64,000 nucleotides of DNA from an uncultured Methylomirabilota bacterium (GTDB lineage Bacteria > Methylomirabilota > Methylomirabilia > Methylomirabilales > 2-02-FULL-66-22), in assembly GCA_963705305.1 (NCBI GenBank), contig OY970067.1:5152001-5216000 (forward strand), in the 5' to 3' direction. Position 1 is the stretch's first letter, and each line of letters begins with the position of its first letter. The position numbers were made by a program, and so were the translations under genes. The notes under the pieces were generated by a model. That model was not told where the DNA came from and ran no database searches. It worked only from the letters and a program-made list of their open reading frames with translations. Positions 1-64,000 of the stretch are shown piece after piece.

Positions 1-2
1 TC

Positions 3-1685
3 CTGACGCGGCTGACGGCCTTCCGCGGAACGCCGCGGCTGGCCGGCTCCCTGGCCTACGAGGCGCCGGGTCGCGAACGGGCGATCCTGGCCGTCCTCCA
101 GGAATTCATCGCCAACGAGGGGGATGCCTGGACGGGCATGCAGCGCCGGCTGGCGGAGTACTACGCGGCGGCATCCAACGGCCACGGCGCGGACGAGGGG
201 GGCGACCCCGTGTTCGCCCGAACCCTGGCAGCCGCGGATGCCCGGGAGATGGTGCGCCTGGGGGCGTTGACCGGCCAGCTCCACATGGCGCTGGCCTCCG
301 CCCCCCCGGGCACGCCGCTGGCCCCCGAGCTTGTCGCGGAGGAGGATGTGGCGGCCTGGCTGGGGGCCATGGAGGCATTCGCCGACCGGGTGCTGGCCGC
401 TCTCTCGGCCGCGCTCCCCACCCTTCCCGAGTCGCTGCGGGCGACGGCCCAAGGAATTGTCGAGGAGGCGCCGCGCCTGCGGGATGTCCTTGCGGATGTT
501 CGGCTGCTCACGGCCGGGAGTGTCACCAAGATCCGGATTCACGGAGACTATCACCTGGGGCAGGTCCTCACGGCGGGGGAGGGGTTCGTCATCCTGGATT
601 TCGAGGGCGAGCCCGTCCGGCCGCTGGCCGAGCGGCGCGCCAAGCAGTGCCCGCTGAAGGATGTGGCCGGCATGCTGCGCTCCTTTGCCTACGCAACCCA
701 GGCCGCGCTCTTCCGCGCCGGCGAGGCCAGTCCGGAGGACGCCGGCCTGGCCGGGCGCCTGGCTCCCTGGGCCGAGAACTGGGAGGAGGGAGTTCGCCGG
801 GCCTTCCTGGCGGGCTACCTGGCCGAGACCTGGGAGCGGGGGGCCTCCTTCCTCCCCCGCGACCGGGAGACGCTGGAGGCCGTCCTTCGCGCCTACGAGC
901 TGGACAAGGCCGTCTACGAGCTGGAGTACGAGATGCAGAACCGCCCCGCCTGGGTTCGCATCCCGCTGGAGGGTCTGCGGCGGGCGGCGGCTGCAGCGCC
1001 GAAGCCCAAGGCGGCCCCGGCGGTGGCCGGCGCCGGCCCTTTTCACTTCGTGGCCTGCCTGGAGCTGCGCGAGTTCGTAGGCGTCCGGGCGGAGAATGAG
1101 CGCCAGCTGGCCGAGCTGATCGAGGAGGTGCCGCTGGATTCCATCTACCACCACACCCACGGGCTCTTCCTGCGGCACAAATTCGTGGCCGGGGCCTATC
1201 CCAACGACTTTGCTACCTGGGCCGCCATCCAGGTGCGGGATCGGGTGCTGGGAGAGCGACTGGCCATGGTGGATCCGTCCGAGTTTCCCAACCTCCAGGC
1301 CCTGCGGGAGGAGCTGGTGGCCGTCATCGACGATCACCTGCGCGGCCTCCAGTTCGCCCCGGGCGTCATCGCGGGCGAGCCGTTCGACTTCATCCAGTCC
1401 CGCACGGTCGAGATCCCCACGGGGATCCGGGTTCGCAGCCTGCAGGAGTTCCGGGACGCCCTGCTGGAGGTGGATGTCAGCGCCATCTACTTCCACCTGG
1501 TGGAGGCGCGCATGCGCCTGGGACGGGGCCAGAACGATTTCGCCGCCTGGCTGGACGAGCTGGGCGAGGCCGAGCTGGCGGCCAAGGTTCGGACCGTGGA
1601 TCCGTACGCGGGGAGCCTGGAGCGCACGCGGACCCGGCTGATTCAGCTCTGTGACGAGGCCCTGGCGGCCGGGGAGGGACGCTGA
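3..1685 (+). CDS. Maltokinase (Mak/Pep2-type phosphotransferase, 5'-partial) fused to a C-terminal DUF5752/OrfY-like tandem domain
   Basis: Frame is open from window start. QEFIANEGDAW, IRIHGDYHLGQVL, ILDFEGEP, DVAGMLRSF and YELDKAVYELEYE are maltokinase motifs. After a Pro/Ala linker come two repeats of the DUF5752 pattern (SIYHH..NDFATW / SAIYFH..NDFAAW). Confidence 0.85.
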   Translation: MTRLTAFRGTPRLAGSLAYEAPGRERAILAVLQEFIANEGDAWTGMQRRLAEYYAAASNGHGADEGGDPVFARTLAAADAREMVRLGALTGQLHMALASAPPGTPLAPELVAEEDVAAWLGAMEAFADRVLAALSAALPTLPESLRATAQGIVEEAPRLRDVLADVRLLTAGSVTKIRIHGDYHLGQVLTAGEGFVILDFEGEPVRPLAERRAKQCPLKDVAGMLRSFAYATQAALFRAGEASPEDAGLAGRLAPWAENWEEGVRRAFLAGYLAETWERGASFLPRDRETLEAVLRAYELDKAVYELEYEMQNRPAWVRIPLEGLRRAAAAAPKPKAAPAVAGAGPFHFVACLELREFVGVRAENERQLAELIEEVPLDSIYHHTHGLFLRHKFVAGAYPNDFATWAAIQVRDRVLGERLAMVDPSEFPNLQALREELVAVIDDHLRGLQFAPGVIAGEPFDFIQSRTVEIPTGIRVRSLQEFRDALLEVDVSAIYFHLVEARMRLGRGQNDFAAWLDELGEAELAAKVRTVDPYAGSLERTRTRLIQLCDEALAAGEGR

Positions 1686-2884
1686 TGCCGGCCCGCCTGG
1701 AGGATTACCGGGAGGTCGCGCCGCGGGGGACGATCGACCTCCTGGTCCGGCTGGCCGAACGGCTGCAGGGTCGACGGTTCCTGCACGTGAACGCCAGCCG
1801 CTACGGGGCCGGAACGCCCGAGATCCTCAACCGGCTGGTGCCGATGCTGCGGGAGCTGGGGATCGATGCCGCCTGGGAGGTCGTGGTCGGCGACCCGGAT
1901 TTCTATACCAGCGTGCGGACCCTCGAGTCGGCGCTGGAGGGGCAGCCCGAACCGATTGCGCCGTCCGTCGTGCAGGCTTACACGGCCCCCGCCGCCCGAA
2001 ACGCCGCCGAGCTTCCCCTCGAGGCCGATCTGGTCATGCTGCACGACTTGGCCCCCCTGCCCCTGGCCCGCCATCGTCCCTCCCACGGCCGCTGGATCTG
2101 GCGCTGCCACACGGATCTGTCCAGGGCGTACCGGCGCGCCTGGCACCTGATCCGGCGGGAGGCGGAGCGGTGCGACGCCGCCGTCTTCTCGCTGCCGCGC
2201 TTTGCCCAGCGCCTGGGCGTCCCGATGCTCCTCATCCACCCTTCGGTGGATCCCCTCAGCGAGAAGAATCGCGACCTCGGCCGCCGCGACATCCAGCAGG
2301 TCCTGGCCCGCTTCGGCATCCCGCAGGACAAGCCGCTGCTCCTCCAGGTGGCGCCCTACGCCAGGAACAAGGACCCCCTGGGCGTGATTCAGGCCTACCG
2401 GCTGGCCAAGAAGTACGTGGACTGCCGCCTGATCCTGGCGGGATGGGGGGCGGCCGACAATCCGGAGGGCACCGCCGTCCTGGCGGACGTGCAGCAGTTC
2501 GCCGCCCGGGATCCCGACATCCACCCCCTGCTGCTGCCTCCCGATGCGGCGCTGGAGATCAACGCGCTGCAGCGCGCGGCGGCCATCGTGGTGCACAAAC
2601 CCCTGCAGGAGGACTTCGGATTGGCGGCAGCCGAAGCAATGTGGAAGGGGAAGCCGGTCATCGGCAGCCCCGCCGGCGGCCTCCCGACCCAGGTGATTTT
2701 CGAGGTCACCGGCTACATCGTGAATTCGGTCGAGGGGGCCGCCTTCCGGATTCGCCAGCTCCTGCAGAATCCGGACCTCATGATCCGGCTGGGCGGGGCC
2801 GCGCGGGAGTACGTCCGGCGGAATTTCCTGATCACCAGGCATCTGGGCGACTACCTGGCGCTCCTGGCCAACCTCACCGGATAG
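1685..2884 (+). CDS. TreT-like GT4 glycosyltransferase (divergent paralog)
   Basis: WIWRCHTD, HPSVDPLSEKN, EINALQR, EDFGL..EAMWK; colinear with 5572..6837. TGATG stop/start coupling to the upstream gene. Confidence 0.85.
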   Translation: MPARLEDYREVAPRGTIDLLVRLAERLQGRRFLHVNASRYGAGTPEILNRLVPMLRELGIDAAWEVVVGDPDFYTSVRTLESALEGQPEPIAPSVVQAYTAPAARNAAELPLEADLVMLHDLAPLPLARHRPSHGRWIWRCHTDLSRAYRRAWHLIRREAERCDAAVFSLPRFAQRLGVPMLLIHPSVDPLSEKNRDLGRRDIQQVLARFGIPQDKPLLLQVAPYARNKDPLGVIQAYRLAKKYVDCRLILAGWGAADNPEGTAVLADVQQFAARDPDIHPLLLPPDAALEINALQRAAAIVVHKPLQEDFGLAAAEAMWKGKPVIGSPAGGLPTQVIFEVTGYIVNSVEGAAFRIRQLLQNPDLMIRLGGAAREYVRRNFLITRHLGDYLALLANLTG

Positions 2885-2892
2885 GGGTTTGC

Positions 2893-4140
2893 ATGACGGA
2901 TACCATGCGCGCCGAGGATCTGCTCGCGGCTTCGGACCTCGCGGCGGTCGACGCCGCCGGACCGGTGGAGATCCTCGCGGGCCTGCATGCGGTCAACCAG
3001 GCCCGCAGTTTGCCCCAGCTTCTGGCGGCGACCGCCGGCGCCCTGGAACAGTCCTTCTCGGATCGGAAGGGATTGATCCTGGTGGCGGATGGGGGATCCG
3101 GGGATGAGACGCCGGAGGTCATGCAGGCCTGGACAAGCGCGCATTCGGACGCGCCGGCGATCCGCTGGCTGCGCCTGCCGGGTCAGCCCAGTCGGGGCCG
3201 GGCCGTCCTGGCCGTCCTGACGGTCGCCCTCCGTCTCCAGGCGACGGCCGTCGCGGTGGTCGATGCCGGTCTGGTGAGCCTGACCCCCGCGGGGATTGCG
3301 GGGCTGCTCGAGCCCCCGCTGGCCGGATCGGCGGCGTACGTCTCCCCCGCGTACGCCCACGCGGTCTCCGAGGGAACGCTCACCACCAACCTCCTGGCCC
3401 CCATGGCCCGCGCGCTGTACGGGGCGGGGATCCAGCAGATCCTGGGCGGCTGTGCCGGGATCAGCCGCAGCTTTCTGGAGCAATTCCTCCAGGCCGTCGG
3501 CGCGGAGCGGGACGCCGCCGAGCGCGGGGCGGAGATCTGGCTGCCGGTCGAGGCAATAGCGTCCCGGGCCGCCATCCAGGAGTCGTTCCAGGGTCGCAAG
3601 CGGCTGGACCCGGGGCTGGCCCCGCCGGACCTCGCCACCATCCTGGCCCGGACGGCAGGACCGTTCTTCGCCCTGATGGAGCGGTACCAGGAGGTCTGGC
3701 GGGACAGCCCGCGCTTCGGGGCGGTGCCGCAGTCGGGGGGAGCCGCGACGGTGTCGACAGAGATCGGGGAGGCGAATCTGGATCGAATGGTCCGGGGATT
3801 CCGCATGGGCCTCAAAGATCTGCTCCCGGTCTGGGAGCAGGTCCTGGCCGAAGAGACCCTGTCACAGCTCTACCCCCTGAGCCTTCCCGCCCCCGAGGAT
3901 TTCCGGTTTCCGGCCCCCTTGTGGGCGCGGGTCGCCTGCGACTTCGCCCTGGCGCACCACGAGCGCCGCCTGTCCCGGGACCACTTGCTTCGCGCCCTCA
4001 CCCCGCTCTACCTCGGCCGGGTGGCGGGCTTCCTCGCGGAGGTCCAGGCGGGGCCTCCCGGGCGTCTCGCCCAGACTCTGGAGGAGATCGGTCGGACCTT
4101 CGAGAAGGAAGTGGACTCCTTGCGAGCGCGATGGAGGTGA
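2893..4140 (+). CDS. Glucosylglycerate-synthase-like GT-A glycosyltransferase (divergent)
   Basis: VADGGSGDET, GTLTTNLLAPMARALYG, LWARVACDFALA, LTPLYLGRVAGF, EEIGRTFE..RW match the Ggs-like family. ATG at 2893 lies within ORF 1651..4140. Confidence 0.7.
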   Translation: MTDTMRAEDLLAASDLAAVDAAGPVEILAGLHAVNQARSLPQLLAATAGALEQSFSDRKGLILVADGGSGDETPEVMQAWTSAHSDAPAIRWLRLPGQPSRGRAVLAVLTVALRLQATAVAVVDAGLVSLTPAGIAGLLEPPLAGSAAYVSPAYAHAVSEGTLTTNLLAPMARALYGAGIQQILGGCAGISRSFLEQFLQAVGAERDAAERGAEIWLPVEAIASRAAIQESFQGRKRLDPGLAPPDLATILARTAGPFFALMERYQEVWRDSPRFGAVPQSGGAATVSTEIGEANLDRMVRGFRMGLKDLLPVWEQVLAEETLSQLYPLSLPAPEDFRFPAPLWARVACDFALAHHERRLSRDHLLRALTPLYLGRVAGFLAEVQAGPPGRLAQTLEEIGRTFEKEVDSLRARWR

Positions 4141-4143
4141 GCG

Positions 4144-4845
4144 ATGCACGACACATGGACGGACATCCTGGTCACCTCGTTCCAGGAGGTGATGCACCGA
4201 CTGGCCCGGGTGGCGCCCCGCATCCTGGCCCTGGCGACCTTGATCCTCATCGGCTGGATCGCGGCCTCCCTCGTCCGCCGCCTCGTGATCCGCATCCTCG
4301 CCGCGGTCGACTTCGACCGCCGGTGCGCCCGCGGCGGCCTCACCGCCCCCCTGGAACGGGCGGGGATGCGGCAGCCTCCCACGGTCCTGGTCGGCCGCAT
4401 CATCTACTGGCTGATCTTTTTGATTGCGCTCCTGATGGGTGTCGAGGCGCTGGAGATGCCGGCCACCACCGGGCTGGTCAGCATGGTGCTCCGCTTCCTG
4501 CCGAACCTCATCGTCGCGAGCCTGGTCATGGTCACGGGATGGCTGCTGGCCAATTTCCTGGCCCAGGCCGTCCTGATCGGCGCCGTCAACGCCCAGATAA
4601 CCGGCGCGCCCCTCATCGCTGCGGGTGCCCGCTGGCTGGTCCTGGTCTTCGCCGGGGCGGCGGCCCTGACGCAGCTGGGGATCGCCCGCGAGATGGTCCT
4701 GCTGGCATTCGGGATCGCCTTCGGCGGAACCGTGCTGGCCCTGGCCCTGGCCTTCGGTCTGGGCGGAAAGGACCTGGCGCGCGAGATCCTGGAGAGCCGG
4801 CTGCGCAAGCGGGAGGAGGACCACGACCGGATGACGCACGTCTGA
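4144..4845 (+). CDS. MscS-associated TM-helix repeat membrane protein (CmpX-like)
   Basis: Two repeats (PRILALA.LILIGW / LPNLIVA.LVMVTGW) and the C-terminal ALALAFGLGGKDLAREIL; no cytoplasmic MscS cage domain. Confidence 0.8.
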   Translation: MHDTWTDILVTSFQEVMHRLARVAPRILALATLILIGWIAASLVRRLVIRILAAVDFDRRCARGGLTAPLERAGMRQPPTVLVGRIIYWLIFLIALLMGVEALEMPATTGLVSMVLRFLPNLIVASLVMVTGWLLANFLAQAVLIGAVNAQITGAPLIAAGARWLVLVFAGAAALTQLGIAREMVLLAFGIAFGGTVLALALAFGLGGKDLAREILESRLRKREEDHDRMTHV

Positions 4846-4859
4846 GCCGGCATCCGGCC

Positions 4860-4883
4860 TTGGTCATTGGTCATTGGTCATTG
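4860..4883. repeat. Heptamer tandem repeat (TTGGTCA)x3 plus partial unit
   Basis: ttggtca ttggtca ttggtca ttg read directly in the intergenic gap. Confidence 0.8.
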
Positions 4884-4924
4884 ATTGATTGGGGTTCGGT
4901 CATTCGCAGTAAGGAGGGGAACCT

Positions 4925-5575
4925 GTGCGAGTTGTGGCCAACCAGCCCTTCACGTTTTACAGCGCCGCCCACATCGTGGAGCTGACCGGGCGGGAGGCCG
5001 CCAGCCTGCCGGAGCTGCGGGACGGCATCCGCGAGGTCACCGGCTCTAGCATCTTTCACCACACCTTCGGCGCCCTCCGCGATCGGCCCTTCGCCGCGCA
5101 GCGCTACACCAGCGACTTCGCCCGCTGGACGGCGGAGGTTCTCCAGGATTGGCCCGTCGCCGAGCGCCTGGCCTTCATGGACCCGACCGAATTCCCCTCC
5201 ATCCGCGCGTTGCGCGAGCGCATTCTCCAGGTGATCGATGACCGTCTGGCCGAGGGGCCGGAGGTTGCGCACGCGCCGCCGGGCCGGGAATTTCACTTCA
5301 CCCAATCCATCAGCATCATCTATCCGGTCGGCCGCCAGGCCCAGACGCTCTCGGAGCTTCGGGAGGGCATCCGGACGGCCGGCGCCCGCAGTCTTTTCTT
5401 CCACCTGGTGGAAGCGCGCCTCCGGATCGGACGCTGCACCAACGACCTGTCCACCTGGCTGGGCGACAGCCTGGAGGCCCCCGTCCTGGCCGGGCGCCTG
5501 GACAAGCTCGATCTCCTGGTCACCTCGCCGGAGGAGATCCGGCAGCAGGTGCTGGCGGCGCTGGAGGCGGCATGA
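4925..5575 (+). CDS. DUF5752 (OrfY-like) protein
   Basis: PFTFYS..SSIFHH..SDFARW and SLFFHLVEARLR..NDLSTW internal repeat; RBS aaggagg; homologous to the C-terminus of the first gene. Confidence 0.85.
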   Translation: MRVVANQPFTFYSAAHIVELTGREAASLPELRDGIREVTGSSIFHHTFGALRDRPFAAQRYTSDFARWTAEVLQDWPVAERLAFMDPTEFPSIRALRERILQVIDDRLAEGPEVAHAPPGREFHFTQSISIIYPVGRQAQTLSELREGIRTAGARSLFFHLVEARLRIGRCTNDLSTWLGDSLEAPVLAGRLDKLDLLVTSPEEIRQQVLAALEAA

Positions 5576-6837
5576 GCTCACCCCACGTTCGGCTGGATGA
5601 TTATGTCCCGGTGATCGGATCCGCGGCCGTCGAGGAGATCCGCGCCCTGGCGCGATTCCTCGGGGGTCGCCGCGTCGTGATGGTGAACTCGACCGCGGTG
5701 GGCGGCGGTGTGGCGGAGCTCTTGAATCGCCTGATCCCCCTGCTGGACGATCTGGGCATTCCCACCCGCTGGGAGGTCCTGCAAGGGAACGAGGACTTCT
5801 TCGCCGCGACCAAGGCCATTCACAATGCCCTCCACGGCGCCCCGGCGGAGCTGACGGAGGCCATGCGGGAGACATTCCGCCGGGTCAATGCCGACAACGC
5901 GGCGCGACTGGACCTCGGCGCCGATCTCGTCGTGATCCACGACCCCCAGCCGGCAGCCCTGATCCTCTCCCGCCGGGAAGGCGCGGGACACTGGGTCTGG
6001 CGCTGCCATGTCGACGTGTCGCGCCCCCATCCGGCGGTCTGGGAATTCCTGCACCAGTACATGATCCGGTACGACGCCTCGGTCTTCTCCGCGCCGGAGT
6101 TCTCCCAGGTCCTGCCCATCACCCAGTACATGATCCATCCGGCCATCGATCCGCTGGCCGAGAAGAACCGGGACCTGGCGCCGGCCGAGATCGAGGCGGT
6201 CCTGGCGCGTTTCGGCATCCGGGACGACCGGCCCATCGTGACCCAGATCTCCCGTTTCGACCGCCTCAAGGATCCGGTCGGGGTCATCCAGGCCTACCGG
6301 CTGGCCCGGCGGACCGTGGAGTGCCAGCTGGTGCTGGCGGGGGGCGGGGCCACGGACGACCCGGAGGGCGCGGCCGTCCTGGAGAAGGTACGCCGGGCGG
6401 CCGATGGCGACCCGCTGATCCACATCCTGGAGCTCCCCCCGTTCAGCGACCGGGAGATCAACGCGCTGCAGCGGGCCTCGGCGGTGGTGATCCAGAAGTC
6501 GTTGCGCGAGGGCTTCGGCCTCACCGTCACCGAGGCCCTCTGGAAGAAGCGGCCGGTCATCGCCTCGGCCGTGGGCGGGATCCCCCTGCAGGTGGTCCAC
6601 AACCTCACCGGCCTCCTGGTCCACTCGGTGGAGGGGACGGCCCATCGCATCCGCTCGCTGCTCCGCGATCCGCAGTTCGCGCGGCGGCTGGGGGAGACCG
6701 GCCACGCATACGTCAAGACCCGCTTCCTGACCACCAGCAACCTGCGCAGCTGGCTGTGTCTGGGGATCTCGCTGCTCCACCCCGGAGAGCGCATCATCCA
6801 GCTTGCATCTCCTCCGGTGCGGGTCAGCCGGCGCTGA
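5572..6837 (+). CDS. treT: Trehalose synthase TreT (GT4)
   Basis: Canonical VNST..GGGVAELL, HNALHG, HDPQP, WRCHVD, QISRFD..KDP, REGFGLTVTEALWK. Confidence 0.88.
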   Translation: MSSPHVRLDDYVPVIGSAAVEEIRALARFLGGRRVVMVNSTAVGGGVAELLNRLIPLLDDLGIPTRWEVLQGNEDFFAATKAIHNALHGAPAELTEAMRETFRRVNADNAARLDLGADLVVIHDPQPAALILSRREGAGHWVWRCHVDVSRPHPAVWEFLHQYMIRYDASVFSAPEFSQVLPITQYMIHPAIDPLAEKNRDLAPAEIEAVLARFGIRDDRPIVTQISRFDRLKDPVGVIQAYRLARRTVECQLVLAGGGATDDPEGAAVLEKVRRAADGDPLIHILELPPFSDREINALQRASAVVIQKSLREGFGLTVTEALWKKRPVIASAVGGIPLQVVHNLTGLLVHSVEGTAHRIRSLLRDPQFARRLGETGHAYVKTRFLTTSNLRSWLCLGISLLHPGERIIQLASPPVRVSRR

Positions 6838-6964
6838 GCCCGGGACCACGTGTGCGCCGTGGCGGCGTCTTGACTTCTTTCAACGCCGTCCCGGAATCAC
6901 CCGGCGCCGATCCAGCTTCGCATTGCACCTGGAGACTCCCTGAATTAGGATACATATCTTCACC

Positions 6965-9900
6965 ATGAACACACTCCCTGCGGACGCCCGACATCGCCCC
7001 CCCACAGGCCGCCGCTGGCGGCTTGCCGTCTTGGCCGGGATCCTCATCCTGGCCGGAATTGCGATCGCCTTCTGGCTGGCCGTCCGCGCGTACGCCCCCG
7101 CCCTGACGCGCGAGCGCATCCAGGCCGCACTCGGCGAGGCCCTGGGGCGCCCAGTCCGCATCCAGCGGGTTGTCCTCCAGCCCTGGCGCAGACGGGTCGT
7201 CCTGATGGATGTCAGCGTGGCCTCTGGCCCGAGCCGGACCGGGGCCCCGATGCTGCGCCTGGCCCGGGCCGAGGTGACCGCGGGGATCCGCAGTCTCTGG
7301 GAGCTCCAGGTAGTCCTGTCCAGGATCCGCCTGACCGATCTCGACCTGGCCCTCACGGCGGGACCATCCGAGAGCACGCCGCCGCCTCTCGTGCTTTCGA
7401 ATCATTTCCAGGCCGGACCGATCAGCCTCCGGATCGAGGAGATCGTTCTCCAGCACGGGCGCATCTCCTACAGCGATTCACAGAACCGCCGCAATCTTCT
7501 CGTCCAGGACCTGGAGGCCCGTCTGCGCCTGAGCCCTCGGGAGACCGGCGTGTCCGCCCAGGCCGGCGCGATTCGGTTCATCGCACCGGGCGTGGATGAG
7601 CGCCTGGACCGGCTGCAGCTGGACGGTCGGACCCTCCCGGACCGGATCGCCATCCAAAGCCTGTCGGCCCGCTGGCAGGGCCGCGAGCTTTCCCTGCGCG
7701 GCGAGGTCCGCCACCCGCTGTCGGCGCCGGACCTCTCCCTGCGCCTCCAGGCGACGGTGGACCTCGCCGACCTGGGGCGCCGGACAGGCCTCCATGTCGG
7801 GCTCGCCGGGATCGCCACCCTGCAAGCCGACCTACAGGGCGCCTTGGCTTCCCCGCGGGCGGCCGTACGAGTTGCCGTGCCGGATCTTGGCGTCGGACCG
7901 GTGGCGGCGCGAGGAGTCCAGGTCACCGGCGAGGTGCGGGGCCCCGTTGCCGCTCCAGATATCAGGCTGGCCGCCCGCGGGGAGGTGGACCTCGCCCGCC
8001 TCGGGCGAGCCCTCCAGCTTCCCCTCCCGCTGGGCGGGACGGCCACGGCGGATCTCACCCTGCGTGGAGCGCTCGAGGCTCCGGAACTCGGCGGCCAGAT
8101 CACCATCCCGGACCTGACGGCCGGACCCGTCAAGGCACAACGGGTCTCCGTCCGCGGCCTCTGGGCCGGGGGGACCTTGCAGGTCGAGCGGATCACCGCC
8201 AACCTTTTCGGTGGGAGTTTGGATGGATCGCTCCGGATGCGGCCGGACCGGCTTCAGGAGACATCCCTCCGCGTGGCCTTCCGCCAAATCGCTCTGCCCG
8301 CCCTGAAGACGCTGATTCCGAGGGCCCCGCGATTCGGGGGGACGCTCGACCTGCAGGCCGAGGTTGCCGGCGACCCGCGGGATCCTGCGAGTCTCCGCGG
8401 CCGCCTCAGCCTGGAGGGCGCGGGGCTCCGGCTCCCCGGGGGGCTGGACAGGGCCGGCGCCGGCAGCCTGTCCGCCCAGGCCACCCTGCGCGACCAGTTG
8501 CTCGAGATCCATCGACTCACGGCCGTTTGGCCAGGGCTGCACGGGCAGGCCAGCGGCGGGGTTGGGCTGAGCGGGCCTGCCACCCTCCGTCTTCAGGCGC
8601 AGGGCGACCTCGGAGTCCTGGGGCCGATCTGGGGGCTCCCGGATGTGGCCGGAACGGTCCTCCTCACCGCCGGGGCCGACGGCCGCTGGCCGGCGCCACA
8701 GATCACCGGCCGGCTGCTCGCCCCCAGCCTCAACGCGGCCGGCACGCGGGTGGATCGCATCTCCATCCCCTTCCAACTGCGCGATCGCCGCCTGGAGGTC
8801 ACCGGCGCGGAGCTGACGCTGGGCCAAAGCCCCGTGACCGCCACAGGGGCGCTGTCCTGGACGCACCCGGGACTCCTCCCGCTGGACGACTGGCCACGGT
8901 CGGTCCAGGGCCGCCTGGGCCTCCGCGCCCCCGCGGTCCGCCTGGAGGATCTCGACCGCTGGATCCCGCCCGCGTGGCGGGGCACCGGCCAGCTGGCGGT
9001 CACGCTCCACCTGGCGGGCTCCCCCGCGGCGTGGGACGGATCGGGCAGCCTGGCCGCCGACCGCCTGCTGGGACCCGACCGGATCCCCATCCAAGACCTG
9101 CGAGCCGCTGTCAAGGCTGACTCCAGCCGGCTCGAGGTCACAGCCCTCCGGGCTAAGCTGCGCGGGGTGCCGGTGGACGGACACGGCACCTGGGAGTGGG
9201 CCGGGGCGGGGCGGGCGGAGGCGGATCTGGGACCGCTGGACCTGGCCGCGATCCCCGAGGCGCCCGAGCGGCTGGCGCTCCGCGGCGAGGCGAGAGGCCG
9301 CCTCCAAGCCACGTACCGGAACGGCGCGGTCAGCGCCGGCGGGACGTTCCACCTGGCGGCGGCATCGGCCCTCGGCCTGCCCCCGGGCAACGGCGAACTG
9401 ACCCTTTCACTGCAGCGAGGGGAGCTTCGCGCCATGCTCAGCCTGCCGGCCGCGCGCCTGGCGGGGCAGCTCGAGGGGAGGCTGGGCGCCCGGCCGGTCC
9501 TGACGGCCCATCTGACAGTCCAGGACCTGGCTCTGGGGCCGATCATTCGTCGGAGCGTACCGGGCCAGACGGTGCCCCTCGACGGTCAGCTGTCGCTCAC
9601 GGCCGCGGCCACGATCCCAACCGACCGCCCTTCAGCCACGCGGGCCACGCTGGAGCTGTACCCCGTTCGACTCCTGGTCGTCGAGGAGCGCTGGGAGAGC
9701 CCCGACCCCGTTCTCCTCCGCTGGGAAGGCGGTGCAGTCCACGTGGACCGCCTGCGTCTCACCAGTCGGCTGGGAACCCTCGCCGTGTCCGGAAGCGCCG
9801 ACCCCGCCGGAAAGCTGAGCCTCGCGCTTCGCGGCGCGTTCCCCCTGGGAATCCTGCCCGCCCTCTTGCCCCAGGTCCATGAGGCCGGGGGGACCCTGGA

Positions 9901-11047
9901 GGCGACGCTGGATGCGACCGGGATGACCGCCGCTCCCCAGCTGAGCGGGGAGGCAACCGTCCGCCAGGGACGCATCCAGATCCAGGGCTATCCGGATGCG
10001 CTCCGCGAGGTCCAGGCGCGATTCCTCCTCTCCTCCACCGGCATCCGCCTCGTCGAGGCGACCGGCGCGCTGGGTCGAGGGCGCCTCCAGGCCAGCGGGG
10101 AGGCGACACTCCAGGGCTGGCAGGTCCGCTTTTATCGGCTTTCCGTCGCCGGGCGGAACATCTCGCTGCCGCCGACCGACCAGCTCGAGACGACGTGGGA
10201 CGTTGATTTGGAGCTGGCCGGACTCGGCCCGCGTGCACAGCTCAGCGGGACGGCGCATCTCGTCCGGGGACGCTATGCAGGCCAGCTCTCCCTGCGCTCC
10301 CTGCTGTTTGGAAAGGAGAAGGCGCAGTCCGGCGGGGCGGCGTTCGCCCTCCCGATCAAGATCCTCCTGCAGCTCGACAACAACCTGATGCTGGAGACCG
10401 AGCTGGCCCGCATGCGCGTGGGAGGCACCCTCAGCGTCGAGGGGACCACGGCCTCGCCGGCCCTGTTCGGCAGCCTGGAGGTCCGCGAGGGAAGCATCCT
10501 CTTTCGCAAGCACCAATTCACGGTGACGTCGGCCTCGGCCCAGTTCAGCGATCCGCGCCGGGTCGACCCCACCCTGAACGTCCAGGCCACGACCCAGATA
10601 CAAGACTACCAAGTGACCATGAGTCTCAGCGGGCGGGCCGATAATCTGACCGTCCACCTTTCTTCTTCCCCGCCGCTGTCCCAGGAGGATTTGCTGACCC
10701 TGGTGACATTCGGGGTGACGCGGGAAGAGTTCGGCCGGTCGGCGGCGGGCATCGTCGCCGGCGAGGCCGCACAGCTCCTGGTCCAGGAGTTCCTGGGCCT
10801 CAATACCACGAGCGCCGGCCTGGATGTCTTCGAGGTCGAGAGCACCGCGTCCGGCGGACACACCTTGCGTGTGGGAAAGACCGTCGCCAAGGGAACGCTG
10901 CTCATTTTCGAACAGCCCCTGAGCGGGACCGGGACCCAGAAGCTGCGGGTCGAGTACCAGGTGCTGGGTCCGCTCCTCATCACCGGAGAGCAGAGTTTTC
11001 AGGGGGGGTACGGGGCGGATCTCCTGCTCCGCCTCAGTTTTCGATAA
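6965..11047 (+). CDS. tamB: TamB/AsmA-like translocation and assembly module protein
   Basis: 1360 aa with an N-terminal TM anchor, glycine-rich beta repeats and a C-terminal DUF490-like region (DPTLNVQA, LSSSPPLSQEDLLTL); sits upstream of an Omp85 gene. Confidence 0.85.
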   Translation: MNTLPADARHRPPTGRRWRLAVLAGILILAGIAIAFWLAVRAYAPALTRERIQAALGEALGRPVRIQRVVLQPWRRRVVLMDVSVASGPSRTGAPMLRLARAEVTAGIRSLWELQVVLSRIRLTDLDLALTAGPSESTPPPLVLSNHFQAGPISLRIEEIVLQHGRISYSDSQNRRNLLVQDLEARLRLSPRETGVSAQAGAIRFIAPGVDERLDRLQLDGRTLPDRIAIQSLSARWQGRELSLRGEVRHPLSAPDLSLRLQATVDLADLGRRTGLHVGLAGIATLQADLQGALASPRAAVRVAVPDLGVGPVAARGVQVTGEVRGPVAAPDIRLAARGEVDLARLGRALQLPLPLGGTATADLTLRGALEAPELGGQITIPDLTAGPVKAQRVSVRGLWAGGTLQVERITANLFGGSLDGSLRMRPDRLQETSLRVAFRQIALPALKTLIPRAPRFGGTLDLQAEVAGDPRDPASLRGRLSLEGAGLRLPGGLDRAGAGSLSAQATLRDQLLEIHRLTAVWPGLHGQASGGVGLSGPATLRLQAQGDLGVLGPIWGLPDVAGTVLLTAGADGRWPAPQITGRLLAPSLNAAGTRVDRISIPFQLRDRRLEVTGAELTLGQSPVTATGALSWTHPGLLPLDDWPRSVQGRLGLRAPAVRLEDLDRWIPPAWRGTGQLAVTLHLAGSPAAWDGSGSLAADRLLGPDRIPIQDLRAAVKADSSRLEVTALRAKLRGVPVDGHGTWEWAGAGRAEADLGPLDLAAIPEAPERLALRGEARGRLQATYRNGAVSAGGTFHLAAASALGLPPGNGELTLSLQRGELRAMLSLPAARLAGQLEGRLGARPVLTAHLTVQDLALGPIIRRSVPGQTVPLDGQLSLTAAATIPTDRPSATRATLELYPVRLLVVEERWESPDPVLLRWEGGAVHVDRLRLTSRLGTLAVSGSADPAGKLSLALRGAFPLGILPALLPQVHEAGGTLEATLDATGMTAAPQLSGEATVRQGRIQIQGYPDALREVQARFLLSSTGIRLVEATGALGRGRLQASGEATLQGWQVRFYRLSVAGRNISLPPTDQLETTWDVDLELAGLGPRAQLSGTAHLVRGRYAGQLSLRSLLFGKEKAQSGGAAFALPIKILLQLDNNLMLETELARMRVGGTLSVEGTTASPALFGSLEVREGSILFRKHQFTVTSASAQFSDPRRVDPTLNVQATTQIQDYQVTMSLSGRADNLTVHLSSSPPLSQEDLLTLVTFGVTREEFGRSAAGIVAGEAAQLLVQEFLGLNTTSAGLDVFEVESTASGGHTLRVGKTVAKGTLLIFEQPLSGTGTQKLRVEYQVLGPLLITGEQSFQGGYGADLLLRLSFR

Positions 11048-13786
11048 TGAGACGTTCGAGCCCCCGCCATCCTCTGTTCGTTACTGGGCCTCTGGCTCGT
11101 CGGTGCGGCCGGCGCGGCCGGGGGCCAGGAATCCCCCGTCCCAATCGTCACGGGGATCCAGCTGGTCGCCCCGTACCGCATCCCCGAGTCACTGGTGCGT
11201 GAGGCCATCGGATCGCTGGCCAGCCGGCCCCGCTCCCGCTCCGCCATCCGCGAAAGTCTGGATCGCCTCTGGGCGCTGGGCCTTTTCGCGGAGGTATGGG
11301 TGGACGAGGCGATCCAGGGAGACGGGGTCCGGCTTGACTTCCACCTTCTCCGCCGTCCCTTCGTCCAGAGCCTGGTGTGGACGGGAGAGGCGGGGCTGAG
11401 CGACGCCGAGGCGGCAGATGCCGCCGGGCTCGAGCTAGGCGGCGACGCCGTCCCCTCCCGCCTGGACGAGGCCCGGCAGCGGCTTCTGGAATGGTACCGC
11501 ACTCAGGGGTTCTTTGCGGCCGATGTGCGCTTCGAGGTCTCCGCGGATTCCGACACCAATGGTCGGGATATCACCATGATCCTCCGAGCGGGCGAGCAGG
11601 CGCGGGTGGGATCGGTGCGAATCCAGGGGGGCGACGGAATCCCGACCACGGAGCTGGCGAAAAGCTTCGGCATGACCCGCGGAGACCGCTACACCGAGGC
11701 CGCGGCCAAGAAAGGGCTTCAAGCCGTTGAGGAGCGGCTGCAGGAGGCGGACTACTTCGAATCCCGGGTCACGATGAAACCGGTCGAGTGGGACCGCCAG
11801 ACCAACCGGACCAGCCTGGAGCTGGAGGTGGCCGCAGGCCCCAAGTTCCGCGTCGAGTTCAGCGGAAACCGCCATCTCGCCGCCTCGGCGCTTCGAAAGC
11901 GCCTGACCTTTTCTTCCCTCGGCATCGTCGACGAGGGGGAGATTCGTACCAGCGCGCGCACCTTGGAGGCGGCCTATCAGGAAGAGGGCTATCATTTTGT
12001 CCAGGTCACGGGCAGCCTCCGCCGCGAGGGAGAGGCTGGCGTGATCAGGTTCCAGATCACCGAAGGACCGCGCGTGAAGGTCGAGTCGGTCGCCGTCCGG
12101 GGCAACCGGGCCTTTCCCGCCGGCCGCCTGCAAGCGCTCATAGGGACGCAGCCCTCCGGACTCATCGGCTCGGGCTACTTCCGGCAGGATGTCCTCGAGC
12201 AGGACATGCAGCTTCTGGTCGCGTTCTACCGCTCCCAGGGATTCTCCCGCGCCGCGGCGGGACCGCCCGAGGTGCAGTTTACATCCCGCGATACCCGCGC
12301 CCGCGTCGTCATTCCCATCGCGGAGGGCCCGCGCCTCGTCGTGGGAAACATCCGCATCCAGAGCGGGACTCGGATCCCTGCCGAGGCCCTCCGGATCGCC
12401 CTTGCCCTCACGCCCGGATCGCCGTGGGATCCGGCCAAGGCCGAGCAGGGCCGCCGGGAGGTGGAGCACCGCTACGCCACGCAGGGCTACCTGGCCGCCG
12501 GCGTGGCCCTGGAGACGAGCCGGCGGGACGGACGTGTCGATGTTCTCCTGCGCGTTCAGGAGGGGCCGCAGACGCGGATCGGCCGCATCCTCATCAGCGG
12601 CCTGGTCCTGACCCAGGAACCGATCGTGCGCCGCGAGCTCCCCTTTGGCCCGGGCGACCCCTTCGACCCCGCCAAGCTGCTGGAGGCGGAGCGGCGCCTG
12701 TCGAGCCTGGGGATCTTCGATCGGGTCCGGGTCGGACCGCTCCAGCCTCCGCCGGCTCCATTCGCCGATGTGGACATCACCGTCCTGGAGGGCAAGCCAT
12801 GGCGGGCGCAGTTCGGCCTCGGCTACAGCACCGAGGAGGGCGCGCGGGGCTCGGCGCAGGTGGGGCACAACAACCTGTTCGGAACGGATCGGAGCCTCCG
12901 CCTCGAGGAAAAGGTGAGTCAGATGCTGGAGCAAACCAGCCTCACCTATGTCGAGCCCCGGCTGCTGGGAACGGACTGGAAAGGCGAGGCCACCGCCTCG
13001 CGGGAACGGCAGAAGGAGATCGGCTATCGGCTCGAGCAGGCCGGGGAGACGCTGGGGATTCGGCGCGATCTCTTCCCGGAGAGCATCTCAGGACTGAGCA
13101 CCGCGCTGCGCTACCGATTGGACCAGGTCCGGCGGTTTGATGTGGACACCTCCCTGGCCGCTGCCGATGTGGTGGCGGGCAGTCAGCTGGTGGCCAGCCT
13201 CACCCCCTCGCTGGTCCTGGACCGGCGGGACAGTCCCATCAACCCCACCCGGGGGAGTCTCAACCTGCTGTCGCTGGAAGGAGGCGGCAACCCGCTGGGC
13301 AGCGAGGTGAATTTCCTCAAGTCCGTCATGGAGACCCACTGGTTCCTGGACCCGCTTCCCCCCACCGTGCTGGCCCTGTCGGGCCGGCTGGGGCTGGCGA
13401 CCCCGCTGGGAAACACTCCGGACCTAGCCGTCGAAGATCGGTTCCTTGCCGGCGGCAGCACCACGATCCGCGGCTACCGGTTGAACAGGGTGGGCCCCCA
13501 CGATTCCTCTGGCAACCCGACGGGTGGCGACGCGCTGGTGCTGCTCAACGCCGAGTGGCGATTCCCCATCTGGCGCTTTCTGGGCGGGGCCCTGTTCGTG
13601 GATTCGGGAGCGGTCACGCCGAGTGTCGGCGATCTGGGGCAGGCCGCCTTCAAGACGGGGGTCGGCGCGGGCCTGCGACTGGCCACGCCCGTCGGGCCCG
13701 TGCGATTCGACGCGGGGTACGGTTTGAACCGCATCCCCGGTGAGGATCAATGGCAACTCTACTTCAGCGTCGGCTATCCGTTCTGA
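11047..13786 (+). CDS. Omp85 family (BamA/TamA) outer-membrane protein with multiple POTRA domains; apparent 1-nt frameshift in signal peptide
   Basis: POTRA repeats (Y..QG(F/Y)F), GGSTTIRGY, TPVGPVRFD, terminal SVGYPF. ATG at 11047 joins the signal peptide frame (MRRSSPAILCSLLGLWL..) if one C of the C5 run at 11061-11065 is removed. Confidence 0.88.
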
Positions 13787-14445
13787 GAGGCCTCGGGCTG
13801 GCGCTCACGCTCGTCGGCCTGTGTCTCCCGGCGGCGCGCGCTGCGGACACCGACTTTATGGATGCGGTGGTGGCCGAGCTGGACGGTGCGGCCGTCACCG
13901 CCAGCGACATCGCCCTGGCCAGGGCGCTCGGCCTGTTCGACCTCCGTCCGTCCTCCGCACCCATCGACGCCGCCGAGGCAAATCGGTATCTGGATGCCCG
14001 GCTGGTCGAGGGGGAGGCCGTGCGCCTGGGCATCCAGGGATCGCCCGATGAGATGGCGGCAGCCTGGAAGGCCGCCGCCGCGCGGGTGGGCGGAATGGCC
14101 GCGCTGACCGCCTGGCTCGACCGGAACGGCATCGATGCCGCCTGGGCTCGCCGCCTGATCGCCGAGGACCTGCGCCGCGAGCGCTACATCGAGCTCCGCT
14201 TCCGGACCTTCGCCTTCGTGTCCGAGGCGGATGTGGACGCGGCCCTCGGATCCGGCCCGCACGCCCCCGAGGAGCGGCTGCGCACCCGCCGGAAACTCAC
14301 CGATGAGGCGATGCAGCGCAGCCTCTCGCAGTGGCTGAGCGCGGCCCGCCGCGAGGCCCGGATCCGTCTCGTCCCTCAGGCGATCCCCTCGCCGCTTCCC
14401 TTCCCCATGCCCGGCGGCCCGGCAACCCCATCGGCACACGATTAG
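13750..14445 (+). CDS. SurA N-terminal-domain-like exported protein
   Basis: Signal peptide, then DAVVAELDGAAVTASDI, helical core, VSEADV and WLSAARREARIR, typical of SurA_N-like chaperones; no PPIase domain seen. Confidence 0.6.
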   Translation: MATLLQRRLSVLRGLGLALTLVGLCLPAARAADTDFMDAVVAELDGAAVTASDIALARALGLFDLRPSSAPIDAAEANRYLDARLVEGEAVRLGIQGSPDEMAAAWKAAAARVGGMAALTAWLDRNGIDAAWARRLIAEDLRRERYIELRFRTFAFVSEADVDAALGSGPHAPEERLRTRRKLTDEAMQRSLSQWLSAARREARIRLVPQAIPSPLPFPMPGGPATPSAHD

Positions 14446-14472
14446 CACAATGCTCAAATGCCCGCTTTCGCC

Positions 14473-14747
14473 CAGACTGATCAAAAAGGCCCAGATGTCC
14501 CTCGACCTGGCTCGGGACCATGAGCCTGTCGAATGGCAAGGCGCCGTCACCCATCCCTCGGGATGGGTACCCGCCGCGGGGTACCCACCGGAGGTGGGTC
14601 GGAGGCGTACTTACCTGAACGTCGCAGCGCCGCGGGAGCGCGGGGGGTACCCGTCCGAAGGATGGGCACCCATCAGATGGGCACCCATCAGATGGGCACC
14701 CATCAGATGGGTACCCGGCAGACGGGCCTTTTTCAGCAGCCTGCTAG
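14473..14747. mobile_element. MITE-like non-autonomous element with imperfect terminal inverted repeats
   Basis: Left cagactgatcaaaaaggccc (14473-14492) vs reverse complement of right end caggctgctgaaaaaggccc (14724-14743), 17/20 match; CTAG at the right border; no transposase. Confidence 0.6.
14661..14716. repeat. Tandem repeat of near-palindromic 15-mer GATGGGCACCCATCA (3 full units plus variant)
   Basis: Units at 14661, 14676, 14691, then gatgggtaccc at 14706. Confidence 0.9.
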
Positions 14748-15752
14748 GCCTGCAGGCCGTACCGCGAGAGCGCGGCCCCGACGATCTCGCAGATCGTCTC
14801 GGGGTGGGTGCGGCCCGAGGCGCGGGCCCCGCGGATGAAATCGGCCGTCGTGTGCAGGTACGGGTTCGGATTGGCCTCGATCAGATAGACCTTGTGGTCC
14901 TCGGTGATGCGGAAGTCGAAGCGGGCATAGTCCCGCAACTGGAGCGCCTGGAAGCTGGTGACGGCGGCGTTCTGCGCCGCCTCCACGATATCGGCGGGCA
15001 GATCCTCGGGGATCCGGTACTTGCTCCCCCGATAGGCGCGCGTCCCCTCATACCACTTCACCTCGGTCCCGGCGATCCGGGGGGTGCCTTCGGGGAGGTG
15101 GGACAGATCCAGCTCGACCAGGGGAAAAGCTTTGGCGTCGGCGTTGCCCAGGACCCCGATGTAAACTTCCCGCCCATCGATGTACTGCTCGATCAGCACC
15201 GGATTGTCGAAATCGGCGTGCAGCTGATCGATCCGCTCCATGAGAATCCTTGATGCTCTCCACCAGCGCGCTGAAGCCGATCCCGATTGAGCCGTCCTCC
15301 CGCCCCGGCTTGACGATCACCGGAAAGTCGATGTCGTGCGCCCAGTCCAGCCGGCCCCGGAAGACGGTGACGAACTTCGGCGTCAGGATGCCGTGGAACT
15401 GCAGGACCTTCTTGGTCAGGGCCTTGTCCATGGCCAGGGACAGGCCGCGCGGTCCCGACCCCGTGTACCGCAGCCCCAGCAACTCGTAGTAGGCGGCCAC
15501 GTACGGTTCCTTGGTGTCGTCGTCCCCGAAGGATTCCACCAGGTTGAACAGGATGTCCGCCTGCACGTCCCGCATCCGGGCGAGACAGTCCTTGGTTCCG
15601 TCCACGACTACCGAGAACACCTCGTGGCCGGCGCGCTCCAGGACCTCGCGAATCTGCTGGACATCCGTCCGCCGGCGCCGCCGCCGCCCGGTCGCCTCGG
15701 CGGCGGGAGCCTCTTCAGGGGTGTGGGCGATCCCGATTCGCAGCGTCGCCAT
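14744..15752 (-). CDS. D-Ala-D-Ala ligase-like ATP-grasp protein (1-nt frameshift near 15245)
   Basis: FNLVESF, YTGSG, MDKALTK, PVIVKP.EDGSIGI in one frame; LIEQYIDGRE, DYARFDFR, IEANPNP in the next. Removing one base gives ESIKDLMERID. Confidence 0.85.
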
Positions 15753-16824
15753 GACTCTCCTCTCCCGCGGGGCGGGGGGAAGGTTTCGGAGGCCGGCGCA
15801 TGGGCGTCCGGGCCCGCGGGACGAAGCTCCCCCGCGTCAGGTAATTCATGGTCAGGGTCGTGGTGTACGCGGTCAATTCCAGGAGGACGGTGCACTCTCT
15901 GCGGATCTCCACGTGCAGCTGCATCCGCTCCGCCGCCTGCTCGATGCTGTCCACAAGGGCCCGGACCGCGCTCCGGCGGACGCCGGTCCAGTACTCCACC
16001 TTGCCGATGAGCTCCATCCGGTAATCCCGGACCATCTCCCAGGCGGGGCGGATGCCGCGCTTCCGGCGGCCCTTTCGAATGAAGAAATCCGGCAGGTCGT
16101 TCTCCAGGGCCACGTCCACCGGGGTCACCTCCCCCTGGTTGGCCCGGAAGAACTCCTCCACGGTCATGTCCATCTCCGCCACCGTGATGTCGGTGGAGGC
16201 GAGCCGGACCGGCGGCTCCTGGTCGGCCACCGCCCGGGCGATCCGGTGCACGTAGCGCAGCTTGCGCAGCGCCGGCCAGCCCCGGTAGCGCACGCGCCAG
16301 CGCGAACCGGGTGTGAGCCAGACGGCGAACGTCTCGGCGAAGTCGTCGTCCGGATGCTTCTGGGCATACCACCCCTCGATATGCCGGACGAAGTTCCGAT
16401 CGAAGGGGACGGGCCGATAGCGGTCGCGGTAGGGGCGGTTGAAGGGGCCGAACAGCTCGCGCCATTCCGGCGTCTCGTAGATCTTGTAGGCGTAATTGAA
16501 GGCGTGGCCGGCCTCGTGGCGCAGGTACATGCGGATCTCCCGCTCATCCTCGAGGTCGTCGATCTCCTTCTCCAGGCGGGCCAGATCGGCGTCTGCCAAG
16601 TAGAACGGGATCCCGATGATCGGCTCCCCTGACGGACAGCCCCACTCGTCCGTCAGGTAGCACGGCGGCCGAAAATGCTTGAGGCCCTTCCGCTCGATCT
16701 CGCGGTAGAGCTTCTGCACGTACCGCTCGACTGGCGACCCTTCAAGCTTGAGTCCGAGCTGGCTGATACGCTGGGAGAGGAGAGGCCGCAGGCTTGGCAA
16801 GGTGCTCTCAAATGTCCGCATCAT
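15715..16824 (-). CDS. Putative zinc-binding metallopeptidase (Peptidase_Mx-like)
   Basis: HEAGH zincin motif, DEWGCP, IPFYL, YAQKHPDDDFAETFAVWL. Confidence 0.85.
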   Translation of the reverse strand: MMRTFESTLPSLRPLLSQRISQLGLKLEGSPVERYVQKLYREIERKGLKHFRPPCYLTDEWGCPSGEPIIGIPFYLADADLARLEKEIDDLEDEREIRMYLRHEAGHAFNYAYKIYETPEWRELFGPFNRPYRDRYRPVPFDRNFVRHIEGWYAQKHPDDDFAETFAVWLTPGSRWRVRYRGWPALRKLRYVHRIARAVADQEPPVRLASTDITVAEMDMTVEEFFRANQGEVTPVDVALENDLPDFFIRKGRRKRGIRPAWEMVRDYRMELIGKVEYWTGVRRSAVRALVDSIEQAAERMQLHVEIRRECTVLLELTAYTTTLTMNYLTRGSFVPRARTPMRRPPKPSPRPAGEESHGDAANRDRPHP

Positions 16825-17120
16825 CTCTATAATGCCATGCCCGCGCCGTCATTTCAATGCCTGCATCCATTTGTTCCGATCACGACCCGGGGGTCGCGAC
16901 GATTCGGCCGAAAAGCCGGCTCTTGCACCTGCGCGGGCCTGGTCTTTCGTCGCAGCGGAGCTGCCAGGACTCGGCCCTTCTTGGTGCGATCCATGTCCGG
17001 TGCCGGGTACCGAGTCGTGCGTCTCCGCATCGTTAGGTTTCGAAACATGTCGCGATGCATCCTCTGCGGTCGGATTTGAGTGTTTTCCGAAATAGCTGTG
17101 CTCACAATAAGTTGCCGCGC

Positions 17121-17148
17121 TTGCAAAAGGGAATAAGCGATATATATT
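17121..17148 (+). promoter_or_regulatory. Putative sigma70 promoter of the riboswitch-DUF2294 transcript
   Basis: TTGCAA-N16-TATATT in an AT-rich patch just upstream of the riboswitch. Confidence 0.5.
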
Positions 17149-17153
17149 AGTAG

Positions 17154-17273
17154 GTGAGAGGGGAGTAGATCTTTCCTCACTGGTCTGGTGGGTTCGTCAG
17201 CACGACCGTCATTGAAGCTGCGGTCCGGCTCACCAGACGCGGGGCGGAAGGCCCCAAGATCGAGACCTCTTGC
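17154..17273 (+). ncRNA. yybP-ykoY (Mn2+) riboswitch aptamer
   Basis: AGAGGGGAGUAG ... CGUCAGCAC ... GAUCGAGACCUCU. P1 gtgagagg/cctcttgc, P1.1 gatctt/aagatc, P3 gtctggtgggtt/ggctcaccagac, inner gaccg/cggtc. terC lies downstream. Confidence 0.85.
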
Positions 17274-17301
17274 GTGGAGTGGCACGCAAGAGGTTTTTTT
17301 T
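17265..17301 (+). terminator. Intrinsic terminator, riboswitch expression platform
   Basis: Perfect 12-bp stem acctcttgcgtg/cacgcaagaggt followed by a T-run; the 5' arm overlaps the aptamer P1 3' strand (ON-switch geometry). Confidence 0.9.
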
Positions 17302-17386
17302 ATCCCCCGATGCCATGACGACCTCCGGCAGGCCCACGGGAGACTCGCAGCCCCACGCCGCTACCCCACGCGGAGAGGAGGGAAAG

Positions 17387-17803
17387 ATGCCCGTCCTTGA
17401 CAGTGTGGGAGAGATTTCCGGCCGCTTGCAGGGCAATGCCTGCAGCCATACCAGGGGCCAGATCGAGGCTGAGATCAGCAAGGCCATTATCCGATTTGAC
17501 TGCCAGCACCTGGGACGGGGCCCGGCGGACGTCCGGACGCGGATCGTGCAGGACATGATCATCGTCCGCTCCATCGACGTCCTGACCCCCTCCGAGCACG
17601 CCCTGATCAAGGTGGGGAGCGTGGAGCTGGTGAAGCAGGTGCGGTCGAAGCTCTACGAGAGTCACCGGGAGGAGCTGATCCGAACTCTCCGCAACCTGAC
17701 CGGATGCGAGATCATCAGCATGCACCGCGACCTCAGCACGCGGACGGGGGAGCGGTTGATTGTGTTCGTCACGCGTGAGAATGTGGAGGCGCTATTCCGG
17801 TGA
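17387..17803 (+). CDS. DUF2294 / MpsC-family protein (copy 1)
   Basis: TRGQIEAEISKAIIRF...GRGP.DVRT.IVQDMIIVR...LTPSE...VKQVR...HRDLSTRTGE; RBS gaggaggg. Confidence 0.88.
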   Translation: MPVLDSVGEISGRLQGNACSHTRGQIEAEISKAIIRFDCQHLGRGPADVRTRIVQDMIIVRSIDVLTPSEHALIKVGSVELVKQVRSKLYESHREELIRTLRNLTGCEIISMHRDLSTRTGERLIVFVTRENVEALFR

Positions 17804-17848
17804 GAGGCGAACGACCCACGGGCGATCTTCTTTCCTGGCCGTTTCCGC

Positions 17849-17877
17849 TTGACAGGAAGGCAGGTCTGCCTGATTCT
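17849..17877 (+). promoter_or_regulatory. Putative sigma70 promoter upstream of leader motif copy 1
   Basis: TTGACA-N17-GATTCT. Confidence 0.45.
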
Positions 17878-17910
17878 TAAGTTGAGTGGGCTAGCTAGCT
17901 GGCTACCAAA

Positions 17911-18011
17911 GACCGGCGGACGAGACGAAGGGTAGCCCTCGCGGGGCGACCAGCAGTAGCGTAGGCCGGCACGGGGATATGAAGGAATCCCTGTGCCGGC
18001 CTATGTTTTTT
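17911..18011 (+). ncRNA. Candidate cis-regulatory leader RNA (copy 1) fused to an intrinsic terminator
   Basis: CGGCGGACGAGACGAAGGGTA-hairpin-GGGCGACCAGCAGTAGCGTAGGCCGGCA; 17-bp stem 17962-17978/17987-18003 followed by tgtttttt. Confidence 0.75.
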
Positions 18012-18192
18012 CTCGGGCCCGCATGTTTCGGCAAGGTGGAGGCGACCCAGGTACACTACGGCTCGAATCCGGACGGGGACGGAAGGGCGGAGAGGACAAG
18101 CATCGACTTTTCCCGGGGAGCGAAACAGGAGCGAACTGGAGCATCACGGGGATCCGCGTTTCAGCACGAGACCTGGAAAGGGGGTGGCAGAG

Positions 18193-18606
18193 ATGCCCGC
18201 TCTTGGCAGCGTGGGAGAGGTGACCGGTCGAGTGAAAGGCGCCGTGTCTTCCCGAACGAAGGGGCAGATCGAGGCCGAGGTCAGCAAGGCGATCATCCGG
18301 TTTGACCGCGAGCACTGGGGACGGGGCCCGGCGGACGTTCGGACGCGGATCGTGCAGGACATGGTCATCGTCCGCTCCATCGACGTCCTGACCCCCTCCG
18401 AGCACACGCTGGTCAAGACCGGGAGCGTGGATCTGGTGAAACAGGTCCGATCTAAACTGTACGAGAGCCACCAAGCGGAGCTTTACCGGATGCTTCGCGG
18501 GCTGACCGGCTGCGAGGTCATCAGCATGCATAGCGACCTCAGCACGCGGACCGGGGAGCGCTTCATCGTGTTCATCCTGGGCGAGAATCTGGAGCAGCGC
18601 ATGTAG
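18193..18606 (+). CDS. DUF2294 / MpsC-family protein (copy 2)
   Basis: Close paralog of 17387..17803 (TKGQIEAEVSKAIIRF, GRGP, HSDLSTRTGE). Confidence 0.88.
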   Translation: MPALGSVGEVTGRVKGAVSSRTKGQIEAEVSKAIIRFDREHWGRGPADVRTRIVQDMVIVRSIDVLTPSEHTLVKTGSVDLVKQVRSKLYESHQAELYRMLRGLTGCEVISMHSDLSTRTGERFIVFILGENLEQRM

Positions 18607-18639
18607 CGGCGCGCGAGCAGCGACACGGTCCGGACGACA

Positions 18640-18738
18640 CGGCGGACGAGACGAAGGGTAACCCCGGCGGGCGACCAGCAGTAGCGTAGGCCGGCAGAGG
18701 GATCACACTGGGATTCCTGTGCCGGCCTTTCGTTTCTT
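18640..18738 (+). ncRNA. Candidate cis-regulatory leader RNA (copy 2) fused to an intrinsic terminator
   Basis: Same 21-nt and 28-nt blocks as copy 1; stem aggccggcagagggatc/gattcctgtgccggcct followed by ttcgtttctt. Confidence 0.75.
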
Positions 18739-18794
18739 GGGATCCACAGACGCGGGGGCAATGGTGATGGGAATCTGATCCGAGGAGGTGAGAC

Positions 18795-19832
18795 GTGGAC
18801 GCGCACTGGTTGTGGCTGGTGTTCGGCGTCGTTGTGCTGGCCATGCTGACGTTCGACATCGTGGTGTTCTGCCGAAGACCGCGCGTCCTGCCCCTCCGCC
18901 AGGCATTTCTCTGGAGCATGGCCTGGGTCTCCTTGGCCCTCATCTTCGCCGGGTCCGTATACGTCGTGGAGGGGCCCAATAAGGGACTGGAGTTCGTCAC
19001 CGGCTACCTGATCGAGTGGTCCCTGAGCATGGACAATCTGTTCGTGTTCCTGGTGATCTTCACCTATTTTGCCGTTCCCCAGATGTACATGCACCGCGTA
19101 CTCTTCTGGGGGATCATGCTGGCGGTGATCCTGCGGGGGTGCTTCATCGCCGCCGGGCTGACGCTCCTCGCCTACTTCCACTGGATCATGTACGTCTTCG
19201 GGGCTTTCCTGATCTTCACAGGCCTCAAGCTCTTGCGGCAGGGGGACGAGCACGTGGAGCCGGCGAGGAATCCGGTCCTCCGTCTGTTTCGCCGGTTCTT
19301 TGCGGTGACGCCCGACTATCACCAGCAGAATTTCTTCGTCAAGCTCAACGGGCACTGGCTGGCGACCCCCCTGACCCCGGTGTTCATCGTGATCGGCACC
19401 ACGGATATCATGTTCGCGGTGGACTCCATCCCGGCCATCTTCGCCATCACGCGGGACCCGTTCATTGTGTACACCTCCAACGTGTTTGCCGTCCTCGGCC
19501 TGCGGGGGCTGTTCTTCCTGCTGTCGGGGATCATGGGGCTCTTCCGCTTCTTCAAATACGGCCTTTCGGTCGTGTTGATGTTCGTCGGCGTCAAGATGCT
19601 GGTGGCGGACTACTATCACATCACCTCCGGGGTGTCCCTGGCGGCCGTTGTTTCGATTCTGGGCGCGTCGATCCTGATCTCCATCATCTTTCCCGAGCGT
19701 CCGGAGCCGGCACCTGCGCCCCTCGCCTGCTCGGAGGCCGATGCTTCCGTCGAAGAGACGGGCGAGGGTCGCGGCTGGACCGAGGCGAAGGACCGGGGTG
19801 CGGTCGGCGCGCGATCGCACACGGCCCGATGA
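18795..19832 (+). CDS. terC: TerC/Alx family metal (Mn) homeostasis membrane protein
   Basis: GYLIEWSLSMDNLFVF, HRVLFWG, DIMFAVDSIPA, IVYTSNVFAVLGLR; RBS gaggagg before GTG. Confidence 0.92.
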   Translation: MDAHWLWLVFGVVVLAMLTFDIVVFCRRPRVLPLRQAFLWSMAWVSLALIFAGSVYVVEGPNKGLEFVTGYLIEWSLSMDNLFVFLVIFTYFAVPQMYMHRVLFWGIMLAVILRGCFIAAGLTLLAYFHWIMYVFGAFLIFTGLKLLRQGDEHVEPARNPVLRLFRRFFAVTPDYHQQNFFVKLNGHWLATPLTPVFIVIGTTDIMFAVDSIPAIFAITRDPFIVYTSNVFAVLGLRGLFFLLSGIMGLFRFFKYGLSVVLMFVGVKMLVADYYHITSGVSLAAVVSILGASILISIIFPERPEPAPAPLACSEADASVEETGEGRGWTEAKDRGAVGARSHTAR

Positions 19833-19894
19833 GGTGGGCGGAATGACGAGCTATCGACGCGGGAGAAACATCAGGCCAAAGGAAGGAGACGGTC

Positions 19895-20797
19895 ATGCGT
19901 ATCGTGCTGGGTGTTGACGGATCGGAGGGGGCGCGCTGGGCGACGGAGGTCATCCTCGCGCTGCCTCTCCCGCCGCCGGTGGATGTGACTGCCGTCTCGG
20001 TGATCGATGTCCCGGAGCCGCCCTTCACTTCCCTGACGGGGCCGGCCCGCAAGGCTTATGCCGGGGCCGTTGCAACGATGCGGCGCGAGGCGGCGGAGGC
20101 GGCGGCGGCGGCGCTGGGAAAGACCAGGGATCATTTGCACGGGCGTGTCTCCAGCCTCACGACCCAGGTCAAGACAGGCCGCCCCGCAACCGTCCTCTGC
20201 GATACGGCCAAGACGCTGGCAGCCGACCTCTTGGTGGTGGGCTCGCGCGGGTTGGGCCCGGTAAAGGGGATGCTGCTGGGCAGCGTCTCGCACGAGGCTG
20301 TTCGCTCTGCCCCCTGCTCCGTCCTGGTGGCCCGCGGCCCGGTGATCGATGTGCAGCGGGTGCTGCTGGGCGTGGACGGCTCCGTCCACAGCGAGGCGGG
20401 GGCGAAGTTCCTGGCGGGCCTGTCTTTTTCCCCGCAGGCCACCATTCATCTCTGCGCGGTGGCGGAGCAGCCCATCTTTGGCCCCGGGCACACGCCGAAG
20501 ACCCCGGAGGAACTGGCAGAAGCGCTGCGGACGATCGAGAAGGTGGCACGGGCGGGGGCTGAGCGGGTGCTGGCGGACACGCAGGCGCTGCTGGGCACCA
20601 ATGGTTGCAGCATCGTCCCTTCTCTGCGCTCCGGCCACCCGGTGGATCACCTGCTGGCGGCCATCCGGGAGTCCCGCCCTGATATCGCCGTCGTCGGCGC
20701 CAAGGGGCGCACGGCCGGAAAGGAGCATCCGTTGGGGAGTGTGACGCTCATGGTCCTCAAGTACGCCTCGTGCTCCGTGCTTGTGGTCCGATCGTAA
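19895..20797 (+). CDS. Universal stress protein (tandem USP domains)
   Basis: Two copies of VLGVDGS...VVG(S/A)(R/K)G...LGSV...CSVLV. Confidence 0.92.
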   Translation: MRIVLGVDGSEGARWATEVILALPLPPPVDVTAVSVIDVPEPPFTSLTGPARKAYAGAVATMRREAAEAAAAALGKTRDHLHGRVSSLTTQVKTGRPATVLCDTAKTLAADLLVVGSRGLGPVKGMLLGSVSHEAVRSAPCSVLVARGPVIDVQRVLLGVDGSVHSEAGAKFLAGLSFSPQATIHLCAVAEQPIFGPGHTPKTPEELAEALRTIEKVARAGAERVLADTQALLGTNGCSIVPSLRSGHPVDHLLAAIRESRPDIAVVGAKGRTAGKEHPLGSVTLMVLKYASCSVLVVRS

Positions 20798-20891
20798 GGG
20801 CGGCCATCGCCAATGCAGCGCCGTACTCCCGCGGGCTGTCGCAGAGCCTTAAGGGGCCAGGAGGACACGTGGGATCTGAAAGGAGAGCACG

Positions 20892-21179
20892 ATGATGTTC
20901 GTCACGCGCGCCGAAAAGGAAAGGCCGCCTGCCAGCTTTCAGCTCGGCTGGTTTCGATGCGAGGCCTGCAACAAGGTGAAGCCATTGTCGCAGCGACAAT
21001 GGCGCTCGCCCTTCGAGCGGGGGTTCGGCGTGTGCCGCGGGTGCTACGAGACCTGGGAGCGGCTCGGCCGCCGCTGTCCACGCTGCTGGAGGCAAGTCGG
21101 CCGCGACGAGGCACTGGCCTTCCATATCGATCGGAGCACGTTCGGCCACTTCCTGTGCGGCGGCGCCCTGCTCGCCTGA
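20892..21179 (+). CDS. Small Cys/His-rich putative zinc-finger protein
   Basis: CEAC, CRGC, CPRC, H..HFLC in 95 aa; RBS aaggaga. Confidence 0.6.
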   Translation: MMFVTRAEKERPPASFQLGWFRCEACNKVKPLSQRQWRSPFERGFGVCRGCYETWERLGRRCPRCWRQVGRDEALAFHIDRSTFGHFLCGGALLA

Positions 21180-21297
21180 CGACGAGGAGGCCTTTCTGGT
21201 CCGGCCGGCAGCACCGGGATCTCCTGGCGGCATGCCGCTGCGGAATACGCCGGGCGGCCCGGACGACCAGCCTCTGGGACGCTGAACGGCAATACAA

Positions 21298-22059
21298 TTA
21301 CGGCGCGGGGAGGATCTGGCTGCGGTCGAGCTCTTCCACCCGGGGGAGGAGCGCCTGCCGTGCGAGGGCAAGGTCTTCTTCCAGGTCGATCCGGATCCAG
21401 GGCAGGTCCCCCACCTCGACGACCCCGATGGGAACCTCCGCGGCCAGCTCGCGGAAGGCACTTTCGTATTCGTATTCCAGCGCGTCCTTGCCGGTCCTGA
21501 CAAGCTCCTCGAGAATACCCCGGAGAACCAGGGCGGCATCGGCAGAAAGGCGCAGGAAGCCGACGGCCTCGCCTCGAATCCGCGGATCGTCGCGGGCCTC
21601 CCGGCTGACCTCGACCACCCATTCATCCTCGCAGATCACCTTCGGCGCCTCGCCCGCGTCCCGGAATCCCTCGTCCACGGCAATGGCATTCGGATCGGCG
21701 GAGGCCAGCAGGCGCGCCAGCAGCTCCTGGGGACAGAACACATCGCCGTCCATGAGGAGGATATCGTCGTCCAGCTCCTCTCGGGCCGTCCACAGCGAAA
21801 GGATGTTGCCGCGGCCGGGCGGGGTATTCTCGATCAACCGCACCACCACATCGGCGGGACCGCCGGCGGTCTCGGCCGCGATCTTCTCCTTCGGGTGGCC
21901 CACGATCAGAACGGCTTCCGGTATCCCCAAGGCCCGCAAGGCCTCGATATGACGGCGCAGGAGGGACTGTGCCCCGATCTGCAGGAGGCACTTGGGGGTC
22001 CCCCCCGTCTCCGGTTTGAGCCGTCCACCGACGCCGGCGGCCAGGATGATGGCGCGCAT
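21298..22059 (-). CDS. NTP-transferase, phosphocholine cytidylyltransferase (LicC)-like
   Basis: MRAIILAAGVGGRL..PKCLL, LMDGDV, GEAVG, WIRID.EEDL. Confidence 0.85.
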   Translation of the reverse strand: MRAIILAAGVGGRLKPETGGTPKCLLQIGAQSLLRRHIEALRALGIPEAVLIVGHPKEKIAAETAGGPADVVVRLIENTPPGRGNILSLWTAREELDDDILLMDGDVFCPQELLARLLASADPNAIAVDEGFRDAGEAPKVICEDEWVVEVSREARDDPRIRGEAVGFLRLSADAALVLRGILEELVRTGKDALEYEYESAFRELAAEVPIGVVEVGDLPWIRIDLEEDLALARQALLPRVEELDRSQILPAP

Positions 22060-22269
22060 GGGAGGACTCCGCGATCCGAATGGGGGAGAAGACAAGAAAG
22101 CAGGACCGATGCTAAGCGAGCACAAACCGGGGTGTCAAGCCCATTTCGGACTGTTTCGGCCGGAACCGATCTTTCCTGCCCCCGGCCGATGTGGTACAGT
22201 ACCGCCACCATCGGCGGCGGCGCCGGCGAGGGCCCGCCCAGCCCTGGCGGTGCACAGCGGGAGATCAGC

Positions 22270-23715
22270 ATGGCCTATTCCGACCTGCGGGAATTCATTG
22301 CCGCCCTGGAGCGGGCCGGCGAGCTTCGCCGCATCACGGCGGAGGTCAACCCGGTCCTCGAGATCACCGAGATCACCGATCGCGTGAGCAAGCAGGGCGG
22401 CCCCGCTCTGCTGTTCGAGCGCGTCCAAGGATCCCGCATGCCCCTGCTGATCAATGCTTTCGGCAGCCCGGCGCGGATGCGGCTGGCTCTGGATGTCCCA
22501 TCCCTGGACACTCTGGCGGCCGAACTCCAGGAAGTCCTGGATCTCAAGGCTCCGCAGGGACTCCTGGACAAGCTGCGCATGCTCCCCAGGCTGCACGAGC
22601 TGACCAGCGCCTTCCCCAAGGTGGTCAAGGACGGCCCCTGCAAGGAGGTCGTCGTGCGGGACGCGCCGTCGCTGGCAGGGCTCCCCATCCTGCAGTGCTG
22701 GCCGCAGGACGCCGGCCGCTACATCACCTTCCCGCTGGTCTTCACCAAGGATCCGGAGACGGGCGTTCGCAACTGCGGCGCGTACCGGATGCAGCTCTTC
22801 GACGAGCGAACCACCGGCATGCACTGGCATGTGCAGAAGGGGGCCGCGGTCCACTACCGCAAGGCCAAACGCCGGGGCCAGCGGATCGAGGTGGGGGTTG
22901 CCATTGGTGCGGATCCTGCCGTCTGCTTCGCCGCAACCCTCCCCCTGCCCGAGGGGGTTGACGAGATGCTGGTGGCCGGGTTCATCCGGAAGAAATCCGT
23001 CGAAATGATCAGATGCGAAACCGTGGACGTCGAGGTGCCGGCCCAGGCCGAGATCGTCCTGGAAGGCTACGTGGATACGGAGGAGCTGCGCACCGAAGGC
23101 CCCTTCGGCGATCATACCGGGTATTATTCGCTGGCCGACGAGTATCCGGTTTTCCATCTGACCTGCCTCACCCACCGTCGCGATCCCATCTACCACACCA
23201 CCGTGGTGGGGCGGCCGCCCATGGAGGATTGCCACATGGCCGCCGCCATCGAGCTCCTCTTCCTTCCCGTCCTGCGCAAGCAGCTGCCCGAGATTGTGGA
23301 CCTCCACCTGCCCTTCGAGGGGGTCTTCCATAACCTGGTGCTCGTCAGCATCGACAAGCAGTATCCCGGCCATGCCCGCAAGGTCATGCACGCTCTGTGG
23401 GGCCTGGGTCAGGCCATGGTCAGTAAGGTGATCGTCGTGGTGGATCGAGACGTGGATGTGCGCGACTACTCCGAGGTGACCTGGAAGGCCCTGAACCACA
23501 TCGACCCGCAGCGGGACATCGAGTTCGTCCTGGGGCCCGTCGAGACCCTGGATCACGCCAGCCGGCTGCCGAAGTTCGGCTCCAAGATGGGGGTGGATGC
23601 CACCCGCAAGTGGCCGGAGGAAGGTTTCACCCGTCCCTGGCCGGACGAGATCGTGATGGACGAGGCGACGCGGCGGCTGGTGGACGGCCGCTGGAAGGAC
23701 TACGGATTGGGGTGA
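22270..23715 (+). CDS. ubiD: UbiD-family (menaquinone-biosynthesis-type) decarboxylase
   Basis: YSDLREFI..LE, EITEI.DRV, GPALLFE, N.G.YR.Q, EGPFGDHTGYY, VGRPPMED, SKMGVDATRK. Confidence 0.93.
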   Translation: MAYSDLREFIAALERAGELRRITAEVNPVLEITEITDRVSKQGGPALLFERVQGSRMPLLINAFGSPARMRLALDVPSLDTLAAELQEVLDLKAPQGLLDKLRMLPRLHELTSAFPKVVKDGPCKEVVVRDAPSLAGLPILQCWPQDAGRYITFPLVFTKDPETGVRNCGAYRMQLFDERTTGMHWHVQKGAAVHYRKAKRRGQRIEVGVAIGADPAVCFAATLPLPEGVDEMLVAGFIRKKSVEMIRCETVDVEVPAQAEIVLEGYVDTEELRTEGPFGDHTGYYSLADEYPVFHLTCLTHRRDPIYHTTVVGRPPMEDCHMAAAIELLFLPVLRKQLPEIVDLHLPFEGVFHNLVLVSIDKQYPGHARKVMHALWGLGQAMVSKVIVVVDRDVDVRDYSEVTWKALNHIDPQRDIEFVLGPVETLDHASRLPKFGSKMGVDATRKWPEEGFTRPWPDEIVMDEATRRLVDGRWKDYGLG

Positions 23716-23771
23716 CCCGATAGTTTCTTGCGGCGCCGCCCCCCGGGGAGTGCCCGCCTGCCCGCTCCCCG

Positions 23772-24737
23772 TCACCCCTTCGGCGACTTGAGCACTTCCG
23801 GATTCACCGGGTACTTGGGCCGCTCCCCGCGCAGCACGCGCAGCACATCCTCCGCCGCGCTCTGGGCCATCCGCATCATGGCCTCTTCCGTGACGCCGGC
23901 CATGTGGGGGGTGAGGATGATGTTCGGCAACCCGGCCAGCGGGTGGCCCGCCTTGAGCGGCTCATCCACCACCACGTCGAGGCCGGCCCCGCCCAGCTTC
24001 CCCGCCCGGACAGCCTCACCGACCGCCGCCTCGTCGACGATCCCTCCCCGTGCGGTATTGACCAGGATCGCGGTCGGCTTCATGCGCCCCAGGGCTGCGG
24101 TGCCGATCAGGTTCCGCGTCTCCTTTGTCAGCGGCACGTGGATCGAGAGGAAGTCGGCCTGAGCCAGGAGGGGGTCGAGATCCGTCACTCGCTCAATCTC
24201 TTCCGGCCATGGCTCCTTGTAGGGGTCATATCCGATCACGCGCATTTCCAGAGCGCTGCTCGTCATGCGCGCCAGGCGCAGCCCCGCGGCCCCCAAGCCG
24301 ACGATGCCCATGACCTTGCCGGACAGCTCCAGCCCCTGGTAGCTCTTCTGGGGGCGCAGCGCCTTCAGGGTCAGGTCCCGCTGGCACTCGCCGATGCGCC
24401 GGGCCACCGCCAGCATCATGGTCAGGGCGTGCTCGGCGACCGAGATCGAGTTGGCGGTGGGGGTGTTCGTCACAACCACGCCGCAGGCCGTCGCCGCGGC
24501 GACCTCGACATTATCGTACCCCACCCCGTGCTTGGCGATGATCTTGAGCTGGGGTGCCCCCCGGATGATCGCGCCCGGCATCGGCGCCACGCGGACGATG
24601 ACTCCCTGCACCGACTCCAGTGCCTTCTCCAGCGGCTCCTTGTCCTTCCCGCCCCACGCCACGGCCTCGGTCTCGTTTGCCAACAAGCCCCACCCCGCCT
24701 GATGAATAGGCTCGGTCACCAGCACCTTCGGTTTCAT
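23772..24737 (-). CDS. D-isomer-specific 2-hydroxyacid dehydrogenase (SerA-like)
   Basis: KHGVGYDN, GIVGLG..G, HVPLT, NTARGGIVDE, TPHMAG. Confidence 0.92.
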   Translation of the reverse strand: MKPKVLVTEPIHQAGWGLLANETEAVAWGGKDKEPLEKALESVQGVIVRVAPMPGAIIRGAPQLKIIAKHGVGYDNVEVAAATACGVVVTNTPTANSISVAEHALTMMLAVARRIGECQRDLTLKALRPQKSYQGLELSGKVMGIVGLGAAGLRLARMTSSALEMRVIGYDPYKEPWPEEIERVTDLDPLLAQADFLSIHVPLTKETRNLIGTAALGRMKPTAILVNTARGGIVDEAAVGEAVRAGKLGGAGLDVVVDEPLKAGHPLAGLPNIILTPHMAGVTEEAMMRMAQSAAEDVLRVLRGERPKYPVNPEVLKSPKG

Positions 24738-25057
24738 TGCTTGCCTCATCCTCCGTCCACGCCCGACCGGTTCACAGCTCGACGGCACCCGGGGCCCCCG
24801 GCGTGCGGCCGCAATCCCGGATGTCGAAAGGAATCTCCCCGCGAGAGTCCCCGCTCGCAAAGATGCCGCTTCCGGGCGCGGCCGCCCGGGCCTTAGCCGA
24901 TCCTACCGCCGCGTCCCCAGCGGGACCCGCACCCATCCGCGCCCCCCTTGAATACACGGGCTCCGCCGTCCAGGCAAGCCCAATAGAGCGAGGAATCGGA
25001 AAGGACAGGAAGGGCGCACCTTCCCGCCGCCGGTCTCGGCTGACTGGCCGCTGCCGT

Positions 25058-25456
25058 CTAGGGTCGCGGAGCCTTCCCGGGCGGCGCCTCCGCCCCCCAC
25101 TGGTGAGCCGCCATGTCCACGCGGCCATCCGGTAGGAAACGGACACCCTCGCGGGCAAGTAGCCGGCGCTGGCGGTCCGGATCCCCGACGCAGTAGTTGG
25201 GGCTCAGGGAGCCGCCCTGCTGCACCACCCGGTGGCAGGGCACCCGTCCCCCGTGGGGATTCCCATGCATCGCCCAGCCCACCACGCGGGCCGATCGCGG
25301 CGCGCCGAGCATCTTGGCGACCTGCCCGTACGTCACGACCCGCCCTCGCGGGACGCGGGCCACCAGGGCGTAGACCCGATCGAAAAACCCTGGCGAAGCA
25401 GGCCGCCGGCCTCCCCATCTCGACCCGCCCACGGCGCTCCGGCGCGGGCCCGCCAT
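25058..25456 (-). CDS. MGMT/ATL-family methylated-DNA binding protein (C-terminal domain only)
   Basis: VP.GRVVTYGQVA, ARVVGWAM, VPCHRVV, QRRLL.REGV.F. Confidence 0.88.
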   Translation of the reverse strand: MAGPRRSAVGGSRWGGRRPASPGFFDRVYALVARVPRGRVVTYGQVAKMLGAPRSARVVGWAMHGNPHGGRVPCHRVVQQGGSLSPNYCVGDPDRQRRLLAREGVRFLPDGRVDMAAHQWGAEAPPGKAPRP

Positions 25457-25491
25457 GCTGTGCCCCTCCCGGGAAGCGACCACCGGACCCT

Positions 25492-26463
25492 CTACCTGGC
25501 CAGCACGTCCGCCAGCTCGAGCAGTGGGAGATCGAGGGGCTTCTGCTTTCCGACCACCTCGGCCAGCGGCGTGGTCGCCACCTCCCCTTTGATCACACCG
25601 ACCAGGACGCCGTGCTCTCCGCGGGCCAGCGCGTCGGTCGCGCCGCACCCCAGCCGGGTTGCCAGGATCCGATCGAACGCGCCCGGATTTCCGCCGCGCT
25701 GGACGTGCCCGAGGATCGTGACCCGCAGATCGAACCCCAGCTCTTCCCGGCGATCCTTGAAGTAGGCGGCCATAGCCTCTGCGTTGTATTTCGCCCCCTC
25801 GGCCACCACCACCAGGGCGTGGGGCTTGCCGCGCTCGTACCCGGCGCGGAGCGCCGCAGCCACGCGATCCGGGTCGGTGTCGATCTCCGGAAGCACGACG
25901 GCCTCCGCTCCGCCGGCGATGGCCGCCATCATGGCCAGGTATCCGCAATGCCGCCCCATGACCTCGACCAGGAAGGCCCGCTGGTGGGAGGAGGCGGTCG
26001 TCTTCAGTCGATCGATGGCCTCCAGCGCAATGTTCAGGGCGGTGTCCACGCCGAGGGTGACGTCGGATCCGGCAAGGTCGTTGTCGATGGTCGAGGCCAC
26101 CCCCACCACGGGAAAGTCCATCCGCGACAGGGCGTACGCCCCAGTCTGGGAGCCATTTCCGCCGATCACGACCAGCGCATCCACACCCCGCTCTCTCAGG
26201 TGGGCCAGGGCCTTCTCGCGCCCCGCCGACGTCTCGAACTCCAGGCTGCGTGCGCTACCGAGGATCGTGCCCCCCTGCTGCAGAATCCCTCCCACACCGC
26301 GGGCCCCCAGGACCTCCATATTCCCGGCAATCAGCCCTGCATAGCCATGTCGGACGCCCAGCACCTCCCATCCGCGGCCGATACCCGTACGCACCACGGC
26401 ACGGATGGCCCCGTTCATTCCGGGGGCATCTCCGCCGCTCGTCAGGACGGCAATCCGCTTCAT
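25492..26463 (-). CDS. pfkA: 6-phosphofructokinase
   Basis: LTSGGDAPGMN, GGTILGSAR, GGNGS, TIDND, EVMGRHCG, LGHVQRGG. Confidence 0.95.
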   Translation of the reverse strand: MKRIAVLTSGGDAPGMNGAIRAVVRTGIGRGWEVLGVRHGYAGLIAGNMEVLGARGVGGILQQGGTILGSARSLEFETSAGREKALAHLRERGVDALVVIGGNGSQTGAYALSRMDFPVVGVASTIDNDLAGSDVTLGVDTALNIALEAIDRLKTTASSHQRAFLVEVMGRHCGYLAMMAAIAGGAEAVVLPEIDTDPDRVAAALRAGYERGKPHALVVVAEGAKYNAEAMAAYFKDRREELGFDLRVTILGHVQRGGNPGAFDRILATRLGCGATDALARGEHGVLVGVIKGEVATTPLAEVVGKQKPLDLPLLELADVLAR

Positions 26464-26897
26464 GTCACCCTCCGTGATCGGCCAGAAGATGGAGCGAGAT
26501 GAGCTCGCGCCTGTCTGCGGCTGGTCCGCCGGCCGAAGGCCAAGAGCAGGCCCGGCCGATGGATCCCGGCATCTCGCGGGGAATGTCCTGCGGATCAGGG
26601 GAAGCGGCTAAGGACCGGCGAACATGCCGCGCGCCCGACTTCCAAAGGTTCTGTGTGGAAGATCTTACCAAGGGCCTTGCGGGGGCGCAACCCCCCTCGG
26701 CCAACCCGATATCGCGTCGCGGCCGGCGAGATAACCGACGCGCACGTCTTGGCTGTCCGGCTGGCATCCGTGGCCCCCCCGGGGGGGAGAGACGGAAGGG
26801 CGGGAAAAAGTGCGGGCACCGCCCTTGGAAATCAACTGCGCGGTGCCCGCCGTCATCAACACCGGCCAGGGGATGAAACGCCGCGATCATCCAGCAT

Positions 26898-27356
26898 TCA
26901 TAGCGCCACCGGCTTGGAGGATGCCTCCGCAGCGATGTCTTCGTGGAGCCAGTGGCCGGTCGCCCGGCCGACGGCCGTGGAAACGAGGGTGGCATGAATG
27001 ACGTCGGTGAGGTTCGCAGAGCCGAAGGGCTTGTGAAAGGCCCGCGTGGCCCCCGCCTGTATGCCCTTCACCGCCAGGTCAGGGTCATCAACCGGCATCA
27101 TCATGATGATGGGAACCTGGCGGAGATTCTCCTCGGTCCGCAGGCGGCGGCACACCTCCAGACCGTCCATTCGGGACAGCGCGATGTCCAGAAGGATCAG
27201 GTCGGGAATCTCGGCTTTGGCCATCTCGATCCCGGACGGGCCGTCGCTGGCCATGAGGACCTGGAAGTCGTGATCCAGAAGGACCTCGGCAATCGTCGCC
27301 AGGAGCAGCGCATCGCTGTTCACACAGAGAATCTTGGGTCGATCGAGGATGGACAC
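26898..27356 (-). CDS. Single-domain response regulator (atypical receiver)
   Basis: PDLILLD, MDGLEVCRRL, GA...KPF; GTG start with ggagg RBS. Confidence 0.8.
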   Translation of the reverse strand: MSILDRPKILCVNSDALLLATIAEVLLDHDFQVLMASDGPSGIEMAKAEIPDLILLDIALSRMDGLEVCRRLRTEENLRQVPIIMMMPVDDPDLAVKGIQAGATRAFHKPFGSANLTDVIHATLVSTAVGRATGHWLHEDIAAEASSKPVAL

Positions 27357-27969
27357 GCCTCGCCTCCACTGGCTTTCTTTGGCCAGATAGCCGCACGTCT
27401 TGCCCAGATCCGCTCGGGGCGCCTGCGAGCCCTGCTCGCTCGCCGTGCCGTGCGATCCTCCGAAAGGATCAAGGTATGCGCTGGACATGGCCGACCTCCT
27501 GCGACGAATCTCGCCAACGTATCTCAGCGGCAGCGGACCCTCTTGCGAGTTTTCAAGATTCCCCTGGCCCCCGGGTTGGTCGATTTCGGCTGTGCAAGAA
27601 CAGCGTTTGCAGGCCGCTCGCCGCCTCTTCCAGAAGCACAGCAAACCGCGTGCCGAAAGAGATTGTTGTGCCTTCTCAGGCTCCTCACGGCGCTGATCGT
27701 GGATAGGGGAAGACGCGAAGCTGAGCCTTTCAGGCTCGGAGACGACCACGCCAGAAATATATACAATGTTAGTATTTTCAAATAGATACAGCGATGCTAT
27801 CCCGGGGAAGTGGCTCAGCAGAGGACCCGTTCAATCCTGTCCGGCATGGCGCGTCATTCTGAGCCTCTGGAGAGGCTTGGCCATTCCATGATGGCCGGTG
27901 TCTCTTACCCGTTGGCAATCAAATACTAACACTCGGTGACAAAAAATGACACCAGACACCAAAGCCCGG

Positions 27970-28224
27970 CTATCCACTTCCGCACCACCAGCAACGTAGA
28001 AGTCCACCGAGATACTGCCCGGAAAAGAACGCGCCCGCCAAGACCGGGAAGACCGAGAGCTTCCACCCTAGTCCCGCCGCAATACGCAATCCGACGATCA
28101 GCGGCACGGGGGCGTGAACCGCTACGAACCACGGCAGGCTAAGCTTCCGCAGGCCCGCTCTCCAGAAGCCGAAGGGCAGGTTCAAGATCAGAACGGCAAC
28201 CGCGACAACTTCAAGGGTCCGCAT
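27970..28224 (-). CDS. Small hypothetical membrane protein
   Basis: Hydrophobic 84 aa; NLPFGFWR...W..AVH.PVP pattern of a conserved small membrane family. Confidence 0.7.
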   Translation of the reverse strand: MRTLEVVAVAVLILNLPFGFWRAGLRKLSLPWFVAVHAPVPLIVGLRIAAGLGWKLSVFPVLAGAFFSGQYLGGLLRCWWCGSG

Positions 28225-28639
28225 TTACCGGACCCGCGGCCATTCGGTGTATCCGGCGCCCATGCGCGTTCGACTCCCCCTCCGTATCCGCCTCGTCTCC
28301 CGATGCTTCGAAATGTTGCCTGGTCCGCATGGGACATGGCTCCGGCCGCCATTTCTTCCAACATCGAAAAGTATAGACTATTAGCGACCAGAGCGATACG
28401 GTTCGGTCACGGCGCTCCCGCGAGTGCGCACGCGGGAGGAAGACGCAAGCGGGATCCATTCGGCAGGCGGGATCCAAATGCACTGTCGCGTGGGCCTGGC
28501 ACCGGCGGGACGTTCTTCTCGTGTCGGGGATGAGGGACTCGGGATGGGGGCAGAGACCAGGATGCCACACGGTCGATCCGGTCGGCCTCTGCCCCCCTTC
28601 CGCCGAGACTCCCTTCAATCTCGGTCGCAAATGCATGGG

Positions 28640-29074
28640 CTATCGGCGATCCATGCTCTGCCCACAATCCCACATCCCTGCGTAGTCGCTCCGCCGCCCA
28701 TCCCGATCCCGATACGCCGGGATCGCCGGACTCCGGTATCCCTCCACACGGCCCGGCACATAAACCACCCGCGAAGGAGCGCGATAGATCGTAATCGGAG
28801 GAGCAGGGACCACGGGGGGCTGCGTGTAGATCACCGGAGGCGGAGTGTAGACGACCGGAGGCGGGGGACTATAGATCGTAGGAGGCGCCGGGTACGCCGC
28901 GACCGGGGCTTGAAGCGCGTTCAAGAGGATGCTGCCGGCTATGAGCACACCCGCTCCGATGACGGCTCCTGCCCATCTGTTGCTGACGGCGTGACTATCG
29001 CCGGCCAGTGCCGCAGTGGGGACCATCGCGAGCATCAAGCCAATAACCAGAGTGATCGCCAATATCTTTCGCAT
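28640..29074 (-). CDS. Secreted proline-rich hypothetical protein
   Basis: RBS aaggagg; signal peptide MRKILAITLVIGL..AALA; GAVIGAG; repeated (V/I)Y.PPP. Confidence 0.7.
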   Translation of the reverse strand: MRKILAITLVIGLMLAMVPTAALAGDSHAVSNRWAGAVIGAGVLIAGSILLNALQAPVAAYPAPPTIYSPPPPVVYTPPPVIYTQPPVVPAPPITIYRAPSRVVYVPGRVEGYRSPAIPAYRDRDGRRSDYAGMWDCGQSMDRR

Positions 29075-29527
29075 CTCACTTCCTCCTTTTTCGGGAAGGT
29101 GTCGCTTTCTGTTTTCTTCCAGTGAACAAAATATAAATGAGTGAGTGCTCACTTATTATTACAATTCATGATGCCTCGTTGTTTCATTCGAGCAAACAAG
29201 GAATGGATGACATGTATCGCTAATTGTTCGATGTGATACCATATACCATACAGGTGTATAGTTTATAAGGAGACGAATTCCCGTTGGAGGTCGCTGACGG
29301 AACTGCCGCCGCGATTATCTCGACTCCTGTTCCCACTTGACACTCGATGCCGCCGAGCGTACCGTTTCCCCGGTCATCCGGAGACAATGCCCGTCGGTCG
29401 GAGGAGACTCGAAGGTGGAAGGCCGGCTTCCCGGCCATTCCGCAGGCGGTGCCGGGCAGGAGAATTCTCAGGACGGAGCGCCGAAGGGCCGAAGAGAATC
29501 GAGAGAAACCGACTGGAGAGCGCGGCT

Positions 29528-30055
29528 ATGGATCGGACGGTTACCTGTCCACATTGTCAATCGACCCAGGCGATTGACGCCCAAGACGTGGATCGTTCCG
29601 ATGTTTGGTGCGAGCGGTGCGGATACCTGATCAAGGCGGGGTTCGATGCTGCGGCGCTTTCCCGGGGGGCCAAGATCCTCTGGATCGACGATGACCGCCT
29701 CCTGCTCAGCTTCGGGAAGGACACCCTTGAACGGCACGGCTACCGAACCGTCACCGCAACCGACGGCCCTTCTGGAATCGCCGCGGCAAAGAAGGAGGCG
29801 CCGGACCTGATCATCGTCGACATCATCCTGCCCAACAATATGGACGGATACGAGGTCTGCCGCCGCCTGCGGACCGAGCCCGCACTGAAGGAAACGCCGA
29901 TCATCCTCCTCACTGCCCTGGAGAACCCCAAGGCGGGTTTGCCCGGGGGCGGCGTTGGCGCCACCTTCATGATGAGCAAGCCCTCCCGGCCCGAACGCAT
30001 TCTGGGCCTCATCGAGTCGCTCTTGAGCCGGAAGCCCGACCTGCCGAAGCTGTGA
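29528..30055 (+). CDS. Response regulator receiver with N-terminal zinc ribbon
   Basis: CPHC..CERC followed by ILWIDDD, PDLIIVD, MDGYEVCRRL, LLT, KP. Confidence 0.85.
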   Translation: MDRTVTCPHCQSTQAIDAQDVDRSDVWCERCGYLIKAGFDAAALSRGAKILWIDDDRLLLSFGKDTLERHGYRTVTATDGPSGIAAAKKEAPDLIIVDIILPNNMDGYEVCRRLRTEPALKETPIILLTALENPKAGLPGGGVGATFMMSKPSRPERILGLIESLLSRKPDLPKL

Positions 30056-30235
30056 GGGTCAACCGGCAGCGCGACCCGTTCTCCGCCGCAGCCGCCATGC
30101 GGCCTTCTGCGGCACCGTCCGCCGTATCCCCTGCCGGTGAATGCGTACCGCCGCATCGCGCGATGGTCCTCGCAGCGCTCCCGACGCTGGTGCAGCGGGC
30201 GCGCGTCGGCCCCCCACGCCCATCCCGTGTTCCGA

Positions 30236-30484
30236 TCATCGGCCACCGCCGGGGGTCCGCCGCGGCGGGGCGCAATCGGCGGCGTATCGGCGCCAGGCGC
30301 GGCGCGCGGTCTCCAACGTGGCGTGGGAGCACCCCGCCCCCTGAAGCTGGCTCTCCAGGGCGCCGAGACTGGACGGATCCTGCCATTCCGGATCCTGCAC
30401 CACGGCCCGTGCGAACTCGCCGAAGGCGGTCTCCTCGCCTCGGTACTGCATCAACCACCTGGTGAACGTGGCGCCATCCGTCAT
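30236..30484 (-). CDS. YozE-like SAM-domain small protein
   Basis: TFTRWL..Y......GEFARAV..DPEW...AWRRY pattern; 3' end of ORF 30236..32620. Confidence 0.65.
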   Translation of the reverse strand: MTDGATFTRWLMQYRGEETAFGEFARAVVQDPEWQDPSSLGALESQLQGAGCSHATLETARRAWRRYAADCAPPRRTPGGGR

Positions 30485-30573
30485 GCCGTCCCCGCCGGAA
30501 GCAGCGGAAATCCGCCAGCGCGTCCGCCCTTCCCCGAAAGTGACCGGCCGATCCCTCCCCGGACCGCCTCTCC

Positions 30574-31641
30574 CTATCGCCCGTAGAACAGCCTGGGCGG
30601 ATGAAGCATGTGCCACACTTCGTCGCAGGCATCCAGCGCTTCTTGGGACAGGCGCATCCCAACCGCCCCCATGTTCTCCTCCAGCTGCTCGACCGAAGTG
30701 GCCCCGCAGACGATCGACGTGATCCCCTGCTTGTTCAAAACCCAGGCGAGGGCGAATTGGGCCAGGCTCTTGCCGTGATCGCCGGCGATCCGCTTCAGCC
30801 GCTCCACCGCGGCGAAGTCCAGCTCCGTCCAATACTTCTCGTTGTACCGGAATCCCTGGGAGGACAGGCTGAACCGCCGCCCATCGAGAGGGGGTTTCCC
30901 CTGCTCGTACTTCCCCGCCAGGAAGCCGGCCGCCAGCGGACTGAACACTGCCACCCCGATCCCCTCTTCGAGACAGAGCGGGAGGAGCTCGTACTCGATA
31001 TCCCGCGCCAGGAGGTTGAAGGGGGGCTGAAGGATATCCCACCGCGCCAGGTTGTGCTTGTCGCTGATCCAGAGGGCCTTGCAGACCTGGAAGGCCCGGA
31101 AGTTGGAGGAGCCCAGGTACCGCACCTTGCCCTGGCGCACGAGATCGTCCATGGCGCGCAGCGTCTCGTCCAGCGGCGTGTCGTAATCGGGCATGTGGGC
31201 GTAATAGATGTCGAGGTAGTCCGTCCCCAGCCGCGTGAGGCTTCCCTCGACGGCCTGCATGATGTGCTTCCGGGAAAGCCCCATATCGTTGGGCCCCACC
31301 TGGTCGCCCGCAGGCCAAGAGTGGAACGGCCGGGGCCGTGCCAGGTCGAGCGGCCCGGCGACCTTCTGCTCGCCGTATTTCGCCGCCAGGCGGCGCAGAT
31401 GTCCCGCCTTGGATGCAAGGACGAGCGAGTCCCGCACTCCCCTGATGGCCTTGCCGAGGATCTCCTCCGTCACCCCGTTGGCATACATGTCCGCGGTGTC
31501 GATGAACGTGACCCCGCCGTCGAGCGCCCGGCGGATGATCCGCAGGGACGCCGGCTCGTCCACCTGCCGGCCGAACATCATCGTGCCGAGACAAAAGGCC
31601 GATACCTTCAGCCCGGTGCGCCCCACCTTCCTGTACTCCAT
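30574..31641 (-). CDS. Aldo/keto reductase
   Basis: GLKVS..CLGTMMFG, DTADMY, SL.RLGTDYLDIY, GKVRYLGSSN, SPLAAG. Confidence 0.95.
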   Translation of the reverse strand: MEYRKVGRTGLKVSAFCLGTMMFGRQVDEPASLRIIRRALDGGVTFIDTADMYANGVTEEILGKAIRGVRDSLVLASKAGHLRRLAAKYGEQKVAGPLDLARPRPFHSWPAGDQVGPNDMGLSRKHIMQAVEGSLTRLGTDYLDIYYAHMPDYDTPLDETLRAMDDLVRQGKVRYLGSSNFRAFQVCKALWISDKHNLARWDILQPPFNLLARDIEYELLPLCLEEGIGVAVFSPLAAGFLAGKYEQGKPPLDGRRFSLSSQGFRYNEKYWTELDFAAVERLKRIAGDHGKSLAQFALAWVLNKQGITSIVCGATSVEQLEENMGAVGMRLSQEALDACDEVWHMLHPPRLFYGR

Positions 31642-32146
31642 CCGACGCCTCCTCTTCCCCCTCCGATTTTTCCCTGGCCAGTCGGACCTGGACGCTACCA
31701 GTCGCGACGGATCGGGTCAAGCCCCTTCCCCTTGCGCCGTCTCGCGGCTTGACAGGTGACAGCGCGGGAGCTAGGCTCCTGCCAGAGCCTCCCGGAGCCA
31801 CCGCGGTCTTTCGGGAGAGCTCGCCCACCCCGGAACCACCGCGCACGACGGGCCAAGCTGGCCCTTGCCTCTCTTGCGTACACAACCGGCGTCCTCGGGG
31901 CATCCGTTCCTCCCGGCTCCCCCACCCCCCGAGACGTGCCTCCCGCCCCCGCCGGGAGCGGCAAACGAAACGGCTGCCCTGTGCTCGGTTGGTGCCGGGA
32001 GCAGCGGACAGCTCTGCTTGGGCAGACGGTCCAACGTACGATGGAGCATGCGTCGGCATCCCCGAGGTCGCAGAGCGGTTGCTCGGCCTGAGGCAATCCC
32101 GTTCGCTCGCTGGTCGGACGGTTCCGGAAGAGGGGAGGAGCAGGAT

Positions 32147-32551
32147 ATGAGTGAGATGGCAGACCGGCGACGCGTGGCGCGGGTCACCGTCCCGCGACAC
32201 CCCGGCGGCCCGGAGCTGGAGCTCCAGCTGGTGCGGATCCTGGATCTGAGCCCTCTGGGGGCCCGCATCGAGCATCCGGAGCCGATGCGCGAGGGGGTGG
32301 TCTGCTATGTGGATCTCCCGCCCGCCTTCGGGCGGATCCGCCTCACCGGCCGGGTGGTGTGGAGCGAGGTCCGCGTCAGCGAGCAGACCGTTGAAGGCGA
32401 ACGGCGCCGCCACTACCAGAGCGGGATCGAGTTCGTCGCGCTGACCGAGGAACAGCAGATCACCCTGGAGGCCGCACTGGAGATGTTCGCCGTGCGATAT
32501 CCCGACGACGCACCGCCTGCCGGCAATCCATCGCCGCACGACGTTTCGTGA
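32147..32551 (+). CDS. PilZ-domain protein
   Basis: RRRVAR (RxxxR), DLSPLG (DxSxxG), GRVVW, GIEF; RBS ggaggag. Confidence 0.85.
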   Translation: MSEMADRRRVARVTVPRHPGGPELELQLVRILDLSPLGARIEHPEPMREGVVCYVDLPPAFGRIRLTGRVVWSEVRVSEQTVEGERRRHYQSGIEFVALTEEQQITLEAALEMFAVRYPDDAPPAGNPSPHDVS

Positions 32552-33160
32552 GGGGCGGCGGGACCCCCTGCGCCTGACGGCTGTCCTCTCCCCGGCCGCT
32601 CGCCGTAAGACAAGCGTCATCCCGACTGCCCCAGACCCCCCGCAGGGGACAGAACCTGCGCCATCGCCGCGCTAAACGACGGTGCGTCTGCCCGCCATCG
32701 CCTTGACGCCGGCGGCCCCCGCCTGTCGGCCCTGCCTCCGGACCTGCCGCAGGGACACTGCCCCACTCGAGACTACCTCACCGCCAAGCCGCTAAGAATT
32801 TCATGGCTGAAATGGGCGGAGCCCCCAAGGACTGGAACTGCATCACGTCCGCTAGCCGGTGCTCCAGTGCCGTGAATCATGCCCACCGGGATCTCTCCAA
32901 TATCGAGCCTTGGCGTCATGGCGGTTGTAGAGTCCTTTCGGTCCACGCTCTATTGACAGGCCCCTAGCCGTCCGTCAGCGTCCGATCAGCTCGGCATGGG
33001 GGGAGACCGTCACGGAGCTCGGCAGGTCCCGCGCTCTGGCGGTCCGGAGAGGCGGAGACGGTGCACCCGCCGAGTTTCCTGCTTTCGCGTCGACGGGGAG
33101 AGAGACAGGCAACCACCCGGCCTTGGGGGCAGGGCCGTTCGAAGGACCGGAGGGACGGTG

Positions 33161-33415
33161 ATGGGGCAGCCGAAAGTCTTCTCCATGTGCGTGCGATGCC
33201 GGGATGACGACGGAAAACACGATGTCCCCGCCACCCACCGACTCCAGGTGCAGGAAGTGGGGACGGCGTTGCCCCGTGAGGTGTGGGGATGCAAGGCCCA
33301 CGTCGCCAAGGCCTACGCCCAGATCATTGCGACGCGCCGGCCGCTCGACGCCTTCGTCCATAACATGGAGACGGGACAATGCCTGGCCAAGGCTCGTTTG
33401 CGGTGGGAAGACTGA
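33161..33415 (+). CDS. Small hypothetical protein with CxxC and CxxH motifs
   Basis: RBS ggaggg; CVRC...PATH...CKAH. Confidence 0.55.
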   Translation: MGQPKVFSMCVRCRDDDGKHDVPATHRLQVQEVGTALPREVWGCKAHVAKAYAQIIATRRPLDAFVHNMETGQCLAKARLRWED

Positions 33416-33496
33416 GAGGGCGCGCGAGCGTCAGGGGCAGGCGGTTTGTGGGAGCCTCTTGCGCAAAACCGGTCGGCCTCCCCGAAGCCTCCCGTC

Positions 33497-35443
33497 CTAC
33501 CCGCTCAGGCCGAACTGGGCGGGCAGGAAGAGCGTGAACCAGGGCACAAAGGCGACAATGAGGAGTCCGATGCACAGCACGATGACGTAGGGAATCATCT
33601 CCCGGGAGGACTTCTCGATCGTCGTCTCGCACACCGCACACGCGATATAGAACCCAATCCCTACCGGGGGCATGAAAGCCCCAATCCCCATGGCGATCAA
33701 TAAGACAATCCCATAATGCAGTTCGCTAATGCCGATCTTCCCTGCGATAGGCAAGAGGATGGGCGCCATAATAAGTAAGGCCGGCAATCCTTCCAGGATG
33801 AGTCCGGTTACGATGAGCAGGACGATGGACGCGAGGATGAAAGCCCATTGGTCGTGACGGATCCCGCTCAGGAGCCCCACGAGTCGGTCCGGCAGGTCAG
33901 CCACGGTGAGCGACCACGCAAAGCTGGATGCGCCTCCCGTGATGAACAAGATCATGCCGGTGATGGATGCGCAATCAACCATCCCCCGAATGAACGTTCG
34001 GAGCCCCAACTCGTGGTAAATGATACAGGCAAGAACGAGCCCGTACACCACGGCGAACGACGAGACCTCCGTCGCGGTGCCCACCCCGGCGAGGATGCCC
34101 CCGAAAAGGATCACCGGCATGAGCAGGGGCAACAATCCCTGCAGCGTCGCCTTGGCGAGATAGCGCAAGGTCGCCCGGGGCGGCCGTGGCGTGGTGGACC
34201 TTCGAAACTGAAAATAGATCAGCACCATCAGGCAGACCCCGATCACGGCTGCGGGGATCAGCCCGCCAATGAACAGGGTACCAAGAGAGATCGTGGTCAC
34301 TGCCGCGAGCACGAGCATGGGAAGGCTCGGAGGGACCGTCTCCCCCATGACGGCCGCCGACGCCAGCACGGCCGTGGCCTTTTCGAGGCTGTACCCTTCC
34401 TTGCGCAGCATGTCCCGCATCACGAACCCCACGGCGGCTACGTCGGCTGCCTTGGACCCCGAGAGGCCGGACACAATGTACATGCTCACGACCATGACCT
34501 GGAACAGCCCGCCGCGGACATGGCCGACGAATGCATGCACCATGTGGACGAGACGGCGACTGATCCCCCCCTCGTTCATGATCGTGCCAGCGAGAATGAA
34601 GAACGGGATGGCCAGGAGGACGAATCCGGTAATCCCCCGCATCATCGTCTGCGACAGCATGATGGGAGGCATCCTGCCCGCCGCGTGCAAATAGCAAAGC
34701 GTGCTCAGCAACAGCGAGAAGCCCACAGGAAGCCCCATCAGGACGGTGATAAAAAAGATCGCCAGGTCTAAGTAGAGGGCCGCGTCGCCGGCGAACCATG
34801 GCCGCCAGGTCTGCCGGGTTGCCACAAGGGTGAGAATGAGAACCGCAAGTCCGCATCCTATCGCCAGGACGGTAGGCCGATGCTGGATGAGGAGGCGATC
34901 AACGGCTGTGATTGCAAGTACAAGCATGCATAGAATGAATGGCAACACATACCAGCTGGTGTGCACCTGCAGGACGGGGGTCAGGTCGTTCCAGCGCTCA
35001 AGGACGAATGAGTAGCCGCTCATTCCCATCGTGACCGCGACGATGAGAACCAGAAATTGGATCAGCGCAAAGCACGCGCGGCGCCACCGCATCGGCAGCG
35101 CATCCAGCAGCGTCCGAATATACGCGTGTTCGCCCCGCCGATACGAGAACGCCCCGCCCAAGAAGGCGATTGTGGTGAGGGACATCTCCGCCGGTTCGTT
35201 GGTCCAGACCCACGGAATGCCGAAGAGCGAGCGACCCAGCGTGCTGAGAAAGACCACGCCGAGCTCCGCGATCAGCGCAGCGGCAAGAATAGCCTCCAGC
35301 ACCGCGTCGATCACCCCCGGCACAGAGCGATCAGAGCCCTCCCTGCCGCCGGCCGCTCGCGGCTCCTCTGTGAGCCCTGCCATGGAACCTGTTGCGTCAT
35401 GGGTCGAGAGGCTCCTGATCGAACCATTCTCTTCCTTCCTCAT
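33497..35443 (-). CDS. TRAP transporter, fused DctQ-DctM permease
   Basis: N-terminal DctQ (WTNE..E, GEH), then LAIPFFILAG.IMN.GG, SGSKAAD, PPS, TATE, PPVG. Start uncertain. Confidence 0.92.
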   Translation of the reverse strand: MRKEENGSIRSLSTHDATGSMAGLTEEPRAAGGREGSDRSVPGVIDAVLEAILAAALIAELGVVFLSTLGRSLFGIPWVWTNEPAEMSLTTIAFLGGAFSYRRGEHAYIRTLLDALPMRWRRACFALIQFLVLIVAVTMGMSGYSFVLERWNDLTPVLQVHTSWYVLPFILCMLVLAITAVDRLLIQHRPTVLAIGCGLAVLILTLVATRQTWRPWFAGDAALYLDLAIFFITVLMGLPVGFSLLLSTLCYLHAAGRMPPIMLSQTMMRGITGFVLLAIPFFILAGTIMNEGGISRRLVHMVHAFVGHVRGGLFQVMVVSMYIVSGLSGSKAADVAAVGFVMRDMLRKEGYSLEKATAVLASAAVMGETVPPSLPMLVLAAVTTISLGTLFIGGLIPAAVIGVCLMVLIYFQFRRSTTPRPPRATLRYLAKATLQGLLPLLMPVILFGGILAGVGTATEVSSFAVVYGLVLACIIYHELGLRTFIRGMVDCASITGMILFITGGASSFAWSLTVADLPDRLVGLLSGIRHDQWAFILASIVLLIVTGLILEGLPALLIMAPILLPIAGKIGISELHYGIVLLIAMGIGAFMPPVGIGFYIACAVCETTIEKSSREMIPYVIVLCIGLLIVAFVPWFTLFLPAQFGLSG

Positions 35444-35543
35444 GACGCCTCTCCCAATCACGGGCGAAGATAGTGGAACACGACCGTGGGGAGGCTGGAC
35501 ATTGGTGGAAAAATGGCCAGCCTCCCCGGCTTGAAGCAATATC

Positions 35544-36527
35544 CTACTTTATGGCCTGAAGTCGCTCATACAGACCGGGCTTCCATAAGGTCTTGTCCAG
35601 CCTTGCGACGGCCGGCTGCACCGCCTTCCGGAAGGCGGCGATATCCGGTTCGATCAAGGTCATCCCCTTGGTTTGCAAATCCCCCATCAGCTTCTTCTCG
35701 AAGGCCGGGGCCAGCGTGTTCGCGTACGCCGTCGCATCCTTCCAGGCCGCGAGAATGAGCTGCTGCTGGTCGGGCTTCAAGGTGTCGAACCACTTCTTGG
35801 ACATCTGGTACTTCGCGGCGGCGTACACGTGGCGTGTGCCAATCAGGTATTTCTGCACTTCGTAGTACTTGTAACTCCAGATGGATTCCAGCGGGTTCTC
35901 CTCTGCTTCCGCCACACCGGTCTTCAGCGCCATATACACCTCGGGGAAGCTCACGACGACGGGCGCCGCTCCCAGGCTCTTCCAGATTTCCACCCAGGAC
36001 TTCATTTCTGGGACACGAAGCTTTATCCCCTTCAGATCGGCGGGTGTCTTGATCGGTCGGTTGGCCGTGAGCCACCTAGCACCGCGGTACACAATTCCGA
36101 CCGTCATCACCCCTCGTTCCTTGAGGAGCATATCATTCACTTCTTTCCCGAAGGGCCCGTTCCAGAATTTCCAGAAGTGATCCGCATCCCGCAGAGCGTA
36201 GGGAACCTCGTACACCATCCACTCGGGATAGAAGATGGCCACATCGCCGGAGCCCATCGCGCCCATTTCCAGCCCGCCCGAGCTCATCGCCTCGAACACC
36301 TCTCGCTCGCCACCCATTGCACCGCCGATATGCAAGTGGACTTCCATGTCCCCCTTGCTGCGCTGCTCGACCAGTTCTTTGAATTTCTCCAGCCCGAAGT
36401 GGACCGGGGCGTCCGGACCATAGACAGATCCGATGTTCAATGTAAGCTTGGGGGCCGCCCCCGCCGGCACGACCATTGCGACGCTCACACAGGCCGCCAT
36501 GACGAGCACCCACACCCTGAATCTCAT
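35544..36527 (-). CDS. dctP: TRAP transporter substrate-binding protein DctP
   Basis: Signal peptide; GGEREV, G.R, DLKGIKLRVP, EVYMALKTGV.EAEENP, YEVQKY. Confidence 0.93.
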   Translation of the reverse strand: MRFRVWVLVMAACVSVAMVVPAGAAPKLTLNIGSVYGPDAPVHFGLEKFKELVEQRSKGDMEVHLHIGGAMGGEREVFEAMSSGGLEMGAMGSGDVAIFYPEWMVYEVPYALRDADHFWKFWNGPFGKEVNDMLLKERGVMTVGIVYRGARWLTANRPIKTPADLKGIKLRVPEMKSWVEIWKSLGAAPVVVSFPEVYMALKTGVAEAEENPLESIWSYKYYEVQKYLIGTRHVYAAAKYQMSKKWFDTLKPDQQQLILAAWKDATAYANTLAPAFEKKLMGDLQTKGMTLIEPDIAAFRKAVQPAVARLDKTLWKPGLYERLQAIK

Positions 36528-36963
36528 CGCTTCCTCCATGCCAAGAATGGCCATCCCAACACCGATCCGCCGTTCTCGCCTCCGACTTCTTCTCCAAGCG
36601 AACCCGCCCGCCCACGGGACCGGCCCCACCAGTCCCCCGCCGCCCAGATCCCCGGTCCAGAAGGCAGCCGCCATACGCCCGGCGATCCGCACGCCCGAAA
36701 CGCCGTCCCGCGATCCCTGCGCCTCGCCCGGCGGCCACCCGGGTCGATGTGCCGCCCGATCTCGACGGACAGATGAACCACATAGGGAGGCCGCCCGGGG
36801 AAGGGCCGACTGTCGCGGAGTATCTCACGGAAAACAACGACGTTCAATCTTTTGATCGGTCCCTGTCCACACATCGGACCAGCTCCCGGAGCTGCGCATG
36901 TCCCTTCGCCCCCACCGTATCTTTCCCCTTGACTGTGCCAGAGGCTGAGAGGTAGTCTCCATT

Positions 36964-36974
36964 TTGTCGTACAA
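36964..36974. promoter_or_regulatory. Candidate GntR/FadR-type operator in the dctP / DUF296-gntR divergon
   Basis: TTGTcgtACAA near-palindrome in an AT-rich patch between divergent genes. Confidence 0.4.
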
Positions 36975-37038
36975 TAATCAATGACAATACCGTGTCCGGA
37001 CGCAGGCAATTCTGTCCTGCATACGCGGGGGGCTTGGG

Positions 37039-37485
37039 ATGGAAGTCATGCGAAGTCGGCTGACCGCTGATATGATCCTGGTGCGGTTTGACCCGGGGGA
37101 GCTGCTTCTCGAGGGACTCCGGGAACTCATCAAATCGGAAGACATCAGGATGGGGGTGGTGGTCTCCGGAATCGGAACATTCAGTGACTGCCGCATCCAC
37201 CACTCGGTGGCAGGGTACCCGCCGGACCTGATGACCCGGCATCAACATTATATCGAGCTGAAGGGCTCCTACGAGATTGCGGCCATCCAGGGGATCATCG
37301 CCGACGGCGAGCCGCATCTGCACGTGACCCTGTGCGAGGGCGACAAGACGATCGCGGGGCATCTGGAGGACGGCTGCAAGGTCCTCACCCTGGCCGAACT
37401 CGCGATTGTGAAGGCCGACGCAGGCCGTGTGCGGCGGGTGGCGCGCGGACCCGCACGGATTCGCCAGCTCACCGCGGAGGAGTAG
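37039..37485 (+). CDS. PPC/DUF296 domain protein
   Basis: RFDPGE.L, SGIG, EI..IQG.I, PHLHVTL, GHL..G. Confidence 0.88.
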   Translation: MEVMRSRLTADMILVRFDPGELLLEGLRELIKSEDIRMGVVVSGIGTFSDCRIHHSVAGYPPDLMTRHQHYIELKGSYEIAAIQGIIADGEPHLHVTLCEGDKTIAGHLEDGCKVLTLAELAIVKADAGRVRRVARGPARIRQLTAEE

Positions 37486-37547
37486 GGCGGATCTGCGGGA
37501 AGCGCTATTTCCCTTCGGACACACCGCCTCCTCTGGCAGGGGCCGGA

Positions 37548-38225
37548 ATGACCAGCGAGACCGTCTACAGGACACTGGAAGAGGAGATCATCCTGGGTCG
37601 CCTGCGGCCGCGGGAACGGCTTCCCGAATCTGCACTCTGCGTCCGGCTCAAGGTGAGCAGAACCCTCCTGCGCGAAGTGTTTCGCCGGCTCGAGGCCGCC
37701 GGCCTGATCGCATTCCAGCGCAACTGCGGGGTCTCCGTCCGGGACTTCAGCCCGGCGGAGGTCGAGGATGTCTACTACTTTCGGTCGGCGCTCGAGCGGG
37801 CCGCCATTCCCCTCATCGTCCAGCGGGTCCGCCCCGAAGACATTCGGGAGCTTCGGACCATCGGCCGCGAGTTCGAGGCAGTCTGCCGAGGGGGAGACAT
37901 GTCCGCGATGATCCTCACCAACTTGGCGTTTCATCGGCGATTGGCCCGGGTGTGCCGGAATGAATTTCTCCGGCAGTCACTGGAAGTATCCCACCTGCAG
38001 ACGCACCAGATTCGCTACGTCGCGTGGTTGAGTCCCGCCCGCATCCAGCGCTCGATCCGGGAGCACAAATCGATCCTTCGATCACTCGTCCAAAGAGACG
38101 CCGCTACGCTCTGGCGGGTGGTCCGGGCCCACCTGGCGGCCGGACGAGGCGATTACCGCCGCATCTTCCCGGTCGGGGAGGTTTCGGGGCCTCGCGCAGA
38201 CCGGCGCCGTCCCGCGACCAGATGA
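37548..38225 (+). CDS. GntR-family (FCD) transcriptional regulator
   Basis: LEEEIILG.LRP.ERL.E, VSRT.LRE, N..FH, N.FL, EH..I. Confidence 0.9.
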   Translation: MTSETVYRTLEEEIILGRLRPRERLPESALCVRLKVSRTLLREVFRRLEAAGLIAFQRNCGVSVRDFSPAEVEDVYYFRSALERAAIPLIVQRVRPEDIRELRTIGREFEAVCRGGDMSAMILTNLAFHRRLARVCRNEFLRQSLEVSHLQTHQIRYVAWLSPARIQRSIREHKSILRSLVQRDAATLWRVVRAHLAAGRGDYRRIFPVGEVSGPRADRRRPATR

Positions 38226-38256
38226 CCCTCCGGCAGCGGCGGAGTGGGAGGCACCC

Positions 38257-39747
38257 ATGGAAGCAAAGCGAACACCGGCAGACCCGGCAAAGAAAGCGGC
38301 TGATTCCTGGTGCAGGCGCTATGGGCTCGTGCTCGCCTGTATCACCGGCCTGGCAATCTGGCTCCTTCCCCTGTCCGGCATCAACCCGACACAGCACAAG
38401 CTCTTATCCATCTTCGGCGGCGCCATCGTGCTCTGGGTGACCCTTGGCGTGAGTTTCGCCGTCAGCATCTTCTTCATCACCTGCCTGCTCTATTTCTGGG
38501 TCGGCAATGTCACCGGGCAGATGAAGGGCGGCGCCTTGGTCCGCAGCACCGATTTCGCGCTGTCCGGATTCTCCGCCGCCAACCTCTGGCTGATCGTGAC
38601 CGGGTTCGTCATCTGTATTGCCATGACCAAGACGGGCGTCGCCAAGCGCCTTCTGCTCCACATCGTCCGGGCCTTGGGCCGGCGTCCGTTCGGCGCCATC
38701 ATGGCCGCCTCGCTGACCAATTACGTGATTGCACCCTTCACGCCGAGCAACACCGCCCGGGCGCTGGCGATGGTTCCGGTCGTCGAGGGAATCGCGGAAT
38801 CGTACCAGGTCACCCCGGGGGAAAGTAATTTCGGCCGATCCTTGGCGCTGTCCATGGCTCTGGCAAACAACATCACGGGGTCGGCCTTCCTGACCGGAAC
38901 CATCCCGAACGTGATGTTCATCAGCGCGATCGTCGGGGCGGTGGGGGCCTCGGCGTACACGAGCTGGAGCTACTGGACGCTTGCCGCGGCGCCGACGAAT
39001 CTCCTGCTTCTCTTTTTCACGGGATGGTTTCTGCTCAAGATGTTTCCTCCCGAGATGGCGGAGATTCGCGGGGGGTTGACGCGGGTGCAGGACGACCTGA
39101 ACGCGATGGGGCCGATGTCAGGTGCGGAGAAGAAAGCAATCGGCTATTTCTTGATCGCGGTCCTGCTGTGGGCCACGGACAGATGGCATGGCCTGAACGC
39201 GACCATGATCGCCTTCGTGGTGTCCTCCCTGATCTTCATGCCTTGGGCCGGGGTGCTGGAGTGGAAGGACACCCAGAATTCCCTCCCGTGGGAGCTGGTC
39301 ATATACGTGGGGGGCGTGACGACCCTGAGCACGGCGCTCTCCCAGTCCAAGGCCGTGGATGTGGTGTTCAAGAGCCTCTTCGCTTCCCTGGGGCTGCAGC
39401 GGATCTCGGAATTCACGCTCCTGATCCTGCTGATCGGCTTTACGATCTTCAGCCACGTGTTCTGGTCGACGACCACGTCCATGACGGGCGTCATGGCGCC
39501 GATCTATGTCAGCGTCGCCCAGTCGATGGGCTTCGACGTCGCCAAATTCTGTCTGCCGCTGGCCATCATGATGGCGTATGCCCTCTTCTTCCCGTTCAAC
39601 ACCAACGGCAACATCATCTTGCTGGGGACCGGGTACTTCACCCCCAACGATCTGCTCAAGTCATCGGCGCCGATCGGGATCGTCATCTGGATTGCCTGGA
39701 TCATCACGGCGCTGACGTGGTGGCGATTCATCGGGTTGATCCCCTGA
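38257..39747 (+). CDS. DASS/SLC13 anion:sodium symporter
   Basis: PSNTAR, FLTG..PN, EKKA, LLWATD, WELV; about 12 TM segments. Confidence 0.9.
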   Translation: MEAKRTPADPAKKAADSWCRRYGLVLACITGLAIWLLPLSGINPTQHKLLSIFGGAIVLWVTLGVSFAVSIFFITCLLYFWVGNVTGQMKGGALVRSTDFALSGFSAANLWLIVTGFVICIAMTKTGVAKRLLLHIVRALGRRPFGAIMAASLTNYVIAPFTPSNTARALAMVPVVEGIAESYQVTPGESNFGRSLALSMALANNITGSAFLTGTIPNVMFISAIVGAVGASAYTSWSYWTLAAAPTNLLLLFFTGWFLLKMFPPEMAEIRGGLTRVQDDLNAMGPMSGAEKKAIGYFLIAVLLWATDRWHGLNATMIAFVVSSLIFMPWAGVLEWKDTQNSLPWELVIYVGGVTTLSTALSQSKAVDVVFKSLFASLGLQRISEFTLLILLIGFTIFSHVFWSTTTSMTGVMAPIYVSVAQSMGFDVAKFCLPLAIMMAYALFFPFNTNGNIILLGTGYFTPNDLLKSSAPIGIVIWIAWIITALTWWRFIGLIP

Positions 39748-39829
39748 GCCTCGCCATCCGATCATCGTCCGGGCAGCGCGCGACACCCCAGGGCGCGGGG
39801 ACGCCGCGTGCCGCTCGGCGCGGAAGGGA

Positions 39830-41083
39830 TCACGGGCCGCTGCCGCCGGCCTCCCGATACACTGCCAGGGCGGCATCCACCGCCGCCCCGCGCGGCAGAG
39901 GGAACCGCTCAGCCGCCAGCGCGGCCTCCAGCGCGGCCAGCGTGACGACGACGGCATCCTTCCGGGCGTTGTATCCCATCGTCCCGATTCGCCAAATTCT
40001 TCCCGCCAGGGGACCGAAGGCGCTTCCGATCTCGACGCCGAAGTCCGCGAGCATGCTCGCGCGCACCCGATCGCCCGCCACCCCCGCCGGGACGCACACC
40101 CCGGTGACATTCGGCATCTTGTGGCGCCGGTCGCCGAAGATCGTGAGTCCCATGGCCTCGAGGCCGGCCGTCAGGGCCCGGCCGGCCAGGGCATGCCGGG
40201 CGAACACGCGCTCCGGCCCTTCGGCCAGGAAGATCCGGGCGCACTCCCGGGCGGCGTACAGCATGGACGTGGCCTCGGTGTGGTGATTGGTGCCCTTGTC
40301 GCTCCAGTAGTCCAGGATCATGGGCAGGTCGAAGTAGTTCGACCGGATCACCGCGGTGGCGGGGGGCTGATAGCCCGCCGGGCGGAGCCCCTCCTCCAGG
40401 TGATGCCGCCGGAATATGAGGTCGGCCAGCCGAGCCGAGATCGTGATGGGGGCCGCGCCGGGCGGACCGGCGAAGCATTTCTGCAGCCCGCTCGTGGCGC
40501 AATCGATCCCCCAGGCATCCACCGGCAGGGGGGTCCCCCCGAACGAGGCCGTGGCATCCACCAGGAGCAGCACCCCGTGCCTTCGGCAGATCATGCCGAT
40601 GTCCTCGAGCGGCTGCAGCATCGCGGTCGAGGTTTCGCCGTGGCAGAGGGCCAGCAAACGAGGACGGTGCTCGAGAATCGCGGCCTCAATCTGTGCCGGG
40701 TCCAAGACCGTCCCCCAGGGGGCGTCGACGGTCCGCAGATCCGCACCGATTCGCCGGGCGATCTCGATCTGGAGCTGGCCAAAGCGGCCGAAGTTGCCGA
40801 CGAGCACCCGCTCCCCCGGCTCGATCGCACTGACCAGGCCCGCCTCGACGGCCGACCGCGCCGTTCCGTCCAGCACCAGGGTCCACTCGTTCGCGGTCTC
40901 GAAGACCTGTCGATACAAGCCCATGGTCTCCCGCATGTACGCGCGGAACTGGGGATCGAACTGTCCCAGGAGACCCGCCGACATGGCACGCAAGACGCGG
41001 GGGTCTGCATTGACGGGACCGGGGCCCATGAGCAGCCGGGGCGCAGGGTTGATCTCGGCGGGTATCGGTGCTTTCGTTGCCAT
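39830..41083 (-). CDS. pucG: PucG-like (S)-ureidoglycine/alanine-glyoxylate aminotransferase (class V PLP)
   Basis: RLLMGPGP, GQFDP, DGTARS, GLQKC, IRSNYFDL, NHHTEATSMLYAARECAR, WRIGTMGYNAR. Confidence 0.85.
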   Translation of the reverse strand: MATKAPIPAEINPAPRLLMGPGPVNADPRVLRAMSAGLLGQFDPQFRAYMRETMGLYRQVFETANEWTLVLDGTARSAVEAGLVSAIEPGERVLVGNFGRFGQLQIEIARRIGADLRTVDAPWGTVLDPAQIEAAILEHRPRLLALCHGETSTAMLQPLEDIGMICRRHGVLLLVDATASFGGTPLPVDAWGIDCATSGLQKCFAGPPGAAPITISARLADLIFRRHHLEEGLRPAGYQPPATAVIRSNYFDLPMILDYWSDKGTNHHTEATSMLYAARECARIFLAEGPERVFARHALAGRALTAGLEAMGLTIFGDRRHKMPNVTGVCVPAGVAGDRVRASMLADFGVEIGSAFGPLAGRIWRIGTMGYNARKDAVVVTLAALEAALAAERFPLPRGAAVDAALAVYREAGGSGP

Positions 41084-41275
41084 GGTTCTCCCTGTTTCAC
41101 GCCGGGTCGTTGGGTGCGCTGTCCCAGGCTGATGTCCTGAGAGGGGAGGGACCGCATGCGCACACCGGCGAGGCGGTTCCGGAGCCGGGCAGAATCACGG
41201 GGGCGCACTCCGTGCGCCCCCGTTCATCACCGTGATGCCGGCCGCCCCACCTTCAGCGGACGCCGGCTCCCGCGC

Positions 41276-41470
41276 TCATTTTTTTTCCAAATGCTTATCG
41301 ATGTAATACAACCCCGCAATACACAGGAAGGCGACGTAAATCACCGCAGCCATCCAGAAGGCCAGGAAGGGCAGCCCGAGGACTATCGGCTGCACCCGGT
41401 TGACAAAGGGGACCATGCCGATCGCCCACACAAAGGGAATCAGGGTCAGCACAACCTTGAGGGCTTTCAC
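41276..41470 (-). CDS. DUF3311 small membrane protein (SSS accessory)
   Basis: PFVNRVQP.VLGLPF..FW; adjacent to an SSS gene. Confidence 0.85.
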   Translation of the reverse strand: MKALKVVLTLIPFVWAIGMVPFVNRVQPIVLGLPFLAFWMAAVIYVAFLCIAGLYYIDKHLEKK

Positions 41471-41586
41471 GGCTTCACGCTCCTTTCAGAGGATCCAGAC
41501 ACCCCGGCTTGAGACAGTGTCCCTTCGCCTCATCCATCCATCGGCGTGACCGACGATGGCCGTCCACGCCGGTTCCCGCGTCGGCG

Positions 41587-43047
41587 CTACTCTCGGGCCG
41601 TCGCCCTCTCCGGGGAGTACGTCATCAGACTGATGAGCACGAACAAGATAAAGTTGACGGCGAGCGCGAAGAACCCCGCGTTCAAGTGCATGCCAAGGAC
41701 GGGGGTCGGATCCAGCTTGTTCAGCATGAGGTAGAAGACCAGCCCCTCGCCCACAACCAGCCCGATGTAGGCGGCCGGGCGGGTGGCCTTCTTCCAGAAC
41801 AGACCGAGGACGATCAAGGGGAAGAACTGGGTCACCCCCGAGTAGCCGGTGAGCAGCAGGTTGACCAGCATGTTGGGGGCGAAGATCGCGAGCGCGAGGG
41901 CCACGGCGGTCAGCACGAGCACGACGACTTGGGCGAGCTTCCGAAGACTGTCGGGTGCGGCCTGCCGCCCGAGCGTCTTCCCGTAGATGTTCCGGGTGAA
42001 CAGCATCGACGTGGACAGGAGGAGATCGGCGGCGGGGATCATGCAGGCCAGGGCCCCCGCGCCGCCCACCAGCCCCAGGGCCCACCCGGGAAACGTCTTC
42101 CGCACGATTTCCATGAAGGCCATATCCGGGGTCTTGAGCGCAGGCACCAGCACCAGCAGCGCCGTGAACCCGATCAGCATCGGAAAGAGCATGCAGATCT
42201 GGTACAGCGGCAGGAACACGGCATTGTGCCGCAGGACTTCCGGACTCTTGGCGCTGAAGCTGTTGGCCTGGAGGTGGGGCCACATGTAGAACCCCAGGCT
42301 GGTCAACGCCACGGTGGACATCAGCCAGCTCACATCCAGGGTCTTGGTGCCGCCGGGCAAGGCCAGGTATCCGGGCTTGGCGGCATCCAGGGCTCTGAAC
42401 ATGCCGCCCAGGCTGCCGAAGTAATGGATCGGCAGGTAGAGGCCGAAGAAGACGACGGCCACGATCATGACGACGTCCTTGACAATGGCGGTCGTCGCGA
42501 CCCCGCGCAGTCCGCTCAAGTAGACGAACGCGGCCACCATGGCGAACGCGATCAGCATCGCCGGCACCCGCGTGATGGCGCCGGAGGAGCAGGTCTCGAT
42601 GATGAGGCCCAACCCGGTCAACTGGAGCTGCAGGTAGGGAAGCAGGAAGGCCACTCCCACCACGGCCACCAGGATGCCCAACACCTCGCTCTTATAGAGG
42701 TGGGCTACCAGGTCCGGCTGGGTCATCAACTCGTGCTTCCGCCCGATGGGGGACATGGCCGGCAGGACGTAGTAACCGACGACGTACGCCAGGGCTCCAT
42801 AGGCGAGGATGTAGAACGTCGGGCCGCCCCGGGCATACGCCCACCCGCTTCCGCCGAGAAAGGCGAAGGCCGTGTAGATCTCGCCGGCCAGGACGAACCA
42901 GCTCAGTCCTCGGCCGAAGCTCCGTCCCGCGATCGCCCAGCCTTCGAGATTCATGTGCTTGTGCAGCAGACCGGGGATCAGCCCGACGACGGTCGCGCCA
43001 ATCACGAAAAGAAAGATCAGCAGGAGAGGCATCGCTTGAGAACTCAT
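41587..43047 (-). CDS. Sodium:solute symporter (YhjB-like)
   Basis: W.IAGRSFG, AGEIYTAF.FLG.SGW, PYLQLQL.G, SGLRG, WPH. Confidence 0.92.
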   Translation of the reverse strand: MSSQAMPLLLIFLFVIGATVVGLIPGLLHKHMNLEGWAIAGRSFGRGLSWFVLAGEIYTAFAFLGGSGWAYARGGPTFYILAYGALAYVVGYYVLPAMSPIGRKHELMTQPDLVAHLYKSEVLGILVAVVGVAFLLPYLQLQLTGLGLIIETCSSGAITRVPAMLIAFAMVAAFVYLSGLRGVATTAIVKDVVMIVAVVFFGLYLPIHYFGSLGGMFRALDAAKPGYLALPGGTKTLDVSWLMSTVALTSLGFYMWPHLQANSFSAKSPEVLRHNAVFLPLYQICMLFPMLIGFTALLVLVPALKTPDMAFMEIVRKTFPGWALGLVGGAGALACMIPAADLLLSTSMLFTRNIYGKTLGRQAAPDSLRKLAQVVVLVLTAVALALAIFAPNMLVNLLLTGYSGVTQFFPLIVLGLFWKKATRPAAYIGLVVGEGLVFYLMLNKLDPTPVLGMHLNAGFFALAVNFILFVLISLMTYSPERATARE

Positions 43048-43248
43048 CGTGGGTTTCCTTTCGTTAAAGGCCGGTTCACCCATCCACCCGAAACATGACC
43101 GGCAAGGATGCAAAGCCACCCGGCGGCGGCCCCCGGAACCCACCAGGCCCCATGCCGCGGGCGCCGTCTTGGGATCGTCTCCATTGCCCCGTGAACATGA
43201 CCGGCCGCATTCCCCCTCCGCCCGGGCAAGCCGGCACAACGGCGATGG

Positions 43249-44568
43249 CTATTTCGACGCGAGAATCGCGTTGTAGAGGGCCGCAAAGAACTCCGCACCG
43301 TTCGGGATGACTCGCTCGTCCAGGTCGAAGGTCGCGCTGTGGTGGCCGCCGGAGATGGGGGTCCCCAGCAGCGCGAACAGGGCTTTCCCGCCCCGGCTCT
43401 GCACCCGCTCCATCATCACCGTCACGTCCTCGGACGCATTGAAGGCCGCCTCCGGCACGACCTCCGTGACCGACGGCAGCGTCGCGGCGACCCGGCCCCC
43501 CAGTTCCACGAGCTCGGCCGAGTTGCGCGCGCTCAGCCCGGTGGCGGCCGGCTTGATCTCCAGCCCGAGGTCATACATCCGCGCCGCGCCCTCCAGCACC
43601 TCGCGCGCCCGCGCGACCATGTACGCATTGATCTCGTTCGTCACCCCTCGGGTCTCCATCCGGAAGGAGGCCCTGTCGGGGATGACGTTCCAGGTCGTGC
43701 CCGCCTGGAACACGCCCACATTGACGCGCGACGCCCCCAGGCCGTGCCGGGCGATGGCGTACAGGTTGGTCACCGCCGCGCAGGCCCCCAGCAGGGCGTT
43801 CTTGCCTTCATCCGGCCGGAGACCCGCATGGGTCGCCCGCCCCGTGTAGGCGACCTCGAAGCGGGACATAGCCAGAAAGCTGTGGACATTCAAGGCGATC
43901 TGGCCGACGGCTTTGACGCTCAGGCCGACGTGCCCCCCGATCAGGTAGTCGACGTCCTCCAGGTGGCCCCGATCCACCATCGGCTGGGCGCCGCAGCAGG
44001 TCTCCTCGCTCGGCTGAAACAGTAGCTTGACCTTTCCCCGGATCCGCTCCCGGTTCTCCGCGAAGTGGCGAGCCAGCAGCAGACCGATGGCCGTATGGGC
44101 GTCGTGCCCGCACATATGGGCATAGCCGGGATACTTTGAGACGAACCCCTCGCGGGCCGGCCGATGGGACGGCTCGCTGGACTCGAGCACCTCGTTCGAG
44201 TCGATGTCGAACCGGAAGGCCACGGTCGGACCCGGGGACGGCCCCTCGAGCAGTCCGACCACGCCGGTGAGGCCTGCTCGGGCTGGGGCGAGGAACTTCT
44301 CCTTGGCCCCGTCTCGGAGCGCCCGGTCATACTCGGCCTGCAACTGGTCGGGGCTCGGCGGGAGCAGTTGCCCCTGGGGGGAGATCACGTCCCGGCCCTG
44401 GAGCACTTGGTACCCCCAGTCCGACAGCTTCTCGGCCACCAGCCCCGTGGCGTAGAATTCGAGCCAGGAAGGCTGCGGGTGCTGGTGCAGGTCGCGGCGC
44501 CACGCGATGGCGTCCCGGCCGTGTGCCGCGATGGCCTGCTCGGGGGAATGATCGGTACAGGGTTTCAT
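43249..44568 (-). CDS. M20D amidohydrolase, AbgA-like
   Basis: WRRDLH.HP..SW.EF, AFRFDID, HMCGHDAH, FQPSEE, GKNAL, SRVNVG, ETRG, SED, GHH...FD.DE. Confidence 0.88.
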   Translation of the reverse strand: MKPCTDHSPEQAIAAHGRDAIAWRRDLHQHPQPSWLEFYATGLVAEKLSDWGYQVLQGRDVISPQGQLLPPSPDQLQAEYDRALRDGAKEKFLAPARAGLTGVVGLLEGPSPGPTVAFRFDIDSNEVLESSEPSHRPAREGFVSKYPGYAHMCGHDAHTAIGLLLARHFAENRERIRGKVKLLFQPSEETCCGAQPMVDRGHLEDVDYLIGGHVGLSVKAVGQIALNVHSFLAMSRFEVAYTGRATHAGLRPDEGKNALLGACAAVTNLYAIARHGLGASRVNVGVFQAGTTWNVIPDRASFRMETRGVTNEINAYMVARAREVLEGAARMYDLGLEIKPAATGLSARNSAELVELGGRVAATLPSVTEVVPEAAFNASEDVTVMMERVQSRGGKALFALLGTPISGGHHSATFDLDERVIPNGAEFFAALYNAILASK

Positions 44569-45293
44569 CGAACCGCCCTCGCTTTCACAGGTGGATTATC
44601 GGCCCAGGGCCGAGGCACAGAAGGAATCTGACAGATGCACAGCCACCCGTTCCTCCCTCCGCGAGACCCCTTGACGTATCCCGCGCGAGCCGGCGCGGGG
44701 ACCGATCTGAGACCGGAATGTCCGGCGCACGTGGGCCCGGCTACGCCGGACCCCGCGGCGGGGCGTCGGGTCCGCCGGCATGACCGGAGATGTGCACCCG
44801 CGGCAGACAAAGGCTTTGCACGGGCAGCAGGGGCCCGGGAGGTGGACGGGAAGCAACCGAATGGTTCAAGGAGGGAAAACCGACGAACGCCGAGTTCGCC
44901 ACCCAGCGCGCAGGCAGGAGGAGTCGTTGGGGCTGTACCGGAGTCGTATCGGCAGTCGCCGCACCATCGGCGAGCAGCGCCTTCCGACACTTCCCTTGAG
45001 TACGGAGGAGTCCGAGAGCAAAATGCGCAACCAGCCAGAGGAACGCCGGCATCACCGCGTTTCGCCAAACCGGCAGCCGGAACGTCTCCACCCTGGCACC
45101 CCCCCTACCGGGCCGACGCCGACTCACAGATCCTGGCGGGGCACGGTAGGCTGAACGGTCGCCCCTGTCAAGCCGGGGGAAGCGAGGTTGTCCTGTGAGG
45201 GATACAACGGCGAACTTGCTCCGCCGCCAGATCCTGGAAGCAGGGACCAGCGACCCCTGGGTCCCTCGGGATTACCATGACCAACCCACAGGA

Positions 45294-46073
45294 CTACGCC
45301 GTCGGCCAGGGATTCCCCGCAAGGAACCCGCCGTCCACCGGAATCGTCTGGCCGGTGAGGTAATCCGAGGCACTACTAGCCAGGAATACGGCGAGCCCGG
45401 CCACGTCCCGCGGCGTTCCGAACTTCCCCTGCGGGACGTGCTCTTGGACCCAGCGAATGCGCTCCGGCCCCATCTGGGCGGTCATGGGAGTGGTGATCCA
45501 TCCAGGGGCAATCGCGTTCACCTGGATGTTGTGCGGGGCCCATTCCAGCGCAAGGGCTTTGGTGAGGCTTACGATGCCCGCCTTGCTGATCCCGTACGGA
45601 GATATGCGATGAAAACCGCGGTAGGCCGTCATGGAGGCAATGTTGATGACTTTGCCGTGCTGTCGCTCGACCATATGCTTTCCAACGGCCTGGCAGAGGA
45701 AGTAGGCGCTGCGCAGGTTGGTATTGATCACCTCTTCCCAGCCCGCCACTGTCGCTTCGAGGACCGTCATGCGACGCTGGATGCCTGCGCAATTGACAAG
45801 AATGTCAATGTGTCCGAAGGCGTCCACAACCTGCCGGACTGCATCGGAGAGGCCTGCCATGTTTGCAATATCGTAGGGGACCGCCAGGGCCCTCCGATCC
45901 CCCGCTCGGATCCGTCCTGCAACTCGCTCCAGGTCGTCTCGGGTCCGTGCCATGAGTGCCACATCTGCGCCTGCCTCGCCCAGCCCAAGGGCGATTCCCT
46001 CGCCTATCCCCCTCCCCGCTCCCGTCACCAGCGCTACCCGACCCTCCAGCCGGAAGCTGTCGATGATGTTCAT
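45294..46073 (-). CDS. SDR oxidoreductase (KduD/gluconate 5-dehydrogenase-like)
   Basis: TGAGRGIG, AGIQRR, YGISK (YxxxK), LALEWA, NAIAPG, VDGG. Confidence 0.9.
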   Translation of the reverse strand: MNIIDSFRLEGRVALVTGAGRGIGEGIALGLGEAGADVALMARTRDDLERVAGRIRAGDRRALAVPYDIANMAGLSDAVRQVVDAFGHIDILVNCAGIQRRMTVLEATVAGWEEVINTNLRSAYFLCQAVGKHMVERQHGKVINIASMTAYRGFHRISPYGISKAGIVSLTKALALEWAPHNIQVNAIAPGWITTPMTAQMGPERIRWVQEHVPQGKFGTPRDVAGLAVFLASSASDYLTGQTIPVDGGFLAGNPWPTA

Positions 46074-46207
46074 CCCACCCTCATATGGCGGACACCAGGT
46101 CCGGACGGTGCTCGCTTCCCCTGTTTCTAATCACGTGGGAATCGGCCCGATTGAAATTGACCGGCCGGGCCGGGGCATCGGCCCGCCCCGGCCGGTCTCA
46201 TACTTCC

Positions 46208-47177
46208 TCAGAATGGCCAGTGAAGGCTGTAGATGCTCCGCCCCCCCGGGGCCAAGGGCCCCTTGATTACGGCCTCGATCTCTTCTTTGGGCCGCATCGT
46301 GATCTCTCCGATGGGCGGGAGCTTGCCGGGCGGGAATGCCGTGCGAATATCTTCCAACAGCCTGACCATGTAGTCCAAGAGGGCCCGCACTCCCGGATAC
46401 GCCTTTTCGGCGGTCGCCTTGGTGGCTTTGCCCACCACGCCAGGCTGATAGGCGGCAACCTCCATGGGCGTGCAGCCGACTTGGCCGTACCAGGCGATGG
46501 GTCGGTGCAGGAGGTTTCCGGCCTTGTCAAGGTGTCCCTCAGGGAGGTAGCCACGCAGCTCCGTATCGACGGCCTCCTTCATGTCAATGAATTCGGGGAA
46601 CAGGGCCAGCGACCAGGAGGTTTCCACTTCGTCCGCGTGGATGAACGACGTTCTCGTAGGGGCCGCCGTCCTTCTGCGTCTTGAAGTGCTCCTGAACGGC
46701 ATGGTACCAGTTCAAATTGATGAAGACCCCCGGCACCTGAAAAGTCTTTGCAAACTGGTGGATGGCTGTGGGGATGACGTACTCCTGCCCGTGGCCGTTG
46801 AGCAGGATCTGCTTGCGGAAGCCCATGTTCCAGAGGCCAACCATGATTGCCTTGAGGTAGCCGACGAACGTCTCCTCTGGCACGATGACGGTTCCTGGCA
46901 TACCCATATGGTGGTAGGGATGGGAGCCATACCACATCGGCTGGGCCACCGTGCAACCGGTTTGCTGGGCCACCAGCTCCGCCATGCGCGTCACCAGGAA
47001 GGTGTCCTCTCCGATACAGGCGTGGGGGCCATGCGCCTCGGTGGAGCCGACTGGCACGATGATGATATCGTTCTGCTTGAGTCGTGCTTCGATCTGCTTC
47101 CAGGTCATGGTCTGGAGGTAGATCTGATCCGCTGATTCCATGTGGCCGCCGTTCGGCGGCAATGTCCAGTCACCCAT
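46208..47177 (-). CDS. iolN: Creatininase-family 3-dehydro-scyllo-inosose hydrolase IolN (1-nt frameshift near 46651)
   Basis: PVGSTEAHG, GEDTFLVTRMAE, HPYHH.GMPGT, NGHGQE; next frame FIHADEVETSWSLALFPE, DKAGNLLHRPIAWY. Closely resembles Thermotoga IolN as I recall it; removing one base gives GGPYETSFIHADE. Confidence 0.8.
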
Positions 47178-47410
47178 GAAAGGCCTCCTTATCAACCTGC
47201 CGTACGGCCTCCGATGGGCCAGATGCCGACGGCCGGTCAGAACGATAACACCCGGAAACCTGTCGGGCCCGTGGCAGCGCGCACAAGAACTGGACGTCTG
47301 CAGTAAACCCGACGCACCTACGTTGGACTTTAGCCTCGAGAACGTCTACAGTTCAGCACCCGAGGGTGCCGCAACGCAGAATCCGCACCCATGTCTTGCG
47401 CGGCCACTAC

Positions 47411-47603
47411 CCGCTACACAAAGGTGTTGAAGATTCGTTTGTCAATAGGCGCGATTCCCCCGTGGTTACAGCGCATTCCGTCCTTTTCGGATTGGGCTGG
47501 CATCGAGGAAGATTTCCTCCCCGACAAGGCGTTCCGATTCGGTCAACCAATTCATGCTGTTACTAGCGAAACGCCGACCGTTATCAACACCTTTGTGTAA
47601 CGG
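47411..47603. repeat. 20-bp inverted repeat pair (candidate operator sites)
   Basis: ccgctacacaaaggtgttga (47411-47430) and tcaacacctttgtgtaacgg (47584-47603), 19/20 inverted match. Confidence 0.8.
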
Positions 47604-47672
47604 CTAGGCGCGGCCATGGCTCTGGGTAGACTGTTCAGTGGCAGTCCCCCACCGCTCATTGCCTGGATGGCC

Positions 47673-48650
47673 TCAATCCGCCTTAATCCCGAACTTCTTT
47701 AGCTTCTCGATCTTCGCCTTCTCAAAGGCGGCGGCGTTTTCTTTGGTGATAACAGACGCCATGCCTGAGCCGACCTTCGTCTCTTTGGGCGGCTTCTCGC
47801 CCTTGAGGAGGAATTTGGCCGTCAGGTCCACGCCGACGAAGCCCTGATCAAAACCATTGGAGTCCACCGTACCGGCCAGCTCACCGTCCTGGATTGCCTG
47901 GAGCGCCTCGGGAATGCCGTCGATGCCGGCCACGAGAATCTTCCGCCGAGCGTCCTTAATGGCCTCCTTGGCGCCCAGGGACATGGCGTCGTTCGCGCAA
48001 AGGACCATGTCGATTTTCGGAAACCGAGTCAGGAGGTCCTCCATGACCTTCATGGCCTCCTCCCGGTTGTACTTCGCCGTGGTCGAGGCCAGAACCTTGA
48101 TGCCGGGGGCTTTCTTGAGGACTTCCTGAATCCCCTGCAGGCGTTCGATTGCCGAGGAGGCGCCGGTCGTCCCCTCGAGGATGACCAGGTTCCCCTTCCC
48201 CTTCAGGGTGTCCACTGCATACTGCCCGAGGATCCGACCCAGGACCAAGTGGTCGACCCCGGCATACCCGATAACCTTCCCGCCGGCCGCAAGGGTGTTA
48301 ACGTTAAAGACCGGAATGTTGGCTTCGTTCGCCCGCTCGATGCCCGACACGATACCGGCACCGTCGATGGGCACGATGACGATGGCATCCACCTTTTTCT
48401 GGATCAAATCCTCCATGATCCGGATTTGGTTGTCGACAGCGTACTTCTCAGGAGCCAGGGTGGTGAGCTGAATGCCGTACTGCTTGGCCGCGGCCTCTCC
48501 GCCCCACTTCATCTCGACAAAAAAGCGATTGGTGAGATCTTTCACCACCAGAGCGACGTGGATGTCTTTGGGGTCCTTGGCGACGGCCCCTCCTGAAAGG
48601 GCTAGAACAGCGGCCAGGGCCATGCTCGTGAGCCATACGAAGCGCTTCAT
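47673..48650 (-). CDS. Sugar ABC transporter substrate-binding protein (RbsB-like)
   Basis: Signal peptide; N.FF, QI..MEDLI, R..G, AND.M.LGA, GIDG. Confidence 0.92.
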   Translation of the reverse strand: MKRFVWLTSMALAAVLALSGGAVAKDPKDIHVALVVKDLTNRFFVEMKWGGEAAAKQYGIQLTTLAPEKYAVDNQIRIMEDLIQKKVDAIVIVPIDGAGIVSGIERANEANIPVFNVNTLAAGGKVIGYAGVDHLVLGRILGQYAVDTLKGKGNLVILEGTTGASSAIERLQGIQEVLKKAPGIKVLASTTAKYNREEAMKVMEDLLTRFPKIDMVLCANDAMSLGAKEAIKDARRKILVAGIDGIPEALQAIQDGELAGTVDSNGFDQGFVGVDLTAKFLLKGEKPPKETKVGSGMASVITKENAAAFEKAKIEKLKKFGIKAD

Positions 48651-48693
48651 GTCTCGTTCCCTCCTCTGGGAATACGGGTAGGAATACCGACAC

Positions 48694-49629
48694 TCACCTA
48701 GCAACCTTGCCTCGCCTCCTGATGACATGGTCGATGATTACCACCAGGATGATGACGAAGCCGACAAAGAAGTCCTGAAAGCGGGCCGGAAGTCCCAAGA
48801 GGTTCACGCAGTTGCCGACCACGGCCATGACGATCCCGCCCAGGATCAAACCCAGGACGCTGCCCTCCCCTCCCGAGAAGGCAATGCCGCCAATGACGGC
48901 CACGGCGATGCCTTCCAGCGGCCACATCACGCCCAGGTCGGCGTCGGCGGCGTTCAGGCGCGCGATGTAGACCAGCCCGGCCAGTCCGGCCAGCAAGCCC
49001 GAGAGTGCGTAGATCTGGATGAGGTTCCGGTCCACCGATAGGCCCGAGAAGCGGGCGGCCTCGGTGTTGGTCCCCACGGCGTACGTCACCCGGCCGAAGG
49101 TCGTCTTGGTCAGAATCAGGTGCAGGAGGCCGATAACCGCGGCGGTGAGGAGCACCGGCATGGGGATGGGGCCCACGAAGCTCTTTCCCAGCCAGGTGAA
49201 GCTCCGAGGGAAGCTATGGATGGAGGTGCCCTGCGTGTAGGTCATGGCCAGCCCACGCGCGATGTACATCATGCTGAAGGTCATGATGAAAAAGGGGAGC
49301 CTGAATTTGGCGATCATCACCCCGTTCAACAGGCCGCCCAGGGCCCCGCCGGCCAGCCCGACCAGGATCCCGCAGAACACGTACTCCCGGACGATCAGGC
49401 TGGCCGCCAGGCAGGAGGAGAGCGCAGCCAGGGAGCCGATGGAGAGATCCAGGCCCGCCACCAGCATGCTCAGGGACACGCCAGAGGCGATGAGGGCCAG
49501 GAGGAAAGCCTGGCGGAGCAGATTGATCAGGTTGGGCTCTGTCCCGAAGCGCGGGACGAAGACCCAAGCCACCGTGAGAATGAGGATCACCGCCATCAAG
49601 CGGAAGAGGGCGCGCCCAGAGAGCTTCAT
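48694..49629 (-). CDS. Sugar ABC transporter permease (RbsC-like)
   Basis: GLDLSIG, PFFIMT, T.FGR..YAVG.N.EAARFSG, IA.AVIGG. Confidence 0.93.
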   Translation of the reverse strand: MKLSGRALFRLMAVILILTVAWVFVPRFGTEPNLINLLRQAFLLALIASGVSLSMLVAGLDLSIGSLAALSSCLAASLIVREYVFCGILVGLAGGALGGLLNGVMIAKFRLPFFIMTFSMMYIARGLAMTYTQGTSIHSFPRSFTWLGKSFVGPIPMPVLLTAAVIGLLHLILTKTTFGRVTYAVGTNTEAARFSGLSVDRNLIQIYALSGLLAGLAGLVYIARLNAADADLGVMWPLEGIAVAVIGGIAFSGGEGSVLGLILGGIVMAVVGNCVNLLGLPARFQDFFVGFVIILVVIIDHVIRRRGKVAR

Positions 49630-50628
49630 TCAGGCCTTCGAAGCGTTCGCCGGCGACCCGACGAGGCGCCGCTTGAGGTTGCGGATGACTTGGTAGAGGC
49701 TCTGGTTCTCGGCAACGTAGGCCAGGATGAGGATCAAGCCCATCAAGACGAGCTGGAGATAGAGGTTGACCCCCGCCATGTCGAGCCCGTTCCGCATGGT
49801 GGCGATGAGGGTGACGCCGACGAGCGTTTGCGCAACCCCGCCTTTGCCACCCAGCAACGAGGTTCCCCCCACGACCACGGCCGCGATGGAATCGAATTCA
49901 TAGCCGATGGTGTCGATAGCCTGGGCGGCGTTCGAGCGGGCCAGGAACAGGATGCCCGCCAGCCCGGCCATGAAACCACAGAAGGTATACACCAAGGTCT
50001 TTATGAGGGTCACCCGGATGCCCGAGAGTCGCGCCGCTCCCTCGTTGCCGCCGATGGCGTAGATGGCGATGCCGTATGGCGTGCTTTTGAGAAACCCGTG
50101 AAGGACAAGGAAGGCTGCCGCCACCAGAAGAAGCGGGACCGGCAGGCCCAAAATCACTCCATCGTGCAATACCCGTAGTGTCTGCGGGAAACCGGTCAAG
50201 ACCCGCTCTTCGGTAATGATCAATGCCGCGCCCAAGGCCATGCCCCACATGCCGAACGTGGGCACGAAGGGGTTGATCCCAAGGAGACTGTGGACCGATC
50301 CATTGCAGAGCCCGCAGAGCATGGCCACGCCCAGGCCGACCAGCGCGGCTAGAACCGGCGCCAGATGCAGCTTGAGCATCAGGAGGGCGGTCACACAGGA
50401 GGTCAGGCCCATGACGGCGCCCACGGAAAGGTCGATACCGGCCAGAAGAATGACGAACGTCTGGCCAAACGCCACCAGTGCGAGGACGCTGCCCTGCCGG
50501 ACGACATTCACCGCGTTGGAAAGGGAGAAGAAGTTCTTCGAGAGCAGTGAGAAGAAGCCGATCATGCCCAGGGTGATGACGATCGGCCCGGAGCATGCCA
50601 ACCGCAGCCTGCCCGCCTGGCGCGACAT
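49630..50628 (-). CDS. Sugar ABC transporter permease (RbsC-like)
   Basis: GIDLSVG, YAIGGNE.AARLSG, YE.DSIAAVVVGGTSL.GG.G. Confidence 0.93.
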   Translation of the reverse strand: MSRQAGRLRLACSGPIVITLGMIGFFSLLSKNFFSLSNAVNVVRQGSVLALVAFGQTFVILLAGIDLSVGAVMGLTSCVTALLMLKLHLAPVLAALVGLGVAMLCGLCNGSVHSLLGINPFVPTFGMWGMALGAALIITEERVLTGFPQTLRVLHDGVILGLPVPLLLVAAAFLVLHGFLKSTPYGIAIYAIGGNEGAARLSGIRVTLIKTLVYTFCGFMAGLAGILFLARSNAAQAIDTIGYEFDSIAAVVVGGTSLLGGKGGVAQTLVGVTLIATMRNGLDMAGVNLYLQLVLMGLILILAYVAENQSLYQVIRNLKRRLVGSPANASKA

Positions 50629-50634
50629 GGCAGC

Positions 50635-52126
50635 TTACCCTCCCACCGCGCACTTCATAATGCGCTCCTGATTTGCCTCCTGGTGGGCGAACTCGCCGGC
50701 GATCTTCCCATCGCACATGACGTAAATGCGGTCGCTCATCCCCAGGATCTCCGGCATTTCCGAAGAGATCATCACAATCGGGGTGCCCTGAGCCACCAGG
50801 TCGTCCATGAGGCGGTGGATCTCCAGCTTGGCGCCGACGTCGATACCGCGAGTCGGCTCGTCCAGGATGAACAGCTTCGCCTGCGTCGCCAGCCACTTGG
50901 CCAATACCACCTTCTGCTGGTTGCCGCCGGACAGGTATTGAACCAGCTGGCTCAGACTCGGGGTTTGAATTCGTAAGCGGGTGACAAAGTCCTGTGCAAC
51001 CGCCCGTTCCGTTGCCGCGTCGATCCATCCCCGGGGAAAGAGGCGCTTAGCGGCGGCCAGGATGATGTTGTCCGAGACCGGCCGAATCTGGAACAAACCC
51101 AAGGACTTGCGGTCCTCGGTCACGAAGGCCAGACCCAGTTTTGCGCCGGCCACCGGTGAATCGATGCTCACGGGGCTCCCGAAGAAGCGGATCTCGCCCG
51201 ATTCTGGCCGATCGATGCCGAAGATGATCCGGGCCAAGGCGGTCCGCCCCGAGCCGACCAGCCCGGCCAGACCTACGATCTCACCGCGACGAACGGTGAG
51301 GCAGAACGTCCTCGAGAACTCCCGGCAGGGAGACATGTCTCAGTTCGAGGGCCACCTCCCCCGGCGGCTGGCGACGGCGCGGGAACTGATCGGTGATCTC
51401 CCGCCCCACCATCATCCGGATCAGCTCGTCGATGCGCGCCTTGGCCACGGGAACCGTCCCGATCCGGTGACCATCCCGCAGCACCGTAACCCGGTCGCCG
51501 ATCTGCTGGATCTCCTCGAGGCGGTGCGAGATATAAATGATGCCGATGCCCTTGGTCTTGAGGAGGCGGATCATCTTGAAGAGGGCATCGGTCTCTTTCT
51601 CAGCCAACGTATCGGTGGGCTCGTCGAAGATAACAATGCGCGCCGCCATGGATAGAGCCTTCGCGACCTCCACCATCTGCTGCTCGGGGACCGACAGGGA
51701 TTTGACTTGGGCGTCCGGGTCGATGCGCTGCCCCAGGGAGGCGAGGATTTCCACCGTTCGCGCACGGGCAGCCTTTTTGTTCACACACAGCCCCCCCCTA
51801 CGCCGCGGCTCGCGTCCCAGATAGACGTTCTGGGCCACGGTCAACTCGGGCAGGAGGTTCATCTCTTGGTAAATCGTGGCCACACCCAACCGCTGGGCGG
51901 CGCGAACCGAGTCGATGGTGACTTGCTCGCCCGAGAGGATGAAGCGACCCCCGTCTTTCGGGTAGACGCCCGAGAGGAGCTTGATCAAAGTGGACTTGCC
52001 TGCCCCGTTCTCTCCGATGAGGACGTGAACCTCGCCCGGGTACAAATCGAAGTCGACCTTGCTCAGGGCGGTCACGCCGGGAAAGGACTTGGAGACACTC
52101 TCGACTTTCAGGAGCGGATCAGCCAT
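50635..52126 (-). CDS. Sugar ABC transporter ATPase (RbsA-like; 1-nt frameshift near 51305)
   Basis: GENGAGKST, DEPT, ISHRL.E; second half GLVGSGRT, LSGGNQQK, DEPTRGIDVGAK. Removing one base gives LEDVCLTVRRGE. Confidence 0.92.
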
Positions 52127-52206
52127 GGACGCTCTCGACGGCGGCTCGAGCGACTCGTCAGTCGCCCCCGCCTGGCGGGGCGGTGGGCGGATGCACTGCA
52201 CGAAAG

Positions 52207-52412
52207 AATTTAAATATAATTTAAATTGATCGAAAACCGTGTCAAGGGGAAAAATCACTCCTCCTGGATGGTGGCCGGCCTCGATTCCCCTAAAGCCTTT
52301 GTTTAAACGGGATATGCGGGAATTTCTTTGGCCAGAGCCACGCCTGCGAGGCTTCGCACCCTTTGGCCGCGCCTTCATTCCCCTTGACAGGATTGAAATT
52401 GAATTTAAATTA
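52207..52412. promoter_or_regulatory. Divergent sigma70 promoters sharing an AATTTAAATTA box
   Basis: Minus strand: TTGACA(52245-52240)..aatttaaattatatttaaatt. Plus strand: TTGACA(52384-52389)..aatttaaatta. The box is at the same offset in both. Confidence 0.6.
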
Positions 52413-52550
52413 CTTTCTGGAGGGAGGCTCACTCAGGCGGGCGTCCTCCCGGACAGTTTTGCGGTTCAGGGGGCCCATTCGGAAGGACAATCTGCCGGAC
52501 AAGCAACAGACTGACCCTGTTCCAGATCAAGGGTACCCGCAGAGGATGCG

Positions 52551-53120
52551 ATGACCAGCCATATTCCGGGTGTTGGGAAGAGGATCCGCGAGATACGCAA
52601 GAGCAGGCGATTGACACTGAAGGCGGTCGCCGATTGCGCCAAGGTCACGCCGAGTCTCATCAGCCAGCTGGAACGCGGAAAGGCAAACCCTTCCCTCGGC
52701 GTGCTCAACCTGATTGCAGGGTGTCTGGAGGTGGGTGTCGCGTCCCTGCTCGAATCGCACGAGCAGGGCGGCATTCGGTCGCCGGTCTTGCACAAGAAAG
52801 ATCGCAAGACACTCCTGACCGAGAACGGAAGACTGCAGCTCTTGTCAAAGCAGTATGACTTGAACTGTGAGTTCGTCCTGAACGAGTGGACGCCGAGCAG
52901 GCCGAGCGGTCGTGAGAAGGTCACTCACGTCGGGGTGGAGTGCGGATATGTTATTCAGGGGAAATTGACGGTGGAATTGGGGGAGGAAATATATACCCTG
53001 GTCGCCGGCGATAGCATCACATTTCCATCGACAGTCCCCCATCGATTGTTTAATCCCGGTCCCTATACCACGGTCGCCGTCTGGGTGAATTCCATCCCCT
53101 GGCTCTTCAGCAACAAGTGA
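52551..53120 (+). CDS. XRE-family HTH regulator with cupin sensor domain
   Basis: IREIRK...TLK.VA, SLISQLERGKANPS; H.G.E..YV.QG, GDSITF...PH. Confidence 0.93.
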   Translation: MTSHIPGVGKRIREIRKSRRLTLKAVADCAKVTPSLISQLERGKANPSLGVLNLIAGCLEVGVASLLESHEQGGIRSPVLHKKDRKTLLTENGRLQLLSKQYDLNCEFVLNEWTPSRPSGREKVTHVGVECGYVIQGKLTVELGEEIYTLVAGDSITFPSTVPHRLFNPGPYTTVAVWVNSIPWLFSNK

Positions 53121-53223
53121 TGAATCCCGCGTGCCGCCATGGCGGTCTGCTGGCACATCAGGCAGCCCCCGGGATGCCGGGGGTTGCCTTGGATGGCGGC
53201 GCCGGCCTGCAGGTCCCGACGCC

Positions 53224-53955
53224 TCAGACGGGCGCGACCCTGCCAAGCTCGTCGATTTGCCGTTCCACACTCTCGGGCTCTTCCTCCCGCCGGCCGCCCA
53301 CCCCCTGATCGAATGCATGGAGGATCCCGATCATGCGGTGGAATGGGACGCCCACGAGGAGCTGGTCCTCGGCAAAGCCCGCCAGTCGCCGGGCGCCAAA
53401 ATCGAGGAGAGACAGCCCGATCTCCCCGGTGACAACCGGGTAGGCAACCCCCGTCCGGCAGGCCGGGCCCGACAGCTCGGCCTTCATGGAGCGGCCGTCC
53501 CAGTAGCCTGCAAAGCCCAGGAGATGGTGGAGCGATCCGGGCCTCCCCACGAAGATCACCAGGTCCGGGAGGACCTCCGTCCGCGAGAGGGGCGCGAAGA
53601 CGACGTGGCTTGCCATACCCGCCGGGGGCGGGACCGTTTGCTGCCCGCGGTGAATGGCCACCCGCGAGCAGTAGACCTTCTCCTTGTGCACGAGGAAGTC
53701 CACCAGCTTCTCCCGCCCCTGAGGAGGCATCTGCCCGAGGCCGAGGCTCACCAGGCCCCCCGGACAGCCGCAGGTCTCCGCGGTGATGGTGACGTCTTCG
53801 CCCTCGCTGGCTTTCTTCAGGGCCTGGCAGACGGACACCTTTCCCTGAGGGGCGCTGGTCCCCGGCGCCGGGGCGCCTGCGAAGGTTACCGCGACGGGAT
53901 CCGTGCCAAGGTTCAGCTCTCGCTTCAGCCTGGGAGACCACTGTTGCCAATACAT
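53224..53955 (-). CDS. DUF169 family protein
   Basis: PVAV.F, SVCQA, CPGG...LG, PL...PDLVI, AC, SL.D.G.R. Confidence 0.8.
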   Translation of the reverse strand: MYWQQWSPRLKRELNLGTDPVAVTFAGAPAPGTSAPQGKVSVCQALKKASEGEDVTITAETCGCPGGLVSLGLGQMPPQGREKLVDFLVHKEKVYCSRVAIHRGQQTVPPPAGMASHVVFAPLSRTEVLPDLVIFVGRPGSLHHLLGFAGYWDGRSMKAELSGPACRTGVAYPVVTGEIGLSLLDFGARRLAGFAEDQLLVGVPFHRMIGILHAFDQGVGGRREEEPESVERQIDELGRVAPV

Positions 53956-53991
53956 GTTCGCCCTCCTTTCCACTCGCCCTCCCGGCCCCCG

Positions 53992-55203
53992 TCACTCGCC
54001 GGCCCGGGCCCCCCCGGCCGTCGCGAGGGCCAGGAATTCGTCATCGGTGAGCGGCCGGTGATGCGCGATGCCCGCGCGCTGGCAGGCCAGGAGGATCTGG
54101 CCCATCTGCTCGGGGGAGGCGGTCAGGCCGTACTCGGCCAGCTTCTTGGCCACCGCGCCCAGGTCGCTCCACTTCCCCACCACCACCCGGGGTGAGCGGC
54201 CAACCACCTCGGGCTCGAAGGGGAAGACGACCGGGCGGGCGCCCGCGGCCTCCATGGCGCTCCCGGTGCCCCACTGCTCCACGCTGAAGGCTCCCTTCCC
54301 CGTGATGGGCTTGAAATAATCCACAGGGATCCCGCTGATCTCCTCGACGAGGCGGCTCAACCAGGGCAAGAGGTCGAGGCGGATGCCGGTGTCCACCCCG
54401 TAGAGGATTTCCAGCGCCATGGCCACCTCGTCCAGGGGGGCATTTCCGGCGCGGTACCCCAGCCCGTTGACCGCCACGTTGAGGCCGGTGGCGCCCGCCT
54501 CGTAGGCCGCCAGGACATTGGCCGTCGAGAGGCCGAAGTCGTTGTGGCAGTGGACGTCCACTTCCAGTCCGCTCCACTCGCGGACCTGGCGCACGAGGAA
54601 CCCGACCGCACCGGGCCGCGCCACGCCGTAGCTGTCCACAACGGTGACGGCCGACGCCCCCGCCTCCTTGCCCACCCGGACCGTCTCCTTAAGCTGGTCG
54701 AGGGGGGCGCGAGTGCCCTCCACGATGAACAGGTTCACCTTGCAGCCCGCCTTCCGCGCGGCGGCAATCTGTTGCGCCGCCTCCTCCACGAGCTCGGCGC
54801 GGGAGCGGCGCAGGTGGTGCCGCTGGTGCTCTTCCAGGATCCGGTACCAGACCATGACGTGCCGCACCCCCAGCTCGAGCACCCGCTCGACCCGCCCGGG
54901 GTGCCAGGTCACGTAGAGGTCCAGAGGGAGCCTGCGGCGCAGAATGGCGCGCACGGCTTCCAGCCATCCCGGGACGGTCAGGAACAATTCCATCCGCTTG
55001 AGGCCCACCCTGGCCAGCGCCTCCGCGATGGACACCTTGTCCTCGACTGTGAACGCCACGTCGGCGCACTCCTCCCCATCCCGTACGGTGATATCGTGCA
55101 GCTCGACGGGCCGAGGCGGAACCCGGATGCTCGGATCGAAGTTGTGCGGGCTGCAGAACCACTCAGCGGTTCGCCATGGGGCAGACTGCGCCTCTCTCGC
55201 CAT
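53992..55203 (-). CDS. LeuA/homocitrate-synthase-like (DRE-TIM, HMGL-like) enzyme
   Basis: DITVRDGEE, DSYG...P, HCHNDFG..TAN, NGLG.R.GN..L.E, KP..G..AF, VVGKWS. Confidence 0.85.
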   Translation of the reverse strand: MAREAQSAPWRTAEWFCSPHNFDPSIRVPPRPVELHDITVRDGEECADVAFTVEDKVSIAEALARVGLKRMELFLTVPGWLEAVRAILRRRLPLDLYVTWHPGRVERVLELGVRHVMVWYRILEEHQRHHLRRSRAELVEEAAQQIAAARKAGCKVNLFIVEGTRAPLDQLKETVRVGKEAGASAVTVVDSYGVARPGAVGFLVRQVREWSGLEVDVHCHNDFGLSTANVLAAYEAGATGLNVAVNGLGYRAGNAPLDEVAMALEILYGVDTGIRLDLLPWLSRLVEEISGIPVDYFKPITGKGAFSVEQWGTGSAMEAAGARPVVFPFEPEVVGRSPRVVVGKWSDLGAVAKKLAEYGLTASPEQMGQILLACQRAGIAHHRPLTDDEFLALATAGGARAGE

Positions 55204-55421
55204 GTCTCTTACCTCCGTCTCCAGTCTGAAGGACACACGTGCATCGATTCCTCACTGTCAAGCCACACATCGGGTGGACCGGTGCGTGGCGCCGTCGCCG
55301 TCAGCCTCCCCCGCAGTCCCCCTTTTCTTGGTCAGATACTCGATGCGCGGGATTTGCCTTCTCGGATGGCCCCGCGGCAAAGAATAGCGCAAGCCGGCTC
55401 GCGGCGCCACGCTCCCTTCCT

Positions 55422-56186
55422 TCAATGGGCGGCCAGCAGGGTCCCCAGGGGATGCAGCAGCGGCTGCAATGCCTTCAGCGCAAGGAGGCCGGCCGCATCG
55501 ATCGTCAGGTGGGCGACGATGGCCGGCCAGAGGCTCCCGCACCAGACCACCAGGGCCCCCAGGGCGAGTCCGGCCGTGGTCGTTTGGAGGAGGCCTAGGG
55601 CGCCCTGGTAGCCGTGGCCCGCCCCAAAGCAGAGTGCCGTGATCCCCACGGCGAGCCCGTCGCGGCGCCAGGCGGCACCGGAGGTCTCCGGAACCGGCAG
55701 CGCCGCCCGCACTCGGCCGAGCAGGAAGCCTCGAAAGACCACTTCCTCCCAGACGGCGGCGAAAGCGGCCAGCGGCAGGATCGCAGCCATCGGGAGATCC
55801 GCGAGGGTCCCAAGCCAGGCCAGCCGGCCCGCCACCACCCCCGCGAGATTGCCGTGCAGGGCAAGGTACCCGGCACTGAGGAACAGGTTCGCCGCATACG
55901 CCCCCCCGACACCCAGGAGGCCCCAGCCGATCGCCGCCCACACCGGCTGCCGCTGGAGGCCGAGTGAGGTCCGCCACGAGACGTCGCGCCGGAGAAAGAA
56001 GCCCACCGCGAGGAGCATGATGGAGCCAAGGAGGAGCGCTGAAAGCAGCGGCTCCGCAAGACGATCCAGCCCACCGCCGAGCAGGAGCCCGCCTCCGTAG
56101 ACGAGGCTGTAGAAGAGCGCCAGGAGCGTTCCGGCCTGGCGCCCCGCCGCGGGGGCCGAGAGACAGGCTGGAAAGGGAATTGGCAT
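55422..56186 (-). CDS. CPBP/Abi (CAAX-like) intramembrane metalloprotease
   Basis: EEVVFRG, FGAGH.YQG, AH...D. Confidence 0.88.
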   Translation of the reverse strand: MPIPFPACLSAPAAGRQAGTLLALFYSLVYGGGLLLGGGLDRLAEPLLSALLLGSIMLLAVGFFLRRDVSWRTSLGLQRQPVWAAIGWGLLGVGGAYAANLFLSAGYLALHGNLAGVVAGRLAWLGTLADLPMAAILPLAAFAAVWEEVVFRGFLLGRVRAALPVPETSGAAWRRDGLAVGITALCFGAGHGYQGALGLLQTTTAGLALGALVVWCGSLWPAIVAHLTIDAAGLLALKALQPLLHPLGTLLAAH

Positions 56187-56397
56187 GCGGTCAGTATACT
56201 CCCGCTACCTGGACACAGACAGCAGCCTTTTTCAGCCGGCCCACCCTGGCGCTCGGAGTGGAGGCTCCGGGCGAGAGCCCGTGACGATTATATGAGGTTG
56301 CCGCATCCCCGTCCCCCAAATTACTGGCGCCCTGCCGGACCCGCGTGCTATACATGGCAGCGCTCCGTATCCCACGAAGCATCCCCGGGGGACCCCT

Positions 56398-57291
56398 GTG
56401 GCCCGTACGTATGCGCTTCTCCTGCTCACGACCGTTTTCTGGGGGGGCACGGCGGTCGCCGGCAAGCTCCTCATCCAGGACGTCCCGCCGCTCACCGCGG
56501 GCGTCCTGCGCTACGGGATCACCGCCCTCCTCCTGCTTTTGCTCTTCCGGAGCCAGCTGCCCTCCGCCTGGTCCCTGCGGAGCGAGGACCGGTGGCTGCT
56601 CTTCTGGATCGGGATCTTCGGCACGTTCCTGAATCACGCGTTTTTCTTCCTGGCGTTGTCCTACGCTCCCGCCACCCACGGCGCCCTCATCCCCTCCACC
56701 ACCAGCCCGGTCTGGACGATCCTGCTGGCCGCTCGCCGTGGGCAGGAGCGTATTTCCCGGATCCAGATGGTGGGGATGGCGCTGTGCATGGTGGGCGTCG
56801 TCCTGGTGGTCCATCCGGCGCGCTTGCTGACGGGAAAGGGGCTCGGCGTTCTCCTGGGCGACGGCCTCTTCATCATCGGCGGGGTGGCCTGGGGGGTCTA
56901 CTCGTACCTTTCCGCCGTGGCGATGCGGCGCCTCAACCCTGTCACGACCCTGGCCTTCGGGATGGTGGTCGGCACCCTTTTCTTGATCCCGACTGCACTG
57001 ATCGAACGACCCTGGGCCACGGTCCGCTTGGCCCACCCCTCTGCCTGGATCGCCCTGCCGGTCCTGATCGTCGCCTGCACGCTGGTTGCCTACCTCTGGT
57101 GGAACGTCGCCCTCTCCCGAGTCGGTGCCGGCCGGACCGCCATCTTCACCAACCTGGTGCCGCTATTCGGTGTGCTCCTCTCCTGGCTTCTCCTCGGGGA
57201 ACGCCTCGAGCCGATCCAACTCGCGGGCGGATTCCTCGCCGTGGCCGGCGTGGTCGCCTGCCAGCAGCCGGCCCAGCGGATGCCGCGGTAG
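56398..57291 (+). CDS. EamA/DMT transporter
   Basis: Two EamA repeats (FWGG...GK, P..T.LLA...E; NLVPLFG.L...LLGE). Confidence 0.92.
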   Translation: MARTYALLLLTTVFWGGTAVAGKLLIQDVPPLTAGVLRYGITALLLLLLFRSQLPSAWSLRSEDRWLLFWIGIFGTFLNHAFFFLALSYAPATHGALIPSTTSPVWTILLAARRGQERISRIQMVGMALCMVGVVLVVHPARLLTGKGLGVLLGDGLFIIGGVAWGVYSYLSAVAMRRLNPVTTLAFGMVVGTLFLIPTALIERPWATVRLAHPSAWIALPVLIVACTLVAYLWWNVALSRVGAGRTAIFTNLVPLFGVLLSWLLLGERLEPIQLAGGFLAVAGVVACQQPAQRMPR

Positions 57292-57454
57292 TTCCACCGC
57301 ACCGGTGGTGCGGCCGGGCAATGCAGCCGCAATCCCCCTCGTCTTCGATGCCTGCCGTGGGTGCTCCTTCTCCATCGCGCACCTGCTGGCCGGTTGGAAT
57401 CCAGGTAAAAAGCACTTGACAATGGGTCGGAGGATGGGATACGTGACCCCAGGA

Positions 57455-57776
57455 ATGCGTACCCGAGTAACACAAGGCACAGCCAGCCGATATTTCATCC
57501 AGTCCCTTGCGCATGGCCTGAGGGGTCTGGAGTGCCTGGGCCAAGCCCCGGAGGCGTCCGCGCTCGGGGATCTCGCCCGCCAGTCGGGAACGACGAAGGT
57601 CTCGGCCTAATGCCACCTGGGACCCTTACCTCGGGAAGGGGAAATCGATTGCAGCCATTGAGGTCCTCGCGCCACCTGTCCGCACGAGCCTGAAGGCGCT
57701 CGTGGAGAGATTTGTCCCGGCTTTCAAGAAGGCGAGCCGGGAAATCACGGATATCCTCGGGACCCGGAGCGGATAG
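57455..57776 (+). pseudogene. IclR/PcaR-family regulator remnant with internal deletion
   Basis: N-terminal YFIQSLAHGL..LE.L...LAR..G.TK stops at TAA 57608. A short distance later, in another frame, the IclR C-terminus GKSIAAIEV.AP..R.....L.ERFVP..KKASREI ends at 57776. Confidence 0.7.
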
Positions 57777-57796
57777 CGGGAATCGGAGGGAATCTT

Positions 57797-58459
57797 GTGG
57801 TGAGGCGAGTCGGAGCGGAAGAGGCGGTAGGGCTCCTCCTGAAGGATGGCATGACCCTCATGGTCGGCGGATTCGGGCTGGTCGGCGCGCCGCTGACCTT
57901 GATCGGGGCTCTGAATGCGAGCGCACGCAGGGATCTCACCATTATCAGTAACAATCTGGGAGAGCCTGGGAAGGCGCTTGGCCAAACGCTCCGGCTGGGG
58001 AAGGTGCGCCGCGCGATCGGGTCGTTCTTCACAAGTAACCCCGACGTGGCGGAGGCCCGAGCGCAAGGAAGGATCGAGGTCACGCTCATCCCCCAGGGAA
58101 CGTTCTCCGAGGCGATCCGGGCCGGAGGGGCGGGACTCGGCGGCTTCTACACTCCCACGGGGGTCGGGACTCTCCTGGCGGAAGGAAAAGAGGTCCGCGA
58201 GATCAACGGCAAGATCTACCTGCTCCAGGAACCCCTGCGGGCGGACGTGGCGCTGGTGCGCGCCCATAAGGCGGACCGGCTCGGCAATTTGGTGTACTAC
58301 AAGACGGCCCGCAATTTCAACCCGATGATGGCCACCGCCGCAGACGTGGTGATTGCGGAGGTGGATGAGGTCGTGGACGTGGGCCGGCTGGACCCCGAGG
58401 CCATTGCGACCCCCCACCTGTATGTGGATTACCTTGTCCTGGCCAAGGAGAAAATATGA
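57797..58459 (+). CDS. 3-oxoacid CoA-transferase subunit A (PcaI/AtoD-like)
   Basis: MVGGFG..G.P, ISNN.G, PQGT..E.IRAGGAG, TARNFNP.MA. Confidence 0.92.
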   Translation: MVRRVGAEEAVGLLLKDGMTLMVGGFGLVGAPLTLIGALNASARRDLTIISNNLGEPGKALGQTLRLGKVRRAIGSFFTSNPDVAEARAQGRIEVTLIPQGTFSEAIRAGGAGLGGFYTPTGVGTLLAEGKEVREINGKIYLLQEPLRADVALVRAHKADRLGNLVYYKTARNFNPMMATAADVVIAEVDEVVDVGRLDPEAIATPHLYVDYLVLAKEKI

Positions 58460-59103
58460 ACGAGAAAGAGCTGATCGCGAGCCGGGCGGCCGCACTTCTG
58501 CAGCCTGGCTGGGTGGTCAATCTGGGGATTGGGATCCCCACCCTGCTTCCCCGGTTCATCGCTGCGGACTCCATCTGCTTCCAGACGGAAAATGGCCTGC
58601 TGGGCGTCGGTCCCCCGCCGGAGAAGGACCAGGTGGATCCGAACCTTGTGGATGCGGGGAAGCGGTCCGTGACGGCGCGGCCAGGCGCCGCTTTCTTTGA
58701 CAGCGCCGCGTCCTTCGCCATGATCCGGGGCGGCCACGTGGACGCGGTCGTCCTGGGGGCGCTCCAGGTGGACGAGCAGGGGCGGGTGGCGAACTGGCTG
58801 TTGCCCGGCGAGCCCGTCCTCGGCGTGGGCGGCGCCATGGACCTCATGTCGGGGGCCAGGACCGTCATCATCGTGATGCTCCACACCGCCAAGGACGGGG
58901 CGCCGAAGCTCGTGCGGGAGTGCTCCCTGCCGCTCACCTCGCTCAGGCCCGCAGGCTGGGTGGTGACCGAGATGGCCACCTTCCGTCACGACGATACAGG
59001 GCTCGCCCTGGTGGAGTGCGCGCCGGGCGTGTCGGTCGAGACCGTGCGTGCGCGGACGGGGGCGCAATTCCGGGAGGGCCTGCTGCTGGGCCGTGGGCGA
59101 TGA
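58456..59103 (+). CDS. 3-oxoacid CoA-transferase subunit B (PcaJ/AtoA-like)
   Basis: VNLGIGIPT, TENG, SFAMIRGGHVD, GGAMDL. Confidence 0.92.
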   Translation: MNEKELIASRAAALLQPGWVVNLGIGIPTLLPRFIAADSICFQTENGLLGVGPPPEKDQVDPNLVDAGKRSVTARPGAAFFDSAASFAMIRGGHVDAVVLGALQVDEQGRVANWLLPGEPVLGVGGAMDLMSGARTVIIVMLHTAKDGAPKLVRECSLPLTSLRPAGWVVTEMATFRHDDTGLALVECAPGVSVETVRARTGAQFREGLLLGRGR

Positions 59104-59173
59104 GGACACCCTGCTCCCCGCCCGCTGCAACCCCTTCCCTGGCCCGCGGGGCGATTCCCCTGGAGAGGGCGGC

Positions 59174-59935
59174 GTGACCTTCGACTTTGCAGGGCAGGTT
59201 GTGCTCATTACCGGGGGGGCCGGCGACATCGGCCGGGCCGCCGCTGGGGGTTTCCTGCGCGCCGGCGCCGGCCGGGTGGTGCTGCTCGACGCCGCGTCGG
59301 CGGCGCTGGCGCGCGCCGCCGACGAGCTGAGCCGTTCCCATCCGGGCCAGGTCCGCGGCGAGGTCGCCGACGTGGCCGACGTCGCGGCCACAGGCGATGT
59401 GGTCCGGCAAGTCCTCGCCACCGAGGGGCAAGTGGATGTGCTGTTCAACGTCGCCGGGGTGAACCGGCGCAAGCCAGCCCTGGACATCACGCCGGAGGAC
59501 TGGGACTACATCCTCGGGGTGAACCTGCGCGGCCTCTTCTTCATCACCCAGGCGGTGGGACGTCATATGGTGGCGCGTGGCCGCGGCGCAGTGGTGAGTG
59601 CCGCCAGCGTGTCCAGCGTGCGCGGTCACCCGAATCTCGCGCCGTACGCCGCCAGCAAAGGTGGCATCGCACAGCTCACGCGCGTCCTGGCGCACGAGTG
59701 GGCGCCATTTGGCGTGCGGGTGAACGCCGTCGCTCCCGGGTACCTGGAGACCGGCCTCACGCGCGATTATCTGGCCGACCCGGCGGTGCGGTCCGCCGTC
59801 CTCTCCAAGATCCCCTTGGGCCGCCTGGGCGGCCCCGCGGATCTGGTCGGCGCTGTACTCTTTCTGGCATCCAGCCTTGCCGCGTATGTAACCGGGCACA
59901 TCCTCTTCGTCGACGGCGGCCGAACTGTGGACTAG
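59174..59935 (+). CDS. SDR oxidoreductase
   Basis: TGGAGDIG, YAASKGG, NAVAPG, VDGG; GTG start after ggagaggg. Confidence 0.9.
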   Translation: MTFDFAGQVVLITGGAGDIGRAAAGGFLRAGAGRVVLLDAASAALARAADELSRSHPGQVRGEVADVADVAATGDVVRQVLATEGQVDVLFNVAGVNRRKPALDITPEDWDYILGVNLRGLFFITQAVGRHMVARGRGAVVSAASVSSVRGHPNLAPYAASKGGIAQLTRVLAHEWAPFGVRVNAVAPGYLETGLTRDYLADPAVRSAVLSKIPLGRLGGPADLVGAVLFLASSLAAYVTGHILFVDGGRTVD

Positions 59936-59945
59936 CGCGGGACGC

Positions 59946-61148
59946 GTGGGGGTCGAGTTGGTAGAAGCCTGGATCATCGATGCGGTCCGGACCCCGATTG
60001 GAAAGGCCGGCGGCCAGTTCGCCGCCGTGCGCCCCGACGACCTCGCTGCCGTCGTGTTGCGGGCTGTCCTTGACCGGCGAGGTCTCCCCGCCTCGGAGGT
60101 CGAGGACGTCTACCTGGGGTGCGCCAACCAGGCCGGGGAGGACAACCGCAATGTGGCCCGGATGAGTCTGCTCCTCGCCGGCTATCCAGAGTCGGTGCCG
60201 GGTGCCACCGTGAATCGCCTGTGCGGGTCAGGCATGGAGGCGGTCGTCCAGGCCGCGCGCGCTATCACGGCAGGGGACGGTCACGTATTCATCGCGGGCG
60301 GGATCGAGTCGATGTCGCGGGCTCCCTGGGCCATGCCCAAGCCGGACAAGCCCTTCACGCGCGGCAACGCTACCCTGTATGACACCGCGCTCGGGTGGCG
60401 CTTTGTGAACCCGCGGATGGAGGCCCTGGGCCACACGGAAACGCTGGGCCAGACAGCGGAGAATCTCGCCTCTGAGTACCACATTGCCCGGGAGGCCCAG
60501 GACCGCTTCGCCCTGGCGAGCCACCGGAAGGCGGTAGCGGCCCAGGACGCCGGCGCCTTCGCCGACGAGCTTGTGCCCGTCGATGTCAGGGAAGGGAAAG
60601 CGACGGCGGACGAGTGCCCGCGCCGGGACACCTCCCTCGAGAGACTGGCGAAGCTCGAGCCCGCCTTCCGGAAGGGAGGCAGCGTCACCGCCGGCAATTC
60701 GAGCCCGCTCAACGACGGGGCGGCGGCCCTTCTCGTCGTCTCCGACACTTACGCCCGCGCCCACGGGCTCGCGCCCCTGGCGCGCATCCTGAGCAGCGGC
60801 ACGGCCGGTGTCCCGCCGCGTGTCATGGGCATCGGTCCTGCCCCCGCTGCACAGAAGGCCCTAGAGCGGGCGCGGATCACCCTGACCGGGGTGGATCTCA
60901 TCGAACTCAACGAGGCCTTTGCCGCCCAGGCCCTCGCTGTCTTCGCTGCCTGGGGACTCGATGCTCAGGACCCCCGAGTCAACCCGCAGGGTGGGGCCAT
61001 TGCTCTCGGCCATCCGCTCGGGTGTTCGGGCGCGCGCATCATCACGACCCTCGTTCACAGCCTGCGCCGCCAGGGTAAGTCGATCGGTCTCGCATCGATG
61101 TGCATCGGCGTGGGGCAGGGGATTGCGCTGGTCGTAGAGCGGATATAG
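59946..61148 (+). CDS. Thiolase (PcaF/PaaJ-like 3-oxoadipyl-CoA thiolase)
   Basis: RPDDL, CANQAGEDNRNVARM, NRLCGSG, NEAFA, GHPLGCSG, MCIGVGQG. Confidence 0.92.
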   Translation: MGVELVEAWIIDAVRTPIGKAGGQFAAVRPDDLAAVVLRAVLDRRGLPASEVEDVYLGCANQAGEDNRNVARMSLLLAGYPESVPGATVNRLCGSGMEAVVQAARAITAGDGHVFIAGGIESMSRAPWAMPKPDKPFTRGNATLYDTALGWRFVNPRMEALGHTETLGQTAENLASEYHIAREAQDRFALASHRKAVAAQDAGAFADELVPVDVREGKATADECPRRDTSLERLAKLEPAFRKGGSVTAGNSSPLNDGAAALLVVSDTYARAHGLAPLARILSSGTAGVPPRVMGIGPAPAAQKALERARITLTGVDLIELNEAFAAQALAVFAAWGLDAQDPRVNPQGGAIALGHPLGCSGARIITTLVHSLRRQGKSIGLASMCIGVGQGIALVVERI

Positions 61149-61774
61149 AACAGGGCCGTCCAGATATCCTGTTCCTTCCCGAACCTCCTGGCGGCCGGGC
61201 AACTGACCAGCAACCCGCTTCCCTCGAAGCAAGCCCCCACAGCAATGACATTCGCCAGCGGCAGATACTCCGGGACGTCCGCCGCGGCCACCTTGCCTCT
61301 CGGGACGAACAGCACTCCCTTGAAGATGCTCACGAAATCCGCCAGGACGGCAGTGCCGCCCGCCGCCCGCGCGGGGTAGAACTTCAATGTGCGGAGCCCG
61401 GCGGAGACGGCGACCATGGCCTCGGATGCCATCTGGACACCCGGCAAAAACGGCAGCGGACTCCGGGCTGCCGCTTCGATGAGCGCCGGAGTCAACCCTG
61501 GGCTCAGGGCAAATTAGGCTCCCGCCGCCGCGGCCCGATCGAAATCCTCCGGCTGCCGGAGCGTTCCGGCCCCTACGGCCATCTCCTGGAACCTCTCCCG
61601 GATCGCCCGAATTCCCGCCATCCCCTCCGCGGTCCTCAGGGTGATTTCCATGACCCGAAGACCGCCGGCCAACAGGCTTTCGGCGATCCGGAGCCCCTCA
61701 TCCACCTTCCGGATCGTCATGATCGAGAGCACGCCCTGGCGGCCGAGGATCTGTCGAAGCGCTTCATCTTTCAT
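61055..61774 (-). pseudogene. eda: KDPG/KHG aldolase (Eda) pseudogene
   Basis: EITLRT, VGAGT, AGA*FALSPG (in-frame TAA at 61516-61514), PGV, KFYPA; the C-terminus decays and runs into the thiolase 3' end. Confidence 0.8.
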
Positions 61775-62373
61775 CGCGCACCTTCCCGACGGACCGCGTC
61801 GAGCAACGTATCCACCTGTCGATTCGGAGCCGCGCCATCTTCGTTGTCCAGCACGAGCTTCACATACCAGGGGATTTTATACGGGCCTCGGGCCAGGAAC
61901 TCGTTCCAGTGCTCGAGCTTCCATCGATCCCGCACCTCCCCCCGGACTTGCAGCCGTCGGTAGGCCGTCTCGGGTGACACGTGCACCCACACCGGAAAGA
62001 ACGCCGCCCTGCGGGACTGGCAGGCGTCTCGCATCCGGCCGGTCCAGACGGCATCGTCCAGCTCCGATGCCAATGGGGCGTCCAGCACCACGACCTTCCC
62101 CATCTCAAGGTGGTCGAAGGCCACGCCTTCGAGTACCTCGTATTGGAGCGGCCGGACATCCCGCCAATAGACGGGGCTGTCCCGGTCCACGCCGACCCCC
62201 AGCGCCGTCAGGAGCCTGTCCACCCACCTCCCGAGCACGAAGTCCTTATCGAGGAGCACAGCGTTCCCTATTCGACGCACCAGCTCGTGCCCGAGCCGCG
62301 TCTTGCCGGCGCAGGCCCCACGCTGCGCCCCCGTGAATCGGAAGCGTCCCGGCCTTACCGGATTCCCACCCAC
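61771..62373 (-). CDS. AAA_33-type P-loop kinase-like protein, 5' end apparently damaged
   Basis: GACAGKT, LLDKD, DRDSP.Y...VR...Y, VVLDAP, RGE.RD.WKL..W; the hydrophobic strand and a good start upstream of Walker A are missing. Confidence 0.7.
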   Translation of the reverse strand: MGGNPVRPGRFRFTGAQRGACAGKTRLGHELVRRIGNAVLLDKDFVLGRWVDRLLTALGVGVDRDSPVYWRDVRPLQYEVLEGVAFDHLEMGKVVVLDAPLASELDDAVWTGRMRDACQSRRAAFFPVWVHVSPETAYRRLQVRGEVRDRWKLEHWNEFLARGPYKIPWYVKLVLDNEDGAAPNRQVDTLLDAVRREGAR

Positions 62374-62613
62374 CGAATAAGGGTGCGCTAAAGAAAATCG
62401 CTCGAAGGCAAGGGACAACTCCTTCCGGGATCTTACGGCTATCTGGGGAACAGTTCGTACGCATGTATAGAAAGCGCTAGCCCGATTCCGAAAATATCTC
62501 ACCGCCAACCCCTGTAGACAATTTCGTGATTTATCTATTTGGCTGATTATGTAATTTGGCAGTACGATGGGAACAAACTCCCGAACCAGTACTCTTTCGG
62601 AGGGTGAGAGACA

Positions 62614-63204
62614 ATGCGAGAACAAACGATCGTCTATTTTGACAAGCCCGGCAGCGAGAACACCGAGGCAGTGCTCCGCCTTGCCAACAGACGGGCGCGG
62701 GAGCTCGGGATCACGAAGATCCTGGTCGCCTCCACTGTCGGGGAGACGGCGGTGAAAGCGATGGAGGTCTTCACGGGGCTGACGGTAGTCGTCGTGACCC
62801 ACGCCGCGGGGACCCGGGACCCGAACACCCAGGAGTTCACCGAGGCGAACCGGCAGCTCGTCGAGAAAAAAGAGGGCGTCCTGCTCACGGCGACCCATGC
62901 GCTGGGCGGGCTCGTACGGGCGATGAGCCAGGTGACGGGGCCGCTTCCGGGCCAGACCGGGGGGACGGTCGAGGCCGTCGCTCAGACCCTGCGGGTGCTC
63001 GGGCAGGGGATGAAGGTGGTCTGCGAGATCGCGGCGATGGCGGCAGACGCAGGCTTGGTCCGAACGGACGAGGAGGTGATTGCCATCGCCGGGACCGGGG
63101 CCGCCGGTCGGGGGGCGGACACCGCCGTCGTCGTGCAACCTGCCAATGCCTACAGATTCTTTGACACCCGGATCAAGGAGATTCTCTGCAAACCCCGCCT
63201 CTAA
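62614..63204 (+). CDS. Pyruvate-kinase alpha/beta (PK_C) domain-only protein
   Basis: YF.KPG.ENT, VAST.GETA, VVVTH, GQGMKV..EI..MAADAG, G.DTA, EILCKPR. Confidence 0.9.
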   Translation: MREQTIVYFDKPGSENTEAVLRLANRRARELGITKILVASTVGETAVKAMEVFTGLTVVVVTHAAGTRDPNTQEFTEANRQLVEKKEGVLLTATHALGGLVRAMSQVTGPLPGQTGGTVEAVAQTLRVLGQGMKVVCEIAAMAADAGLVRTDEEVIAIAGTGAAGRGADTAVVVQPANAYRFFDTRIKEILCKPRL

Positions 63205-63465
63205 CGGGTCGACGGAAAGTCCGCTTGCCCGAGAGACAAGAACTCTAGCAACGTCGATGGGCCGGGGAACACATCAAGGAGAGGAACACGGATTGCGTGT
63301 CGATCCCAGCCCCCCACACCCTCGGGAAGCTACTCGATGAGTCGCCTTGGACGCCTTGGAGACCAAATGGCCGACCCCGAGGAGAGCGTGTTCAGCGTCT
63401 GGCTGGCGGGGAGGCTTCGTTGGGATTGGTGAGAGCGGACTAATCTGACAAAAGGAGAAGCGAGG

Positions 63466-64000
63466 ATGGATGAAAAAATCGTCAGCTTATACTCGGACTA
63501 CATCCGTGGATCGCTAGCTCGTCGCGAGTTCCTCAAGAAATTGTCCGCGCTCGCTGGTGGCACGGCTGCGGCGAACGCCCTGCTGCCGTTGCTGGAACAG
63601 AGCCATGCGAGCGCCGAAGTAGTCGCCCAGAATGATCCTCGGCTCAGGACGGACGAGGTCCAATATCCTGGCGCAACAGGTGATGTGCGGGCCTATTGGG
63701 CGAGACCGAAAGGCGAGGGCAAACTCCCTGGCGTGATCATCGTCCATGAAAACAGGGGGCTGGTGCCCCATATCGAAGACGTGACCAGGCGGGTGGCGCT
63801 GGAGGGGTTTGTGGTGATGGCTCCGGACGCCTTATCGCCGCTCGGGCGGACGCCGGCAGATCCGGCTACCGCTCCAGCGATGATTCAGACGCTGGATCCG
63901 CAGGCGACCGCACAAAATTACCTCGCGGCGGTCAAGTATCTGATGAGCTCCCCCGCCTGCACTACCCGGGTGGGAGTCGTCGGCTTCTGTTGGGGTGGAG
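63466..64000 (+). CDS. Dienelactone hydrolase family protein (YghX-like), 3'-partial
   Basis: Not in the ORF track because it has no stop in the window. My translation gives MDEKIVSLYSDY...ARREFL (Tat-like), VHENRGL.PHIEDV.RR, APDALSPLG, VGFCWGG; RBS aaggag. Confidence 0.9.
   Translation, partial: MDEKIVSLYSDYIRGSLARREFLKKLSALAGGTAAANALLPLLEQSHASAEVVAQNDPRLRTDEVQYPGATGDVRAYWARPKGEGKLPGVIIVHENRGLVPHIEDVTRRVALEGFVVMAPDALSPLGRTPADPATAPAMIQTLDPQATAQNYLAAVKYLMSSPACTTRVGVVGFCWGG

Follow-up and report, generated by a model that had tools for sequence, protein, structure and literature searches.

A Mn-riboswitch-like leader and a widespread DUF2294-linked RNA switch suggest a two-layer control cascade ahead of terC in a Methylomirabilota genome

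Sequence and profile analysis of a 64,000-nt stretch of Methylomirabilota DNA (the window, in which all positions are counted) revealed three leader hairpins with terminators and two DUF2294/MpsC genes, followed by terC and usp. The genes are as follows.

17387..17803, + strand: DUF2294/MpsC copy 1, 138 aa (PF10057, E 9.4e-35, 119.5 bits, profile positions 1-109 of 111)
18193..18606, + strand: DUF2294/MpsC copy 2, 137 aa (PF10057, E 1.4e-36, 125.4 bits, profile positions 1-110 of 111)
18795..19832, + strand: TerC-family membrane protein, 345 aa (PF03741, E 2e-47)
19895..20797, + strand: universal stress protein with two tandem Usp domains, 300 aa (PF00582, E 3.5e-45, two matched stretches)

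These matches bore out the gene content described in an earlier sequence-only reading of the locus. Both small ORFs passed the curated Pfam cut-off for PF10057 (23 bits) over the whole domain, and their products are 76% identical; a search of the 5.65-Mb genome found 2 DUF2294 genes in all. The two DUF2294-plus-leader units are tandem duplicates, repeating at periods of 806 and 726 nt. The absence of dabAB, noted earlier for the window, extended to the whole genome (98.9% complete), in which DabA was not found. The locus thus does not show the MpsABC/DAB arrangement, in which DUF2294 stands beside DabA (PF10070) and a NuoL-like DabB. A relative that belongs to the same order but to a different family carries the order dabB - DUF2294 - motif - dabA, the motif being that of the leaders downstream of the two DUF2294 genes, whose features are listed below.

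17849..17877, + strand: putative internal promoter, TTGACA at 17849-17854, 17-nt spacer, GATTCT at 17872-17877 (conservation)
17909..18016, + strand: leader 2, DUF2294-linked rod/terminator switch (model R2, 80.6 bits, E 2.5e-22)
17913-17917 with 17965-17969, + strand: helix P0 of leader 2, with the rod at 17920-17962
17959-18006, + strand: terminator of leader 2 (terminator scan), U tract at 18006-18011
18635..18742, + strand: leader 3, second copy of the switch (model R2, 64.7 bits, E 2.3e-17)
18640-18643 with 18690-18693, + strand: helix P0 of leader 3
18688-18728, + strand: hairpin of leader 3, 20-nt arms (inverted repeat), interrupted U tract at 18729-18739 (UUUCGUUUCUU)

Leaders 2 and 3 start 106 nt past the stop codon of copy 1 and 29 nt past that of copy 2, respectively. 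The repeat noticed earlier proved real: positions 17914-18009 and 18640-18735 are 81-91% alike piecewise, and a search of the 5.65-Mb genome gave no copies beyond these two. The proposal of three terminators in series held for two of them, since the terminator scan, which returned 8 terminator-like sites against 2.7 expected, included 17262-17297 (leader 1) and 17959-18006 but did not call the leader 3 hairpin at 18688-18728 a terminator.

Covariance analysis indicated that the rod belongs to a switch. Model R2, which drew on 33 motif copies from other lineages and left out the window's genus (its alignment contains no sequence from genomes G000, G006 or G014), recognised both leaders. Across the 33 sequences, 88.5% of the cells of P0 and rod were paired and 18 of the 20 pairs varied on both sides; this level of pairing was reached by none of 500 shuffles, and slid controls gave 21-44%. 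For rod and terminator together, 93.2% of cells were paired. The covariation of P0 (pair 6/110: UA 8, CG 7, UG 4; pair 9/107: CG 22, UA 4) is an independent test because neither search model included this helix. Folding agreed: leaders 2 and 3 cut before the 3' arm of the terminator formed the rod together with P0 (-29.7 and -23.1 kcal/mol), and the full-length RNAs adopted the terminator (-54.8 and -48.3 kcal/mol). In both leaders the 3' strand of P0 doubles as the 5' arm of the terminator. The data therefore support an ON logic, in which an antiterminator helix competes with the terminator. The rod is conserved and has purine-rich internal loops, with few invariant unpaired bases. No Rfam 15 family matched the motif, and the literature searched gave no description of it; judged from its distribution, it is a widespread, uncatalogued leader RNA and not a private repeat.

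Upstream of leader 2, GTTTCCGCTTGACAG was kept in 3/3 congeners, with a -10 element reading TATCGT in two. The TTGACA box is probably a promoter, and its conservation fits a relay that passes through a protein, beyond read-through alone.

The distribution of the motif was then compared with that of DUF2294. A model made from the window's genus only (R1) already recovered the motif at 27/79 DUF2294 loci, and R2 detected it at 48/80 loci from many phyla (E<=1e-5); at the other 32 none was seen within 1.8 kb. Of the 48 loci with the motif, 46 have it on the strand of the DUF2294 gene and directly downstream of that gene. Because the gene precedes the motif rather than following it, DUF2294 is not simply the regulated gene. 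In the window's phylum (151 genomes), all 8 genomes with matches of at least 49 bits carry DUF2294 on the same contig and close by; of 4 weak motif-only matches, 3 were inspected and all were without the rod. Among 151 Planctomycetota genomes, DUF2294 was present in 10/11 genomes with the motif and in 13/151 overall. In both phyla the co-occurrence is overstated, because related genomes are not independent. The exception (G233) had a motif match of 42 bits, and DUF2294 was looked for and not found. A leader common in genomes lacking DUF2294, which the sequence-only reading had named as evidence against its model, was thus not seen in either phylum sample.

Some motif copies (at L067, L068 and L118) lie on the strand opposite the neighbouring DUF2294 gene, and 9 of 20 Planctomycetota motif sites lack a DUF2294 gene within 1.5 kb, 7 of these 9 having one elsewhere in the genome. 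We count these opposite-strand and distant copies in favour of action in trans. Genes following the motif in other genomes include those for PEPCK, PurC/PurE, Sbt, Dab, biotin carboxylases and second MpsC paralogs. This comparative evidence supports a functional tie between leaders 2 and 3 and DUF2294, as had been suspected from the window.

The element upstream of copy 1 is of another type.

17121..17148, + strand: sigma-70-like promoter, TTGCAA-16-TATATT (consensus match only, 9/12)
17148..17275, + strand: leader 1 aptamer, Mn-riboswitch-like variant (model R3, 113.7 bits)
17156-17161 with 17266-17271, + strand: helix P1
17160-17168, + strand: GGGGAGUAG (sequence motif)
17169-17171 with 17258-17260, + strand: helix P1.1
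17197-17203, + strand: asymmetric loop UCAGCAC
17261-17266, + strand: CGAGAC, extending as CGAGACC
17262..17305, + strand: terminator 1, 15-bp stem plus U8 (scan and folding), 5' arm containing the P1 3' strand

Folded alone, the leader 1 aptamer formed P1, P1.1 and two hairpins. An ON-type terminator had been proposed here, and the position of the 3' strand of P1 inside the arm of terminator 1 agrees with it. A search with model R3 found 13 sites in 11/151 genomes, making up a covarying, clade-specific family; in its alignment (A8, 14 sequences) 91.2% of cells were paired, which 0/500 shuffles reached. TerC is encoded downstream at 4/11 inspected sites outside the window's operon (L176, L171, L172 and L166), L176 being a second site in the window's own genome.

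The sequence-only reading had taken 17154-17273 for a yybP-ykoY riboswitch and had named failure against the covariance model in advance as one of the outcomes that would refute its model. On that check the assignment failed: RF00080 was absent at E<=10 both on 16800-19000 and on 17100-17330. No Rfam family reached its gathering score anywhere in the window, the best RF00080 match in the genome (13.6 bits, gathering score 45 bits) lies away from leader 1, and the equivalent leaders of two congeners gave no match either. The Rfam 15 model itself looks insensitive, only 2/14 control genomes passing its cut-off and the Lactococcus lactis control appearing only at E<=10. Leader 1 nevertheless resembles the class. 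GGGGAGUAG, also present in the Rfam consensus, follows P1; one helix bears a one-sided loop of 7 nt starting CGUCA; CRAGACC precedes the 3' strand of P1; the terminator overlaps P1, as in an ON switch; and TerC recurs downstream. It differs in the order of the junction hairpins, in a loop two bases shorter (CGUCAGCAC against gCGUCAACAUACUUGg in Rfam), and in directly controlling a DUF2294 gene, TerC lying two terminators further on. Leader 1 is better described as belonging to a TerC-associated family of Mn-riboswitch-like variants; Mn2+ as its ligand is a guess, because it fails RF00080 and its junction departs from the Rfam consensus.

The AF2 model of DUF2294 copy 2 was confident (pLDDT 93.1). 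Fold searches yielded no clear match and no recognised RNA-binding fold: the best Foldseek matches were Bet3/TPC6 and H-NOX (E 7.8e-3 or weaker), and the best VIA match (Z 7.0) lay under that tool's meaningful level. Sequence searches found no relative with known structure. In Staphylococcus aureus, the accessible text of one study describes an mpsC deletion without a growth phenotype (PMC6689103).

We propose for this locus a cascade of RNA control in two layers, in which DUF2294 acts as trans-acting antiterminator of leaders 2 and 3, a reading to which we give a probability of about 0.55. In the first layer, leader 1 would act as an ON riboswitch, from a family of Methylomirabilota type that resembles the Mn2+ (yybP-ykoY) class, and its closed P1 helix would block terminator 1 and allow copy 1 to be made. 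In the second, the RNA of leaders 2 and 3 by itself would end in a strong terminator, and DUF2294/MpsC would bind rod and P0, possibly only when loaded with a signal, so that RNA polymerase reads through. Copy 1 would open leader 2, transcribed from its own conserved putative promoter; copy 2 would then reinforce its own synthesis and open leader 3, leading to expression of terC-usp. Both the binding of DUF2294 to these RNAs and the order of events (copy 1, leader 2, copy 2, leader 3) are what we infer. Of the relay originally suggested, the tie between leader and DUF2294 and the ON logic stood, and the yybP-ykoY label did not. The regulon in other phyla suggests inorganic carbon or pH as the ligand of DUF2294, if it has one; this carries over weakly to the present locus because the genes under the module are here terC-usp instead of carboxylation genes, and because DabA was not found.

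The arrangement could also be read without an RNA-binding protein. Leaders 2 and 3 could be true riboswitches for a small molecule or ion, for example one tied to inorganic carbon or pH, with DUF2294 as a habitual neighbour (helper, co-regulated gene or metabolic partner). They are built like a classic transcriptional ON switch, some ion riboswitches have the same look of a simple rod plus terminator, tandem motif copies (L017, L119, L097 and L112) occur as in some riboswitches, and the protein model gave no recognised RNA-binding fold; the Planctomycetota sites distant from DUF2294 and the one genome in which none was found point the same way. We consider this explanation rather unlikely, given that DUF2294 is upstream of the motif and so is not the gene that it controls, that the two co-occur at the genome level, and that the rod offers few invariant unpaired bases for a pocket. 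To our knowledge, no riboswitch class requires a linked protein gene. A simpler explanation takes all three hairpins for plain intrinsic terminators or insulators, left by the tandem duplication of DUF2294 and without signal-dependent switching. It is consistent with the duplicated units and with the terminator fold of the full-length leaders. It is disfavoured to the point of being very improbable, because such a terminator would not keep the rod and P0, which are maintained and covary upstream of the terminator across many phyla. The weak matches without the rod also had lower scores (28-41 bits) than full copies (49-87 bits).

Whatever the second layer does, the Mn input of the relay would be wrong if leader 1 were a separate class that shares short yybP-ykoY motifs and senses another cation, pH or a metabolite. 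Leader 1 types from three genomes failed to match RF00080 at E<=10, the small hairpin comes after the loop-bearing helix, where the Rfam consensus places it before, the loop reads CGUCAGCAC where the consensus has CGUCAACAUAC, and family members also precede genes for DksA/TraR zinc-finger proteins, an AI-2E transporter and HAMP kinases. The insensitivity of the Rfam model weakens the first of these points. GGGGAGUAG is moreover kept in 13/14 family members, with CRAGACC following P1.1, and TerC, which recurs after sites of this family, also closes the window's operon; in the accessible text of PMC5737381, TerC is the commonest target of Mn riboswitches. A separate class is a doubtful alternative to a Mn-type first layer.

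The proposed cascade has partial counterparts among known systems. In the hut operon of Bacillus subtilis, the small regulator HutP is encoded first and, when loaded with its ligand, binds a terminator-containing leader and prevents termination. The present locus has the same order of regulator gene, terminator leader and regulated genes, the role of the protein here being a proposal. The RNAs differ, the UAG repeats of hut being replaced here by a covarying rod that an antiterminator helix closes, and DUF2294 showed no similarity to HutP, Pfam giving PF10057 only and no HutP appearing among the fold matches listed. In the BglG/LicT/SacY/GlcT systems, which target sugar uptake, a RAT hairpin stabilised by the protein shares sequence with a terminator's 5' arm and keeps that terminator from forming. 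The competition of P0 and rod with the terminator follows the same ON logic, but the rod is much larger than a RAT hairpin (about 55-60 nt, three internal loops), DUF2294 is without CAT or PRD domains according to Pfam, and the regulon linked to it elsewhere comprises carboxylation and inorganic-carbon genes, not sugar uptake.

The data presented suggest that the motif and DUF2294/MpsC form a new RNA-protein gene-control system. More tentatively, and on balance doubtfully, DUF2294/MpsC might found a new class of ligand-gated RNA-binding antiterminators that sense CO2/bicarbonate or linked pH and govern carboxylation and carbon-uptake genes in many phyla through one leader RNA, duplicated here behind a Mn-type riboswitch. 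If this were true, the duplicated module would constitute a protein-mediated relay with positive feedback, and its position behind such a riboswitch would mean that expression of the TerC exporter requires both signals at once.

TerC-family genes have been associated with regulatory RNAs before. The accessible text of Weinberg et al. 2017 (PMC5737381) describes the terC RNA motif as an orphan cis-regulatory RNA before TerC-family genes, thought to be related to metal cations; the window's leaders likewise stand upstream of such a gene, and neither type matched the Rfam terC model, since Rfam gave only chance-level matches on 16800-19000 at E<=10. For Escherichia coli alx, also of the TerC family, the accessible parts of two reports (PMC12934788, PMC10197570) state that the leader combines Mn2+ with alkaline pH. 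As far as these parts describe it, alx resembles the scheme proposed for the window's terC in that a TerC-family gene answers to two inputs, a Mn-type riboswitch being one, and differs in carrying both inputs on one RNA, whereas the second input here would come through a separate protein-RNA module that is present twice.

The region at 17121-20797 carries two DUF2294/MpsC genes, a TerC-family gene and a Usp gene, each DUF2294 gene and the TerC gene being preceded by its own leader. Leader 1 is a Mn-riboswitch-like element, and leaders 2 and 3 are two copies of a DUF2294-linked rod/terminator switch.

Features of the region (window coordinates, strand, basis of the call)
First element of 17121-20797, +: sigma-70-like promoter (consensus scan)
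Terminator at 17262-17297 plus U8, +: leader 1 with strong terminator (terminator scan, folding)
17387-17803, +: DUF2294/MpsC copy 1 (Pfam)
Terminator at 17959-18006 plus U6, +: leader 2 with terminator, between copy 1 and copy 2
18193-18606, +: DUF2294 copy 2 (Pfam)
Hairpin at 18688-18728, +: leader 3, 20-nt-arm hairpin with interrupted U tract (inverted repeat)
18795-19832, +: TerC-family gene (Pfam)
19895-20797, +: two-domain Usp gene (Pfam)

Leaders 2 and 3 share one repeated sequence, and searches of G000, the single-contig genome of the window (5.65 Mb), found exactly two copies of it, two DUF2294 genes and no DabA. The same arrangement, with its three leaders, the DUF2294 pair and TerC, was kept in 2 of the 20 congeners searched (G006 and G014). 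A TTGACA box between copy 1 and leader 2, lying 17 nt upstream of a weak -10, was conserved in three of three congeners, two of which have TATCGT as the -10; because of this conservation, leader 2, copy 2, leader 3 and terC-usp are probably also expressed from a transcript of their own.

To place leaders 2 and 3 in a family, we built a covariance model (R1) from six copies of the window's genus and applied it to 80 DUF2294 loci of many phyla, fetched by an alignment-based protein search; a search with a single protein had returned only 2 relatives. R1 matched 27 of 79 loci at E<=0.01, the congener's own locus being excluded. A second model, R2, was built from the 33 matches of that run, none of which came from the window's genus, and it recognised the window's leaders 2 and 3 with 80.6 and 64.7 bits. 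At E<=1e-5, R2 found the motif in 48 of the 80 loci, of which some 30 had supplied R2 sequences and match by construction, leaving roughly 18 as new. The motif lay on the same strand as the DUF2294 gene in 46 of these 48 loci, usually starting 30-250 nt past its stop codon. When the genome collection was searched for an exact pattern of the leader core, 30 places matched, about the estimated chance level for 17 fixed bases, and only one contig, from a Methylomirabilota MAG, held paired copies.

From 5' to 3', the motif consists of YYGGY (the 5' strand of a closing helix, P0), a rod, GUARGCCGG and a U tract. The rod is made of three short helices, P1a, P1b and P2, separated by purine-rich 2x2 loops; P1b has 4 bp in most lineages and is degenerate in the window's genus, and P2 varies in length. 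The GCCGG of GUARGCCGG has two roles, as the 3' strand of P0 and as the first part of the terminator stem, and the two helices are mutually exclusive. Both are supported by the 33-sequence alignment. Cells were paired at 93.2% for rod plus terminator and at 88.5% for P0 plus rod, where changes on both sides affected 145 cells, compared with 44.5 in shuffles; none of 500 shuffles scored as high, and slid controls paired at 21-44%. P0 is the weakest helix of the motif, with 3 bp solid and up to 5 in some lineages (pair 6/110: UA 8, CG 7, UG 4, other 14; pair 9/107: CG 22, UA 4, UG 2, other 5). Since P0 is in the structure of neither model, model fitting cannot account for its covariation.

Folding of the window's own leaders gave the same alternatives. 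When leaders 2 and 3 end before the 3' arm of the terminator, the minimum free energy fold is P0 plus rod (-29.7 and -23.1 kcal/mol); at full length they form the terminator (-54.8 and -48.3 kcal/mol), and their default state is therefore OFF. Two other structures were considered and rejected: an outer helix pairing the A-rich 5' part with the U tract, present in the folds of the G000 leaders and not conserved in congeners, and a circular permutation of the Mn riboswitch L1 loop (GAGAC ... AGUAG), the strings of which are not kept across the family.

The motif and DUF2294 occur together well beyond the window. Co-occurrence is given as counts, with no statistics, because related genomes are not independent. 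In 151 genomes of the window's phylum, R2 at E<=1e-4 found the motif in 12 (including the unpublished G132, a weak match) and PF10057, the Pfam MpsC/DUF2294 family, was present in 9, with both in 8. All matches of at least 49 bits fell in these 8 genomes, and in every one of them a DUF2294 gene lies close to a motif match on the same contig; the four motif-only genomes scored 28-41 bits, and all three inspected have plain terminators without a rod. In 151 Planctomycetota genomes the motif was found in 11 at E<=1e-6 and PF10057 in 13, with both in 10. A DUF2294 ORF lies within 1.5 kb of 11 of the 20 planctomycetal motif sites. The 9 remaining sites are spread over six genomes: three carry DUF2294 beside another motif copy (G173, G179, G308), two elsewhere (G222, G313), and in G233 the gene was not found in the genome. 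A leader common in genomes lacking DUF2294, the outcome that the sequence-only reading had named as refuting its relay, was thus not seen in either phylum sample. The motif copies distant from DUF2294, and those on the strand opposite the neighbouring DUF2294 gene (L067, L068 and L118), argue for a factor acting in trans and against coupling to translation. At two of these loci, from Rokubacteria MAGs (L067:1457-1568, L068:1446-1556; minus strand), the motif faces a Na/Ca-exchanger-family gene, away from DUF2294, and a second copy follows the DUF2294 gene, so that one regulator gene is flanked by two targets.

The first sizeable ORFs past the motif were annotated with Pfam.

Genes found behind the motif
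Divergent second MpsC paralog: about ten loci
GTP-dependent PEP carboxykinase: 7 loci, two behind the divergent MpsC paralog
SAICAR synthetase: 5 loci
AIR carboxylase: 1 locus
Sbt_1 bicarbonate transporters: 2 loci
DabA or NuoL-like DabB: 3 loci
Biotin carboxylase, carboxyl transferase, biotin-protein ligase (2 loci), carbamoyl-phosphate synthase
ATP-citrate lyase, pyruvate:ferredoxin oxidoreductase
DUF4914 (2), chorismate synthase (2), Usp (2), Na/Ca exchangers (3)
TerB-like protein, enoyl-CoA hydratase, amino-acid permease, sigma factor

Most of the enzymes use or supply CO2 or bicarbonate, which fits the place beside the MpsAB/DAB carbon-uptake genes that gave MpsC its name; one relative, from the taxonomic order of the window, has the gene order dabB - DUF2294 - motif - dabA. 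The target in the window's genus differs, being TerC-Usp. The large protein DUF4914 recurs directly behind the motif in other phyla (L142:1043-2638 and L129). In Staphylococcus aureus, deletion of mpsC had no growth phenotype, mpsC was dispensable for transport and mpsA transcription was lower at 5% CO2 (PMC6689103). These results are compatible with a regulatory role of MpsC and do not prove one.

The first leader turned out to be of another kind. It had been labelled a yybP-ykoY Mn2+ riboswitch in the sequence-only reading, to be given up if the covariance model did not match, and the label does not hold: RF00080, the Rfam family of that riboswitch, was absent at E<=10 around leader 1 (2.2 kb and 231 nt searched) and did not match the equivalents in congeners. 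The best RF00080 match in G000, of 13.6 bits, lies away from leader 1. This silence is weak evidence because the model has a passing match in just 2 of 14 control genomes; the Rfam 15 version spans 177 positions, a long 3' hairpin included, and genuine variants of the Mn riboswitch may escape it. Of 101 genomes searched in the phylum, G112 alone has a canonical RF00080 site (49.5 bits), with the Rfam 15 consensus of GGGGAGUAGC, a short hairpin, and a helix with the loop CGUCAACAUAC.

In leader 1, GGGGAGUAG directly follows the P1 strand. The P1.1 helix covaries among three congeners (AUCUU/AAGAU, GUU/AAC, AUC/GAU), and a long helix carries an invariant one-sided loop, UCAGCAC, followed by a small hairpin, CRAGAC and the P1 3' strand, which lies inside the 5' arm of the terminator. 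The GGGGAGUAGC string and CGUCA are common to leader 1 and the yybP-ykoY consensus, whereas in leader 1 the loop has two bases fewer and the small hairpin is on the other side of the helix. A covariance model of the leader 1 aptamer (R3) found 13 sites in 11 of the 151 genomes of the phylum. In the alignment of 14 sequences fitted to R3, 91.2% of cells were paired and 19 of 30 pairs had changed on both sides; none of 500 shuffles reached the covariation score or the percentage paired, and slid controls paired at 30-52%.

TerC lies downstream at 4 of the 11 other leader-1-type sites (L176, L171, L172, L166) and DksA/TraR-type zinc-finger proteins at 3; the remaining downstream genes include an AI-2E transporter (1), HAMP histidine kinases (2) and transposase-related ORFs (1). 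The second site in G000 (C1:2111536-2111656, that is L176:1501-1621; 69.8 bits with R3) immediately precedes another TerC-family gene, without an intervening DUF2294 module. In the congener loci L166, L167 and L168 the elements precede small C4 zinc-finger proteins of the DksA/TraR type, TerC following in L166. R3 had no match in the 80 loci with DUF2294 from other phyla or at the phylum's single canonical RF00080 site, and leader 1 is therefore no general companion of DUF2294. In our reading, leader 1 is an ON switch that is specific to the clade and resembles a Mn riboswitch, and we infer, because of the downstream TerC and the motifs shared with RF00080, that Mn2+ would be its ligand. The congener G003 has a leader-1-type match (C115:662-784) and a PF10057 match (2123-2380) on the same strand of one contig, the latter inside a 345-aa open frame; the R2 motif was not found in this genome, and the arrangement may represent a module that has been fused or rearranged.

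DUF2294 belongs to a family of thousands of members (3635 cluster representatives at E<=1e-3). AlphaFold2, with 114 aligned sequences, gave a confident alpha/beta model (pLDDT 93.1) made of a long N-terminal helix, two beta hairpins and three helices. No PDB relative was found by sequence, the best match being a nitrophorin (E 0.18). Foldseek returned TRAPP Bet3/TPC6 and H-NOX domains as best matches (E 8e-3 to 0.1, TM 0.35-0.45), and VIA a best Z of 7.0, with 5.9 for RbfA and 4.9 for a V4R protein, all below the tool's informative level; phage-neck proteins were also among these weak results. The fold matches are too weak for an assignment, and no classical RNA-binding domain was recognised in DUF2294. 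Near-invariant residues include the GRGP loop, R61, K83 and R86. The homodimer prediction scored 0.09 against a mark of 0.42, which is not evidence either way.

The relay proposed in the sequence-only reading, from a Mn2+ riboswitch through DUF2294 to attenuators before DUF2294 and terC/usp, is essentially retained as a scheme, with a variant in place of the canonical yybP-ykoY element as first sensor. Leader 1 would open on its ligand, probably Mn2+, and copy 1 would be made. Read-through of leaders 2 and 3 would require something that holds P0 and the rod; DUF2294 is the candidate, which would bind both and block the terminator. Copy 2, lying behind its own target, would reinforce its own expression after copy 1 opens the gate, and expression of terC-usp would require passing a second gate. 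The regulon in other phyla and the precedent reported for alx suggest inorganic carbon or pH as a possible ligand of DUF2294.

Antitermination at leader terminators is known from HutP and BglG/LicT. The DUF2294 module would share this kind of mechanism with them; its RNA, presumed protein factor and wiring are not known from these systems. At gathering score, Rfam 15 had no family match in the window or in 20 other DUF2294 loci (74 kb in total, 18 motif-bearing), and at E<=10 the leaders of the window and its congeners gave only chance-level miRNA and sRNA names. Literature searches on DUF2294, MpsC and carboxylation-gene riboswitches returned no description of the motif; one could exist in papers beyond those covered. 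The window's new elements are a tandem cascade, a trigger resembling a riboswitch, TerC-Usp as target, and the leader 1 family itself, a Mn-riboswitch-like variant family missed by the Rfam model. If the scheme is true, it would give a function to DUF2294/MpsC, a family whose deletion gave no phenotype in the one organism where this was examined, and the few antitermination systems would gain a new RNA-protein regulatory pair. It would also imply a hitherto unknown control of CO2- or bicarbonate-dependent metabolism (PEPCK, PurE/PurC, biotin carboxylases, CPSase, Dab, Sbt) in bacteria of many phyla. The window would be a natural case of two DUF2294-linked switches in series, in which, through the riboswitch link, one RNA sensor would set the supply of the protein operating the next RNA.

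Tandem motif copies were also observed elsewhere. In L017:1959-2232 and L018 (G047 and G049, same order) two copies lie behind a TTGACA box, between the DUF2294 gene and the divergent second MpsC paralog, and further pairs occur in L119, L097, L112 and L116. Apart from the module, an ATP-grasp, D-Ala-D-Ala-ligase-like gene on the minus strand of the window (14744-15752) appears to be divided between two ORFs that overlap in different frames, one (14744-15241) with Dala_Dala_lig_C and the other (15048-15752) without a Pfam match. A frameshift, pseudogene formation or an error in the assembly may explain this.

Follow-up and report, generated by a model that had tools for sequence, protein, structure and literature searches.

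In the hutP-hutH system of Bacillus subtilis, a small regulator gene comes first and the terminator directly behind it gates the downstream genes; HutP is regarded as an RNA-binding protein that, when liganded, blocks termination. The Bacillus pyr operon carries three PyrR attenuators between its genes, at which PyrR promotes termination, and in the BglG, LicT and GlcT systems the protein-bound RAT hairpin overlaps the 5' arm of the terminator. Among riboswitches, the Mn2+-responsive yybP-ykoY element (RF00080), which is the usual leader of TerC/Alx genes, is an ON switch whose closing helix competes with the terminator. The Na+ (DUF1646 motif) and Li+ (nhaA-I motif) riboswitches are compact leaders of the hairpin type, with internal loops that are conserved and in many cases with a terminator attached, and are located ahead of cation transporter genes. 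The locus analyzed here shares features with each of these systems. It lies in a 64-kb window, the whole stretch of DNA under study, the host of which belongs to the Methylomirabilota and is not a Firmicute, and it contains two copies, here termed B1 and B2, of an RNA of about 100 nt in which a hairpin shaped like a rod, its internal loops rich in purines, is directly joined to a strong intrinsic terminator.

The two RNA copies and their gene context

All features described below lie on the forward (+) strand of the window. A promoter-like site, which is probably the start of the operon, is found at 17121..17148 (TTGCAA, 16 nt, TATATT; a consensus match only, with 9 of 12 positions matching) and is followed at 17150..17305 by leader A, a separate structured leader that precedes the first mpsC gene and has a terminator-like site of its own (15 pairs; stem 17262-17297, then a T run). 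Leader A has no match in Rfam at E values up to 10 and is kept in genomes G006 and G014, where its closing helix, the loop GGGGAGTAG (17160-17168) and two inner hairpins can be recognized. Its lack of similarity to B1 and B2 rules it out as a third copy of the switch RNA.

Two DUF2294/MpsC genes follow. The first, mpsC1 (17387..17803; 138 aa), starts at the ATG at 17387, which is preceded by GGAGAGGAGGG, and its product matches the 138-aa protein P0003, while the product of mpsC2 (18193..18606; 137 aa) is identical to protein P0001. Both match PF10057 (118.5 bits, E 2e-34, and 125.3 bits, E 1.5e-36, respectively) against a Pfam gathering cut-off of 23, and they are paralogues, with 300 nt at 85% identity and a spacing of 806 (repeat D1). 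Each copy of the RNA lies just downstream of one of these genes: B1 (17911..18015) is separated by 108 nt from the stop codon of mpsC1 and precedes mpsC2, and B2 (18637..18741) is separated by 31 nt from the stop codon of mpsC2 and precedes terC (18795..19832). The latter encodes an Alx-type TerC membrane protein (PF03741, E 2e-47), which scores 389.3 bits with the TerC/Alx model TIGR03718 (model name R_switched_Alx; cut-off 246.4). A tandem universal stress protein gene, usp (19895..20797; PF00582, E 3.5e-45, two stretches), begins 62 nt past terC on the same strand and, to judge from this spacing alone, is probably on the terC transcript. The preliminary description of this DNA had placed the copies upstream of DUF2294 and terC, as the PF10057 gene behind B1 and the TerC gene behind B2 bear out; the mpsC gene upstream of each copy was overlooked.

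The family covariance model, R2, matches B1 at 105.6 bits (E 1e-27) and B2 at 89.9 bits (E 2.9e-23). As initially described, the two copies share an identical 21-nt block (17914-17934 and 18640-18660) and an identical 28-nt block (17944-17971 and 18669-18696), and the folds of both confirm a small CCC/GGG hairpin between the blocks. The repeat search recovers the same similarity at a spacing of 725-726 as D3 (42 nt, 88%), D4 (32 nt, 91%) and D6 (26 nt, 81%), and the two-copy pattern in the window is far beyond chance. In B1, the 5' strand of a helix termed P0 (17913-17917) is followed by the rod P1-P4 (17920-17962), the terminator hairpin (17962-18003) and a T run (18006-18011), and the P0 3' strand (17965-17969) is among the first bases of the terminator hairpin. 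B2 is built likewise from the P0 5' strand (18640-18643), the rod (18646-18687), the terminator hairpin (18688-18728), inside which the P0 3' strand is located (18690-18693), and a T-rich tail (18729-18738). In both copies, a GC-rich hairpin directly adjoins a U-rich stretch, and the terminator stem with U-rich tail that had been noted for each copy is recovered both in the folds and as inverted repeats. The arms of the B1 terminator (17962-17978 and 17987-18003; inverted repeat I6) are 94% complementary, and the terminator scan finds it with 20 pairs, 12 of them G-C, followed by TTTTTT; those of B2 (18688-18707 and 18709-18728; inverted repeat I4) extend over 20 nt at 85% complementarity, and this terminator is absent from the terminator scan list and present in the full-length fold. 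Full-length folds reach -56.8 kcal/mol for B1 (z -5.37) and -50.7 kcal/mol for B2 (z -3.24), none of 200 shuffles being as good, and the isolated 61-nt 5' part folds no better than shuffles (z about 0).

A covarying RNA family coupled to mpsC

B1 and B2 belong to a real structured RNA family, of which 67 distinct copies were gathered from Methylomirabilota genomes, metagenome contigs and Planctomycetota. Across the 67-copy alignment, 93.0% of cells are paired and both-side changes occur at 25 of 28 pairs, a level attained by none of 500 shuffles, and slid controls on the same alignment give 36.6-46.7% paired. The terminator helix taken separately is 95.0% paired, with both-side changes at 12 of its 15 pairs, and an alignment of 42 copies shows the same covariation picture. 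In the rod, short helices (P0-P1-P2-P3-P4) alternate with conserved 2x2 internal loops, which are rich in purines and contain invariant ones, and about 65 nt outside the terminator are conserved and covarying in two phyla. Two RNA subtypes and two MpsC subtypes can be distinguished, each of which is seen in both Methylomirabilota and Planctomycetota. The preliminary description had called for a model-based search for homologs, and its outcome, 67 copies with covariation, argues against the by-product of a simple duplication that had been considered there.

The absence of a named riboswitch class for this element, also suggested from the start, holds for both copies: Rfam 15 at gathering score returns no match in the whole window or in six related loci (45,652 bases). 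This search covered yybP-ykoY, nhaA-I, DUF1646, NiCo and M-box, none of which gave a gathering-level match, and we take the Na+ (DUF1646 motif) and Li+ (nhaA-I motif) riboswitches to be both included in that release. Relaxing the threshold to E values up to 10 between 16600 and 19000 yields five matches at chance level, the best of which reaches 16.5 bits against a gathering score of 61.

Several candidate members were discarded. The exact 3'-block pattern occurs in eight stretches of genome contigs, of which only two overlapping ones from a single Methylomirabilota MAG pass the covariance model; the remaining six (Rhodospirillales, Neopusillimonas, a Pseudomonadota MAG, Fimbriimonas, Ktedonospora and Phycisphaerales) have no model match and were attributed to chance, as were several of the 51 metagenome pattern loci searched, which lack model support. 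The Phycisphaerales genome with the chance pattern match has true copies elsewhere. BLASTN against 61 relatives is convincing in G006 and G014 only, the inspected matches at E 0.004-1 being unrelated. Three weak metagenome matches (21-22 bits) were left out of the counts, and weak R2 matches in G096, G070 and G127 (34-44 bits) were not counted as members. Most of those in G096 and G070, two genomes in which a search for MpsC genes found none, are reduced to the 5' CGGC strand, a very small hairpin and a terminator of similar type, and one G096 match (37.0 bits) aligns weakly over most of model R2.

The family is tightly associated with mpsC. In a set of 42 distinct copies collected through the RNA only, 39 have a canonical mpsC just upstream or divergent: 28 lie behind a same-strand mpsC that ends at most 300 nt upstream, 11 have a divergent mpsC within 600 nt, and the remaining three are at contig ends with at most 241 nt of upstream sequence. 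PF10057 is present in 14 of 251 Methylomirabilota genomes, and the switch RNA adjoins the gene in all 13 with a canonical MpsC (at least 96 bits); the 14th genome (G003, 46.6 bits) has no switch RNA beside its gene. In the genus of the window, the RNA is found in three of 21 genomes and canonical MpsC in the same three. Among 151 genomes sampled across the phylum, eight have full R2 matches (at least 50 bits), all of them MpsC-positive, and no full copy was found in genomes of this sample without canonical MpsC. Whole-genome scans of G000, G083, G129, G049, G047 and G104, in which 150 first-look candidates per genome were scored, located copies at mpsC loci only. A Phycisphaerales MAG carries five MpsC genes with copies alongside, and further Planctomycetota loci show the same arrangement of mpsC and RNA, although the Planctomycetota loci and the second Methylomirabilota batch were fetched through MpsC, so that the association there holds by construction. 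The preliminary description had pointed to possibly similar leaders near DUF2294 genes in Firmicutes operons for inorganic carbon transport; the DUF2294 link proves right in substance and stronger than claimed, the RNA being tied to mpsC in two phyla, and a DabA gene and a NuoL/MpsA-like gene are among the genes behind copies.

A gene that could encode the regulator is thus located beside its potential RNA target, a relation of association only, and adjacency to mpsC may reflect co-function instead of regulation. The canonical mpsC gene has no copy ahead of it at most loci, so that classic autoregulation does not apply. The position of both window copies just past mpsC stop codons and the apparent duplication of the mpsC-plus-RNA unit might also be explained without any switch, if the copies were constitutive, partly leaky terminators or mRNA-stabilizing 3' structures of mpsC that have been copied with the gene and that set fixed expression ratios within the operon. 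We consider this highly improbable, because the 11 copies with a divergent mpsC are not behind that gene and point away from it, serving a different gene, Na_Ca_ex for example, as 5' leader, and because neither the covarying structure outside the terminator nor the conserved 5' strand complementary to the terminator arm would be needed by a plain terminator.

The P0 helix and a proposed role for MpsC

In P0, the 5' CGGC is paired with GCCG in the 5' arm of the terminator. Such an antiterminator pairing, between (C)CGGC and GCCG(G), had been put forward from the window alone, and P0 is indeed kept in nearly all copies: its core (columns 4-7 with 84-87) is paired in 53, 65, 67 and 55 of the 67 copies, and one subgroup has an A at column 4 and a P0 reduced to three pairs. 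Since the core is invariant, covariation is seen at one P0 pair only, that of columns 3 and 88 (C-G in 16 copies, U-A in 13); the partner of column 88 in the terminator, column 145, likewise covaries with it (G-C in 37, A-U in 23). When transcripts are cut in silico ahead of the 3' arm of the terminator, P0 appears in the minimum-energy fold of 36 of 42 copies and, among the Planctomycetota, of 17 of 18. In full-length minimum-energy folds, the terminator forms instead of P0 (-50 to -57 kcal/mol versus a P0 of 4-5 bp). Given that P0 uses the first bases of the terminator 5' arm, P0 and a working terminator are mutually exclusive, and P0 is predicted by these folds to be an alternative pairing that excludes the terminator. 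The covarying structure and this overlap favor the original view of the element as a transcription attenuator, be it a riboswitch or a protein-binding site, and the small size of the rod would suit a simple aptamer as well as a protein site.

Starting from the observed family, its structure, the overlap of P0 with the terminator and the tight genomic coupling to mpsC, we propose that B1 and B2 belong to a previously undescribed family of transcription switches that act in cis. Unaided, the terminator would win and transcription would stop behind each mpsC gene. MpsC, encoded directly upstream, would bind the emerging rod and keep P0 closed, so that RNA polymerase would continue past B1 into mpsC2 or past B2 into terC and probably usp, and it probably acts only after sensing a signal. 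To the core of this proposal, read-through brought about by an MpsC that is bound to the rod and maintains P0, we assign a probability of about one half.

The main rival is a direct riboswitch, in which the rod itself would bind a small ligand or ion (for example Mn2+, Ca2+, another cation or a signaling molecule) and thereby stabilize P0 and cause read-through, MpsC being a co-conserved partner and not the effector. A covarying, aptamer-like structure does lie ahead of an expression platform, the internal-loop purines are invariant, and P0 and terminator are arranged as in a classic ON switch. Tandem G.A mismatches are capable of divalent metal binding; in the clade of the window, the genes behind copies encode cation transporters (TerC/Alx, Na_Ca_ex and a PMR1-like P-type ATPase); and G049 and G047 contain tandem copies with a separation of 70 nt, a layout shared by some riboswitches. 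The near-universal presence of mpsC beside the RNA-only set, the lack of full copies in the sampled genomes without canonical MpsC and the confinement of copies to mpsC loci in the six whole genomes scanned nevertheless weigh against it, and no riboswitch class known to us is bound to a single upstream gene outside its control. Moreover, the RNA is a simple rod in which neither junction nor pseudoknot was detected, and the genes behind copies have no common substrate across the family: they comprise MpsC types, TerC, Na_Ca_ex, P-type ATPase, M50-CBS and sigma-70, and further PEPCK, ArgG, the NuoL/MpsA-like gene, DabA and a desaturase. Such heterogeneity fits a protein regulator better than a single ligand, and we regard the direct riboswitch as unlikely, albeit deserving serious consideration.

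The coupling to mpsC would be equally compatible with an effect of opposite sign, in which MpsC binding would favor termination, for example if the protein captured the 5' CGGC strand or the rod and thereby kept P0 from competing, resulting in negative feedback on mpsC2 and in terC being switched off. The location of B1 ahead of mpsC2 agrees with such feedback, and negative autoregulation is the commoner logic among RNA-binding attenuators, such as PyrR and TRAP. The full-length folds argue otherwise, for a terminator that already wins without help would gain little from a termination-promoting factor, and a protein that binds the rod should stabilize P0, which stacks on it. A termination-promoting MpsC hence appears quite improbable.

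Some properties of MpsC speak for the read-through proposal and others against it. The clade is basic (median pI 9.0 for 45 proteins), with eight conserved Lys/Arg. At the sequence level, PF10057 is the only match of MpsC; NCBIfam models give none, and PDB chains none with E below 0.8. With the predicted fold (pLDDT 85.9) as query, no Foldseek match reaches E 0.001, the top ones, to TRAPP Bet3/TPC6 and H-NOX-like chains, lying at about E 0.01 (best 9.2e-3), and the best VIA-align Z, 7.1, is inside the range that the tool rates as common; neither tool matches it to known RNA-binding attenuation proteins. A homodimer prediction scored 0.18 against a mark of 0.42 and is uninformative either way. 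The literature on DUF2294, MpsC, B. subtilis ybcI and PF10057/COG5609/IPR018745, mostly in the form of abstracts, yielded no RNA element or RNA-binding role, and in the S. aureus MpsAB system MpsC is dispensable, to judge from passages of one report (PMC6689103).

More broadly, and tentatively, DUF2294/MpsC could be the founder of a new family of signal-sensing, RNA-binding antiterminators, with the rod-terminator RNA as its cognate target. The two would form, in at least the Methylomirabilota and the Planctomycetota, a portable cassette of mpsC, switch and cargo gene, in many cases accompanied by a divergent second switch, in which the cargo varies (TerC and cation transporters; sigma factor, PEPCK and DabA elsewhere) and the RNA and MpsC subtypes would be matched pairs. 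If MpsC does operate the switch, a role would be established for a widespread domain of unknown function, DUF2294, and the name given to it in Pfam (Na+-translocating membrane potential-generating system) would be misleading. A well-covarying family would enter the RNA catalogues, and the short list of protein-dependent attenuation systems (TRAP, PyrR, HutP, BglG/LicT, GlpP) would be extended by a member from poorly studied phyla. The control of TerC/Alx, Ca/Mn-type transporters, a sigma factor and CO2-handling enzymes would also be explained in Methylomirabilota and Planctomycetota, for which few regulators are known. Should the RNA be a direct riboswitch instead, it would still be a new class.

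Comparison with described attenuation systems

In its layout, the locus resembles hutP-hutH, since here too a small gene (mpsC) is followed by an intrinsic terminator that would gate the next gene. MpsC, however, carries PF10057 only and may or may not be related to HutP, which is not among its fold-search matches, and the RNA is a base-paired rod with G/A loops, whereas the HutP target consists of spaced single-strand NAG triplets. HutP-like spaced triplets were considered here and dropped, because the AG dinucleotides sit in internal loops of a covarying helix. As in the pyr operon, B1 and B2 are repeated attenuators between successive operon genes, yet the effect proposed for MpsC is read-through, opposite to that of PyrR, and no sequence relation exists between the proteins or the RNAs. 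The overlap of a hairpin with the 5' arm of the terminator is reminiscent of RAT, to which there is likewise no relation in protein or RNA sequence; the overlap through P0 is restricted to 4-6 nt and that of RAT is more extensive.

Among riboswitches, yybP-ykoY resembles the present element in preceding TerC/Alx-type genes and in opposing a closing helix to a terminator, but B1 and B2 are single rods tied to mpsC, not four-helix junctions, and have no Rfam match to it at E values up to 10. With the Na+ and Li+ riboswitches, finally, the family shares a small hairpin leader with conserved internal loops, a terminator and a cation transporter downstream; it differs from them in having no Rfam match and in a set of downstream genes that goes well beyond cation transport.

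The mpsC–terC locus and its leader RNAs

The two copies of the switch RNA, here termed B1 (17911-18015, + strand) and B2 (18637-18741, + strand), were confirmed on reading positions 17700-19000 to lie where the preliminary description had placed them, and they share an identical 21-nt block (17914-17934 and 18640-18660) and an identical 28-nt block (17944-17971 and 18669-18696). A repeat search recovered them as direct repeats D3, D4 and D6, with a spacing of 725-726, and also returned their terminator hairpins on the + strand, I6 in B1 (17962-17978 and 17987-18003, arms 94% complementary) and I4 in B2 (18688-18707 and 18709-18728, arms 85% complementary). The B1 terminator was found by the consensus terminator scan as 20 pairs followed by a T run; the B2 terminator is absent from the list of that scan and its hairpin is present in the computed fold.

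All features of the locus are on the + strand. A promoter-like site (17121-17148) and leader A (about 17150-17305), a structured leader unrelated to B that has a terminator of its own, are followed by mpsC1 (17387-17803), B1, mpsC2 (18193-18606), B2 and terC (18795-19832; PF03741, and TIGR03718 TerC/Alx at 389 bits), and then by a tandem Usp gene (19895-20797), and, within 20813-23715, by an ORF of 379 aa without Pfam or NCBIfam match and a UbiD-family decarboxylase gene (21895-23715). As stated previously, B1 precedes a DUF2294 gene and B2 precedes terC. Both mpsC genes match PF10057 (DUF2294) and share 85% identity over 300 nt (repeat D1), and B1 and B2 start, respectively, 108 nt and 31 nt past the stop codon of such a gene. 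Between mpsC1 and B1 (17851-17879) lies a TTGACA separated by 17 nt from a GATTCT, under the threshold of the promoter scan, which may be a weak internal promoter and would make B1 the true 5' leader of mpsC2.

Leader A, located before mpsC1, has a strong terminator, with a stem at 17262-17297 followed by a T run. The remainder of its structure comprises two inner hairpins, the conserved loop GGGGAGTAG (17160-17168) and a closing helix, GAGAGG/CCTCTT, the 3' strand of which falls within the terminator arm. The leader is kept in the related genomes G006 and G014 and has no Rfam match even at E 10. We take it to resemble the yybP-ykoY Mn2+ riboswitch, which would suit an Alx-type terC.

With regard to B itself, yybP-ykoY is the usual leader of TerC/Alx genes. 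Rfam 15 gave no match at gathering scores for the whole window, rows at chance level only for 16600-19000 at E up to 10, and no match in six related loci; yybP-ykoY and any other Rfam family were therefore rejected as the identity of B, and the earlier statement that this leader could not be assigned to a named riboswitch class was borne out. In the literature covered, which lay mostly outside subscription journals, there was no description of the B family.

Conserved structure and competing helices

BLASTN against 61 relatives produced convincing matches in G006 and G014 only, with two copies each and the mpsC-B-mpsC-B-terC order of the window. With a covariance model (R1) built from the six copies in the window, G006 and G014, three of the 21 genomes scanned within the genus gave full matches, and G083, G129 and G144 proved to hold more distant copies when 151 genomes sampled from the phylum were scanned. 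Searching 185,579 species genomes for an exact pattern brought up a single real carrier, a Candidatus Methylomirabilota MAG (G014 itself), and a degenerate pattern derived from 11 copies led to 54 metagenome-contig stretches; on 51 of these metagenome loci, a second model (R2) confirmed 39 matches at a score of at least 50 bits.

The resulting alignments are fitted to the model, and hence lean toward structure, and hold related, non-independent sequences; read in this light, 50 matches (42 distinct) have 93.8% of cells paired and 20 of 28 pairs changed on both sides, as compared to 36-49% paired in slid controls, and among 500 shuffles none equalled this set in paired percentage or in covariation score, and one equalled it in pair count. 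After the addition of further Methylomirabilota and Planctomycetota copies (69 matches, 67 distinct), 93.0% of cells are paired and 25 of the 28 pairs changed on both sides (0/500 shuffles as high; slid controls 36.6-46.7% paired). Several pairs occur as three or four Watson-Crick types, one P2 pair being C-G in 22 copies, G-C in 20 and A-U in 10. The leader postulated in the preliminary description has, accordingly, both homologues beyond this locus and covariation. Its helices form a rod composed of P1 (3 bp), P2 (2-4 bp), P3 (3 bp) and a terminal hairpin of variable length (P4), with 2x2 internal loops in which purines are near-invariant (G at four positions in 61-66 of 67 copies and A at two more in 57-63).

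Two RNA subtypes are seen in both phyla (alignments A5, A8 and A10), one with 5' CGGC or UCGG and the other with 5' AGGCAGAU. The second, with 5' AGGCAGAT and A at column 4, is mostly the copy directly behind canonical mpsC in divergent-type loci. Alongside them, two MpsC subtypes, high- versus low-scoring against PF10057, occur in both phyla.

The helix here termed P0 joins CGGY, the conserved 5' strand, to the GCCG that opens the terminator 5' arm. Of 67 copies, 53, 65, 67 and 55 form its respective four core pairs, which hardly vary and so yield no covariation. At the next pair (columns 3-88), 16 copies have C-G and 13 have U-A, and column 88 covaries also with column 145, to which it pairs in the terminator (G-C in 37, A-U in 23). 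U stands at column 3 in 13 of the 23 copies that have A at column 88, versus 2 of the 44 that have G there; column 88 tracks two partners, as mutually exclusive helices predict. The minimum-energy fold of transcripts ending before the terminator 3' arm includes P0 for 36 of 42 copies, and for 17 of 18 from Planctomycetota, where it is formed by GUCGG with CCGAC, one register off CCGGC with GCCGG; full-length RNAs fold as rod and terminator. Taken together, the conservation of P0, the double pairing of column 88 and the shortened-transcript folds support in silico the antiterminator proposed previously. The reduction of P0 to three pairs in the column-4-A subgroup counts as a weakness of the switch model.

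Given this structure and the overlap between P0 and the terminator, the most economical reading is that B is a conditional terminator, which we regard as very probable; that the same elements make up a terminator without regulatory function seems quite improbable. Since the terminator is much stabler than P0, it would outcompete it, and termination would be the expected default state.

Association with mpsC and downstream genes

All loci were scored with an MpsC HMM built from 42 homologues. Of the 42 distinct copies found through the RNA only, 28 lie downstream of a canonical same-strand mpsC whose end is no more than 300 nt away, and 11 further copies have a divergent one within 600 nt; for the remaining three, the contig ends 133, 196 and 241 nt upstream. 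The co-occurrence with DUF2294 raised in the preliminary description is thus seen in 39 of 42 copies. The commonest layout is cargo gene (that behind the switch), switch, divergent promoter region, mpsC, switch and cargo gene, and the genus of the window presents the tandem layout mpsC, switch, mpsC, switch, terC. In G049 (L141, 1110-1379) and G047 (L142, 1946-2216), two tandem switch copies lie about 70 nt apart, with one mpsC upstream and a low-scoring MpsC-type gene downstream.

Of 251 Methylomirabilota genomes, 14 have PF10057. In each of the 13 whose match is canonical (at least 96 bits), the RNA adjoins the gene; the fourteenth (G003) has a weak match (46.6 bits) and no RNA copy. Conversely, when 151 genomes were scanned first with R2, 11 had matches, of which eight have full matches (at least 50 bits) and are all MpsC carriers. 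The matches of the other three (G096, G070 and G127) score 34-44 bits: most of those in G096 and G070 retain no more than the 5' CGGC strand and a tiny hairpin, together with a similar terminator, and one aligns weakly over most of the model. In whole-genome scans of six carriers, copies were found at mpsC loci only, among the 150 first-look candidates scored per genome.

The elements of G096 (L184, 2114-2691) and G070 (L185, 1751-3984), two to three per locus, have in common with the B family a 5' CGGCTGA strand and a AGGCCGCCGG-type terminator; the tiny hairpin mostly replaces the rod, MpsC genes are absent nearby and one G096 element lies behind a 101-aa ORF without Pfam match. They may belong to a sister class, or a miniature one, that pairs with another small protein.

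A chance pattern match extended the module to a second phylum, in a Phycisphaerales MAG (Planctomycetota) with five MpsC genes and adjoining RNA copies (25.9-49.8 bits). PF10057 was found in 24 of 301 sampled Planctomycetota genomes, and R2 copies adjoin MpsC in many of 25 loci, which, having been fetched through MpsC, show the presence of the module and not the tightness of the association.

Cargo was taken as the longest ORF starting within 300-330 nt of a copy, a rule that sometimes gives the wrong frame in GC-rich DNA. Thirty first ORFs from Methylomirabilota and metagenomes comprise nine MpsC-type genes, three TerC, one Na_Ca_ex, one M50 peptidase with CBS, one P-type ATPase (nearest to the NCBIfam model of a PMR1-type Ca ATPase, under its cut-off), one weak zinc-ribbon match and 14 without Pfam family. 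Thirty further ORFs, mostly from Planctomycetota, comprise ten MpsC-type genes, two PEPCK, one argininosuccinate synthase, one NuoL/MpsA-like antiporter subunit, one fatty-acid desaturase, one DabA, one Na_Ca_ex, one DUF2934 and 12 without family. No single theme spans these ORFs, with mainly cation export in the window clade and inorganic-carbon enzymes too elsewhere. In G083 (L075, 4932-7579) and G129 (L076, 2324-4541), Na_Ca_ex cargo lies on one side, and on the other a full-length sigma-70 gene (regions 1.2, 2, 3 and 4) between low-scoring MpsC genes, an arrangement suggestive of MpsC paralogues acting together with a sigma factor as well.

MpsC as candidate effector

By sequence, MpsC matches PF10057 only, with no NCBIfam model and no solved relative. 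Its AlphaFold2 model is confident (pLDDT 85.9, pTM 0.75) and predicts a disordered N-terminus, a helix, two strands, three helices and two strands. Foldseek returned nothing at E ≤0.001 (top matches TRAPP Bet3/TPC6 and H-NOX chains, E about 0.01-0.1), and an independent fold search reached a maximum Z of 7.1, inside the stated background of the tool. Proteins of the clade are basic (median pI 9.0 in 45 proteins), with eight conserved Lys/Arg.

MpsC is favored as the candidate effector because the gene with which the RNA is associated is in most cases not under its control, because mpsC is promoter-proximal, like hutP or glcT, because copies occur at mpsC loci only in the six genome-wide scans, and because the cargo is too varied for a single ligand. 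This last point bears on the serious rival, a riboswitch that binds its ligand directly, for which the invariant purine loops of the rod, the classic ON-switch geometry and the cation-transport cargo of the window clade all speak, and which we consider possible although rather unlikely. A conditional terminator with MpsC as its effector is, as a whole statement, given a probability of about 0.5, and the opposite sign, in which MpsC would promote the termination already expected by default, appears improbable.

Membership of the B system in the HutP, GlcT or PyrR families is not supported, but the switch would work in a manner akin to the attenuation governed by these proteins, and B is read as a factor-controlled terminator/antiterminator leader, with a possibly new family of RNA-binding proteins.
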